In this document: positions 1-64,000 of the stretch, in pieces
Position numbering within the stretch: position 1 is the stretch's first letter
How the letters are laid out: the number at the start of each line of letters is the position of its first letter
NCBI RefSeq assembly: GCF_963921235.1
Contig: NC_086108.1
Span: 1,054,001 to 1,118,000, forward strand
DNA from: Mobula hypostoma
Taxonomy: Eukaryota
Direction: 5' to 3'
Length of the DNA stretch: 64,000 nt
Program-made: the position numbers and the translations under genes
The notes under the pieces: model-generated
Told to the model about the DNA's origin: nothing
What the model saw: the letters and a program-made list of their open reading frames with translations, nothing else
Database searches by the model: none

Positions 1-550
1 ATTGAAGGGGGAAGTTGAGAGCTTGGGGGAGTGAGAGCAGGGAGAGGAGAGCTCTCAAGATGGAGAGGAGAGCAAGAGAGGAGGGAGTGCTCTCGGGATG
101 AGAGGAGGGAAAGATTGAAGAGGGTATTTGAAAGGAGGGCAAGGAGGTTGAAAGGGGGAATTGAGAGCTCGGGAAGGGTGAGGAGGGCAAAGATGCTGAA
201 GGGGTGATTGATGATTGGAAGCTCAGGGTCGGAAGTGGAGGGCAAGGAGGTTGAAGAGGAATTCGAGAACTCAGGGGAGTGAGAAGTGGGCAAGGACATT
301 GAAGGGGAATTTGAGAATGGGAGGGAGAGTAGGACATGTAAGTTGAAGGGGGGATTTGAGGGCTCAGGAGAGGGAGAGGATGGTGAGGGGGTTGAGGGGG
401 AATTCGATAACTCAGGTGAGACAGAGGAGGGTGAGGATATTGAAGAGGGCACTTCAGGACTCATGGGAGGGAGGGAAGGCTAAGGAGGTGGAGGGGTATT
501 CAAGAACTCAGGGGAGGGAGAGGAAGGCAAGAAGGTTGAAAGTGGAGATT
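1..550. repeat. Degenerate ~48-bp purine-rich minisatellite
   Basis: Motif TTGAAGGGG(G)AATT..AGAACTCAGGGGAG..GAGGAGGGCAAGGAGG recurs at about 149, 197, 251, 299, 343, 392, 440, 489 and 536, mostly 47-49 bp apart. Confidence 0.75.
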
Positions 551-589
551 TGATAGATCAGGAGATGAAGTGCCATTGCTATTACAAAG

Positions 590-2400
590 GAAAAAGAGCT
601 GGCAAACTGAAAGGTCTTAAGGTGGATAAGTCGCCTGGGCCAGGTGGACTATATCCCAGACTACTGAGAGAGGAAGCTGAAGAGATAACGGATTCATTGG
701 TCATGATCTTTCTAGGTTTAATTGATTATGGAATGGTCCCGGAGGACTGGAAGATAGCAAATGTCACTCCACTCTTTAATGAAGAAAGAAGGCACAAGAA
801 AGAAAATTATAGGCCAGATAGCCTAACCTCAATGGTTGGGAAAGTGTTGGAGTCTATTATTAAGGATGAAGTTTTGAGGTACTTGTGTGGGCACATGGCC
901 AAGTGGTTAAGGCATTCGACTAGTGATATGAAGGTCGTGAGTTCGAGCCCCAGCCGAGGGAACGTGTTGTGTCCTTGAGCAAGGCACTTGATCACACAGT
1001 GCTCTGCGACGACACTGGTGCCAAGCTGTATGGGTCCTAATGCCCTTCCCTTGGACAACATTGGTGTCGTGGAGAGGAGAGACTTGCAGCATGGACAACT
1101 GCCGGTCTTCCATATAACCTTGCCCAGGCCTGTGCCCTGGAGAGTGAAGACTTTCCAGGCGCAGATCCACGGTCTCGCAAGACTAACGGATGCCTTTATT
1201 TATTTATGAGGTACTTAGACACTAATGATAAATGAAGTCAAAGTTGGCATGGTTTCTGTAAAGGGAAATCTTGCCTAAGAAATCTGTTAGAGTTCGAGGA
1301 AGTAACAAGCCGGGTGGACAAAGGAGAGGCAGTGAATGTCATTTTCTTGGAGTTTATGAAGGCATTTGATGAGGTGCCATGCGTGAGGCTGCTTAACAAG
1401 ATAAAATCCAATGGCATTACAGGAAAGTTACAGACATTGGTAGTAGATTAGTTGATAAGCAGAAGGTAGCAAGTGGAGTAAACGGGATCTTTTCTGGTTG
1501 GCAGCTGGTGACTAGTGGTATTCCTCAGGGGTCAGTATTGGGACCGCTGCTTTACACATTGTTTGTCAATGATTTAGATAATGGAACGGATGCTTTGTGG
1601 CAAAATTTGTGGATGAAAGGAAGATGGGTAGTGTTGAGGAAGCAAGTGATTGCAGCAGGACTTAGACAAATTGGAAGAATGGGAGAAAAAGCAGTGGATG
1701 GAATACAGTGTTGTGACAAGTATGATAATGCATTTTGGTAAAAGGAGCAATAGTGCAGACTATTATCTAAATAGAGAAAGGTTCAAACAAGAGAAGTGTA
1801 AAGGGACTTAGGAGTCCTTGTGCAAGACCCCTAGAAAGCCAGAAAAACAGAGGGCTATGCTAGGGGAAATTCTAGGCAGTTTCTAGAGTAGGTTACATGG
1901 TCGGCACAACATCGTGGGCCGAAGGGCCTGTAATGTGCTGTAGATTTCTATATTCCATGTTCTATGTTCTATGGTTAAGAGAGAGAGTGGTAAAGAGGCA
2001 AATGCAATGTTGGCATTTATTTCAAGGGGAACAGAGTATAAAAACAATGAGATAATGTTGAGCCTTTATTTGACATGAGTCAGGCTGCACTTGGAAAATT
2101 GTCAACAGTTTTGGGTCCCATATCACAGAAAGGATGTGTTGTCATCGGACAGAGTCCAGAGAAGGTTCCCAAGGATGATTCTGGGAATGAAGGGGTTAAC
2201 ATATGAGTAGTGTTTGGCAGCTTTGGGCCTGTACTCACTGGAATTTAGAAGAATTTGTGGAGTTCTCATTGAAACCTACCGAATGTTGAAAGGACTAGAT
2301 AGGGTGGATGTGGAGAGGACGTTTGCTATGGTTGAGTATGCAGAACTAGAGGGCACAGCCTCAAAATTGAGGAGTAACCTTTTAGAACAGAAAAAGGTGG
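590..2400 (+). mobile_element. Degenerate CR1 LINE ORF2 fragment, interrupted by a SINE and a short CR1 tail
   Basis: Broken ORFs with CR1 motifs [36 protein letters not shown] and LGLYSLEFRR. Confidence 0.9.
885..1206 (+). mobile_element. tRNA-derived SINE with a CORE-like middle, inserted in CR1
   Basis: A-box TGGCCAAGTGG (896-906), B-box GTTCGAGCC (941-949), MIR/CORE-like GTGTCCTTGAGCAAGGCACTT, (TTTA)n tail. Perfect 10-bp TSD TGAGGTACTT at 875-884 and 1207-1216. Confidence 0.9.
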
Positions 2401-2407
2401 AATTTTA

Positions 2408-3793
2408 TAACCATATAACAATTACAGCATGGAAACAGGCCATCTCAGCCCTTCTAGTCCGTGCTGAATACATATTCTCACCTAGTCCCATCTACCTGCA
2501 CTCAGCCCATAACCCTCCATTCCTTTCCTGTCCATATACCTATCCAATTTTTTTTTAAATGACAAAATCGAAGCTGCCTGTACCACTTCTACAGGAAGCT
2601 CATTCCACACAGCTACCACTCTCTGAGCAAAGAAGTACCCCTTCATATTACCCTTAAACTTTTGCCCCTTAACTCTCAACTCATGTCCTCTTGTTTGAAT
2701 CTCCCCAACTCTCAATGGAAAAAGCCAATCCACGTCAACTCTATCTATCCCCCTCATAATTTTAAATACCTCTATCAATTCTCCCCTCAGCCTTCTACGC
2801 TCCAAAGAATAAAGACCCAAATTGTTCAACCTTTCTCTTGTAACTTACGTGCTGAAACCCCGGTAACATTCTAGTAAATATCCTCTGTACTCTCTCTATT
2901 TTGTTGACATCTTTCCTATAATTCGGTGACCAGAACAGTACACAATACTCCAAATTTGGCCTCACCGATGCCTTGTACAATTTTAACATTACATCCCAAC
3001 TCCTATACTCAATGCTCTGATTTATAAAGGCCAGCATACCAAAAGCTTTCTTCACCACCCTATCCACATGAGATTCCACCTTCAGGGAACTATACACCAT
3101 TATTCCTAGATCCCTCTGTTCTACTGCATTCTTCAATACCCTACCATTTACCATGTATGTCCTATTTTGATTAGTCCTACCAAAATGTAGCACCTCACAT
3201 TTATCAGCATTAAACTCCATCTGCCATCTTTCAGCCCACTCTTCTAACTGGCCTAAATCTCTCTGCAAGCTTTGAAAACCTACTTCATTATCCACAACGC
3301 CACCTATCTTAGTATCATCTGCATATTTACTAATCCAATTTACCACCCCATCATCCAGATCATTAATGTATATGACAAACAACATTGGACCCAGTACAGA
3401 TCTCTAAGGCATACCACTAGTCACCGGCCTCCAACCTGACAAACAGTTATCCACCACTACTCTCTGGCATCTCCCATCCAGCCACTGTTGAATCCATTCT
3501 ACTACTTCAATATTAATACCTAACAATTGAACCTTCCTAACTAACCTTGCGTGTGGAACCTTGTCAAAGGCCTTACTGAAGTCCATATAGACAACATCCA
3601 CCACTTCACCATCATCAATTTTCCTAGTAGCCTCTTCAAAAAACTCAATAAGCACAAATCCATGTTGACTGTCCCTAATCAGACCCTGTCTATCCAGATA
3701 ATTATATATAACATCTCTAAGAATACTTTCCATTAATTTACCCACCACTGACGTCAAACTTTCAGGCCGATAATTGCCAGGTTTACTCTTAGA
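2408..3793 (-). mobile_element. CR1 LINE family B, 3' part (continues at 7919-8392)
   Basis: Minus-strand ORFs with YADD, PQG region and WNELP. 3' UTR with TTATATGG tail at ~2410. Reading resumes after the element at 3803-7918. Confidence 0.92.
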
Positions 3794-3849
3794 ACTCTTA
3801 GAGGCGAGGAAGGTTTGGCATTCATTTTCTGTTGTTATTTGAGGAGAGT

Positions 3850-4785
3850 ATGAGTGTGAGGGCAGTTTGCTGTTCTCGGTGTCGGATGTGGGAGGCCCTG
3901 GAGTCTCCAAGCCTCCCGGACGTCTACATCTGCACCAAGTGCATCGAGATGCAGCTCCTAAGGGACCGCGTTACAGAACTGGAGCTGCAGCTCGATGACC
4001 TTCGTCTGGTCAGGGAGAGTGAGGAGTTGATAGAGAGGAGTAGCAGGCAGGTGGTCACACCGGGGCCACGGGAGGCAGACAAGTGGGTCACGGTTAGGAG
4101 GGGGAAGGGGAAGATTCAGGTAATAGGGAGTACCCCGGTGGCTGTGCCCCTTAACAATAGGTACTCCTGTTTGAGTACTGTTGGGGGGGACAGCTTACCC
4201 AGGGGAAGCGACAGTGGCCGTGCCTCCGGCACAGAGTCTGGCCCTGCAGCTCAGAAGGGTAGGGCAAGGAAGAGGAGGGCAGTTGTGATAGGGGACTCGA
4301 TAGTAAGGGGGTCAGATAGGCGATTCTGTGGACACAGTCCAGAGACCCGGATGGTAGTTTGCCTCCCTGGTGCCAGGGTCCGGGATATTTCTGATCGTGT
4401 CCCAGATATCCTGAAGTGGGAGGGTGAGGAGCCAGAGGTCGTGGTACATATAGGTACCAATGACATAGGTAGGAAAAGGGATGAGGTCCTGAAAGGAGAA
4501 TATAGGGAGCTAGGAAGGGAGTTGAGAAAAAGGACCGCAAAGGTAGTAATCTCGGGATTACTGCCTGTGCCACGCGACAGTGAGAGTAGGAATGCGATGA
4601 GGTGGAGGATAAATGCGTGGCTGAGGGATTGGAGCAGGGGGCAGGGAATCAAGTTTTTGGATCATTGGGACCTCTTTTGGCGCAGGCGTGACCTGTACAA
4701 AAAGGACGGGTTACACTTGAATCCTAGGGGGACCAATATCCTGGCAGGGAGATTAGCGGGGGCTACTGAGGTGACTTTAAACTAG
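3850..4785 (+). CDS. CR1 ORF1p: zinc finger, coiled coil and SGNH/GDSL esterase domain
   Basis: ATG at 3850. CSRC...CTKC, heptad LRDRVTELELQLDDL, SGNH blocks IGDSIVR, HIGTND and DGLH. Confidence 0.93.
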   Translation: MSVRAVCCSRCRMWEALESPSLPDVYICTKCIEMQLLRDRVTELELQLDDLRLVRESEELIERSSRQVVTPGPREADKWVTVRRGKGKIQVIGSTPVAVPLNNRYSCLSTVGGDSLPRGSDSGRASGTESGPAAQKGRARKRRAVVIGDSIVRGSDRRFCGHSPETRMVVCLPGARVRDISDRVPDILKWEGEEPEVVVHIGTNDIGRKRDEVLKGEYRELGRELRKRTAKVVISGLLPVPRDSESRNAMRWRINAWLRDWSRGQGIKFLDHWDLFWRRRDLYKKDGLHLNPRGTNILAGRLAGATEVTLN

Positions 4786-7682
4786 AGTGGTTGGGGGGTG
4801 GGAATCAAATTAAAGAGGCTAGGCGAGAGGAGGTTAGTTCACAACAGAGGGATGGGAACCAGTGCAGAGAGACAGAGGGGTGTAAAGTGAGGGTAGAAAC
4901 AAAAAGTACTAAGGAGAAAAGTAAAAGTGGCAGGCCGACAAATCCAGGGCAAGCATTAAAAAGGGCCACTTTTCAGCATAATTGTATAAGGGCTAAGAGA
5001 GTTGTAAAAGAGCGCCTGAAGGCTTTGTGTGTCAATGCAAGGAGCATTCGTAACAAGGTGGATGAATTGAAAGTGCAGATTGTTATTAATGATTATGATA
5101 TAGTTGGGATCACAGAGACATGGCTCCAGGGTGACCAGGGATGGGAGCTCAACGTTCAGGGATATTCAATATTCAGGAGGGATAGACATGAAGGAAGGGG
5201 AGGTGGGCTGGCGTTGCTGGTTAAAGAAGAGATTAACGCAATAGAAAGGAAGGACATAAGCCGGGAAGATGTGGAATCGATATGGGTAGAGCTGCGTAAC
5301 ACTAAGGGGCAGAAGACGCTGGTGGGAGTTGTGTACAGGCCACCTGACAGTAGTAGTGAGGTCGGAGATGGTATTAAACAGGAAATTAGAAATGTGTGCA
5401 ATAAAGGAACAGCAGTTATAATGGGTGACTTCAATCTACATGTAGATTGGGTGAACCAAATTGGTAAAGGTGCTGAGGAAGAGGATTTCTTGGAATGTAT
5501 GCCGGATGGTTTTTTAAACCAACATGTCGAGGAACCAACTAGAGAGCAGGCTATTCTGGACTGGGTTTTGAGCAATGAAGAAGGGTTAATTAGTGATCTT
5601 GTCGTGAGAGGCCCCTTGGGTAAGAGTGACCATAATATGGTGGAATTCTTCATTAAGATGGAGAGTGACATAGTTAATTCAGAAACAAAGGTTCTGAACT
5701 TAAAGAGGGGTAACTTTGAAGGTATGAGACGTGAATTAGCTAAGATAGACTGGCAAATGACACTTAAAGGATTGACGGTGGATATGCAATGGCAAGCATT
5801 TAAAGGTTGCATGGATGAACTACAACAATTGTTCATCCCAGTTTGGCAAAAGAATAAATCAAGGAAGGTAGTGCACCCGTGGCTGACAAGAGAAATTAGG
5901 GATAGTATCAATTCCAAAGAAGTAGCATACAAATTAGCCAGAGAAAGTGGGTCACCTGAGGACTGGGAGAAATTCAGAGTTCAGCAGAGGAGGACAAAGG
6001 GCTTAATTAGGAAGGGGAAAAAAGATTATGAGAGAAAACTGGCAGAGAACATAAAAACGGACTGTAAAAGTTTTTATAGATATGTAAAAAGGAAAAGACT
6101 GGTAAAGACAAATGTAGGTCCCCTGCAGACAGAAACAGGTGAATTGATTATGGGGAGCAAAGACATGGCAGACCAATTGAATAATTACTTTGGTTCTGTC
6201 TTCACTAAGGAGGATATAAATAATCTTCCAGAAATAGTAGGGGACAGAGGGTCCAGTGAGATGGAGGAACTGAGCGAAATACATGTTAGTAGGGAAGTGG
6301 TGTTAGGTAAATTGAAGGGATTGAAGGCAGATAAATCCCCAGGGCCAGATGGTCTGCATCCTAGAGTGCTTAAGGAAGTAGCCCAAGAAATAGTGGATGC
6401 ATTAGTGATAATTTTTCAAAACTCGTTAGATTCTGGACTAGTTCCTGAGGATTGGAGGGTGGCTAATGTAACCCCATTTTTTAAAAAAGGAGGGAGAGAG
6501 AAACCGGGGAATTATAGACCGGTTAGCCTAACGTCGGTGGTGGGGAAACTGCTGGAGTCAGTTATCAAGGATGTGATAACAGCACATTTGGAAAGCGGTG
6601 AAATGATCGGACAAAGTCAGCATGGATTTGTGAAAGGAAAATCATGTCTGCCGAATCTCATAGAATTTTTTGAGCATGTAACTAGTAGAGTGGATAGGGG
6701 AGAACCAGTGGATGTGGTATATTTGGATTTTCAAAAGGCTTTTGACAAGGTCCCACACAGGAGATTAGTGTGCAAACTTAAAGCACACAGTATTGGGGGT
6801 AAGGTATTGGTGTGGGTGGAGAATTGGTTAGCAGACAGGAAGCAAAGAGTGGGAATAAACGGGACCTTTTCAGAATGGCAGGCGGTGACTAGTGGGGTAC
6901 CGCAAGGCTCAGTGCTGGGACCCCAGTTGTTTACAATATATATTAATGACTTGGATGAGGGAATTAAATGCAGCATCTCCAAGTTTGCGGATGACACGAA
7001 GCTGGGCGGCAGTGTTAGCAGTGAGGAGGATGCTAAGAGGATGCAGGGTGACTTGGATAGGTTGGGTGAGTGGGCAAATTCATGGCAGATGCAATTTAAT
7101 GTGGATAAATGTGAAGTTATCCACTTTGGTGGCAAAAATAGGAAAACAGATTATTATCTGAATGGTGGCCGATTAGGAAAGGGGGAGGTGCAACGAGACC
7201 TGGGTGTCATTATACACCAGTCATTGAAAGTGGGCATGCAGGTACAGCAGGCGGTGAAAAAGGTGAATGGTATGCTGGCATTTATAGCGAGAGGATTCGA
7301 GTACAGGAGCAGGGAGGTACTATTGCAGTTGTACAAGGCCTTGGTGGGACCACACCTGGAGTATTGTGTGCAGTTTTGGTCCCCTAATCTGAGGAAAGAC
7401 ATCCTTGCCATAGAGGGAGTACAAAGAAGGTTCACCAGATTGATTCCTGGGATGGCAGGACTTTCATATGAAGAAAGACTGGATGAACTGGGCTTGTACT
7501 CGTTGGAATTTAGAAGATTGAGGGGGCATCTGATTGAAACGTATAAAATCCTAAAGGGATTGGACAGGCTAGATGCAGGAAGATTGTTCCCGATCTTGGG
7601 GAAGTCCAGAACGAGGGGCCACAGTTTGAGGATAGAGGGGAAGCCTTTTTGGACTGAGATTAGGAAAAACTTCTTCACATAG
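4776..7682 (+). CDS. CR1 ORF2p (APE endonuclease and reverse transcriptase), ending at a premature TAG
   Basis: Motifs [28 protein letters not shown] and FADD. Frame is open from 4770. TAG at 7680-7682 is CAG in copy 2, which encodes 45 further residues. The start given is the proposed frameshift site. Confidence 0.9.
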   Translation, partial: FKLEWLGGGNQIKEARREEVSSQQRDGNQCRETEGCKVRVETKSTKEKSKSGRPTNPGQALKRATFQHNCIRAKRVVKERLKALCVNARSIRNKVDELKVQIVINDYDIVGITETWLQGDQGWELNVQGYSIFRRDRHEGRGGGLALLVKEEINAIERKDISREDVESIWVELRNTKGQKTLVGVVYRPPDSSSEVGDGIKQEIRNVCNKGTAVIMGDFNLHVDWVNQIGKGAEEEDFLECMPDGFLNQHVEEPTREQAILDWVLSNEEGLISDLVVRGPLGKSDHNMVEFFIKMESDIVNSETKVLNLKRGNFEGMRRELAKIDWQMTLKGLTVDMQWQAFKGCMDELQQLFIPVWQKNKSRKVVHPWLTREIRDSINSKEVAYKLARESGSPEDWEKFRVQQRRTKGLIRKGKKDYERKLAENIKTDCKSFYRYVKRKRLVKTNVGPLQTETGELIMGSKDMADQLNNYFGSVFTKEDINNLPEIVGDRGSSEMEELSEIHVSREVVLGKLKGLKADKSPGPDGLHPRVLKEVAQEIVDALVIIFQNSLDSGLVPEDWRVANVTPFFKKGGREKPGNYRPVSLTSVVGKLLESVIKDVITAHLESGEMIGQSQHGFVKGKSCLPNLIEFFEHVTSRVDRGEPVDVVYLDFQKAFDKVPHRRLVCKLKAHSIGGKVLVWVENWLADRKQRVGINGTFSEWQAVTSGVPQGSVLGPQLFTIYINDLDEGIKCSISKFADDTKLGGSVSSEEDAKRMQGDLDRLGEWANSWQMQFNVDKCEVIHFGGKNRKTDYYLNGGRLGKGEVQRDLGVIIHQSLKVGMQVQQAVKKVNGMLAFIARGFEYRSREVLLQLYKALVGPHLEYCVQFWSPNLRKDILAIEGVQRRFTRLIPGMAGLSYEERLDELGLYSLEFRRLRGHLIETYKILKGLDRLDAGRLFPILGKSRTRGHSLRIEGKPFWTEIRKNFFT

Positions 7683-7918
7683 AGAGTGGTGAATCTGTGG
7701 AATTCTCTGCCACAGGAAACAGTTGAGGCCAGTTCATTGGCTATATTTAAGAGGGAGTTAGATATGGCCCTTGTGGCTACGGGGATCAGAGGGTATGGAG
7801 GGAAGGCTGGGTGGGGTTCTGAGTTGGATGATCAGCCATGATCATAATAAATGGCAGTGCGGGCTCGAAGGGCCGAATGGCCTACTCCTGCACCTACTTT
7901 CTATGTTTCTATGTTTCT

Positions 7919-8392
7919 AACCCTTTTTAAACAATAGAACCACATGAGCAATATGCCAATCCTCCAGCACCATCCCCGTTTCTAATGACATTTGAAATAT
8001 TTCTGTCAGAGCCCCTGCTATTTCTACTCTGACGAGGGAATATTCTGTCAGGACCCGGAGACTTATCCACTTTTATATTCCTTTAAGGCGCCAGTACTTC
8101 CTCTTCTTTAATCATCATACTTTCCATAACTACCCTACTTTTTTCCCTTACCTTACACAATTCAATATCCTTCTCCTTAGTGAATACCGAAGAAAAGAAA
8201 TTGTTCAAAATCTCCCCCATCTCTTTTGGCTCTGCATATAGTCGTCCACTCTGATTCTCTATGGGACCAATTTTATCCCTCACTATCCTTTTTCTTTTAA
8301 TATAACTGTAGAAACCCTTTGGATTTATTTTCACTTTACTTGCCAAAGCAATCTCATATCTTCTTTTAGTTTTTCTAATTTCTTTCTTAAGA
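7919..8392 (-). mobile_element. CR1 family B, 5' continuation of 2408-3793
   Basis: ORF 8083-8397 (NPKGFYSYIK, FSSVFT) is the endonuclease-RT linker, collinear with the segment left of 3793. Confidence 0.88.
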
Positions 8393-8727
8393 CACACTTT
8401 TGGTCCCTCTTCCCTCCAGGAGAAGGCTCAGGAGCTTGAAGACTCGTACGGCCAGATTTGAGAACAGCTTCTTTCCAACTGTGATAAGACTGCTGAACGG
8501 ATCCTGACCCGGATCTGGGCCGTACCCTTCAAATATCCAGACCTGCCTCTCGGGTTTTTTGCACTACCTTACTTTCCATTTTTCTGTTTTCTATTTATGA
8601 TTTATAATTTAATTTTTAATATTTACTATCGATTTGTAATCAAGGGAGCGGGAAGCGCAGAATCAAATATCGCTTTGATGATTGTACGTTCTAGTATCAA
8701 TTGTTTGGCGACAATAAAGTATAAAGA
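8393..8727 (+). mobile_element. Rex1/Babar-like LINE 3' fragment
   Basis: Encodes PSRRRLRSLKTRTARFENSFFPTVIRLLN, a Rex1-type C-terminus, followed by a 3' UTR ending in AATAAAG. Confidence 0.7.
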
Positions 8728-9078
8728 TTCTTCTTACATTCTTTATATTGTCTGCAGTAATGAATTCCACAGATTCACCACTCTCTGATGAAAGAAATTC
8801 CTCCTCATCTCTGTTCTAAATGAATGTCCCTCTATTCTGATTCTGCGCCCTCTGATCTTTGATCCTCCCACCATAGGAAACACCCTCTCCATACCACTCT
8901 ATCCAAGCCCCATATTATTCAGTAGGTTTCAATGAGAATCCCTCTCATTCTTCTAAACCCCAGTGAGTACAGGCCCAGAGCCATCAAACACTTCTCATAG
9001 GTTAACCCTTCATTGCTGGGCTCATTCTCATGAACCTCTTCTGAACCCTCTCCAATATCAGCCCATCCTTTCCTAAAT
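8728..9078 (-). mobile_element. Degenerate CR1 3' ORF2 fragment
   Basis: LGLYSLGFRRMRG in ORF 8919-9104. Confidence 0.8.
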
Positions 9079-9438
9079 ATCATCATTACCACGTGCCCTG
9101 TCATGTGACGTGGGCAATTTCTGTCTTTCCATTACCATGATTGTTCTTGGCAAATTTTTCTCCAAAAGTGGTTTTCCATTCCCTTCTTCTGGGCAGTGTC
9201 TGTACATGAGAAGTGACCCCAGGCATTATCAATATCCTTCAGAGATCAATACTCTTCAGAACTTGTGATATGCACCAACTCTTCCTATGACCATCCACCA
9301 CCTGCTCCCATGACTTCATGTGACCCTGATTGGAGGGAGGGGTGGGTTAAGCAGGTGCTACACCTTGCCCAAGGGTGACCTGCAGGCTAGCGGAGGGAAG
9401 GAGAACCTTACATCTCCTTTGGGAGAGCTGTATCTCCC
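9079..9438 (-). mobile_element. SINE-like element with CORE-like segment and RTE-like tail
   Basis: Minus strand reads GTCACCCTTGGGCAAGG, then GAAGGGAATGGAAAACCACTT (resembles RTE 3' tails), ending in (GAT)n. Confidence 0.55.
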
Positions 9439-9439
9439 G

Positions 9440-12400
9440 GGTTGAGAGAGATGGTTGAGATATGGGAACCAAACTGAAGAGGCAGAGGAAGAGGCGGTTG
9501 GCTTAAAAATAAAGAAAGCTTGGAGACAGTGCGAGAGGGATGATAGGCAGGTGATAGAGAAGGGACGTGCTCAGACCAATGGTGTGAGATGCGTCTATTT
9601 TAATGCAAGGAGTATGAACAAAGTGGATGAGCTTAGAGCATGGATCAGTACTTGGAGCTATGACATTGTGGCCATTACAGAAATTTGGATGGCTGTGGGA
9701 CAAGAATGGTTACTTCAAGTGCCAGGCTTTAGATGTTTCAGAAAGGACAGGGAGGGAGGCAAAAGAGGTGGGGACGTGGTACTGTTGATCAGAAATAGCG
9801 TTACGGCCGCAGAAAAGGAGGAAGTCATGGAGGGATTGTTTACGGAGTCTCTGTGGGTGGAAGTTAGGAACAGGAAGGGATCAATAACTCTTCTGGGTAT
9901 TTTTCATAGGCCGCCCAATAGTAACAGGAACATCGAGGAGCAGATAGGGAGACAGATTCTGGAAAGGTGTAATAATAACAGGGTTGTCATGGTGGGAGAT
10001 ATTAATTTCCCAAATATCGATTGGCATCTCCCTAGAGTGAGGGGATTAGATAGGGTGGAGTTTGTTAGGTGTGTTCAGGAAGGTTTCTTGACACAATATG
10101 TAGGCAAGCCTACAAGAGGAGAGGCTGTACTTGATCTGGTATTGGGAAATGAACATGGTCAGGTGTCAGATCTCTCAGTGGGAGAGCATTTTGGAGATAG
10201 TGATCACAATTCTATCTCCTTTACCATATCATTGGAGAGGGGTAGGAACAGACAAGTTAGGAAAGCTTTTAATTGGAGTAGGGGGAAATATGAGGCTATC
10301 ATGCAGGAACTTGAAAGCATAAATTGGGACCAGATTTCTCAGGGAAATGTATGGAAGAAATGTAGCAAATGTTCAGGGGATATTTGCGTGGAGTTCTTCA
10401 TGGGTACATTCCAATGAGACAGGGAATGGATGGTAGGGTACAGGAACCGTGGTGTACAAAGGCTGTTGAAAATCTAGTCAAGAGAAAAGAAAAGCTTACG
10501 AAAGGTTCAAAAAAACTAGGTAATGATAGAGATCTAGAAAATTATAAGGGTAACAGGAAGGAGCTTAAGAATGAAGTTAGGAGAGCCAGAAAGGGTCCAT
10601 GGGAAGGCCTTGGCGGGCAGGATTAAGGAAAACCCCAAGGCATTCTACAAGTAGGTGATGAGCAAGAGGTTAAGACGTGAGAGAATAGGACCAATCAAGT
10701 GTGACAGTGGAAAAGTATGTATGGAACCGGAAGTGTGCATGGAACCAGAGGTACTTAATGAGTACATTGCTTCAGTATTCACTACAGAAAAGGATCTTGG
10801 CGATTGTAGGGTTGACTTACAACAGACTGAAAAGCTTGAGCATGTAGATATTAAGAAAGAGGTTGTGTTGGAGCTTTTGGAGAGCATCAAATTGGTTAAA
10901 TCACTGGGACCGGATGAGATGTACCAGGGAGGAGATTGCTGAGCCTCTGGCGATGATCTTTGCATCATCAATGGGTCAGGAGAGGTCCCGGAGGATTGGA
11001 GGGTTGCGGATGTTGTTCCCTTATTCAAGAAAGGGAGTAGAGATAGCCCAGGAAATCATAGATCAGTGAATCTTACTTCAGTGGTTGCTAAGTTGGTGGA
11101 GAAGATCCTGAGAGGCAGGATTCATGAACATTTGGAGAGGTATAATATGATTAGGAATAGTCAGCATGGCTTTGTCAAAGGCAGGTCGTGCCTTACGAGC
11201 CTGATTGAATTTTTTGAGGATGTGACTAATCACATTGATGAAGGTAGAGCAGTTGATGTAGTGTATATGGATTTCAGCAAGGCATTTGACAAGGTACCCC
11301 ATGCAAGGCTTATTGAGAAAGTAAGGAGGCATGGGATCCAAGGGGACATTGCTTTGTGGATCCAGAACTGGCTTGCCCACAGAAGGCAAAGAGTGGTTGT
11401 AGACAGGTCATATTCTGCATGGGGGTCGCTGACCAGTGGTGTGCTTCAGGGATCTGTTCTGGGACCCCTACTCTTCGTGATTTTTATAAATGACTTGGAT
11501 GAGGAAGTGGAGGATGGGTTAGTAAATTTGCTGATGACAACGGTTCGGGGTGTTGTGGATAGGTGTGTAGGGCTACCAAACGTTACAGTGGGATATCGAT
11601 AGGATTCAAAACAGGGCTGAAAAGTGACAGATAGAGTTCAACCCAGATATTGTGAGGTGGTTCTTTTTGGTAGGTCAAGTATGATGGCAGAATATAGTAT
11701 TAATGGTAAGACTCTTGACAGTGTGGAGGATCAGAGGGATCCTGGGGTCCGAGTTCATAGGACACTCAAAGCTGCTGTGCAAGTTGATTCTTTGGTTAAG
11801 AAAGCATATGGTGCATTGGCCTTCATCAATCATTGGATTGAGTTTAGGAACTGAGAGGCAAAGGTGCAGCTATATAGGTTGTCAGGTTGGAGGCCGGTGA
11901 CTAGTGGTGTGCCTCAGGGATCTGTACTGGGTCCAATGTTGTTTGTCATATACATTAATGATCTGGATGATGGGGTGGTAAATTGGATTAGTAAGTATGC
12001 AGATGATACTAAGATAAGTGGAGTTGTGGATAATGAAGTAGGTTTTCAAAGCTTGCAGAGAGATTTAGGCCAATTAGAAGAGTGGGCTGAAAGATAACAA
12101 ATGGCGTTTAATGCTGATAAATGTGAGGTGCTACATTTTGATAGGACTAATCAAAATAGGACATACATGGTAAATGGTAGGGCATTAAAGAATGCAGTAG
12201 AACAGAGGGATCTAGGAATAATGGTGCATAGTTCCCTGAAGGTGGAATCTCATGTGGATAGGGTGGTGAAGAAAGCTTTTGGTATGCTGGCCTTTATAAA
12301 TCAGAGCATTGAGTATAGGAGTTGGGATGTAATGTTGAAATTGTACAAGGCATTGGTAAGGCCAAATTTGGAGTATTGTGCACAGTTCTGGTCACCGAAT

Positions 12401-13465
12401 TATAGGAAAGATGTCAACAAAATAGAGAGAGTACAGAGAAGATTTACTAGAGTGTTACCTGGGTTTCAACACCTAAGGTACAGAGAAAGGTTGAACAAGT
12501 TGGTTCTTTATTCTTTGGAGTGTAGAAGGTTGAGGGGGGACTTGATAGAGGTATTTAAAATTATGAGGAGGATAGATAGACTTGACATGGATAGGCTTTT
12601 TCCATTGAGAGTAGGGGAGATTCAAACAAGAGGACATGAGTTGAGAGTTAAAGGGCAAAAGTTTAGGGGTAACACGAGGGGGAACTTCTTTACTCAGAGA
12701 GTGGTAGCTGTGTGGAACGAGCTTCCAGCAGAAGTGGTTGAGGCAGGTTCGATGTTGTCATTTAGAGTAAAATTGGATAGTTATATGGACAGGAAAGGAA
12801 TGGAGGGTTATGGGCTGAGTGCAGGTCGGTGGGACTAGGTGAGAGTAAGCATTCGGCATGGACTAGAAGGGCTGAGATGGCCTGTTTCTGTGCTGTAATT
12901 GTTATATGGTGAAATGGTTATGTAGGACCCTGGTCAGACCCCACTTGGAGTACTGTGCTCAGTTCTGGTCACCTCACTACAGGAAGGATGTGGAAACCAT
13001 AGAAAGGGTGCAGAGGAGATTTACAGGGATGTTGCCTGGATTGGGGAGCATGACTTATGAGAATAGTTCGAGTGCACTCAGTTTTTTTTTCTTGGAGCGA
13101 TGGAGGATGGGAGATCACCTGACAGAGGTATATAAGATGATGAGAGGCATTGATCACATGGATAGTCAGAGGCTTTTTCCCAGGGCTGAAATGGGAAGGT
13201 ACGGTTTTAAGGTGCTTGGAAGTAGGTACAGAAGAGATGTCAGGAGTAAGTTTTTTACTCAGAGAGTGGTGAGTGCATGGAATAGGCTGCAGGCAACAGT
13301 GGTGGAGGCGGGTACGATAGGGTCTTTTAAGAAACTCCTGGACAGGTATATGGAGCTTAGAAAAATAGAGGGCTTTGGGTAGCCCTGGGTAATTTCTAAA
13401 GTAATGACATGTCTCAAAGCTGGGCTGAAGGGCCTGTATTATGCTGTAGGTTTTCTATGTTTCTC
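9440..13465 (+). mobile_element. CR1 family C, ORF2-length copy with frameshifts
   Basis: Successive ORFs 9455-10417 (APE domain), 11066-11602 (RT) and 12906-13382 (C-terminus). TTTCTATG tail at ~13452. Confidence 0.92.
11879..12918 (+). mobile_element. 5'-truncated CR1 family B nested in family C
   Basis: Closely matches the reverse complement of ~2410-3445. TSD TATATAGG (11871-11878) / TATGTAGG (12919-12926). The host reading LYRTLVRPH is restored on removal. Confidence 0.92.
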
Positions 13466-13821
13466 AGTTTTGGAGAGGAAAAGGGTTAGAAACAAGGGAT
13501 GGTTAATTTGGAGCGAGGTCAGTGAGAGATGAGGGTGGGCCAGAAGCAGAGAGTGGGAGAGTCCCTTCTCCTCAAGGCTTCTGGACACCCCCGCTATGGC
13601 TGGCCCGAGCCCGTGGTGACAAGAGCAGATGTTTCGTGTGCAGTCCTCCCAAGATGCCGGACCAGTGGTGAATGGCACGATCTCACAAATGGCTACATGG
13701 AGTGACTGATCAGGATACCATGTCACCTCTGCAGTGGGAATGAGAGTGGGGGGTGGGTCACTAATGTTTAATGTCTATTTGTCGGTGGTCCACGATGAAA
13801 CCAAATGATATCTCCTCTAGC

Positions 13822-14275
13822 CAGTGCTGCCTGGATGAGAGAGCATGTCTTATGAGGACAGGGTGAGCAAGCTGGGGCTTTTCTCTTTGGAGTGAATGAG
13901 GATGAGTGGTGACTTCATAGAGCTGTACAGGATGATAAGGGGACTATGAGGCCCTCCATTAGTCAGGATCAGCTGTGCATGTTGCGTCCCAGCTGTCCAC
14001 ATGGTATGCAAGCCAGGGCAGTACGATATGGAGAGCAAGCTGTTGTGCATGTAGCAAACTCTCCCTCTGCACACAGCTGATGAGCCCAAGGAAAAGGCAG
14101 AGACCGATACAGTTTGGCACCAGGTTTGGTGGTGGAATCAGATATACTCGGGTCACTTGCGAGGCTCTCAGATTGGAACGTGGATGAAAGAAAGCTGGAG
14201 GGCTATGTGGGAGGGAAGGGTTCAATTGATCTTAATTGGCTGGCATAACATCGTGGGCTGAAGGGCCTGTGCTAC
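13822..14275 (+). mobile_element. Old CR1 3' fragment interrupted at ~13950-14125 by a piece of the element seen at 14460
   Basis: Region equivalent to LGLFSLE plus 3' UTR GGGCTGAAGGGCCTGT. The insert resembles 14465-14630. Confidence 0.6.
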
Positions 14276-14459
14276 ATACGCCTCCTGCAGCATCACGGTT
14301 GATCTATTAGCTATCTACACATTCCGCTGCCTTGGGAAATCTGACAGAATAATTAAGGAGCCCTCACATCCCAGTCATTCTCCCTTCTGTCCCCTCCCAT
14401 TGGGCTGAAGGCCCTGTACTGCGCTGTGTCATTCTGTATTCTAGTTCAGAGCAAAGAAT

Positions 14460-14943
14460 ATAGAGGGGTCCTCCGCTGGTCAGGGTCGACCATAGATGCT
14501 GCATGCCAGCTGTCTGTGTGATACACAAGCCTGGGCAGTACCCTACAGACAGCAAGTATAGCAAGCACCTCCTCTCCACGCAGCTGATCAACCCAACGGA
14601 ACGGCAAAGACTGATCGTGTTTGGCATCAGCAGCGTTGCAAGATTTGTCAGTCAGCATTGAACTCAATGTAGGACTCCAGCTGCGGATTTTTCCCCTGGG
14701 GTTTACTCCTAAAGCCTTCCCCATGACTGGGTATAGCCACAAGACGGTGGAAGTTTGTCCGAGTTTTCTTTCTCTTGGGTGAGCTGCCTGTCACAGCTGA
14801 CGAGCCCCATCTGCCCGAAGCGACCAGTTTTAAGGCGCCAGTAACCCACCTTTGCCCTTCCTCCTGTCAGTAGAAACGGTTCTGTCAGGCTTAGTAGCTG
14901 AGCCACATGTGAAGGCCAGGAGCTGGACGGTTGTCAGAGGGTA
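14460..14943 (-). mobile_element. Non-autonomous RTE-related element, probably continuing at 18898-18960
   Basis: Minus strand has GGCAGCTCACCCAAGAGAAAGAAAACTC, resembling RTE 5' UTRs. A second partial copy lies at 13950-14125. Confidence 0.45.
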
Positions 14944-14944
14944 C

Positions 14945-17900
14945 ATAGAAACATAGAAACATAGAAAATAGGTGCAGGAGTAGGCCATTCGGCCCTTCGA
15001 GCCTGCACCGCCATTTATTATGATCATGGCTGATCATCCAACTCAGAACCCAGCCTTCCCTCCATACCCCCTGACCCCTGTAGCCACAAGGGCCATATCT
15101 AACTTCCTTTTAAACATAGCTAATGAACTGGCCTCAACAGTTTGCTGTGGCAGAGAATTCCACAGATTCACCACTCTCTGTGTGAAGAAGTTTTTCCTAA
15201 TCTCGGTCCTAAAAGGCTTCCCCTCTATCCTCAAACTGTGACCCCTCGTTCTAGACCTCCCCAACATCGGGAACAATCTTCCTGCATCTAGCCTGTCCAA
15301 TCCCTTTAGGATCTTATACGTTTCAATCAGATCCCCCCTCAATCTTCTAAATTCCAACGAGTACAAGCCCAGTTCATCCAGTCTTTCTTCATATGAAAGA
15401 CCTGCCATCCCAGGAATCAATCTGGTGAACCTTCTTTGTACTCCCTCTATGGCAAAGATGTCTTTCCTCAGATTAGGGGACCAAAACTGCACACAATACT
15501 CCAGGTGTGGTCTCACCAAGGCCTTGTACAACTGCAGTAGTACCTCCCTGCTCCTGTACTCGAATCCTCTCGCTATAAATGCCAGTTCGCCTTTTTCACC
15601 GCCTGCTGTACCTGCATGCCCACTTTCAATGACTGGTGTATAATGACACCCAGGTCTCGTTGCACCTCCCCTTTTCCTAATCGGCCACCATTCAGATAAT
15701 AATCTGTTTTCCTATTTTTGCCACCAAAGTGGATAACTTCACATTTATCCACATTAAATTGCATCTGCCATGAGTTTGCCCACTCACCCAACCTATCCAA
15801 GTCACCCTGCATCCTCTTAGCATCCTCCTCACTGCTAACACTGCCACCCAGCTTCGTGTCATCCGCAAACTTGGAGATGCTGCATTTAATTCCCTCATCC
15901 AAGTCATTAATATATATTGTAAACAACTGGGGTCCCAGCACTGAGCCTTGCGGTACCCCACTAGTCACCGCCTGCCATTCTGAAAAGGTCCCGTTTATTC
16001 CCACTCTTTGCTTCCTGTCTGCTAACCAATTCTCCACCCACACCAATACCTTACCCCCAATACCGTGTGCTTTAAGTTTGCACACTAATCTCCTATGTGG
16101 GACCTTGTCAAAAGCCTTTTGAAAATCCAAATATACCACATCCACTGGTTCTCCCCTATCCACTCTACTAGTTACATCCTCAAAAAATTCTATGAGATTC
16201 GTCAGACATGATTTTCCTTTCACAAATCCATGCTGACTTTGTCCGATCATTTCACCGCTTTCCAAATGTGCTGTTATCACATCCTTGATAACTGACTCCA
16301 GCAGTTTCCCCACCACCGACGTTAGGCTAACCGGCCTATAATTCCCCGGTTTCTCTCTCTCTCCTTTTTTAAAAAGTGGGGTTACATTAGCCACCCTCCA
16401 ATCCTCAGGAACTAGTCCAGAATCTAACGAGTTTTGAAAAATTATCACTAATGCATCCACTATTTCTTGGGCCACTTCCTTAAGCACTCTGGGATGCAGA
16501 CCATCTGGCCCTGGGGATTTATCTGCCTTCAATCCCTTCAATTTACCTAACACCACTTCCCTACTAACATGTATTTCGCTCAGTTCCTCCATCTCACTGG
16601 ACCCTCTGTCCCTTACTATTTCTGGAAGATTATTTATGTCCTCCTTAGTGAAGACAGAACCAAAGTAATTATTCAATTGGTCTGCCATGTCCTTGCTCCC
16701 CATAATCAATTCACCTGTTTCTGTTTGCAGGGGACCTACATTTGTCTTTATCAGTCTTTTCCTTTTTACATATCTATAAAAGCTTTTACAGTCCGTTTTT
16801 ATGTTCTCTGCCAGTTTTCTCTCATAATCTTTTTTCCCCTTCCTAATTAAGCCCTTTGTCCTCCTCTGCTGAACTCTGAATTTCTCCCAGTCCTCAGGTG
16901 AGCCACTTTCTCTGGCTAATTTGTATGCTACTTCTTTGGAATTGATGCTATCCCTAATTTCTCTTGTCAGCCACGGGTGCACTACCTTCCTTGATTTATT
17001 CTTTTGCCAAACTGGGATGAACAATTGTTGTAGTTCATCCATGCAACCTTTAAATGCCTGCCATTGCATATCCACCGTCAATCCTTGAAGTGTCATTTGC
17101 CAGTCTATCTTAGCTAATTCATGTCTCATACCTTCAAAGTTACCCCTCTTTAAGTTCAGAACCTTTGTTTCTGAATTAACTACGTCACTCTCCATGTTAA
17201 TGAAGAATTCCACCATATTATGGTCACTCTTACCCAAGGGGCCTCTCACGACAAGATCGCTAATTAACCCTTCCTCATTGCTCAAAACCCAGTCCAGAAT
17301 AGCCTGCTCTCTAGTCGGTTCCTCGACATGTTGGTTCAAAAAACCATCCCGCATACATTCCAAGAAATCCTCTTCCTCAGCACCTTTACCAATTTGGTTC
17401 ACCCAGTCTACATGTAGATTGAAGTCACCCATTATAACTGCTGTTCCTTTATTGCACACATTTCTAATTTCCTGTTTAATACCATCTCCGACCTCACTAC
17501 TACTGTTAGGTGGCCTGTACACAACTCCCACCAGCGTCTTCTGCCCCTTAGTGTTACGCAGCTCTACCCATATCGATTCCACATCTTCCCGGCTTATGTC
17601 CTTCCTTTCTATTGCGTTAATCTCTTTTTTAACCAGCAACGCCACCCCACCTCCCCTTCCTTCGTGTCTATCCCTCCTGAATATTGAATATCCCTGAACG
17701 TTGAGCTCCCATCCCTGGTCACCCTGGAGCCATGTCTCTGTGATCCCAACTATATCATAATCATTAATAACAATCTGCACTTTCAATTCATCCACCTTAT
17801 TACGAATGCTCCTTGCATTGACACATAAAGCCTTCAGGCACTCTTTTACAACTCTCTTAGCCCTTTTTAATGCTTGCCCTGGATTTGTCGGCCTGCCACT

Positions 17901-18897
17901 TTTACTTTTCCCCTTTGTACTTTTTGCTTCTACCCTCACTTTACACCCCTCTGTCTCTCTGCACTGGTTCCCATCCCTCTGTTGTGAACTAACCTCCTCA
18001 CACCTAGCCGCTTTAATTTAATTCCCACCCCCCAACCATTCTAGTTTAAAGTCACCTCAGTAGCCCCCGCTAATCTCCCTGCCAGGATATTGGTCCCCCG
18101 AGGATTTAAGTGTAACCCGTCCTTTTTGTACAGGTCACACCTGCGCCAAAAGAGGTCCCAATGATCCAAAAACTTGAATCCCTGCCCCCTGCTCCAATCC
18201 CTCAGCCACGCATTTATCCTCCACCTCATCGCATTCCTACTCTCACTGTCGCGTGGCACAGGCAGTAATCCCGAGATTACTACCTTTGCGGTCCTTTTTC
18301 TCAACTCCCTTCCTAGCTCCCTATATTCTTCTTTCAGGACCTCATCCCTTTTCCTACCTATGTCATTGGTACCTATATGTACCAGGACCTCTGGCTCTTC
18401 ACCCTCCCACTTCAGGATATCTTGGACACGATCAGAAATATCCCGGACCCTGGCACCAGGGAGGCAAACTACCATCCGAGTCTCTGGACTGCGTCCACAG
18501 AATCGCCTATCTGACCCCCTTACTATCGAGTCCCCTATCACAACTGCCCTCCTCTTCCTTGCCCTACCCTTCTGAGCTACAGGGCCAGACTCTGTGCCGG
18601 AGGCAGGGCCACTGTCGCTTCCCCCGGGTAAGCTGTCCCCGCCAACAGTACTCAAACAGGAGTACCTGTTGTTAAGGGGCACAGCCGCCGGGGTACTCCC
18701 CATCACCTTCCTTTTCCCCTTCCCCCTCCTAACCGTGACCCACTTGTCTGCCTCCCGTGGCCCCGGCGTGACCACCTGCCTTCCACTCCTCTCTATCACC
18801 TCCTCACTCTCCCTGACCAGACGAAGGTCATCGAGCTGCAGCTCCAGTTCCGTAACGCGGTCCCTTAGGAGCTGCATCTCGATGCACTTGGCGCAGA
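14945..18897 (-). mobile_element. CR1 family A copy 2: 5'-truncated within the ORF1 zinc finger, ORF2 disrupted
   Basis: ORF1 remnant 18041-18897 and ORF2 pieces 15573-17939 and 15043-15531, nearly identical to copy 1. 7-nt deletion at ~15585 and CAA>TAA at ~18018-18020. Confidence 0.96.
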
Positions 18898-18975
18898 CAC
18901 ACGCCACTGGGAGCATTTAATAGGTACTGGGAGTTTGTCCCCATTATCACCCCTGGCCATAACAACCTTAAGGAA

Positions 18976-19370
18976 CCATAGAAGATAGAACGATACAGGC
19001 CCTTTGACCCACGATGTTGTGCCAGCCTTTTAACCCACCCCAAGACTAACCTCACCTTACCTTCCTACATAGCTTTCTATTTTTTTTTCCCTTTTATCCA
19101 GGTGCCTATCTAAGACTTTCTTAAATGTCCCTAATTTATCTGCCTCTGCTGCCAGTACTGGCAGTGAGATCCACATGCTACCCAGTCTTCAAAGTTCAAA
19201 GTAAAATTTATTATCAGAGTTCATACATGTCACCACATACAACCCTGAGATTCTTTTCCTGTCGGCACACTTAGCAAATCTATAGAACAGTAACTGTAAA
19301 CTGTAAATATCAGGAACTATGAACTTTAAACAAACTGTGCAAATGCAGATATAAATAAATAGCAATAAAT
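18976..19370 (-). mobile_element. CR1 3' fragment (18976-19187) followed by a Rex/L2-type tail (19188-19370)
   Basis: GGGTCAAAGGGCCTGT UTR motif. GATAATAAATTTTACTTTGAACTTTGAA tail on the minus strand. Confidence 0.6.
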
Positions 19371-19570
19371 CCCCTCTCACTCTTCTGAGATAGAGGGACA
19401 GAGAGAGAGCAGAGAGGATGCCAAGTGTCCATCACTGTTCCCCTCGTGACTGTGAGGCATGTGTAGAGCAGGGACTGGGTTCTACGTTATAGAGCACTGC
19501 AGCATACAAGCAGAGTCTTTGGCCCATCCAGTCTGTGCCCAACTATTATCTGCCTGGTCCTATTGGCCAG

Positions 19571-19880
19571 CACCTGGACCATAGCCCTCCATACATCTAC
19601 TACCTATGCACCTCTCCAAACTTCTCCCTGGGCTTATCGAATCACACCTGGACCATAGCCCTCCATACATCTACTACCTATGCACCTCTCCAAACTTCTC
19701 CCTGGGCTTATCGAATCACACCTGGACCATAGCCCTCCATACATCTACTACCTATGCACCTCTCCAAACTTCTCCCTGGGCTTATCGAATCACACCTGGA
19801 CCATAGCCCTCCATACATCTACTACCTATGCACCTCTCCAAACTTCTCCCTGGGCTTATCGAATCACACCTGGACCATAG
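19571..19880. repeat. 74-bp tandem repeat, 4 copies that look identical plus a partial, derived from a CR1 3' end
   Basis: CACCTGGACCATAG starts at 19571, 19645, 19719, 19793 and 19867. Degenerate units continue to ~20040. Confidence 0.95.
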
Positions 19881-20104
19881 TCATCCATATACTTCTCCAA
19901 ACTTCTCCCTAGTCCCATCAACCCCCACCGGGACCATAGCCACCTATACCCTTCCTATCTACGTACTTATCCAAACTTCCCCCAGTCCCATCAACCCATA
20001 CCCGGACCATAGCCCTCCATACCTCTCCCATCAAACTTCTCTTAAATGTTGAAATTGAACCCACATCTTCACCTTCCACTGGCAGCTTATTCCACACTCG
20101 TCGT

Positions 20105-20578
20105 AGAGTCATAGAAGAGTACAGCACAGGAACAGGCCCACAATGCTGCACTGAACCAGCGAAAAAGTAAATTAACCTCCCCCCCAAACCTAACCTACAC
20201 CACGTCTATACCCCTCCATCTTCCTCACATCCACGTGCCTCTCCAAATGTCTCTTAAAAGCCTCTAATGTATTTGCCTCTACCACCAGACCAGGCAGCAC
20301 ATTCCAGACATCCACCACTCTCTGAGTAAAAAACTTACCCCTCACATCCCCCTTCAACCTACCCCCCTCACCCCCATCTTCAATGCATGCCCTCTGGTAT
20401 TAGACATTTCTACCCTGGGAAACAGATACTCTCTGTCCACTCGATCTATCTCTCTTAATCTTGTATAAACCTCTATCAGATCTCCCCTCAGCCTCTGACA
20501 CTCCAGAGAAAACAACCCAAGTTTATCCAGCCTCTCCTGATAGCACATGCCCTCTAAACCAGGCAGCATCCTGGTAAA
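20105..20578 (-). mobile_element. CR1 3' fragment
   Basis: ORF 20354-20596 FTRMLPG...LGLFSLE...RGDLIEVY, followed by 3' UTR. Confidence 0.88.
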
Positions 20579-21542
20579 AGGTGAGTTTCCCTTCAAGTCT
20601 CCCCAACATTTCCTTACAGGGGCCGGACTCCACTAAGTGACGCTAAAGAGCTGTCAACACTGAGCTCACTGCTTTTCACGCTGTCTGCCAGCCACAGGGA
20701 TCAAGGTTCAACTCTCTGCCGGTCCCTTCCCAGCCAAGGAAGTGCCTTGACCCCATCTGACCAGACAGCGGGGTCACTGGGTCAATGAGCGCGCCCAGAC
20801 AGGAGGGGGGATGGTCCCGGGGGGGGGCGCAGGGGTGAGGGGACAGTGTCTGTCCAGAGGCATACAGAGTAGGAGACCTGGCCAGAGATGAACACCTGTG
20901 TTTATTCAAAGGGAACGGGAGAGAGGGGGCTGTGGGACGTTTAGGGTGGGAGGAGAGGTACAGGATGTGTCTGTGGGGTGGTAGGGGGAGGGGAAACGGC
21001 CAAGGAGGAAAGATATTTGACAATTCATCACAGAGTGTAGATGGTGTTCACTAGACTCTCTGGCAGGCTGAGAGCTAGTTAACTATTTAATGGCCAACTA
21101 CTTTAAATACCACTTTCAAGAGCTCTACAACTCACGTCCTCAATATTACTTATTATTTATTTACATATTATTATTGTGTTTTTCTTTTTGTATTTGGGCA
21201 ATTTGTTATCTTTTCCACGTTGGTTGTTTGTCTGTCTTTGATTCTTTCCATTTGCTGTGAATGCCCGCAAGAAAATTAGTCTATGGTGACATATGTGTAC
21301 TTTGATAATAAACTTACTTTGACATTGACACTGATGGAATAACACAGCACAGGTACAGGCCCTTCGGCCCACAATATCGTGCCAAACTCATTAAACAAGT
21401 AATTAAATGCATAACTGAACTAATCTCCTCTGCCTACACAATGTCCAAGGTTCAAGGTACATTTATTATCAAAGCATGTATGAGATTCGTCTTACTACAG
21501 ACAGCCACCAAACAAAGAAAACCATGGATGCTGTTCAAAGAA

Positions 21543-22605
21543 AAACTTCAAACCCTCTCCCCCTCGCACAAATAACAAATCGTGCAAATGGTGACAAGAA
21601 CTCAAACATCAAACCCTCTCCCCCTCGCACAAATAACAAATCACGCAAATGGTGACAAGAACTCAAACATCAAACCCTCTCCCCCTCGCACAAATAACAA
21701 ATCGTGCAAATGGTGACAAGAACTCAAACATCAAACCCTCTCCCCCTCGCACAAATAACAAATCGTGCAAATGGTGACAAGAACTCAAACATCAAACCCT
21801 CTCCCCCTTGCACAAATAACAAATCGTGCAAATGGTGACAAGAACTCAAACATCAAACCCTCTCCCCCTTGCACAAATAACAAATCACGCAAACGGTGAC
21901 AAGAACTCAAACTCCTAAACCACCCCCCCAAGCAAAAATAACAAATCACGCAAACGGTAACAAGAACTCAAACTCCTAAACCCCCCCACACACAAATAAC
22001 AAATCACACAAACGGTAACAAGAACTCAAACTCCTAAACCCCCCCACACACAAATAACAAATCACGCAAATGGTGACAAGAACTCAAACTCCTAAACCCC
22101 CCCACACACAAATAACAAATCACGCAAACAGTAACAAGAACATCAAATTCCCAAACCCCCACACACACAAATAACAAATCACACAAATGGTAACAAGAAC
22201 TCAAACTCCTAAACCCCCCCACACAAATAACAAATCACGCAAACGGTAACAAGAACTCAAACTCCTAAACCCCCCCACACACACAAATAACAAATCACAC
22301 AAATGGTAACAAAAACATCAAATTCCCAAACCCCCCCACACACAAATAACAAATCACACAAATGGTAACAAAAACATCAAATTCCCAAACCCCCCCACAC
22401 ACAAATAACAAATCACACAAACAGTAACAAGAACATCAAATTCCCAAACCCCCACACACACAAATAACAAATCACGCAAACGGTAACAAGAACATCAAAT
22501 TCCTAAACCCCCCCACACACAAATAACAAATCACACAAACAGTAACAAGAACATCAAATTCCCAAACACCCCTCACACAAATAACAAAGAAACACAAATG
22601 ACAAC
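21543..22605. repeat. ~58-62-bp A/C-rich minisatellite, about 17-18 units
   Basis: CACAAATAACAAATC..CAAA.GGT.ACAAGAAC core. The first units are spaced exactly 61 bp (21601, 21662, 21723, 21784, 21845). Confidence 0.95.
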
Positions 22606-23169
22606 AAAAAAGAATGGACAAAAACACAGAATATAAAAAGATAAAAGTTAAGGAGTCCCAAATGAAATGTAGTCCTATCTATAAATCACAGATCCAGCAA
22701 TTTGGTATCACCCTTTGACAGCATCATGGGGTGGGGGGGGAGGAGAGAGAGAGAGAGACGGACAGACATGCCTTCAGGAGCGGCAATCGAGAGAGCATCA
22801 CACACAAACACCTCCTCCAGCACTGGCCAGTGAGAGGCTGCTAGACAGCATCGGCGAGCTTGTTGAGGAATGAAGTCAATCATGGGTCTCCAAGCTTCTA
22901 GGTCTCGAGTCTGCTAACCTCCTGGAATCTTCTTGGAGACAGCAAAGCACCAGATTGCTCAATCGATCACAGACTCGAACAGGACCAGAAACACATTTAA
23001 AATAAAAAGAGAATGTAAAAGAAGCAACAAAACTGTTTCCTGGACTATCTGGCAGGTGTCGTCCAAGGTAGCATTGCTCACTGGCACCATTCAAAGAAAG
23101 AAAGATGAGCTTTAATTGTCACATGTACAGTGCGGTGTGTCGTTTACCCAGTCGGTGACCTCTATGAAG

Positions 23170-24270
23170 CAATGCGCTGACTGCTACAGTCCCATGCCAT
23201 CCACTTGGAATCACTTGGACAATACCAATCCCTATGTCAGGAGTTTGTTTATTGGCTGCACCTCAGCATTTAACACAATTAATCAATTGAGCCTCTGTAC
23301 TTCCCTCTGCAACTGGACCCTCAGCGTCCTAACCGGAAGACCACAATCTGATTGGATTGGAAATAACATCTCCTCCTCACTGACAATCAGCACTGGTGCA
23401 CCACAGGGATGTGTGTTTAGCCCACTGCTCTACTCTCTCTACACCCATGACTGTGGGCTAGGCACAGCTCAAACACCATCTATAAATTTGCTGATGACTC
23501 AACTATTGTTGGCAGTATTTCAGATGGTGATGAGAGGGCGTACAGGAGAGAGGTATATTGGCCAGTTGAGTGGTGTCACAGCAACAATCTTTCACTAAAT
23601 GTCAGTAAGACTTCAGGAAGGGTAGGATGAGGGAACACAGACCAGGAATCAGAAGTGGAGAGAGTGAGCAATTTCAAGTTCCTGGGTGTCAGTATCTCTG
23701 TGGATCTATCCTGAGCCCAACATATCGATGCAGCCAGAAAGAAGGCACAGCAGTGGCTATATTTCATGAAGTGTTCGAAGATATTTGGTACGTCACCAAA
23801 GACACTCGTAAATTTTTACAGGTGTATTGTGGAAAGCATTCTAACTGGTTGCATCGTCATCTGGTATGGGGTGGAGTGTGGGGGGGTGGGGAGCTACCGC
23901 ACAGGATCGAAGGAAGCTGCAGAGAGTTGTAAACTTAGTCAGCTCCATCATGGGCACCAGCCTCCGTAGCATCCAAAACATCTTGAAGGAGTGGAGCCTC
24001 AGAAAGCAGCATCCATTATTAAGGACCCCCATCACCCAGGTCACGCGCTCTCCTCATTGCTACCATCAGGGAGGAGGTACAGGAATCTGAAGACACACAG
24101 TCAATGATTCAGGAACAACTTCCCCTCTGCCATCCAATTTCTAAATGGACATTGAACCCATAGACACTACCTTACTAACTTTTTAAATTTCTATTTCTGC
24201 ACTACTTATTTAATGTAACTATTTAATACATATGTTTACTATAATTCACAGCTTTTATTATTATGTAACA
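23170..24270 (+). mobile_element. Rex1/Babar-like LINE RT relic (duplicate at 32449-33549)
   Basis: [45 protein letters not shown] (frameshifted) and FYRCIVESILTGCI. Confidence 0.85.
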
Positions 24271-24475
24271 GTAACAGAATGCAGAATAGTGTGTTACAGT
24301 AACCAGAGAGAGGGCCGTGCAGACGGACAATCAGCTGCAAGGCCACAGTGAGGTAGATTGTGACATTGAGTCCATCTTATCACAAGACCATAGGACAGAA
24401 GCAGAATTAGGCCATTTGGCCCTCCATTCCAGGGGACTGTTCAGCAGTCTCATAACACACGGGGTAGAAGCTGTC

Positions 24476-24513
24476 GAGTCCTAATGAAAGGTCTCGACCC
24501 AAAACGTCGACTG
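24476..24513 (+). ncRNA. Mutated minimal type I hammerhead ribozyme relic, Penelope-like (duplicate 33755-33792)
   Basis: AGTC-CTAATGA-A-AGGTC TC GACCC-AAAAC-GTC-GACT. Both core boxes carry a G>A change. Confidence 0.6.
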
Positions 24514-25052
24514 TTCATTCTCATCCATAGAGGCTACCTGATTTGCTGAACTCCCCTGGCACATTGTGTCATTGAGCCTGGCTGGATATATTTCAGGCTT
24601 TTGTATCTTCTGCCCAGCGGGAGAGGAGAGGAGAGGGAATGACCAGGGGAGGTGGGGACATTGCCTGAGCTGTGTCCACAACTCTCTGCAGTTTCTCACC
24701 AGTACATCTGTAAACTCTGGGCAGGGTCCGTGGGGACATGACAAGTTTCTTTAGCATTCTTTGGTATTGGGGATCCTCTTTTAATGGGTTTCAGTCCCTG
24801 TACACCCCACTCACACCCCGATACAAATATAATCCACCTGATCACCTCTCAGTGTCTTGCCTATCCTGTACAAACTCTTCCTAAGACCCAATCCCTTGAG
24901 TCCTGGCAATATTCTTGTAATTTTTATTGTATACTTTCCAGTTTTCCCTTCCTATCGCAACGTGACCAAAATTGAACACAGTGCTCCGAGCAGATTGATT
25001 CAGTATTACTGACGTCAAGCTCACATTTGTGCCAAAGACACATCACTGATAA

Positions 25053-26253
25053 CACTGGACAGCAATTTTTTTCAAAGATGTTGCTTCCTCAGAGATTTTC
25101 TCTGACTATGATAGACCTTTTGAAGCTGAACACAACCATAATTTCAGACTTCTTGTATCACAGAGAAATTTGGAGAAACAAGAAATTATTTTTTATTAAT
25201 TATGCAAAATTAATAACTTTTATTAAGTATATACAATTATGAGAAGTATAGATAGGGTAAATACAAGCAGCCTTTTTCCACTGAGGTTGGGTGGAACTAC
25301 AACCAGAGGTCATGGGTTAAGGATGAAAGGTAAAAAGTTCAAGGGGAACATGAGGGGAAAGCTCTTCACTCGGAGGATCATGAGAGTGTGGAATAAGCTG
25401 CCCGTACAAGTGGTGAATAGAAGCTCCATTTCAACATTTAAGAGGAGTTTGGACACGTGGACGGTAGGGGTATGGAGGGCTATGGTCCCAGTGCAGGTTG
25501 ATGGGAGTAAGCAGATTAAATACATTTGGCATGGACTAAATGGGCCGAAGGGCCTGTTTCTCTGCTGAACTTCTCTCTGACTATGACTTTATTGAATATA
25601 ATGTGTTTAATTGCATAACGGTGCTGACGCTTTGCAATAGTTAACTGAGCTAAAGATGTTTTGTTGATAATTTTCATTTGTACTCAGTGTCTGAGGCTTC
25701 TTGCTTAAGCGTCCGACAATAATCAGCCAGCATTGATGGATTCCAGTTGCCCTGAAACCGTTTCTCCATGACCGCAATGTCCTGGTGAAACCTCTCACCA
25801 TGCTCATTACTGACAGCTCCAAGATTTACAGGGAAGAAATCTAAATGGGAATGTAGAGAATGAATCTTTTTGACATGTTGCACTTCATGGTTTTGTATGC
25901 TTGAAGCTTGTTGTCAACCAGCTGCATTTAGTTTGGTGCTCTGTAGTTGCCAAGAAAATTTTCAACAACATCCTTGAATGCCTTCCATGTGATTTTCTCT
26001 GGTCCCACAAGAAGTTCTTCAAATTGCCTGTCCTTGATGACCTGTTTGATTTGTGGATCAACAAAACTGCCTTCCCTAATCTTGTTTTCAGTTATTCTAC
26101 CTTGAATTATGAATTGAAATAACAATGTTGGTGATTTTTTTTAGAGAATGGTGCGTGATAGGGAAATTTCAGGGTGATTTTCATGATCAGCATCCCAAAA
26201 TCCATCAGGTACACCCAAACGTATTCAGAAAGCAAAATCCTTGTTCTCCAATG
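25053..26253 (-). mobile_element. Chapaev3-like (CMC) DNA transposon, internally deleted (duplicate 34332-35532)
   Basis: Transposase pieces KIREGSFVDPQI, WKAFKDVVENFLGN and HSHLDFFPVNLGAVSNEHGERFHQDI. Imperfect TIRs CACTGGACAGCAA / TTGTTCTCCAATG. Family assignment is from recall of the motif. Confidence 0.72.
25227..25587 (+). mobile_element. CR1 3' fragment nested in the Chapaev3-like element (duplicate 34506-34866)
   Basis: ORF 25239-25568 TRGH...WNKLP. Flanked by TTTATTAA / TTTATTGA. Confidence 0.85.
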
Positions 26254-26457
26254 AGGGAGACTTAGTTTTAATCAAAATTTTAATTGGAAGAAAGTCCAAA
26301 TACTCACAGCTTGGACAGTCTACCACTAGTCAACTCTTAAGACACACCTATCTCTCTACATTCTCTGATTCCCAGACTCCATGTCCTTCCTTGTGAGTGC
26401 TGACAATGGGTTCTTGTGCTGTTCCAAGCTTCTAAATGGAGCTAAGCTCTCTCAGCA

Positions 26458-27768
26458 GTGTGTGTGTGCTGCTTGGGCGTGTGAGTGTGTGTGAGCGTGT
26501 ATATGTGTATGAGCATGTGTGTGAGTCTGTGTATGTGTGTACACAAGTGTGATTGTGTAAGTGTGCATGAGTGTGTAAGTGTGTGTGAGCATGTGTGCAT
26601 GTATGTGATTGTGTGCGTGTGTGATTTATGAGTGTGTGAGTGTGTAAGCATATGTGATTGTGTAAGTGTGTGTGAGCATGTGTATGTGTGTGTGTGTGTA
26701 TGTGTGTGTGGTATGTGTGTGATTTATGGGTGTGTGTGAGTGTGTAAGCATATGTGAGTAGGTGTGTGTGAGCATATGTATGTGTGTGTGTGAGTGTGTG
26801 TGAGCGTATGTATGTGTGTGGTGTCTATAAGCATGTGTGTCTGGGTGTGTGTGTGTGTGAGTGTGTGTGTATGAGTGTGTATATGTGTGTGTGAGCATGT
26901 GATGGTGCTCGGTGCTCGGTGTCAGAGGGCTGGTCAGAGGCTCGAAGTTTTTGGACGGACTCAGAGTCAGACTGTGGTCGGGTGCTTACAGGATGCTGCA
27001 TCGGCAAGCTTGCAGCGCTGGAGGTTCATGGCAGGGACAGTTTCTCCCTTCTACCATCAGCGTGAGATGTTGGGGCTATCAGGACTTTGAGACTTTTTTT
27101 TACCGTGCCCATGGTCTGCTCTTATCAAATTACGGTATTGCTTTGCACTGTTGTAACTGTATGTTATAATTATGTGGCTTTTGTCAGTTATAGTCTTGGT
27201 CTGTCTTGTGTTTCTGCGGTATCATACTGGAGGAACATTGTACCATTTTTTAATGCATGCATTTCTAAATGACAATAAACGAGGACTGAGTGTCCTCATA
27301 ATCTAATCTAATCTGTGTGTGTGTGTGAGTGTCTGTGTGTGTGTGATAGTGTGTGCGTGTGTAACTGTGTGTGAGTGTCTGTGTGTGTGTAACTGGGTGT
27401 GAGTGTCTGTGTGTGTGTGTAACTGTGTGTGAGTGTCTGTGTGTGTGAGAGTGTGTGCGTGTGTAACTGTGTGTGAGTGTGTAACTGTGTGTGTGTGTGT
27501 GTGTAACTGTGTGTGAGTGAGAGTGTGTGCGTGTGTAACTGTGTGTGAGTGTGTAACTGTGTGTGTGTGTAACTGTGTGTGAGTGTCTGTGTGTGTGAGA
27601 GTATGTGCGTGTGTAACTGTGTGTGAGTATGTAACTGTGTGTAAGTGTGTGTGTGTGTGTGTAACTGTGTGTGAGTGTCTGTGTGTGTGTGTGTGTGTGT
27701 GTGTAACTGTGTGTGAGTGTCTGTGTGTGTGTGAGAGTGTGTGCCTGTGTAACTGTGTGTGAGTGTGT
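26458..27768. repeat. Compound (TG)n microsatellite split by a ~410-bp retroposon tail at ~26901-27313 (duplicate 35737-37047)
   Basis: TG-rich on both sides, with a GTAACT spacer variant on the right. The insert ends AATAAAC-GAGGAC TGAGT GTCCTC-(ATCTA)n. Confidence 0.85.
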
Positions 27769-27771
27769 TTC

Positions 27772-27809
27772 CAGTCCTGATGAAGGGTCTTGACCTGAAA
27801 CGTTAACTG
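27772..27809 (+). ncRNA. Minimal type I hammerhead ribozyme motif, Penelope-like (duplicate 37051-37088)
   Basis: CAGTC-CTGATGA-A-GGGTC TT GACCT-GAAAC-GTT-AACTG. Intact CUGAUGA and GAAA boxes, helix II, palindromic helix III and helix I with one mismatch. Confidence 0.75.
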
Positions 27810-28139
27810 TTTACTCTTTTCTATTGATCCTGCCTGGCCTGCTGAGTTCCTCCAGCATTTTGCTCCTAATCAAGGCTGGGCAACTCTCTCATACTGTTGT
27901 TGAGCTTGTTATGAAGCTGATGGCTTGTAGTCCCGTTCAGCATTCTCAGAGATCCGCATAACATTCACTTTCTCCCAACCCCTCCCAGTCAGAGCAGACA
28001 CTTTCTCCAGTTCTGGGAGGCTCTTCATCAGCTTGAAAGAGTTAGTCTCATGTGTCACTTGTACGTCAAACACAGTGAAATGAATTACTTGTGTCAACAA
28101 CCAACACAGTCCGAGGATGTGCAAGTATCACCATGTTTC

Positions 28140-28250
28140 TGGCATCAACACAGCATGCCCACAACATACTAACCCTAACCTGCAAGTTTTTGGAATGTGG
28201 GAGTAAACTGGAAGCTCCCAAAGGGAACTTATGTAGTCACAGAGAGAATT
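28140..28250 (-). mobile_element. V-SINE-like fragment; relatives at ~31400-31517, 40679-40796 and 62172-62346
   Basis: TTTGGAATGTGGGAGTAAACTGGA...GGAAC...CACAGAGAGAA is the reverse complement of the V domain. Confidence 0.6.
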
Positions 28251-30733
28251 CACAGTACATATGTATATCTAGGGTGTCTAAGACTTTTGCACAATACTGT
28301 ATTTGTCAATGTGGAGTGAACACCATAAGACCATAAGATATGGAGCAGAAATAGGCCATTTGGGTCATCGAGTCTGCTCTGCCATTCAATCATAGGCTGA
28401 TCCATTCCTTCCAGTCATCCCCACTTCCCTGCTTTCACCCCATACCCTCTGATGCCCTGGCTAATCAAGAACCTATCTATCTCTGCCTTAAATACATCCA
28501 ATGACTTGGCCTCCACAGCTGCTTGTGGCAACAAATTCCACAGATTTACCACCCTCTGACCAAAGTAATTTCTCCGCATCTCAGTTCTAAATGGACGTCC
28601 TTCAATCCTGAAGTCGTGCCCTCTTGCCCTAGACTCCTCTACCATGGGAAATAACTTTGCCATATCTAATCTGTTCAGCCTTTTAACATTCGGAATGTCT
28701 CTATGAGATCCCCTCATTCTCCTGAACTCCAGGGAATACAGCCCAAGAGCTGCCAGACATTCCTCATACGGTAACCCTTTCATTCCTGGAAATCATTCTC
28801 GTGAATCTTCTCTGAACCCTCTCCAATATCAGTATATCCTTTCTAAAATAAGGAGCCCAAAACTGCACACAATACTTCAAGTGTGGTCTCACAAGTGCCT
28901 TATAGGGCCTCAACTTTACATCTCTGCCCTTATATTCTATACCTCTAGAAATGAATACCAACATTGCATTCGCCTTCTTCACCACCAACTCAACCTGGAG
29001 GTTAACCTTTAGGGTATCCTGCACAAGGACTCCCACGTCCTTTTGTGTCTCTGCATTTTGAATTCTCTCCCCATCTAAATAATAGTCTGCCTGTTTATTT
29101 CTTCCACCAAAGTGTATGACCATACACTTTCCAAAATTGTATTTCATTTGTCATTTCTTTGCCCATTCCCCTAAACTACCTAAGTCTCTCTGCAGGCTCT
29201 CTGTTTCCTCAACACTACCCGCCCCTGTATCATCAGCAAATTTAGCCACAAATCCATTAATTCCAAAGTCCAAATCATTGACATGCATCATAAAAAGCAG
29301 CAGTCCCAACACCGACCCCTGTGGAACTCCACTGGTAACCGGCAGCCAGCCAGAATAGGATCCCTTTATTCCCACTCTCTGTTTTCTGCCGATCAGCCAA
29401 TGCTCCACCCATGCTAGTAACTTCCCTGTAATTCCATGGGCTCTTATCTTGCTAAGCAGCCTCATGTGGGGCACTTTGTCAAAGGCCTTTTGAAATCCAA
29501 ATACACCACGTCTACTACATCTCCTTTGTCTACCCTGCTTGTAATTTCCTCAAAAAATTGCAGTAGGTTTTGTCAGGCAAGATCTTCCTTTCAGGAAACC
29601 ATGCTGGCTTTGGCCTATCTTGTCATGTGCCTCCAGGTACTCCGTAATCTCATCCCTAATAATCGATTCCAACAACTTCCCAACCACTGATGTCAGGCTA
29701 ACAGGTCTATAGTTTCCTTTCTGCTGCCTCCCACCCTTCTTAAATAGTGGAGTAACATTTGCAATTTTCCAGTCATTCGGTACAATGCCAGAAGCTATCT
29801 ATTCTTGAAAGATCATTGTTAATGCCTCCGCAGTCTCTCCAGCTACTTTCTTCAGAACCTGAGGGTGCATTCCATCAGGTCCAGGAGATTTATCCACACT
29901 CAGACCATTAAGCTTCCTGAACACTTTCTCACTCATAACTTTCACTGCACAAACTTCACTTCCCTGACACTCTTGAATGTCCAGTACACTGCAGATGTCT
30001 TCCACTGTGAAGACTGATGCAAAGTATGCATTCAGTTCCTCTGTCATCTCTGTGTCTCTCATTACAATATCTCCAGCATCATTTTCTATTGGTCCTATAT
30101 CTAACCTCGACTCTCTTTTATCCTTTATATACTCTAAAAAGCTTTTAGTATCTTCTTTGATATTTGTCGCCAGCTTCCTTTCATAATTCATCTTTTCCAT
30201 CCTAATGACCTTCTTAGTTTCCTTCTGCAAGTTTTTAAAAGCTTCCCAATCCTCTACTTTCCCACTATCTTTGGCTTCCTTGTATGCCCTCTCTTTTGCT
30301 TTTACTTTGGCTCTGACTTCACTTGTCAGCCACGGTAGAGTGAGTTTGTAAATGTGGAGGGAGCAAAGGATGTTGGAGCACCACAGGAGCGATGTGGGAC
30401 AGATGGCAGAGAAGGAGTGTCTGGGCTGGTGCAGGTGCAGACACCCTGCCCTGAAGCACCAGGCAAGGCAATTTGGTTTATTGATCATTACAGAATGTCT
30501 CTCTGGTGCTTCCTGCTCCGTCCCCTTTCCCTTCCTCTTTTCCCAATCATGATTCCCCTCTCCCTGCTCCCTTCCCAGTCTCAGTCCACAATAGAGACCC
30601 ATATCAGAATCAGGTTTATCATCACTCACACATTATGAAATTTGTTATTTTTGTGGCAGCAATACAATGCAATGCATAACATTACTACAGTACTGTGCAA
30701 AAGTCTTAACTTCCCTAGCTATATGTGTGTGTA

Positions 30734-30777
<44 letters not shown>
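28251..30777 (-). mobile_element. Composite non-autonomous element bracketed by Tc1-like mini-MITE ends, split by CR1 (duplicate 37530-40056)
   Basis: TIR copies AAGACTTTTGCACAATACTG-TA (28280-28301) and TA-CAGTACTGTGCAAAAGTCTT (30686-30707). The core 30338-30685 is the reverse complement of the core at 60610-61450. Confidence 0.7.
28320..30337 (-). mobile_element. CR1 family D, 5'-truncated (duplicate 37599-39616)
   Basis: ORF pieces PWLT, KSPGPDG, PQGSVLG, FADD and WNLLP. (TCTTATGG)n tail. TSD GAGTGA at 28314-28319 and 30338-30343. Confidence 0.92.
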
Positions 30778-30778
<1 letters not shown>

Positions 30779-30779
30779 C

Positions 30780-31340
30780 CACAGCCACAGATTCACTACT
30801 CGCTGGCTAAAAAAATCCCCTTTACCTCTGTTTTACAGGGTCGCCCCTCAAATTTGAGGCTGTACCCTCTAGTTCTGGATACTTCCACCATAGCAAACGT
30901 CCGCCCAATCTAGTCCTTTCAACATTCGGTAGGTTTCAATGAGGTCCTCCGCATTCTTCTAAATTCCAGTGAGTACAGGCCCAGCATCATCCTGGTGAAC
31001 CTCCTCTGGACTCTCTCCAAAGGCAACACATCCTTTCTGAGATATGGGCCCAAAACTGTTGACAATATTCCAAGTTCAGCTCATCATTATCTCCTTGTTT
31101 TTATCTTCTATTGTCCTTGAAGTAAATGCCAACATTGCGTTTGCCTTCTTTACCACACTCTCAACCGGTAGTTAACCTTAGAACACAGAACACATTACAG
31201 GCCCTTCGGCCCACAATGTAGTGCCGACCATGTAACCCACTCTAGGAACTGCCTAGAATTTCCCTACCGCATAGCCCTCTGTTTTTCTGGGAGTCTTGCA
31301 AGACGACTCCTAAGTCCCTCTTCACCTCTGATGTTTCAGC
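30780..31340 (-). mobile_element. Degenerate CR1 carrying the same internal tail insert as ~1800-2200 (duplicate 40059-40619)
   Basis: Minus strand reads GGGACTTAGGAGTC...CCAGAAAAACAGAGGGCTATGC...GGGCCGAAGGGCCTGTAATGTG...GGTTAA...GTGGTAAAGA. Confidence 0.8.
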
Positions 31341-31746
31341 CTTCCCAGTGCCAGGGGGCAGGGGAACGGGGAGACAGCAGCTGATTAAAAGTGGCCCCAC
31401 ATGTTTTTGGGATATGGGAGGAAGGAAACTGGAGCACCCAGGGGAAACAAGGGGAGAGCATGTAAACTCCGCAGACACAGCTGGGTAGGATACGATGGTG
31501 AGGCAGCGAACTGCGCTATTCTGCTTCTCCCTCCTCCCCCTCTCTCCCTCCTCCCCTCTCTCTTCCTTTCTCTCTCACCCTCTCAGCCTCCCGCTCTCAC
31601 TATTTCTCTCCCTCTCTGCCTCTCTTCCACTTTCTCTCTCCCCCACTTCTTCTCCTTCCGCTCTCTCTCACTCTCAGTTCGCTTTCTCCGTCCCTCTCGC
31701 CTCCCCCGGCTCTCGGTCTCACCACGAGCCCACTGCATCCTGGGGC

Positions 31747-31946
31747 NNNNNNNNNNNNNNNNNNNNNNNNNNNNNNNNNNNNNNNNNNNNNNNNNNNNNN
31801 NNNNNNNNNNNNNNNNNNNNNNNNNNNNNNNNNNNNNNNNNNNNNNNNNNNNNNNNNNNNNNNNNNNNNNNNNNNNNNNNNNNNNNNNNNNNNNNNNNNN
31901 NNNNNNNNNNNNNNNNNNNNNNNNNNNNNNNNNNNNNNNNNNNNNN
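31747..31946. other. Assembly gap (200 N)
   Basis: Run of exactly 200 N, a typical scaffolding spacer. Confidence 0.99.
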
Positions 31947-34900
31947 ATGTAGTCCTATCTATAAATCACAGATCCAGCAATTTGGTATCACCCTTTGACA
32001 GCATCATGGGGTGGGGGGGAGGAGAGAGAGAGAGAGACGGACAGACATGCCTTCAGGAGCGGCAATCGAGAGAGCATCACACACAAACACCTCCTCCAGC
32101 ACTGGCCAGTGAGAGGCTGCTAGACAGCATCGGCGAGCTTGTTGAGGAATGAAGTCAATCATGGGTCTCCAAGCTTCTAGGTCTCGAGTCTGCTAACCTC
32201 CTGGAATCTTCTTGGAGACAGCAAAGCACCAGATTGCTCAATCGATCACAGACTCGAACAGGACCAGAAACACATTTAAAATAAAAAGAGAATGTAAAAG
32301 AAGCAACAAAACTGTTTCCTGGACTATCTGGCAGGTGTCGTCCAAGGTAGCATTGCTCACTGGCACCATTCAAAGAAAGAAAGATGAGCTTTAATTGTCA
32401 CATGTACAGTGCGGTGTGTCGTTTACCCAGTCGGTGACCTCTATGAAGCAATGCGCTGACTGCTACAGTCCCATGCCATCCACTTGGAATCACTTGGACA
32501 ATACCAATCCCTATGTCAGGAGTTTGTTTATTGGCTGCACCTCAGCATTTAACACAATTAATCAATTGAGCCTCTGTACTTCCCTCTGCAACTGGACCCT
32601 CAGCGTCCTAACCGGAAGACCACAATCTGATTGGATTGGAAATAACATCTCCTCCTCACTGACAATCAGCACTGGTGCACCACAGGGATGTGTGTTTAGC
32701 CCACTGCTCTACTCTCTCTACACCCATGACTGTGGGCTAGGCACAGCTCAAACACCATCTATAAATTTGCTGATGACTCAACTATTGTTGGCAGTATTTC
32801 AGATGGTGATGAGAGGGCGTACAGGAGAGAGGTATATTGGCCAGTTGAGTGGTGTCACAGCAACAATCTTTCACTAAATGTCAGTAAGACTTCAGGAAGG
32901 GTAGGATGAGGGAACACAGACCAGGAATCAGAAGTGGAGAGAGTGAGCAATTTCAAGTTCCTGGGTGTCAGTATCTCTGTGGATCTATCCTGAGCCCAAC
33001 ATATCGATGCAGCCAGAAAGAAGGCACAGCAGTGGCTATATTTCATGAAGTGTTCGAAGATATTTGGTACGTCACCAAAGACACTCGTAAATTTTTACAG
33101 GTGTATTGTGGAAAGCATTCTAACTGGTTGCATCGTCATCTGGTATGGGGTGGAGTGTGGGGGGGTGGGGAGCTACCGCACAGGATCGAAGGAAGCTGCA
33201 GAGAGTTGTAAACTTAGTCAGCTCCATCATGGGCACCAGCCTCCGTAGCATCCAAAACATCTTGAAGGAGTGGAGCCTCAGAAAGCAGCATCCATTATTA
33301 AGGACCCCCATCACCCAGGTCACGCGCTCTCCTCATTGCTACCATCAGGGAGGAGGTACAGGAATCTGAAGACACACAGTCAATGATTCAGGAACAACTT
33401 CCCCTCTGCCATCCAATTTCTAAATGGACATTGAACCCATAGACACTACCTTACTAACTTTTTAAATTTCTATTTCTGCACTACTTATTTAATGTAACTA
33501 TTTAATACATATGTTTACTATAATTCACAGCTTTTATTATTATGTAACAGTAACAGAATGCAGAATAGTGTGTTACAGTAACCAGAGAGAGGGCCGTGCA
33601 GACGGACAATCAGCTGCAAGGCCACAGTGAGGTAGATTGTGACATTGAGTCCATCTTATCACAAGACCATAGGACAGAAGCAGAATTAGGCCATTTGGCC
33701 CTCCATTCCAGGGGACTGTTCAGCAGTCTCATAACACACGGGGTAGAAGCTGTCGAGTCCTAATGAAAGGTCTCGACCCAAAACGTCGACTGTTCATTCT
33801 CATCCATAGAGGCTACCTGATTTGCTGAACTCCCCTGGCACATTGTGTCATTGAGCCTGGCTGGATATATTTCAGGCTTTTGTATCTTCTGCCCAGCGGG
33901 AGAGGAGAGGAGAGGGAATGACCAGGGGAGGTGGGGACATTGCCTGAGCTGTGTCCACAACTCTCTGCAGTTTCTCACCAGTACATCTGTAAACTCTGGG
34001 CAGGGTCCGTGGGGACATGACAAGTTTCTTTAGCATTCTTTGGTATTGGGGATCCTCTTTTAATGGGTTTCAGTCCCTGTACACCCCACTCACACCCCGA
34101 TACAAATATAATCCACCTGATCACCTCTCAGTGTCTTGCCTATCCTGTACAAACTCTTCCTAAGACCCAATCCCTTGAGTCCTGGCAATATTCTTGTAAT
34201 TTTTATTGTATACTTTCCAGTTTTCCCTTCCTATCGCAACGTGACCAAAATTGAACACAGTGCTCCGAGCAGATTGATTCAGTATTACTGACGTCAAGCT
34301 CACATTTGTGCCAAAGACACATCACTGATAACACTGGACAGCAATTTTTTTCAAAGATGTTGCTTCCTCAGAGATTTTCTCTGACTATGATAGACCTTTT
34401 GAAGCTGAACACAACCATAATTTCAGACTTCTTGTATCACAGAGAAATTTGGAGAAACAAGAAATTATTTTTTATTAATTATGCAAAATTAATAACTTTT
34501 ATTAAGTATATACAATTATGAGAAGTATAGATAGGGTAAATACAAGCAGCCTTTTTCCACTGAGGTTGGGTGGAACTACAACCAGAGGTCATGGGTTAAG
34601 GATGAAAGGTAAAAAGTTCAAGGGGAACATGAGGGGAAAGCTCTTCACTCGGAGGATCATGAGAGTGTGGAATAAGCTGCCCGTACAAGTGGTGAATAGA
34701 AGCTCCATTTCAACATTTAAGAGGAGTTTGGACACGTGGACGGTAGGGGTATGGAGGGCTATGGTCCCAGTGCAGGTTGATGGGAGTAAGCAGATTAAAT
34801 ACATTTGGCATGGACTAAATGGGCCGAAGGGCCTGTTTCTCTGCTGAACTTCTCTCTGACTATGACTTTATTGAATATAATGTGTTTAATTGCATAACGG

Positions 34901-37900
34901 TGCTGACGCTTTGCAATAGTTAACTGAGCTAAAGATGTTTTGTTGATAATTTTCATTTGTACTCAGTGTCTGAGGCTTCTTGCTTAAGCGTCCGACAATA
35001 ATCAGCCAGCATTGATGGATTCCAGTTGCCCTGAAACCGTTTCTCCATGACCGCAATGTCCTGGTGAAACCTCTCACCATGCTCATTACTGACAGCTCCA
35101 AGATTTACAGGGAAGAAATCTAAATGGGAATGTAGAGAATGAATCTTTTTGACATGTTGCACTTCATGGTTTTGTATGCTTGAAGCTTGTTGTCAACCAG
35201 CTGCATTTAGTTTGGTGCTCTGTAGTTGCCAAGAAAATTTTCAACAACATCCTTGAATGCCTTCCATGTGATTTTCTCTGGTCCCACAAGAAGTTCTTCA
35301 AATTGCCTGTCCTTGATGACCTGTTTGATTTGTGGATCAACAAAACTGCCTTCCCTAATCTTGTTTTCAGTTATTCTACCTTGAATTATGAATTGAAATA
35401 ACAATGTTGGTGATTTTTTTTAGAGAATGGTGCGTGATAGGGAAATTTCAGGGTGATTTTCATGATCAGCATCCCAAAATCCATCAGGTACACCCAAACG
35501 TATTCAGAAAGCAAAATCCTTGTTCTCCAATGAGGGAGACTTAGTTTTAATCAAAATTTTAATTGGAAGAAAGTCCAAATACTCACAGCTTGGACAGTCT
35601 ACCACTAGTCAACTCTTAAGACACACCTATCTCTCTACATTCTCTGATTCCCAGACTCCATGTCCTTCCTTGTGAGTGCTGACAATGGGTTCTTGTGCTG
35701 TTCCAAGCTTCTAAATGGAGCTAAGCTCTCTCAGCAGTGTGTGTGTGCTGCTTGGGCGTGTGAGTGTGTGTGAGCGTGTATATGTGTATGAGCATGTGTG
35801 TGAGTCTGTGTATGTGTGTACACAAGTGTGATTGTGTAAGTGTGCATGAGTGTGTAAGTGTGTGTGAGCATGTGTGCATGTATGTGATTGTGTGCGTGTG
35901 TGATTTATGAGTGTGTGAGTGTGTAAGCATATGTGATTGTGTAAGTGTGTGTGAGCATGTGTATGTGTGTGTGTGTGTATGTGTGTGTGGTATGTGTGTG
36001 ATTTATGGGTGTGTGTGAGTGTGTAAGCATATGTGAGTAGGTGTGTGTGAGCATATGTATGTGTGTGTGTGAGTGTGTGTGAGCGTATGTATGTGTGTGG
36101 TGTCTATAAGCATGTGTGTCTGGGTGTGTGTGTGTGTGAGTGTGTGTGTATGAGTGTGTATATGTGTGTGTGAGCATGTGATGGTGCTCGGTGCTCGGTG
36201 TCAGAGGGCTGGTCAGAGGCTCGAAGTTTTTGGACGGACTCAGAGTCAGACTGTGGTCGGGTGCTTACAGGATGCTGCATCGGCAAGCTTGCAGCGCTGG
36301 AGGTTCATGGCAGGGACAGTTTCTCCCTTCTACCATCAGCGTGAGATGTTGGGGCTATCAGGACTTTGAGACTTTTTTTTACCGTGCCCATGGTCTGCTC
36401 TTATCAAATTACGGTATTGCTTTGCACTGTTGTAACTGTATGTTATAATTATGTGGCTTTTGTCAGTTATAGTCTTGGTCTGTCTTGTGTTTCTGCGGTA
36501 TCATACTGGAGGAACATTGTACCATTTTTTAATGCATGCATTTCTAAATGACAATAAACGAGGACTGAGTGTCCTCATAATCTAATCTAATCTGTGTGTG
36601 TGTGTGAGTGTCTGTGTGTGTGTGATAGTGTGTGCGTGTGTAACTGTGTGTGAGTGTCTGTGTGTGTGTAACTGGGTGTGAGTGTCTGTGTGTGTGTGTA
36701 ACTGTGTGTGAGTGTCTGTGTGTGTGAGAGTGTGTGCGTGTGTAACTGTGTGTGAGTGTGTAACTGTGTGTGTGTGTGTGTGTAACTGTGTGTGAGTGAG
36801 AGTGTGTGCGTGTGTAACTGTGTGTGAGTGTGTAACTGTGTGTGTGTGTAACTGTGTGTGAGTGTCTGTGTGTGTGAGAGTATGTGCGTGTGTAACTGTG
36901 TGTGAGTATGTAACTGTGTGTAAGTGTGTGTGTGTGTGTGTAACTGTGTGTGAGTGTCTGTGTGTGTGTGTGTGTGTGTGTGTAACTGTGTGTGAGTGTC
37001 TGTGTGTGTGTGAGAGTGTGTGCCTGTGTAACTGTGTGTGAGTGTGTTTCCAGTCCTGATGAAGGGTCTTGACCTGAAACGTTAACTGTTTACTCTTTTC
37101 TATTGATCCTGCCTGGCCTGCTGAGTTCCTCCAGCATTTTGCTCCTAATCAAGGCTGGGCAACTCTCTCATACTGTTGTTGAGCTTGTTATGAAGCTGAT
37201 GGCTTGTAGTCCCGTTCAGCATTCTCAGAGATCCGCATAACATTCACTTTCTCCCAACCCCTCCCAGTCAGAGCAGACACTTTCTCCAGTTCTGGGAGGC
37301 TCTTCATCAGCTTGAAAGAGTTAGTCTCATGTGTCACTTGTACGTCAAACACAGTGAAATGAATTACTTGTGTCAACAACCAACACAGTCCGAGGATGTG
37401 CAAGTATCACCATGTTTCTGGCATCAACACAGCATGCCCACAACATACTAACCCTAACCTGCAAGTTTTTGGAATGTGGGAGTAAACTGGAAGCTCCCAA
37501 AGGGAACTTATGTAGTCACAGAGAGAATTCACAGTACATATGTATATCTAGGGTGTCTAAGACTTTTGCACAATACTGTATTTGTCAATGTGGAGTGAAC
37601 ACCATAAGACCATAAGATATGGAGCAGAAATAGGCCATTTGGGTCATCGAGTCTGCTCTGCCATTCAATCATAGGCTGATCCATTCCTTCCAGTCATCCC
37701 CACTTCCCTGCTTTCACCCCATACCCTCTGATGCCCTGGCTAATCAAGAACCTATCTATCTCTGCCTTAAATACATCCAATGACTTGGCCTCCACAGCTG
37801 CTTGTGGCAACAAATTCCACAGATTTACCACCCTCTGACCAAAGTAATTTCTCCGCATCTCAGTTCTAAATGGACGTCCTTCAATCCTGAAGTCGTGCCC

Positions 37901-40012
37901 TCTTGCCCTAGACTCCTCTACCATGGGAAATAACTTTGCCATATCTAATCTGTTCAGCCTTTTAACATTCGGAATGTCTCTATGAGATCCCCTCATTCTC
38001 CTGAACTCCAGGGAATACAGCCCAAGAGCTGCCAGACATTCCTCATACGGTAACCCTTTCATTCCTGGAAATCATTCTCGTGAATCTTCTCTGAACCCTC
38101 TCCAATATCAGTATATCCTTTCTAAAATAAGGAGCCCAAAACTGCACACAATACTTCAAGTGTGGTCTCACAAGTGCCTTATAGGGCCTCAACTTTACAT
38201 CTCTGCCCTTATATTCTATACCTCTAGAAATGAATACCAACATTGCATTCGCCTTCTTCACCACCAACTCAACCTGGAGGTTAACCTTTAGGGTATCCTG
38301 CACAAGGACTCCCACGTCCTTTTGTGTCTCTGCATTTTGAATTCTCTCCCCATCTAAATAATAGTCTGCCTGTTTATTTCTTCCACCAAAGTGTATGACC
38401 ATACACTTTCCAAAATTGTATTTCATTTGTCATTTCTTTGCCCATTCCCCTAAACTACCTAAGTCTCTCTGCAGGCTCTCTGTTTCCTCAACACTACCCG
38501 CCCCTGTATCATCAGCAAATTTAGCCACAAATCCATTAATTCCAAAGTCCAAATCATTGACATGCATCATAAAAAGCAGCAGTCCCAACACCGACCCCTG
38601 TGGAACTCCACTGGTAACCGGCAGCCAGCCAGAATAGGATCCCTTTATTCCCACTCTCTGTTTTCTGCCGATCAGCCAATGCTCCACCCATGCTAGTAAC
38701 TTCCCTGTAATTCCATGGGCTCTTATCTTGCTAAGCAGCCTCATGTGGGGCACTTTGTCAAAGGCCTTTTGAAATCCAAATACACCACGTCTACTACATC
38801 TCCTTTGTCTACCCTGCTTGTAATTTCCTCAAAAAATTGCAGTAGGTTTTGTCAGGCAAGATCTTCCTTTCAGGAAACCATGCTGGCTTTGGCCTATCTT
38901 GTCATGTGCCTCCAGGTACTCCGTAATCTCATCCCTAATAATCGATTCCAACAACTTCCCAACCACTGATGTCAGGCTAACAGGTCTATAGTTTCCTTTC
39001 TGCTGCCTCCCACCCTTCTTAAATAGTGGAGTAACATTTGCAATTTTCCAGTCATTCGGTACAATGCCAGAAGCTATCTATTCTTGAAAGATCATTGTTA
39101 ATGCCTCCGCAGTCTCTCCAGCTACTTTCTTCAGAACCTGAGGGTGCATTCCATCAGGTCCAGGAGATTTATCCACACTCAGACCATTAAGCTTCCTGAA
39201 CACTTTCTCACTCATAACTTTCACTGCACAAACTTCACTTCCCTGACACTCTTGAATGTCCAGTACACTGCAGATGTCTTCCACTGTGAAGACTGATGCA
39301 AAGTATGCATTCAGTTCCTCTGTCATCTCTGTGTCTCTCATTACAATATCTCCAGCATCATTTTCTATTGGTCCTATATCTAACCTCGACTCTCTTTTAT
39401 CCTTTATATACTCTAAAAAGCTTTTAGTATCTTCTTTGATATTTGTCGCCAGCTTCCTTTCATAATTCATCTTTTCCATCCTAATGACCTTCTTAGTTTC
39501 CTTCTGCAAGTTTTTAAAAGCTTCCCAATCCTCTACTTTCCCACTATCTTTGGCTTCCTTGTATGCCCTCTCTTTTGCTTTTACTTTGGCTCTGACTTCA
39601 CTTGTCAGCCACGGTAGAGTGAGTTTGTAAATGTGGAGGGAGCAAAGGATGTTGGAGCACCACAGGAGCGATGTGGGACAGATGGCAGAGAAGGAGTGTC
39701 TGGGCTGGTGCAGGTGCAGACACCCTGCCCTGAAGCACCAGGCAAGGCAATTTGGTTTATTGATCATTACAGAATGTCTCTCTGGTGCTTCCTGCTCCGT
39801 CCCCTTTCCCTTCCTCTTTTCCCAATCATGATTCCCCTCTCCCTGCTCCCTTCCCAGTCTCAGTCCACAATAGAGACCCATATCAGAATCAGGTTTATCA
39901 TCACTCACACATTATGAAATTTGTTATTTTTGTGGCAGCAATACAATGCAATGCATAACATTACTACAGTACTGTGCAAAAGTCTTAACTTCCCTAGCTA
40001 TATGTGTGTGTA

Positions 40013-40057
<45 letters not shown>

Positions 40058-41025
40058 CCACAGCCACAGATTCACTACTCGCTGGCTAAAAAAATCCCCT
40101 TTACCTCTGTTTTACAGGGTCGCCCCTCAAATTTGAGGCTGTACCCTCTAGTTCTGGATACTTCCACCATAGCAAACGTCCGCCCAATCTAGTCCTTTCA
40201 ACATTCGGTAGGTTTCAATGAGGTCCTCCGCATTCTTCTAAATTCCAGTGAGTACAGGCCCAGCATCATCCTGGTGAACCTCCTCTGGACTCTCTCCAAA
40301 GGCAACACATCCTTTCTGAGATATGGGCCCAAAACTGTTGACAATATTCCAAGTTCAGCTCATCATTATCTCCTTGTTTTTATCTTCTATTGTCCTTGAA
40401 GTAAATGCCAACATTGCGTTTGCCTTCTTTACCACACTCTCAACCGGTAGTTAACCTTAGAACACAGAACACATTACAGGCCCTTCGGCCCACAATGTAG
40501 TGCCGACCATGTAACCCACTCTAGGAACTGCCTAGAATTTCCCTACCGCATAGCCCTCTGTTTTTCTGGGAGTCTTGCAAGACGACTCCTAAGTCCCTCT
40601 TCACCTCTGATGTTTCAGCCTTCCCAGTGCCAGGGGGCAGGGGAACGGGGAGACAGCAGCTGATTAAAAGTGGCCCCACATGTTTTTGGGATATGGGAGG
40701 AAGGAAACTGGAGCACCCAGGGGAAACAAGGGGAGAGCATGTAAACTCCGCAGACACAGCTGGGTAGGATACGATGGTGAGGCAGCGAACTGCGCTATTC
40801 TGCTTCTCCCTCCTCCCCCTCTCTCCCTCCTCCCCTCTCTCTTCCTTTCTCTCTCACCCTCTCAGCCTCCCGCTCTCACTATTTCTCTCCCTCTCTGCCT
40901 CTCTTCCACTTTCTCTCTCCCCCACTTCTTCTCCTTCCGCTCTCTCTCACTCTCAGTTCGCTTTCTCCGTCCCTCTCGCCTCCCCCGGCTCTCGGTCTCA
41001 CCACGAGCCCACTGCATCCTGGGGC
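31947..41025 (+). repeat. 9.08-kb duplicated block, copy 2
   Basis: Starts ATGTAGTCCTATCT (=22667) and matches through CATCCTGGGGC (=31746). Confidence 0.97.
40799..40990. repeat. Polypyrimidine (CT-rich) low-complexity tract (duplicate 31520-31711)
   Basis: About 190 bp almost entirely C and T. Confidence 0.85.
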
Positions 41026-41065
41026 AGGGGTTGTCGGAATACGGGGCCGCAGCTGGAGGAGTGGG

Positions 41066-44000
41066 GGGTGTGGGTGTGGGTGTGGGTCTGGGTGTGGGAC
41101 GTGGGTGTGCGTGTGTGTGTGGGTGTGGGTGTGGGTGTGGGACGTGGGTGTGGGTGTGGGTGTGGGTGTGGGACGTGGGTGTGGGTGTGGGTGTGGGACG
41201 TGGGTGTGGGTGTGGGACGTGGGTGTGGGTGTGGGTGTGGGTGTGGGTGTGGGACGTGGGTGTGGGTGTGGGTGTGGGTGTGGGACGTGGGTCTAGGTGT
41301 GGGTGTGGGTGTGGGACGTGGGTGTGGGACGTGGGTCTAGGTGTGGGACGTGGGTGTGGGTGTGGGTGTGGGACGTGGGTGTGGGTGTGGGTGTGGGTGT
41401 GGGACGTGGGTGTGGGTGTGGGACGTGGGTGTAGGTGTGGGTGTGGGTGTGGGACGTGGGTGTGGGTGTGGGTGTGGGTGTGGGACGTGGGTCTAGGTGT
41501 GGGTGTGGGTGTGGGACGTGGGTGTGGGACGTGGGTCTAGGTGTGGGACGTGGGTGTGGGTGTGGGTGTGGGACGTGGGTGTGGGTGTGGGTGTGGGTGT
41601 GGGACGTGGGTGTGGGTGTGGGACGTGGGTGTAGGTGTGGGTGTGGGTGTGGGACATGGGTGTGGGTGTGGGTGTGGGTGTGGGTGTGGGTGTGGGACGT
41701 GGATGTGGGTGTGGTGTGGGTGTGGGACGTGGGTGTGGGACGTGGGTCTAGGTGTGGGACATGGGTGTGGGTGTGGGTGTGGGACGTGGGTGTGGGTGTG
41801 GGTGTGGGTGTGGGACGTGGGTGTGGGTGTGGGTGTGGGTGTGGGTGTGGGTGTGGGTGTGGGACGTGGATGTGGGTGTGGTGTGGGTGTGGGTGTGGGA
41901 CGTGGATGTGGGTGTGGTGTGGGTGTGGGACGTGGATGTGGGTGTGGTGTGGGTGTGGGTGTGGGACGTGGGTGTGGGTGTGGGACGTGGATGTGGGTGT
42001 GGTGTGGGTGTGGGTGTGGGTGTGGGTGTGGGTGTGGGACGTGGGTCTGGGTGTGGTTGTGGGTGTGGGTGTGGGTGTGGGACATGGGTCCAGGTGTGGG
42101 TGTGGGTGTGGGACGTGGGTGTGGGACGTGGGTGTGGGTGTGTGTGTGGGTGTGGGTGTGGGTGTGGGACGTGGGTGTGGGTGTTGGTGTGGGTGTGGGT
42201 GTGGGTGTGGGTGTGGGTGTGGGTGTGGGACGTGGGTGTGGGTGTGTGTGTGGGTGTGGGTGTGGGCCGTGGGTCTGGGTGCGGGTGTGGGTGTGGGGGT
42301 GGGACGTGGGTGTGGGTGTGGGTGTGGGTGTGGGTGTGGATGTGGGTGTAGGTGTGGGTGTGGGTCTGGGTGTGGGTGTGGGTGTGGGACGTGGGTCTAG
42401 GTGTGGGTGTGGGTGTGGGACATGGGTGTGGGACGTGAGTGTGGGTGTGTGTGTGGGTGTGGGACGTGGGTGTGGGTGTGTGTGTGGGTGTGGGTGTGGG
42501 ACGTGGGTCTGGGTGCGGGTGTGGGTGTGGGTGTGGGACGTGGGTGTGGGTGTGGGTGTGGGTGTGGGACGTGGGTGTGGGTGTGGGTGTGGGTGTGGGA
42601 CGTGTGTGTGGGTGTGGATGTGGGTGTAGGTGTGGGTGTGGGTCTGGGTGTGGGTGTGGGTGTGGGACGTGGGTCTAGGTGTGGGACGTGGGTGTGGGTT
42701 TGTGTGTGGGTGTGGGTGTGGGTGTGGGACGCGGGTGTGGGTGTGTGTGTGGGTGTGGGTGTGGGTGTGGGACGTGGGTGTGGGTGTGGGTGTGGACGTG
42801 GGTGTGGGTGTGGGACGTGGGTGTGGGTGTGGGTGTGGGTGTGGATGTGGGTGTGGGACGTGGGTGTGGGTGTGGGAGGTGGGTGTGGGTGTGGGTGTGG
42901 GCCTTGGGTGTGGGTGTGGGTGTGGGTGTGGGTGTGGGACGTGGGTGTGGGTGTGGGTGTGGGTGTGGGACGTGGGTGTGGGTGTGTGTGTGGGTGTGGG
43001 TGTGGGTGTGGGACGTGGGTGTGGGTGTGTGTGTGGGTGTGGGTGTGGGTGTGGGACGTGGGTGTGGGTGTGGGACGTGGGTGTGGGTGTGTGTGTGGGT
43101 GTGGGTGTGGGTGTGGGACGTGGGTGTGGGTGTGTCTGTGGGTGTAGGTGTGGGACGTGGGTGTGGGTGTGGGTGTGGGTGTGGGTGTGGGACGTGGGTG
43201 TGGGTGTGTGTGTGGGTGTGGGTGTGGGTGTGGGACGTGGGTGTGGGTGTGTCTGTGGGTGTAGGTGTGGGTGTGGGTGTGGGTGTGGGTGTGGGTGTAG
43301 GTGTGGGTGTGGGTCTGGGTGTGGGTGTGGGTGTGGGTGTGGGTGTGGGACATGGGTCTAGGTGTGGGTGTGGGTGTGGGACGTGGGTGTGGGACATGGG
43401 TCTAAGTGTGGGACGTGGGTGTGGGTGTGGGTGTGGGTGTGGGTGTGGGTGTGGGACGTGGGTGTGGGTGTGGGTGTGGGACGTGGGTGTGGCTGTGGGA
43501 CGTGGGTGTGGGACGTGGGTGTGGGTGTGGGTTTGGGACGTGGGTGTGGGTGTGGGTGTGGGTGTGGGACGTGGGTGTGGGTGTGGGTGTGGGTGTGGGT
43601 GTGGGACGTGGGTGTGGGTGTGTGTGTGGGTGTGGGTGTGGGACGTGGGTGTGGGACGTGGGTCTAGGTGTGGGACATGGGTGTGGGTGTGTGTGTGGGT
43701 GTGGGTGTGTGTGTGGGTGTGGGTGTGGGACGTGGGTGTGTGTGTGGGTGTGGGTGTGGGTGTGGGTGTGGGTGTGGGATGTGGGTCTGGGTGTGGGTGT
43801 GGGACGTGGGTGTGGGTGTGGGTCTGGGTGTGGGTGTGGGTGTGGGACGTGGGTGTGGGTGTGGGACGTGTGTGTGGGTGTGGGTGTGGGTGTGTGTGTG
43901 GGTGTGGGTGTGGGTGTGGGTGTGGGACGTGGGTGTGGGTGTGGGACTTGGGTGTGGGTGTGTGTGTGGGTGTGGGTGTGGGTGTGGGACGTGGGTGTGG

Positions 44001-47000
44001 GTGTGGATGTGGGTGTGGGACGTGGGTGTGGGTGTGGGACGTGGGTGTCGGTGTGGGTGTGGGTGTGGGACATGGGTGTGGGTGTGGGTGTGGGTGTGGG
44101 TGTGGGTGTGGGACGTGGGTGTGGGTGTGGGTGTGGGTGTGGGACGTGGGTGTGGGACGTGGGTCTAGGTGTGGGACGTGGGTGTGGGTGTGGGTGTGGG
44201 ACGTGGGTGTGGGAGTGGGTGCGGGTGTGGGACGTGGGTGTGGGTGTGGGACGTGGGTGTAGGTGTGGGTGTGGGTGTGGGACGTGGGTGTGGGTGTGGG
44301 TGTGGGTGTGGGTGTGGGTGTGGGACGTGGATGTGGGTGTTGTGTGGGTGTGGGTGTGGGACGTGGGTGTGGGTGTGGGTGTGGGTGTGGGACGTGGATG
44401 TGGGTGTGGTGTGGGTGTGGGTGTGGGACGTGGGTGTGGGTGTGGGACGTGGATGTGGGTGTGGTGTGGGTGTGGGTGTGGGTGTGGGTGTGGGACGTGG
44501 GTCTGGGTGTCGTTGTGGGTGTGGGTGTGGGTGTGGGACGTGGGTCCAGGTGTGGGTGTGGGTGTGGGACGTGGGTGTGGGTGTGGGTGTGGGTGTGTGT
44601 GTGGGTATGGGTGTGGGTGTGGGACGTGGGTGTGGGTGTTGGTGTGGGTGTGGGTGTGGGTGTGGGTCTGGGTGTGGGTGTGGGACGTGGGTGTGGGTGT
44701 GGGTGTGGGTGTGGGTGTGGGTGTGGGACGTGGGTGTGGGTGTGGGACGTGTGTGTGGGTGTGGGTGTGGGTGTGTGTGTGGGTGTGGGTGTGGGTGTGG
44801 GTGTGGGACGTGGGTGTGGGTGTGGGACTTGGGTGTGGGTGTGTGTGTGGGTGTGGGTGTGGGTGTGGGACGTGGGTGTGGGTGTGGATGTGGGTGTGGG
44901 ACGTGGGTGTGGGTGTGGGACGTGGGTGTCGGTGTGGGTGTGGGTGTGGGACATGGGTGTGGGTGTGGGTGTGGGTGTGGGTGTGGGTGTGGGACGTGGG
45001 TGTGGGTGTGGGTGTGGGTGTGGGACGTGGGTGTGGGACGTGGGTCTAGGTGTGGGACGTGGGTGTGGGTGTGGGTGTGGGACGTGGGTGTGGGAGTGGG
45101 TGCGGGTGTGGGACGTGGGTGTGGGTGTGGGACGTGGGTGTAGGTGTGGGTGTGGGTGTGGGACGTGGGTGTGGGTGTGGGTGTGGGTGTGGGTGTGGGT
45201 GTGGGACGTGGATGTGGGTGTTGTGTGGGTGTGGGTGTGGGACGTGGGTGTGGGTGTGGGTATGGGTGTGGGACGTGGATGTGGGTGTGGTGTGGGTGTG
45301 GGTGTGGGTGTGGGACGTGGGTGTGGGTGTGGGACGTGGATGTGGGTGTGGTGTGGGTGTGGGTGTGGGTGTGGGTGTGGGACGTGGGTCTGGGTGTCGT
45401 TGTGGGTGTGGGTGTGGGTGTGGGACATGGGTCCAGGTGTGGGTGTGGGTGTGGGACGTGGGTGTGGGACGTGGGTGTGGGTGTGTGTGTGGGTATGGGT
45501 GTGGGTGTGGGACGTGGGTGTGGGTGTTGGTGTGGGTGTGGGTGTGGGTGTGGGTGTGGGTGTGGGTGTGGGACGTGGGTGTGGGTGTGGGTGTGGGTGT
45601 GGGAAGTGGGTGTGGGTGTGGGGTGCGGGTGTGGGTGTGGGTGTGGGACGTGGGTGTGGGTGTGGGTGTGGGTGTGGGACATGGGTCTGGGTGCGGGTGT
45701 GGGTGTGGGTGTGCGTGTGGGTGTGGGTGTGGGTGTGGGTGTGTGTGTGGGTGTGGGTGTGGGTGTGGGACGTGGGTGTGGGTGTGTGTGTGGGTGTAGG
45801 TGTGGGTGTGGGACGTGGGTGTGGGTGTGGGTGTGGGTGTGGGTGTGGGACGTGGGTGTGGGTGTGGGTGTGGGACGTGGGTGTGGGACGTGAGTCTAGG
45901 TGTGGGACGTGGGTGTGTGTGTGGGACGTGGGTGTGGGTGTGGGTGTGGGTGTGGGACGTGGGTGTGGGTGTGGGTGTGGGTGTGGGTGTGGGTGTGGGA
46001 CGTGGGTGTGGGTGTGGGTGTGGGTGTGGGACGTGGGTGTGGGTGTGGGTCTGGGTGTGGGTGTGGGTGTGTGTGTGGGACCTGGATGTGGGTGTGGTGT
46101 GGGTGTGGGTGTGGTACGTGGGTGTGGATGTGGGTGTGATTGTGGGTGTGGTGTGGGTGTGGGTGTGGGACGTGGATGTGGGTGTGGTGTGGGTGAGGGT
46201 GTGGGACGCGGGTGTGGGTGTGGGTGTGGGTGTGGGTGTGCTGCGGGTGTGGGTGTTGGTGTGTGTGTGGGTGTGGGTGTGGGTGCGGAACGTGGGTGTG
46301 GGTGTGGCTGTGGGTGTGGGACGTGGGTGTGGGTGTGTGTGTGGGTGTGGGTGTGGGTGTGTGACGTGGGTGTGGGTGTGGGTGTGGGTGTGGGTGTGGG
46401 TGTGGGTGTGGGACGTGGGTGTGGGTGTGGGTGTGGGTGTGGGTGTGGGTGTGGGACGTGGGTGTGGGTGTGTGTGTGGGTGTGGGTGTGGGTGTGGGAC
46501 GTGGGTGTGTGTGTGGGTGTGGGACGTGGGTCTAGGTGTGGGACGTGGGTGTGGGTGTGTGTGTGTGTGTGTGGGTGTGTGTGTGGGTGTGGGTGTGGGT
46601 GTGGGACGTGGGTGTGGGTGTGTGTGTGGGTGTGGGTGTGGGTGTGGGACGTGGGTGTGTGTGTGGGTGTGGGACGTGGGTCTAGGTGTGGGACGTGGGT
46701 GTGGGTGTGTGTGTGTGTGTGTGTGGGTGTGTGTGTGGGTGTGGGTGTGGGTGTGGGACGCGGGTGTGTGTGTGGGTGTGGGACGTGGTTCCAGGTGTGG
46801 GACGTGGGTGTGGGTGTGGGTGTGGGTGTGTGTGTGTGTGTGTGGGTGTGTGTGTGGGTTTGGGTGTGGGTGTGGGACGTGGGTGTGTGTGTGGGTGTGG
46901 GACGTGGGTCTAGGTGTGGGACGTGGGTGTGGGTGTGGGTGTGGGTGTGGGTGTGTGTGTGGATGTGGGTGTGGTGTGGGTGTGGGTGTGGGACGTGGGT

Positions 47001-50000
47001 GTGGGTGTGGGTGTGTGTGTGGGTGTGGGTGTGGGTGTGGGTGTGGGACGTGGATGTGGGTGTGGTGTGGGTGTGGGTGTGGGACGTGGGTGTGGGTGTG
47101 GGTGTGGGTGTGGGACGTGGGTGTGGGTGTGGGACGTGGATGTGGGTGTGGTGTGGGTGTGGGTGTGGGTGTGGGTGTGGGACGTGGGTCTGGGTGTGGG
47201 TGTGGGTGTGGGACGTGGGTGTGGGACGTGGGTGTGGGTGTGTGTGTGGGTGTGGGTGTGGGTGTGGCACGTGGGTGTGGGTGTTGGTGTGGGTGTGGGT
47301 GTGGGTGTGGGTGTGGGTGTGGGTGTGTGTGTGGGTGTGGGTGTGGGACGTGGGTCTGGGTGTGGGTGTGGGTGTGGGACGTGGGTGTGGGATGTGGGTG
47401 TGGGTGTGTGTGTGGGTGTGGGTGTGGGTGTGGCACGTGGGTGTGGGTGTGGGTGTGGGTGTGGGTGTGGGTGTGTGTGTGTGTGTGGGTGTGGGTGTGG
47501 GTGTGGGTGTGGGACGTGGGTGTGGGTGTGGATGTGGGACGTGGGTGTGGGTGTGGGTGTGGGTGTGGGTGTGGGACGTGTGTGTGGGTGTGGGTGTGGG
47601 TGTAGGTGTGGGTGTGGGTCTGGGTGTGGGTGTGGGTGTGGGTGTGGGTGTGGGACGTGGGTCTAGGTATGGGTGTGGGTGTGGGACGTGGGTGTGGGAC
47701 GTGGGTCTAGGTGTGGGACGTGGGTATGGGTGTGTGTGTGGGTGTGGGTGTGGGACGTGGGTGTGGGACGTGGGTCTAGGTGTGGGACGTGGGTATGGGT
47801 GTGTGTGTGGGTGTGGGTGTGGGACGTGGGTGTGGGTGTGTGTGTGGGTGTGGGTGTGGGACGTGGGTGTGGGTGTGGGTGTGGGTGTGGGACATGGGTC
47901 TAAGTGTGGGACGTGGGTGTGGGTGTGTGTGTGTGTGTGGGTGTGGGTGTGGGTGTGGGACGTGGGTGTGGGTGTGTGTGTGGGTGTGGGTGTGGGTGTG
48001 GGTGTGGGACGTGGGTGTGGGACGTGGGTCTAGTTGTGGGACGTGGGTGTGGGTGTGGGTGTGGGTGTGGGACGAGGGTGTGGGATGGGTGTGGGTGTGG
48101 GACGTGGGTGTGGGTGTGGGTGTGGGTGTGGGTGTGGGTGTGGGACCTGGATGTGGGTGTGGTGTGGGTGTGGGTGTGGTACGTGGGTGTGGGTGTGGGT
48201 GTGTGTGTTGATGTGGGTGTGGTGTGGTTGTGGGTGTGGGACGCGGGTGTGGGTGTGGGTGTGGGTGTGGGACGCGGGTGTTGGTGTGGGACGTGGGTGT
48301 GGGTGTGGGTGTGGGTGTGGGACGTGAGTGTGGGTGTGTGTGTGGGTGTGGGTGTGGGTGTGTGACGTGGGTGTGGGTGTGGGTGTGGGTGTGGGACGTG
48401 GGTGTGGGTGTGGGACGTGGGTGTGGGTGTGGGTGTGGGTGTGGATGTGGGTGTGGGACGTGGGTGTGGGTGTGGGTGTGGGACTAGGTGTGGGACGTGG
48501 GTGTGGGTGTGTGTGTGGGTGTGGGTGTGGGTGTGGGACGTGGGTGTGTGTGTGGGTGAGTGTGTGGGTGTGGGTCTTGGTGTGGGTGTGGGTGTGGGAC
48601 GTGGGTCTAGGTGTGGGACGTGGGTGTGGGTGTGGGTGTGTGTGTGGGTGTGGGTGTGGGACGTGGGTCTGGGTGTGGGTGTGGGTGTGGGTGTGGGTGT
48701 GGGTGTGTGTGTGGGTGTGGGACGTGGGTGTGGGTGTGGGTGTGGGTGTGGGATCTGGATGTGGGGGTGGTGTGGGTGTGGGTGTGGGTGTGGGTGTGGG
48801 TGTGGGACGTGGGTCTGGGTGTGGGTGTGGGTGTGGGTGTGGGTGTGGGACGTGGGTGTGGGTGTGGGTGTGGGACGTGGGTGTGGGACGTGGGTCTAGG
48901 TGTGGGTGTGGGTGTGGGTGTGGGACGTGGGTGTGGGACGTGGGTGAGGGTGTGTGTGTGGGTGTGGGACATGGGTGTGGGTGTGGGTGTGGGTGTGGGA
49001 AGTGGGTGTGGGTGTGGGTGTGGGTGTGGGTGTGGGACGTGGGTGTGGGTGTGGGTGTGGGTGTGGGACGTGGGTGTGGGGTGTGTGTGTGGGTGTGGGT
49101 GTGGGTGTGGGACGTGGGTGTGGGACGTGGGTGCGGGTGTGTGTGTGGGTGTGGGACGTGGGTGTGTGTGTGGGTGTGGGTGTGGGTGTGTGACGTGGGT
49201 GTGGGTGTGGGTGTGGGACGTGGGTGTGGGTGTGGGTGTGGGTGTGAGTGTGGGTGTGGGACGTGGGTGTGGCTGTGGGTGTGGGTGTGGGACGTGGGTG
49301 TGGGAGTGGGTGTGGGTGTGAGTGTGGGTGTGGGACGTGGGTGTGGGTGTGGGTGTGGGTGTGGGACGTGGGTCTGGGTGTGGGTGTGGGTGTGGGTGTG
49401 GGACGTGGGTGTGGGTGTGGGTGTGGGTGTTGGTATGGGACGTGGGTGTGGGTGTGGGTGTGGGACGTGGATGTGGGTGTGGGAGTGGGTGTGGGACGTG
49501 GGTGTGGGACGTGGGTCTCGGTGTGGGTGTGGGTGTGGGACGTGGGTCTCGGTGTGGGTGTGGGTGTGGGACGTGGGTGTGGGTGTGGGTGTGTGTGTGG
49601 GTGTGGGACGTGGGTGTGGGTGTGGGTGTGGGTGTAAGTGTGGGTGTGGGTCTGGGTGTGGGTGTGGGTGTGGGTGTGGGTGTGGGACGTGGGTCTAGGT
49701 GTGGGTGTGGGTGTGGGACGTGGGTGTGGGTGTGGGTGTGGGTGTGGGCGTGTGACGTGGGTGTGGGTGTGGGTGTGGGTGTGGGTGTGGGACGTGGGTC
49801 CGGGTGTGGTTGTGGGTGTGGGTGTGGGACGTGGGTCCAGGTGTGGGTTTGGGTGTGGGACGTGGGTGTGGGTGTGGGTGTGGGTGTGGGTGTGGGTGTG
49901 TGACGTGGGTCTCGGTGTGGGTGTGGGTGTGGGACGTGTGTGTGGGTGTGGGTGTGGGTGTGGGACGTGGGTGTGGGTGTGGGTGTGGGTGTGTGTGTGG

Positions 50001-53000
50001 GTGTGAGACGTGGGTGTGGGTGTGGGTGTGGGTGTAAGTGTGGGTGTGGGTGTGGGTGTGGGTGTGGGTGTGGGTGTGGGACGTGGGTGTGGGTGTGTGT
50101 GTGTGTGTGTGTGGGTGTGTGTGTGGGTGTGGGTGTGGGTGTGGGACGCGGGTGTGTGTGTGGGTGTGGGACGTGGTTCCAGGTGTGGGACGTGGGTGTG
50201 GGTGTGGGTGTGGGTGTGTGTGTGTGTGTGTGGGTGTGTGTGTGGGTTTGGGTGTGGGTGTGGGACGTGGGTGTGTGTGTGGGTGTGGGACGTGGGTCTA
50301 GGTGTGGGACGTGGGTGTGGGTGTGGGTGTGGGTGTAAGTGTGGGTGTGGGTCTGGGTGTGGGTGTGGGTGTGGGTGTGGGTGTGGGACGTGGGTCTAGG
50401 TGTGGGTGTGGGTGTGGGACGTGGGTGTGGGTGTGGGTGTGGGTGTGGGCGTGGGACGTGGGTGTGGGTGTGGGTGTGGGTGTGGGTGTGGGACGTGGGT
50501 CCGGGTGTGGTTGTGGGTGTGGGTGTGGGACGTGGGTCCAGGTGTGGGTTTGGGTGTGGGACGTGGGTGTGGGTGTGGGTGTGGGTGTGGGTGTGGGACG
50601 TGGGTCTCGGTGTGGGTGTGGGTGTGGGACGTGTGTGTGGGTGTGGGTGTGGGTGTGGGACGTGGGTGTGGGTGTGGGTGTGGGTGTGTGTGTGGGTGTG
50701 AGACGTGGCTGTGGGTGTGGGTGTGGGTGTAAGTGTGGGTGTGGGTGTGGGACGTGGGTGTGGGTGTGGGTGTGGGTGTGGGTGTGTGTGTGTGGGTGTG
50801 TGTGTGGGTGTGGGTGTGGGTGTGGGACGCGGGTGTGTGTGTGGGTGTGGGACGTGGTTCCAGGTGTGGGACGTGGGTGTGGGTGTGGGTGTGGGTGTGT
50901 GTGTGTGTGTGTGGGTGTGTGTGTGGGTTTGGGTGTGGGTGTGGGACGTGGGTGTGTGTGTGGGTGTGGGACGTGGGTGTGGGTGTGGGACGTGGGTGTG
51001 GGTGTGGGTGTGGGTGTGGGTGTGTGTGTGGATGTGGGTGTGGTGTGGGTGTGGGTGTGGGACGTGGGTGTGGGTGTGGGTGTGGGTGTGGGTGTGGGTG
51101 TGGGTGTGGGACGTGGATGTGGGTGTGGGTGTGGGTGTGGGTGTGGGACGTGGGTGTGGGTCTGGGTGTGGGTGTGGGACGTGGGTGTGGGACGTGGGTG
51201 TGGGTGTGGGTGTGGGTGTGGGTGTGGGTGTGGGTGTGGGTGTGGGTGTGGGACGTGGGTGTGGGTGTGGGTGTGGGTGTGGGACGTGGGTGTGGGACGT
51301 GGGTGTGGGTGTGTGTGTGGGTGTGGGTGTGGGTGTGGGACGTGGGTGTGGGTGTGGGTGTGGGTGTGGGTGTGGGTGTGGGTGTGGGTGTGGGTGTGGG
51401 TGTGGGTGTGGGACGTGGGTGTGGGTGTGGGACGTGGGTGTGGGATGTGGGTGTGGGTGTGGGTGTGGCACGTGGGTGTGGGTGTGGGTGTGGGTGTGGG
51501 TGTGGGTGTGGGTGTGGGACGTGGGTGTGGGTGTGGATGTGGGACGTGGGTGTGGGTGTGGGTGTGGGTGTGGGTGTGGGACGTGTGTGTGGGTGTGGGT
51601 GTGGGTGTGGGTGTGGGTGTGGGTCGTGGGTGTGGGTGTGGGTGTGGGTGTGGGACGTGGGTCTAGGTATGGGTGTGGGTGTGGGACGTGGGTGTGGGAC
51701 GTGGGTCTAGGTGTGGGACGTGGGTATGGGTGTGTGTGTGGGTGTGGGTGTGGGACGTGGGTGTGGGTGTGTGTGTGGGTGTGGGTGTGGGTGTGGGTGT
51801 GGGTGTGGGTGTGGGACATGGGTCTAAGTGTGGGACGTGGGTGTGGGTGTGTGTGTGGGTGTGGGTGTGGGTGTGGGACGTGGGTGTGGGACGTGGGTGT
51901 GGGTGTGGGTGTGGGTGTGGGTGTGGGACGTGGGTCCGGGTGTGGTTGTGGGTGTGGGTGTGGGTGTGGAACGTGGGTCCAGGTGTGGGTGTGGGTGTGG
52001 GTGTGGGTGTGGGTGTGGGTGTGGGACGTGGGTGTGGGTGTGGGTGTGGGTGTGGGACGTGTGTGTGGGTGTGGGTGTGGGTGTGGGACGTGGGTGTGGG
52101 TGTGGGTGTGGGTGTGTGTGTGGGTGTGGGACGTGGGTGTGGGTGTGGGTGTGGGTGTAAGTGTGGGTGTGGGTCTGGGTGTGGGTGTGGGTGTGGGTGT
52201 GGGTGTAGGTGTGGGACGCGGGTCTAGGTGTGGGTGTGGGTGTGGGACGTGTGTGTGGGTGTGGGTGTGGGTGTGGGTGTGGGACGTGGGTGTGGGTGTG
52301 GGTGTGGGTGTGGGTGTGGGACGTGGGTCCGGGTGTGGTTGTGGGTGTGGGTGTGGGTGTGGGACGTGGGTCCAGGTGTGTGTGTGGGTGTGGGTGTGGG
52401 ACGTGGGTGTGGGTGTGGGTGTGGGTGTGGGTGTGGGACGTGGAGGGGTGTGTGGGTGTGGGTGTGGGTGTGGGACGTGGGTGTGGGTGTGGGTGTGGGT
52501 GTGGGACGTGGGTGTGGGTGTGGGACGGGGATGTGGGTGTGGTGTGGGTGTGGGTGTGGGTATGGGTGTGGGACGTGGGTCCGGGTGTGGTTGTGGGTGT
52601 GGGTGTGGGTGTGGGACGTGGGTCCAGGTGTGGGTGTGGGTGTGGGACGTGGGTGTGGGACGTGGGTGTGGGTGTGTGTGTGGGTGTGGGTGTGGGACGT
52701 GGGTGTGGGTGTTGGTGTGGGTGTGGGTGTGGGACGTGTGTGTGGGTGTGGGTGTGGGTGTGGGTGTGGGACGTGGGTGTGGGTGTGGGTGTGGGTGTGG
52801 GACGTGGGTGTGGGTGTGTGTGTGGGTCCGGGTGTGGGTGTGGGTGTGGGTGTGGGTGTGGGACATGGGTGTGGGTGTGTGTGTGGGTGTGGGTGTGGGT
52901 GTGGGACGTGGGTGTGGGTGTGGGTGTGGGACGTTGTCTGGGTGTGGGTGTTGGTGTGGGTGTGGGACGTGGGTGTGGGTGTGAGTGTGGGTGTGGATGT

Positions 53001-56000
53001 GGGACGTGGTTGTGGGTGTGGGTGTGGGACGTGTGTGTGGGTGTGGGTGTGGGTGTAGGTGTGGGTGTGAGTGTGGGACGTGGGTCTAGGTGTGGGTGTG
53101 GGTGTGGGACGTGGGTGTGCGACGTGGGTCTAGGTGTGGGACGTGGGTGTGGGTGTGTGTGTGGCTGTTGGTGTGAGTGTGGGTGTGTGTGTGGGTGTGG
53201 GACGTGGGTGTGGGTGTGGGACATGGGTGGGGTGTGGATGTGGGTGTGGGTGTGGGAAGTGGGTGCGGGTGTGGGACGTGGGTGGGGTGTGGGTGTGGGT
53301 GTGGGTGTGGGACGTGGGTGTGGGTGTGGGTGTGGGTGTGGGTGTGGGACGTGGGTGTGGGACGTGGGTGTGGGTGTGGGTGTGGGTGTGGGTGTGGGTG
53401 TGGGACGTGGGTGTGGGTGTGGGTGTGGGTGTGGGTGTGGGACGTGGGTGTGGGTGTGGGTGTGGGTGTGGGTGTGGGACGTGGGTGTGGTTGTGGGTGT
53501 GGGTGTGGGTGTGGGTGTGGGACGTGGGTGTGGGTGTGGGTGTGGGTGTGGGTGTGGGTGTGGGACGTGGGTGTGGGTGTGGGTGTGGGTGTGGGACGTG
53601 GGTGTGGGACGTGGGTGTGGGTGTGGGTGTGGGTGTGGGACGTGGGTGTGGGTGTGGGTGTGGGTGTGGGTGTGGGACGTGGGTGTGGGTGTGGGTGTGG
53701 GTGTGGGTGTGGGACGTGGGTGTGGGTGTGGGTGTGGGTGTGGGACGTGGGTGTGGGACGTGGGTGTGGGTGTGGGACGTGGGTGTGGGTGTGGGTGTGG
53801 GTGTGGGTGTGGGTGTGGGACGTGGGTGTGGGTGTGGGTGTGGGTGTGGGACGTGGGTGTGGGTGTGGGTGTCTGTGTGGGTGTGGGTGTGTGTGTGGGT
53901 GTGGGACGTGGGTGTGGGTGTGGGTGTGGGTGTGGGTGTGGGACGTGGGTGTGTGACGTGGGTGTGGGTGTGGGTGTGGGTGTGGGTGTGGGTGTGGGAC
54001 GTGGGTGTGGGTGTGGGTGTGGGTGTGGGTGTGGGTGTGGGACGTGGGTGTGGGACGTGGGTGTGGGTGTGGGTGTGGGTGTGGGACGTGGGTGTGGGGT
54101 TGTGGGTGTGGGTGTGGGTGTGGGTGTGGGACGTGGGTGTGGGTGTGGGTGTGGGTGTGGGACGTGGGTGTGGGACGTGGGTGTGGGTGTGTGTGTGGGT
54201 GTGGGACGTGGGTGTGGGACGTGGGTGTGGGTGTGGGTGTGGGTGTGGGACGTGGGTGTGGGTGTGGGTGTGGGTGTGGGTGTGGGTGTGGGTGTGGGAC
54301 GTGGGTGTGGGTGTGGGCCTGGGTGTGGGTGTGGGACGTGGGTGTGGGTGTGGGTGTGGGTGTGGGACGTGGGTGTGGGACGTGGGTGTGGGTGTGGGAC
54401 GTGGGTGTGGGTGTGGGTGTGGGTGTGTGTGTGGGACGTGGGTGTGTGACGTGGGTGTGGGTGTGGGTGTGGGTGTGGGTGTGGGACGTGGGTGTGGGTG
54501 TGGGTGTGGGTGTGGGTGTGGGACGTGGGTGTGGGTGTGGGTGTGGTTGTGGGTGTGGGACGTGGGTGTGGTTGTGGGTGTGGGTGTGGGTGTGGGTGTG
54601 GGACGTGGGTGTGGGTGTGGGTGTGGGTGTGGGACGTGGGTTTGGGACGTGGGTGTGGGTGTGTGTGTGGGTGTGGGACGTGGGTGTGGGACGTCGGTGT
54701 GGGTGTGGGTGTGGGACGTGGGTGTGGGTGTGGGTGTGGGTTGTGGGTGTGGGTGTGGGACGTGGGTGTGGGTGTGGGTGTGGGTGTGGGTGTGGGACGT
54801 GGGTGTGGGTGTGGGTGTGGGTGTGGGACGTGGGTGTGGGACGTGGGTGTGGGTGTGGGACGTGAGTGTGGGTGTGGGTGTGGGTGTGGTTGTGGGACGT
54901 CGGTGTGGGTGTGGTTGTGGGACGTGGGTGTGGGTGTGGGTGTGGGACGTGGGTGTGGGTGTGGGTGTGGGTGTGGGTGTGGGACGTGGGTGTGGGTGTT
55001 GGTGTGGGTGTGGGTGTGGGACGTGGGTGTGGGTGTGGGACGTGGGTGTGGGTGTGAGTGTGGGTGTGTGTGTGGGTGTGGGTGTGCGTGTGGGTGTGGG
55101 ACGTGGGTGTGGGTGTGGGTGTGTGTGTGTGTGTGGGTGTGGGTGTGGGTGTGGGTGTGGGACGTGGGTGTGGGTGTGTGTGTGGGTGTGGGACGTGGGT
55201 GTGGGACGTGGGTGTGGGTGTGTGTGTGGGTGTGGGTGTGGTTGTGGGTGTGGGACGTGGGTGTGGGTGTGGGTGTGGGACGTGGGTGTGGGACGTGGGT
55301 GTGGGTGTGGGTGTGGGTGTGGGACGTGGGTGTGGGTGTGGGTGTGGTTGTGGGTGTGGGACGTGGGTGTGGGACGTGGGTGTGGGTGTGGGTGTGGGTG
55401 TGGGACGTGGGTGTGGGTGTGGGTGTGGGTGTGGGTGTGGGACGTGGGTGTGGGTGTGGGTGTGGGACGTGGGTGTGGGACGTGGGTGTGGGTGTGGGTG
55501 TGGGACGTGGGTGTGGGACGTGGGTGTGGGTGTGGGTGTGGGTGTGGGTGTGGGACGTGGGTGTGGTTGTGGGTGTGGGTGTGGGTGTGGGTGTGGGACG
55601 TGGGTGTGGGTGTGGGTGTGGGTGTGGGTGTGGGACGTGGGTGTGGGTGTGGGTGTGGGTGTGGGTGTGGGACGTGGGTGTGGGACGTGGGTGTGGGTGT
55701 GGGTGTGGGACGTGGGTGTGGGTGTGGGTGTAGGACGTGGGTGTGGGTGTGGGACGTGGGTGTGGGTGTGGGTGTGGGTGTGGGACGTGGGTGTGGGACG
55801 TGGGTGTGGGTGTGGGTGTGGGTGTGGGACGTGGGTGTGGGTGTGGGTGTGGGTGTGGGACGTGGGTGTGGGTGTGGGTGTGGGTGTGGGTGTGGGTGTG
55901 GGACGTGGGTGTGGGTGTGGGTGTGGGTGTGGGTGTGGGTGTGGGACGTGGGTGTGGGACGTGGGTGTGGGTGTGGGACGTGGGTGTGGGTGTGGGTGTG

Positions 56001-58971
56001 GGACGTGGGTGTGGGACGTGGGTGTGGGTGTGGGTGTGGGTGTGGGTGTGGGACGTGGGTGTGGGACGTGGGTGTGGGTGTGGGTGTGGGTGTGGGTGTG
56101 GGACGTGGGTGTGGGACGTGGGTGTGGGTGTGGGTGTGGGACGTGGGTGTGGGACGTGGGTGTGGGTGTGGGTGTGGGACGTGGTTGTGGGTGTGGGACG
56201 TGGGTGTGGGACGTGGGTGTGGGACGTGGGTGTGGGTGTGGGACGTGGGTGTGGGACGTGGGTGTGGGTGTGGGTGTGGGTGTGGGTGTGGGACGTGGGT
56301 GTGGGACGTGGGTGTGGGTGTGGGTGTGGGACGTGGGTGTGGGTGTGGGTGTGGGACGTGGGTGTGGGTGTGGGACGTGGGTGTGGGTGTGTGTGTGTGT
56401 GGGACGTGGGTGTGGGACGTGGGTGTGGGTGTGGGACGTGGGTGTGGGTGTGGGTGTGGGTGTGGGACGTGGGTGTGGGACGTGGGTGTGGGTGTGGGTG
56501 GGTGTGGGTGTGGGTGTGGGTGTGGGACGTGGGTGTGGGTGTGGGTGTGGGTGGTGTGGGACGTGGGTGTGGGTGTGGGTGTGTGACGTGGGTGTGGGAC
56601 GTGGGTGTGGGTGTGGGTGTGGGTGTGGGACGTGGGTGTGGGTGTGGGTGTGGATGTGGGTGTGGGTGTGGGACGTGGGTGTGGGACGTGGGTGTGGGTG
56701 TGGTGTGGTGTGGGTGTGGGACGTGGGTGTGGGACGTGGGGTGGGTGTGGGGTGGGTGTGGTGTGGGTGTGGTGTGGGACGTGGGTGTGGGACGTGGGTG
56801 TGGGTGTGGGTGTGTGGTGTGGGTGTGGGACGTGGGTGTGGGACGTGGTGTGGGTGTGGGTGTGGGTGTGGGACGTGGGTGTGGGTGTGGGTGTGGGTGT
56901 GGGTGTGGGACGTGGGTGTGGGTGTGGGTGTGGGACGTGGGTGTGGGTGTGGGACGTGGGTGTGGGTGTGGGTGTGGGACGTGGGTGTGGGTGTGGGTGT
57001 GGGTGTGGGTGTGGGTGTGGGTGTGGGACGTGGGTGTGGGACGTGGGTGTGGGTTTGGGTGTGGGTGTGGGACGTGGGTGTGGGACGTGGGTGTGGGTGT
57101 GGGTGTGGGTGTGGGTTTGGGTGTGGGACGTGGGTGTGGGACGTGGGTGTGGGTGTGGGTGTGGTTGTGGGTGTGGGACGTGGGTGTGGGACGTGGGTGT
57201 GGGTGTGGGTGTGGGTGTGGGACGTGGGTGTGGGTGTGGGTGTGGGTGTGGGTGTGGGACGTGGGTGTGGGACGTGGGTGTGGGTGTGGGTGTGGGACGT
57301 GGGTGTGGGACGTGGGTGTGGGTGTGGGTGTGGGTGTGTGGGTGTGGGACGTGGGTGTGGGACGTGGGTGTGGTGTGGGTGTGGGACGTGGGTGTGGGGA
57401 CGTGGGTGTGGGACGTGGGTGTGGGTGTGGGACGTGGGTGGTGTGTGGGTGTGGGCGTGGGGTGTGGGACGTGGGTGTGGGACGTGGGTGTGGGTGTGGG
57501 TGTGGGACGTGGTGTGGTGTGGGACGTGGGTGTGGGTGGGTGTGGGTGTGGGTGTGGGACGTGGGTGTGGTGGGTGTGGGTGTGGGTGTGGGTGTGGGAC
57601 GTGGGTGTGGTGTGGGTGTGGGTGTGGGTGTGGGTGGGTGTGGGTGTGGGACGTGGGTGTGGGACGTGGGTGTGGGTGTGGGTGTGGGTGTGGGACGTGG
57701 GTGTGGGACGTGGGTGTGGGTGTGGGTGTGGGTGTGGGACGTGGGTGTGGGTGTGTGTGTGGGTGTGGGACGTGGGTGTGGGTGTGGTGTGGGACGTGGG
57801 TGTGGGTGTGGGTGTGGGTGTGGGTGTGGGACGTGGGTGTGGTGTGTGGGTGTGGGTGTGGGACGTGGGTGTGGGTGTGGGTGTGGGACGTGGGTGTGGG
57901 TGTGGGTGTGGGTGTGGGACGTTGGTGTGGGACGTGGGTGTGGTTGTGGTTGTGGGTGTGGGTGTGGGTGTGGGACGTGGGTGTGGGTGTGGGTGTGGGT
58001 GTGGGTGTGTGTGTGGGTGTGGGACGTGGGTGTGGGTGTGGGACGTGGGTGTGGGTGTGGGTGTGGGTGTGGGTGTGGGGTGTGGGTGTGGGACGTGGGT
58101 GTGGGACGTGGGTGTGGGTGTGGGTGTGGGTGTGGGTGGTGGGAGTGGGTGTGGGTGTGGGTGTGGGTGTGGGACGTGGGTGTGGGACGTGGGTGTGGGT
58201 TTGGGTGTGGGTGTGGGACGTGGGTGTGGGACGTGGGTGTGGGTGTGGGTGTGGGTGTGGGTTTGGGTGTGGACGTGGGTGTGGGACGTGGTGTGTGGGT
58301 GTGGGTGTGGTTGTGGGTGTGGGACGTGGGTGTGGGACGTGGGTGTGGGTGTGGGTGTGGGACGTGGGTGTGGGTGTGGGTGTGGGACGTGGGTGTGGGA
58401 CGTGGGTGTGGGTGTGGGTGTGGGTGTGGGTGTGGGACGTGGGTGTGGTTGTGGGTGTGGGTGTGGGTGTGGGACGTGGGTGTGGGTGTGGGTGTGGGTG
58501 TGGGACGTGGGTGTGGGTGTGGGTGTGGGTGTGGTGGGACGTGGGTGTGGGTGTGTGTGTGGGTGTGGGACGTGGGTGTGGGTGTGTGTGTGGGACGTGG
58601 GTGTGGGTGTGGGTCTGGGTGTGGGTGTGGGACGTGGGTGTGGGTGTGGATGTGGTTGTGGGTGTGGGACGTGGGTGTGGGTGTGGGTGTGGGACGTGGG
58701 TGTGGGTGTGGGTGTGGGTGTGGGACGTGGGTGTGGGACGTGGGTGTGGGTGTGGGTGTGTGGGTGTGGGACGTGGGTGTGGGTGTGGGACGTGGGTGTG
58801 GGTGTGGGTGTGGGTGTGGGTGTGGGTGTGGGACGTGGGTGTGGGACGTGGGTGTGGGTGTGGGTGTGGGTGTGGGACGTGGGTGTGGGACGTGGGTGTG
58901 TGTGTGGGACGTGGGTGTGGGACGTGGGTGTGGGTGTGGGTGTGGGTGTGGGTGTGGGACGTGGGTGTGGG
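41066..58971 (+). repeat. 17.9-kb (GGGTGT)n satellite punctuated by GGGACGT units
   Basis: Continuous single-orientation array. Minor variants GGGTCT, AGGTGT, GGATGT, GGGACAT and short (GT)n. Confidence 0.99.
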
Positions 58972-59331
58972 CAGGGGAGGAGGGACTCTGGTGGAAGATG
59001 GAAAGCCCTCCCCATCGCCTGTGCACTGCCTGAGACCAGTGGCTGACGGTCTCTGGGGCTGCATCTTGCCATGTTGATGCTCTTGGCAGCTGTACAGACT
59101 GGATCTGGGCACTGTGCCACAGCGACCTGTCAGCTATAATTAGCAAGCTGTTCCATTTCCAAGTAGAAATTACCTTACATCTGTTCCCGACCTGCAGAGC
59201 AGGGAGGCTGAGGAGCAGTTGCGTAGAGAGCTGCTCTCCCCTACGCAGCCTGACTGGGGTGGGGCGTGGGGCGCGGAGTGCAGGAAGGAGGGTCACGGCT
59301 AATGCCTGGGCAGGCAGGAGACGCGGGGAAG

Positions 59332-59642
59332 GCTTGGATAGACTGGACGTGCAGAGAATGTTTCCTGAGAGAGAACCTTCTCAGAATGTGACGTCCCTTT
59401 AGAACGGAGGTTAGGAGGAATTTCTTCAGCCAGGGGGTGTTGAATCTGAGGAATTCACTGCCACGCACGGCTGTGGAGTCAAGTCACCGAGGTGTTTAAA
59501 GTGGAGGCTGACATGTTCTTGATTAATTGAGGCAAGGTTACAGGGAGAAGGCAGGAGAGAGGGATAATAAATCAACCAAGATTGAACTCCAGAGCAGACG
59601 TGATGGGCTGAATGGCCTCGTTCTGCTCTTCTGGTCTGATGG
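59332..59642 (+). mobile_element. Old CR1 3' fragment
   Basis: Region equivalent to FRTEVRRNFFSQ and UTR GGGCTGAATGGCCT. Confidence 0.8.
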
Positions 59643-60099
59643 GTTGCGAGCATAGGCGGGTGTGTTGTGTTAGTGATGGTATTGGTAGCTCCGAGGCTGG
59701 AGGTGGGTTTTGGGGATCGCCACAGCCACGGACCGGCTCAGTCTGTACACCAGAACAAGCTGGGCAGTCACAGCCCCAGGGGATAAACCCAGGTCGTGTC
59801 ACGGGACCAAGTCATTGTGGTAAGTGCGGGTGGTCAGGGACACCATCTGTCAGTCCTACAGGCGGACAGTGGCACAGTGCATTCACAGTACAGTCAGCCG
59901 GCGATACAGCTGGCTAGTGGTACAACCGGTCAGTGAGACAGAAACGTGTATGGTTGGTGTCTGATACAGCTGTTCAGTGAAACGGTCAGACAGTGATAGT
60001 CAGCAATACAGTCGGCCAGTGTTAGACTTGGCCGGAGTAACGGGTGATCTGAGCAACATTTGGTCAGTGTTACAGGCCAGCGGCCAGCTCCACCACAGA

Positions 60100-60490
60100 C
60101 AAATATAAAGGTTTATTGAGAATGCCTACAAGAAAATGAATCTCAGGGTTGTATATGGTGATAATAAATTTACTTCGAACTTCGAACCCTCTTCACCATT
60201 GAGCATATCTTCAGAAAATGTTGCCACAGGAAGGCAGCATCTATCATTACGGACCCCCACCATTGGGGACATGCCCCCTTCTCATTGTTACCATCAGGAA
60301 GGAGGTACAGAAGCCTGGAGACAATGATTCAGGAAAAGCTTCTTCCCCTCTGCCATCAGATTTCTGAATGGACATTGAACCCACTTTTTGCACTAATATT
60401 TTGAAGTTCTTTTTGTAACTGATAGTATTGTTTATGTCTGACACTTCAAAACAACACACTTCACAGCATACGTCAGTGATAATGAAGCTG
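60100..60490 (+). mobile_element. Two Rex1/L2-type 3' fragments
   Basis: GATAATAAATTTACTTCGAACTTCGAA tail, then CCATCAGGAAGGAGGTACAG...CTTCCCCTCTGCCATC, as at 24063-24135. Confidence 0.7.
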
Positions 60491-60540
60491 GCCCTGCTCA
60501 GTGTAACAGTTCGTCAGTCATATGGTCAGCCAGTAATATA

Positions 60541-61493
60541 CAGTACTGTGCAAAAGTCTTAGCCACTTTTACAGATAGTTAGGGAGTCTAACAACTTTGC
60601 ACAGTACTGCAGTAATTTGGGGTGTTGCACTGTAACCCCCCTCCGCACAAAAAAAAACAAATTTCATGACATGTGAGTGACGATAAACCTGATTCTGATA
60701 TGGGTCTCTATTGTGGACTGAGAGTGGGAAGAGGGCAGGGAGAGGGGAATCATGGTTGGGAAAAAGAGGAAGGGAGAGGAGAGGGAGCGGGAAGCACCGG
60801 AGAGACATTCTGTAATGATCAATAAATTAATTGTTTGGAATCAAACAACCTCACCTGGTATTTACCAGGATGCTGCCTGGTTCAGAGAGTATGCATTATG
60901 ATCAGAGATTAAGGGAGCTAGGGCTTTACTCTTTGGAGAGAAGGAGGATGAGAGGAGACATGATAGAGGTGTACAAGATAATAAGAGGAATAGATAGAGT
61001 GGATAGCCAGCGCCTCTTCCCCAGGGCACCACTGCTCAATACAAGAGGACATGGCTTTAAGGTAAGGGGTGGGAAGTTCAAGGGGGATATTAGAGGAAGG
61101 TTTTTTACTCAGAGAGTGGTTGGTGTGTGGAATGCACTGCCTGAGTCAGTGGTGGAGGCAGATACACTCGTGAAGTTTAAGAGACTACTAGACAGGTATA
61201 TGGAGGAATCTAAGGTGGGGGGTTATATGGGAGGCAGGGTTTGAGGGTCGGCACAACATTGTGGGCCAAAGGGCCTGCACTGTGCTGTACTATTCTATGT
61301 CTATATGTATCTCAGGGCCGGGTGTGTCTGCACCCCGGCACCTGGCACTCCTTCTCTGCCACCTGTCCCACACCCCTCCTGTGGCACTCCACCCTCACCA
61401 GTCTCAACATCCTTTGTTCCCGGCCTGCTCGCTGCTCATTTTGACAAATACAGTACTGTGCAAATGTCTTAGACACCCTAGATATATATATAT
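60541..61493 (+). mobile_element. Composite element bracketed by Tc1-like mini-MITEs, independent copy
   Basis: Palindromic 69-bp unit at 60541-60609 (CAGTACTGTGCAAA...TTTGCACAGTACTG) preceded by TA. Second TIR at 61451 followed by (TA)n. Confidence 0.75.
60860..61305 (+). mobile_element. CR1 3' fragment nested in the composite element
   Basis: Open ORF 60831-61244 FTRMLPG...RGDMIEVYK...WNALP plus 3' UTR. Confidence 0.9.
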
Positions 61494-61805
61494 GGAAAAT
61501 ACTTTAGTGGAAAAGTATTGTAGAGAGCATTGATTCTGTTGATTACCGATGCCATGGGAGGCGGGAGGGCTTTAGGGTATGGATGTTTCTTTCATTCATT
61601 CTAGGGGGTTTCTTGTGAAGAGTAAGAATTTCAGGTTGTATACTATATACGTTCTCTGATATTACATAGAACCACTGGAACCATCGTTACTGATCCAATG
61701 AGCCCATGTTGCAGGGGGAGCTGTTTATTTATTTAGCAATACAATAGGTCCTTCGCAACCCACAATTGAATCCTTGGCCTAATCATGGGACAATTTACAA
61801 TGAAC

Positions 61806-62170
61806 ATGAGGTATACAAAATTATGAGGGGTATAGATAGTGTAAATGCAAGCAGGTTTTTGCCACTGAGGTTGGGTGGGACTACAACCAGAGGTCATGAG
61901 TTAAGGGTTAAAGGGGAAAAGTTTAAGGGCAACATGAGGGAAAACTTCTTCGCTCAGAGGATCATGAGAGTGTGGAACAAGCTGCCAGCACAAGTGGTGC
62001 ATGTGAGCTCCATTTTAACGTTTGAGAGAAGTTTGGATAGGTATATGGGTGGTAGGGGTACGGAGGGCTATGGTCCCAGGGCAGGTTGATGGGAGTAGGC
62101 AGTTTAAATGGTTCAGCATGGACTAGATGGGCTGAAGGGTCTGTTTCTGTGCTGTACTTTCCTATGACTC
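61806..62170 (+). mobile_element. CR1 3' fragment (same family as 25227-25587)
   Basis: ORF 61766-62089 EVYKIMRG...WNKLP. Confidence 0.88.
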
Positions 62171-63011
62171 TGTGACCAATTAACCTACTAACTGGTACAT
62201 CTTTGGACTGTTGGAGGAAACTGGAGCACCCTGAGGAAACCCACACATTTTAGGGGAGGACGTACAAACTCCTTACGAAGGACGCTGGAAATGAACTACA
62301 AGCTCGGACACTCCCAGCGGCACTAACCGCCAGGCCACCATGGTGCTGTCGGTGATCTGCTTTGATGGTACAGACAGCCAGCACTGTCCGTGAAAGCCGA
62401 GGACAGGGACAGTTGGTCAGAGGTACAAAAACATGAGGTAGTGAGGAGGCAGTGAAGCCTCTGATGAGGTTCCTCTAGCCTGTCGAGGGCAGCCAGCCTG
62501 ACCAGCCGTGTTCTGCATTAGGAAGGTTCTTTCTTCTTCTGACCTGAGTGCTTCCTTCCTCAGTCTGGGGTTGGGGGGGGCGTCAGATGTTCAACAGTGC
62601 TTGGGAGGGTGGACGACAGAGGAAGACGAGGTGTGTCTCAGATCCCTCGGTGGGGGGAGGGGGGGTAGACGTTGCTCACTGTACCTGACAGCTTGGTGAC
62701 CCACATGTTGCCTGGGTTGCTGCCGGTCTGGTCAATGCAGACAGTCTGACCCACTGCTCTCAATCTCTTGACCTGCGTAAAGGAGAGAGGTCAAAGCCCC
62801 TCAGGTAAACAGGAACATCTGCTTTTCAGAGAGGTTCCTTTCATAGGAGGGGCAGGGCAGGAGGGGGAAGGGTCTTCTTCTGCATAGGGAGCACAAGTGA
62901 AACATCTCTACAGGTATACTCGCTGATGAATCACGTGAGTCTCACTCCCATGAGTATAACCCAGATGGCTCGTCGGCCCGAGATGCCTTACGCTGAAGGA
63001 GTAATCATTCT

Positions 63012-63410
63012 GTAGAGTCATTGAACACGACAGCACAGAAACAGGCTCTTCAGCCCATATAGTCCATGCCAATCTATTATTTTGCCTAGTCCCATAGACC
63101 TGCATCCAGACCATAGCCCTTCATACCCCTCACATCCATGTAACTTCTCTTAAATGTTGAAATCAACCCCACATCCACCACAGTTCATCCCACACTCCCA
63201 CTAGAAGAACCTCCCCCTCATGTTCTGCTTAAACATTTAACCTTTCACCCTTAACCTATGACCTCTGGTTGGAGTCTCACCCAACCTCAGTGGAAAAAAA
63301 CCTGCTTGTATTTAGCCTACCCCTCATAATTTTGTACGCCTCTATCAAATCTCCCCTCATTCTCCTATGCTCCAGCAAATAAAGTTACTCAACCTTTCCC
63401 AATAACTCAC
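63012..63410 (-). mobile_element. Old CR1 3' fragment
   Basis: Minus-strand UTR GGGCTGAAGAGCCTGTTTCTGTGCTG and TRGH region. Confidence 0.8.
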
Positions 63411-63414
63411 GCCC

Positions 63415-64000
63415 AGCAGACAAGGTGAAGGAGAATTCTAAGGACTTCTACAGCTATGTTAAGAGTGAAAGGTTTGCGAAGGACAATCATGGACCCTATA
63501 CAGATTACAGAGGAGGAGGTGTTTGCTGTCTTGAGGTAAATTAGGGTGGATACGCCCTCAGATCCTGACGAGGTGCTCCCTTGGACCCTGTGGGAGAGAA
63601 GTGTGGAAGTTGCAGGGGCCCTAATGGAGATATTTAGTGACAGATGAGGTACCAGGGAATTGGAGGGTAGCTAATGTTGTTCCACTGTTTAAGAAAGGCT
63701 CTAGGAATAAACCAGGAAATTATAGGCCGATGAGCCTGACATCAGTAGTGGCGAAGTTACTGGAAGGTATTCTAAGTGACCGGATGTGAATATTTCGATA
63801 GTCAGCAAGTTTCTAACCAATCTTGTGGAGTTTTTTGAGGAAGTTACCAGGAAAGTGGATGAAGGCAAAGCAGTGGACTTTAGTAAGGCATTTGACAAAG
63901 TCCTGCGTGGCAGTTTGCTCGAGAAGGTTCAGTGGCTCGGCACTCGGGATGAGGTAGTTAATTGGATTAGACATTGGCTTCATGGGAGAAACCAGAGAGT
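63415..64000 (+). mobile_element. Degenerate CR1 ORF2 fragment running off the window
   Basis: WRVANVVPLFKKG, PGNYRP.SLTSVV and DFSKAFDKV readable at nucleotide level. Confidence 0.88.

Follow-up and report, generated by a model that had tools for sequence, protein, structure and literature searches.

How ORF2 is translated from the bicistronic RNA of a LINE is an open question in the field, and it arises at a CR1-type LINE in a 64,000 nt stretch of Mobula hypostoma DNA (hereafter, the window), where the first ATG of the ORF2 frame lies deep within the endonuclease. The junction between the two reading frames of this element is best explained as a conserved −1 ribosomal frameshift signal yielding an ORF1p-ORF2p fusion, a reading to which we assign a probability of about 0.6. 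The slippery heptamer found there probably explains how an ORF2 with no start codon gets made.

According to sequence and domain searches, the element combines an esterase ORF1 with an endonuclease and reverse transcriptase ORF2. ORF1 consists of an N-terminal Cys motif, a coiled region and an SGNH/GDSL esterase (Pfam Lipase_GDSL_2, E = 2.5e-17), with a match to the ZfL2-1 ORF1p esterase (PDB 4c1b, E = 1.3e-29); its best named homologue (94% identity) is annotated in Mobula hypostoma. ORF2 contains an APE-type endonuclease at about 5073-5633 (Exo_endo_phos, E = 4.8e-12; Exo_endo_phos_2, E = 4.3e-9) and a reverse transcriptase at about 6492-7145 (RVT_1, E = 3.1e-33). Judged by its ORF1 homologues in turtles, squamates, a bird and an alligator, and by its 3′ tail, the element is placed in the CR1 clade of non-LTR retrotransposons rather than in L2, Rex1 or another clade. 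The chicken-type CR1 octamer is named in PMC2612034; PMC13343379 describes CR1 as the dominant LINE of many vertebrates and the esterase ORF1 as the sole identifiable ORF1 type in CR1 and L2. The coordinates of the features are given in Table 1.

Table 1. Features of the CR1 element and related copies in the window.
Feature	Position	Strand	Remarks
CR1 ORF1, 311 aa + stop	3850..4785	+	ATG 3850; frame 1 mod 3; ends ...EVTLN
TGA closing the −1 (ORF2) frame	4767..4769	+	two codons upstream of heptamer
ORF2, 970 codons + stop	4770..7682	+	frame 0 mod 3, −1 relative to ORF1; stop 7680-7682
T_TTA_AAC slippery heptamer	4776..4782	+	canonical X_XXY_YYZ in ORF1 phase
ORF1 stop TAG	4783..4785	+	abuts heptamer
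7-nt spacer	4786..4792	+	free sequence, constant length
G-rich element GGGGGG T GGG	4793..4802	+	second conserved island
First ATG of ORF2 frame	5421..5423	+	residue 218; codon 215 counted from heptamer
3′ terminal octamer repeat (TTTCTATG) x2.8	7898..7919	+	CR1-type tail, no poly(A)
Second CR1 family, 5′-truncated copy	9446..10417	+	endonuclease shares 37% aa identity with that of family 1
Copy 2 junction, TTTAAACTAG then AATGGTTGGGGGGTGGG	18041..18050	−	96.6% identical over 351 nt

The 3′ end of ORF1 in the window copy reads GTG ACT TTA AAC TAG, with the heptamer in phase and the stop codon directly behind it, and the ORF2 frame is open only from the codon that follows the TGA. The initial annotation had described both features, and both were confirmed. 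The same holds for its placing of the first ORF2 Met, which lies inside AVIMGDFN and past the endonuclease motifs NARS, ITETW and YRPP, and for the sequence GGTTGGGGGGTGGG, which begins at 4789, six nt past the heptamer. Its claim that a second copy keeps the junction sequence also stood, to which the strand can now be added: the copy reads from 18,050 to 18,041 on the minus strand. TTTAAAC is the sole canonical heptamer of any phase in ORF1 (309 in-phase positions tested), and the whole element holds 3 canonical heptamers per 1272 in-phase positions. As just three in-phase positions fit the 16-nt overlap of the two frames, the occurrence of a heptamer there by chance is expected at about 0.7%. 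The TGA at 4767-4769 is kept in 30/30 family-1 loci and is replaced by TGG in family 2, so this closing codon is not universal. Position 4787 is G in the window copy and A in 55 of the 58 fetched family loci, which read CTAGAATGG; the ATG that the A creates belongs to the third frame and not to that of ORF2.

Four diverged CR1 families of this genome share the heptamer, the adjoining stop and an ORF2 in the −1 frame. Family 1, to which the window copy belongs, carries ACT TTA AAC TAG, with an intact heptamer in 55/58 loci (L012 and L035 being one copy). Full copies of family 2 elsewhere in the genome carry AGT TTA AAC TAG, intact in 8 of 12 old copies. The first Met of ORF2 in family 2 lies within NARSM. 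The corresponding sequences are GCT TTA AAC TAA in family 3 (8/10 copies) and GGT TTA AAC TAA in family 4 (10/10 copies).

The heptamer is conserved at the nucleotide level well beyond the window family. A set of 41 metagenome loci with an ORF1 amino acid identity of 22-52% was collected. The 3′ end of ORF1 is present in 18 of these (22-38% identity), and TTTAAAC is exact in 16 of the 18; the remaining two have GTTAAAC and TTTAAAT. A stop codon lies directly 3′ of TTTAAAC in 14 of the 16 contigs. The long open frame is the −1 frame at 12/15 junctions, the other three being decayed copies, and it stays open for 968 codons in the window and, in five loci, for the 363-402 codons that the contig still holds. 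When representatives of 17 lineages are aligned by their heptamer, TTTAAAC is present in 16 and GTTAAAC in the other (L077), and mean column conservation is 0.96 for the heptamer with the stop, 0.96 for the G-run, 0.53 for the spacer and 0.50 for the flanks, the last two being no higher than expected of shuffled sequence; the lineages share descent, so these counts are not independent events.

The codon choice at the site is also constrained. Leu is encoded by TTA in every representative, a codon used for 18 of the 117 Leu residues of the element, and the Asn codon at the heptamer is AAC (15/50 Asn codons of the element). The codon before TTA is ACT, AGT, GCT, GGT, TAT, CAT, TGT, TCT or TTT, and once TCG; its third base is T in nine of the ten types, with no constraint on the first two, the very pattern that a P-site tRNA would need in order to re-pair. 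The comparison with synonymous alternatives proposed in the initial annotation came out strongly in favour of a conserved heptamer and phase, given the four genome families, the metagenome loci and the invariant TTA.

At the protein level, ORF1p ends in Leu-Asn in 120 of the 179 homologues that reach the C-end (83/92 closer and 37/87 more distant homologues), and named proteins with this end include some from rays, sharks, coelacanth, frogs, turtles, squamates and a hummingbird. Just 2 of these 120 proteins have a residue without a U-ending codon at position −3. The depletion of E, K, Q, M and W there (3 of 121) is not unique to this position, as positions −6 and −7 show 6 and 7 of 121. The 17 proteins of a sister clade end in x-G-N, where x is Q in 14 cases and V, A and K in one case each. 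As far as protein sequences can indicate, all these ends are compatible with G_GGA_AAC; if the sister clade has this heptamer, its first base covaries with the Leu-to-Gly change.

From this anatomy, we infer that ribosomes slip at the CR1 junction and that a fusion protein is formed. The cassette would comprise U_UUA_AAC in ORF1 phase, the adjoining stop, the 7-nt spacer of free sequence and a run of five or six G. The majority of ribosomes would end at the stop and release the esterase ORF1p. A minority would slip back by one base, so that tRNA-Leu moves from UUA to UUU and tRNA-Asn from AAC to AAA. For these ribosomes the next codons would be CUA-GAG-UGG..., and translation would run on across the endonuclease and the reverse transcriptase, giving the fusion ...EVTLN-LEWLGGGNQ.... 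In a variant of this scheme, the ribosome would advance by one more codon before slipping, so that the stop codon occupies the A site. Frameshifting is probably of low efficiency, which would suit a LINE needing little ORF2p.

The coronavirus ORF1a/1b junction has the identical U_UUA_AAC in the same phase and, as in CR1, a polymerase-type ORF downstream in the −1 frame. The heptamer of equine arteritis virus is G_UUA_AAC, the form of the CR1 variant in L077. In coronaviruses and arteriviruses, a pseudoknot lies 5-7 nt downstream and the 0-frame stop does not adjoin the heptamer, whereas in CR1 the stop adjoins it, no structure is conserved and the sole conserved downstream feature is the G-run at 10 nt. 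The gag-pol junctions of retroviruses and LTR elements, and that of PEG10 with its heptamer G_GGA_AAC, resemble CR1 in that a small ORF and a large −1-frame RT ORF are joined at a tandem-slippage heptamer. CR1 differs from them in being a non-LTR element with an esterase instead of a capsid in ORF1; it also has no protease that could cleave a fusion product. The coronavirus overlap is described as exceptionally conserved in PMC8499926, and the survey reported in PMC5009743 places pol in the −1 frame in 28 of 51 animal LTR elements. For LINEs, the closest precedent in the literature is the −1 frameshifting claimed for the APE-type elements TRE5-A and TRE3-A of Dictyostelium, which belong to a different clade and a different host.

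The region downstream of the stop bears on how slippage would be stimulated. At 12/15 junctions, 10 nt separate the heptamer from the beginning of the G-run, whose columns (+17 to +21) reach a conservation of 0.88-1.00 among the 17 representatives. The conserved feature is a single G5-6 run at this fixed distance; L072, L074 and L076 have one G6 run each. The two-tier G-quadruplex suggested as a stimulator in the initial annotation is not supported: it is predicted in just 2 of 12 lineages (families 1 and 4) and is not conserved. Among pseudoknot-free folds, no stable RNA structure beyond background was found 3′ of the site in the window copy (fold z = +0.49), nor was a shared helix found among the twelve lineages (fold z from −1.2 to +2.0); Rfam gave no match to the junction. 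In families 1, 2 and 4, the G-rich element has UGGGA-like letters; these lie downstream of the stop and not upstream, the side on which reinitiation of the influenza B and calicivirus type has its TURBS, an element complementary to 18S rRNA. Because no stable RNA structure is conserved, the G-run may possibly act through a bound factor or as a roadblock at the mRNA entry channel. Protein-stimulated frameshifting occurs in arteriviruses, where nsp1beta and PCBP act on a C-rich motif about 10-11 nt downstream, and in cardioviruses with protein 2A. These stimulators are unstructured or weakly structured and lie further off than a pseudoknot, to which the linear G-run of CR1 at 10 nt may be analogous.

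Termination-dependent reinitiation, although unlikely, is a live rival, as there is no conserved structure, the G-quadruplex is not conserved and an AUG lies beside the stop in 4/15 junctions. Ribosomes would finish ORF1 at its stop, be kept on the RNA by the conserved block, the G-run or both, and begin again a few nucleotides away in the −1 frame, at an AUG where there is one and otherwise at a non-AUG codon, making ORF2p as a separate protein. The stop adjoins the heptamer in the representatives and any of the three stops serves, TAG being replaced by TAA in families 3, 4 and L093 and by TGA in L100; such adjacency is not needed for classical −1 frameshifting and hints that termination takes part. 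The ORF2-frame AUG within five codons of the stop is at codon 4, two codons past the stop, in L071, L075 and L081, and forms the classical reinitiation motif, an overlapping UAAUG, in L093. Near-cognate GUG, UUG, CUG or AUU codons lie close to the AUG position in several other lineages, with GUG in L074 and L079 where L075 and L081 have AUG. The initial annotation took an in-frame AUG before the endonuclease to speak against frameshifting; one is found in these four lineages and not in the window family, and a restart AUG overlapping the stop or a few nt from it is absent in families 2-4 as well. Reinitiation predicts neither an in-phase X_XXY_YYZ heptamer nor a fixed U before UUA with the rest of the codon varying; moreover, the young and abundant families 1 and 4 have no −1-frame AUG near the junction, and L072 and L082 have UCG where others have AUG.

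Human L1 ORF2 can restart without the need for an AUG. Both human L1 and SART1 of Bombyx are, like CR1, LINEs with a bicistronic RNA, and their ORF2 is described as expressed by ribosomes fresh from ORF1, with the UAAUG coupling of SART1 as the precedent for reinitiation (PMC3894237, PMC10275272). The SART1 coupling depends on the overlapping AUG together with a structure downstream, both of which are absent from the window family; no downstream structure of that sort is conserved, and SART1 and L1 are without a conserved slippery heptamer, unlike CR1. The earlier frameshift interpretation is partly supported: strongly in its heptamer and phase, not in its G-quadruplex, and it has to accommodate the AUG beside the stop in some lineages.

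It is improbable that the block and the G-run serve a role unrelated to ORF2 translation, with ORF2 expressed by another route such as internal ribosome entry or truncation of the transcript. Such a role might be that of a packaging site, bound by ORF1p or by a protein of the host, or that of a signal for RNA processing or one resembling a polyadenylation signal (UUUAAA with a G-rich element). Two short islands with a fixed spacer and no RNA structure do resemble a linear protein-binding motif, and UUUAAA is a rare poly(A)-signal variant. However, in every lineage the block has the same codon phase and its end coincides with the ORF1 stop. The −1 frame opens at the block or slightly upstream of it and continues without a stop into the endonuclease, which is hard to explain unless ORF2 translation begins there. 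That the junction has no function and was merely inherited with a chance likeness to a slippery site is very unlikely on the comparative data: a common CR1 ancestor may indeed cause one occurrence to be counted repeatedly, but flank pairwise identity among the 17 representatives is at the shuffled level (0.52 vs 0.48) with 10 + 5 nt at about 0.96, Leu-Asn-stop persists where ORF1p identity drops to 28-38%, and the representatives never use synonymous alternatives.

The frameshift reading can be extended, tentatively and at somewhat under even odds, to all vertebrate esterase-type CR1 elements from sharks to birds. Their endonuclease and reverse transcriptase would be made solely as a trans-frame fusion at a 10-nt cassette (U_UUA_AAC and the stop) kept unchanged over several hundred million years. 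The place of the pseudoknot would be taken by the linear G-run at 10 nt, which might be read by a host protein or, as feedback, by ORF1p, and the sister clade would use G_GGA_AAC, with ORF1p ending in QGN. No frameshift signal of the gag-pol style that acts independently of RNA structure would have defined a whole LINE clade before. No report of the CR1 junction heptamer was found in the full texts searched, a coverage that excludes key older CR1 papers.

The canonical slippery heptamer conserved at the end of ORF1 points to a specific mechanism, one that could be tested at little cost. If it operates, frameshifting would set the ORF1p:ORF2p ratio, ORF2p would be physically tied to ORF1p and to its own RNA, and CR1 would provide a natural case of −1 frameshifting with no obvious RNA structure. 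The annotation of CR1 ORF2 would change too; gene callers now start it at an internal Met or merge it into host gene models (P0262, P0026).

The source genome of the window is that of a vertebrate, 3.48 Gb in size. The window carries a full-length CR1 LINE, the features of which are listed in the table below together with two further observations. The esterase domain of ORF1 matches Pfam Lipase_GDSL_2 (E = 2.5e-17) and the structure of the ZfL2-1 ORF1p esterase (4c1b, E = 1.3e-29), and the octamer-repeat 3′ end is a CR1-type tail.

Features of the CR1 element and further observations in the window
Feature	Position	Strand	Description
Full-length LINE	about 3850–7919	+	ORF1, ORF2, octamer-repeat 3′ end
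ORF1	ATG 3850 to TAG 4783–4785	+	311-aa protein, SGNH/GDSL esterase domain
ORF2	4770–7682	+	APE-type endonuclease and reverse transcriptase (RT)
Octamer repeat (TTTCTATG) × 2.8	7898–7919	+	3′ end of the element
Another LINE copy	2482–3970	−	RT and C-terminal fragments in three broken frames, head-to-head upstream of the element
N run	31,747–31,946		200 N, perhaps an assembly gap

The arrangement of the junction described in the initial annotation was recovered in full. ORF1 closes with GTG ACT TTA AAC TAG, which places T_TTA_AAC (4776–4782) in the X_XXY_YYZ phase. ORF2 lies in the −1 frame, closed upstream by the TGA at 4767–4769, and the earliest Met of this frame is located at 5421 (residue 218), beyond the endonuclease motifs NARS, ITETW and YRPP. 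The second junction of the same family in the window (copy 2) is identical and runs from 18,050 to 18,041 on the minus strand. A scan of ORF1 for canonical heptamers in all phases returned TTTAAAC alone. Given the rate in the entire element (3 per 1272 in-phase positions), the chance of a heptamer falling within the overlap, which offers three possible positions, is roughly 0.7%.

The CR1 family of the window element (family 1) is very young and abundant. A DNA search of its own genome yielded 1125 candidates, with 40 of the 40 scored showing 98–100% identity; a search with the esterase domain yielded 29,326. A look-up of RNA records for window 4500–5100 listed none. TTTAAAC was intact in 55 of 58 fetched family-1 loci; as L012 overlaps L035, these amount to 57 distinct copies. 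Such near-identical copies are uninformative on selection, and diverged relatives were therefore sought. Position 4787 of the window is G, and an A at this site in 55/58 family-1 loci creates a third-frame ATG, which opens an eight-codon mini-ORF (MVGGWESN*, 4787–4813) just past the ORF1 stop; a comparable mini-ORF occurs at 9451 in the truncated copy of family 2. The mini-ORF was rejected as a feature, since neither families 3 and 4 nor full copies of family 2 have the ATG.

Three diverged CR1 families of the same genome share the junction. Family 2 reads AGT TTA AAC TAG, followed by 7 nt and a G-run, with the heptamer intact in 8 of 12 old copies. Family 3, old and with many stops, reads GCT TTA AAC TAA ATAGTA GGGGGG (intact in 8/10; ORF1 tail …DRALN). 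Family 4, with intact frames of 324/333 aa, reads GGT TTA AAC TAA TTTGGCA GGGGG (intact in 10/10; tail …REGLN). The −1 frame holds ORF2 in all four families, and no AUG was found in that frame near the junction in any of them.

An alignment of 38 ORF1 proteins was used to search metagenome contigs for more distant relatives and gave 41 loci at 22–52% amino acid identity. The 3′ end of ORF1 was present in 18 of these, and TTTAAAC was exact in 16; the deviating heptamers were GTTAAAC in L077 and TTTAAAT in L083, a decayed copy. A stop directly follows the heptamer in 14 of the 16 exact loci, mostly TAG, with TAA in L093 and TGA in L100. Of 15 junctions, 12 have their long open frame in −1, the other three being decayed copies, and in five the −1 frame stays open for 363–402 codons up to the contig end.

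Conservation was measured as the mean per column among 17 lineage representatives anchored on the heptamer. The 10 nt of heptamer plus stop reached 0.96, the next 7 nt (spacer) 0.53, the five G’s at +17 to +21 again 0.96 and both flanks 0.50; pairwise identity of the flanks was 0.52 versus 0.48 in shuffled sequence. The distance from heptamer to G-run is 10 nt in 12 of 15 junctions, the window copy included, and 9, 7 and 12 nt in the others. Recoding signals are laid out in this way, with a spacer fixed in length and free in sequence leading from a shift site to a further element. Heptamer, phase and stop thus form a deeply conserved signal, as the proposal of a programmed −1 ribosomal frameshift had called for.

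Synonymous positions are similarly constrained. The Leu codon of the heptamer is TTA in all representatives, although TTA accounts for just 18 of 117 Leu codons across the element; the Asn codon is AAC, which is used for 15 of 50 Asn residues element-wide. In the codon 5′ of TTA (ACT, AGT, GCT, GGT, TAT, CAT, TGT, TCT, TTT and, once, TCG), bases 1 and 2 vary freely and base 3 stays T. A constant T before TTA is what tandem slippage requires, because UUA must re-pair to UUU. We know of no comparable need for a fixed base before UUA in reinitiation.

Two protein database searches gave 253 ORF1p homologues, of which 179 reached the C-end. Leu-Asn termini were found in 120 of them (83/92 in the closer set and 37/87 in the representative set), Gln-Gly-Asn in 8 and others in 51, of which 9 also end in Asn. 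Named sources of Leu-Asn termini comprise rays, sharks, coelacanth, frogs, turtles, snakes, lizards and one hummingbird. Residue −3 of these proteins (A30 G28 S17 T14 Y10 C6 F4 D3 E2 H2 N2 V1 I1) can be encoded with a final U in all cases but the two Glu. The scarcity of E/K/Q/M/W at −3 (3/121) is suggestive, weak support for a U-ending codon, as other tail positions are likewise depleted.

A sister clade of 17 esterase ORF1 proteins from metagenome assemblies (P0113, P0166, P0170, P0179, P0190, P0207, P0223, P0163, P0270–P0275, P0278, P0280 and P0282) has a variable tail before an invariant x-G-N terminus, with x being Q in 14 and V, A and K once each. As judged from the proteins, all 17 ends would fit a G_GGA_AAC heptamer; if DNA showed it, position 1 of the heptamer would covary with positions 2–3. 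DNA of this clade was not found in the Mobula hypostoma genome (best identity 41%, the matches being Leu-Asn families), nor in scans of viral contigs and genome contigs. Other distant ORF1p groups end in FFR, ECRG or GFLG. The five matches to longer, fused homologues were all chimeric gene models. P0262 (…AARGG-FKLDVQGAG…), in which ORF1 runs straight into the −1 frame, was taken as a copy with an indel and rejected as frameshift evidence. CR1 ORF1 was also noticed inside misleading database records (P0022, P0026, P0062/P0065, P0262, P0263). One, labelled ‘SGNH/GDSL hydrolase [Pseudomonas aeruginosa]’, comes from a contig of 4 kb and is probably contamination by vertebrate DNA; others are ray and sawfish gene models under the names 40S ribosomal protein S24, transmembrane protein 204, hydroxyacid oxidase 2 and V-set/Ig protein.

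The best explanation of the conserved heptamer, phase and stop is −1 frameshifting, to which we assign a probability of about 0.6. A minority of ribosomes would slip −1 on U_UUA_AAC, read CUA GAG UGG… and continue through the endonuclease and RT, yielding an ORF1p–ORF2p fusion. Low efficiency would suit a LINE, as far less ORF2p than ORF1p is needed. In a variant of this mechanism, ribosomes would shift only after advancing by one more codon, when the stop occupies the A site; the G-run would then lie 7 nt from the A-site codon.

Termination-coupled reinitiation has to be taken seriously as a rival, in some lineages at any rate, though it is the less probable reading. The stop, which always adjoins the heptamer, speaks for it, this adjacency being superfluous for classical −1 frameshifting, as does an ORF2-frame AUG right past the stop in 4 of 15 junctions (L071, L075, L081 and, as an overlapping UAAUG, L093); L074 and L079 have GUG where other junctions have AUG. 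However, families 1 and 4 are evidently successful without an AUG, and reinitiation accounts for neither the phase of the heptamer nor its first base.

The frameshift interpretation of the initial annotation is supported as regards heptamer, phase and stop, and unsupported as regards the two-tier G-quadruplex. The region is purine-rich. Among 12 lineages, families 1 and 4 were the only ones with a quadruplex predicted at the site; on this restriction it was rejected as a conserved stimulator. In L072, L074 and L076 a single G6 run is present there. Single-sequence folds of the window and of 12 lineages revealed no stable or shared helix 3′ of the heptamer, and Rfam gave no match within 4650–5000. 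If frameshifting occurs, the G-run may work through a factor that binds it or at the mRNA entry channel. Protein-stimulated frameshift sites are known in arteriviruses and cardioviruses, and the 10-nt spacing of the G-run at the CR1 junction appears reminiscent of them. A short hairpin (CCAGGC…GCCTGG and variants) was predicted in L075, L081, L082 and L087 about 25–50 nt past the stop; lying about 30 nt downstream of the heptamer and not seen in other lineages, it is probably too distant for a classical stimulator.

Full-text searches found no paper that describes −1 frameshifting or a slippery heptamer for CR1, and ‘ribosomal frameshift’ together with ‘chicken repeat 1’ returned 0 papers; a mention in older CR1 papers is possible. 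In the accessible portions of the respective sources, Atkins et al. treat −1 frameshifting in LTR elements and, among non-LTR elements, cover only HeT-A, TART and L1 (PMC5009743), Luke et al. regard ORF2 initiation as an open question and cite the UAAUG of SART1 (PMC3894237), and a 2026 survey of the CR1 group lacks the words overlap, stop codon and translation, with 0 occurrences of ‘frameshift’ (PMC13343379).

Between families 1 and 2, DNA identity is roughly 85% across the junction and the 3′ part of ORF1 (window 4300–4860 versus L061–L070 and 9446–10,417, the window copy of family 2 at 9446 being 5′-truncated). Their endonucleases are 37% identical in amino acids, and the linkers from junction to endonuclease measure about 95 versus 50 codons. 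At the sequence level, this contrast looks like modular ORF1 exchange between CR1 lineages; modular exchange of ORF1 is described for the Jockey superfamily in the accessible text of PMC4120745.
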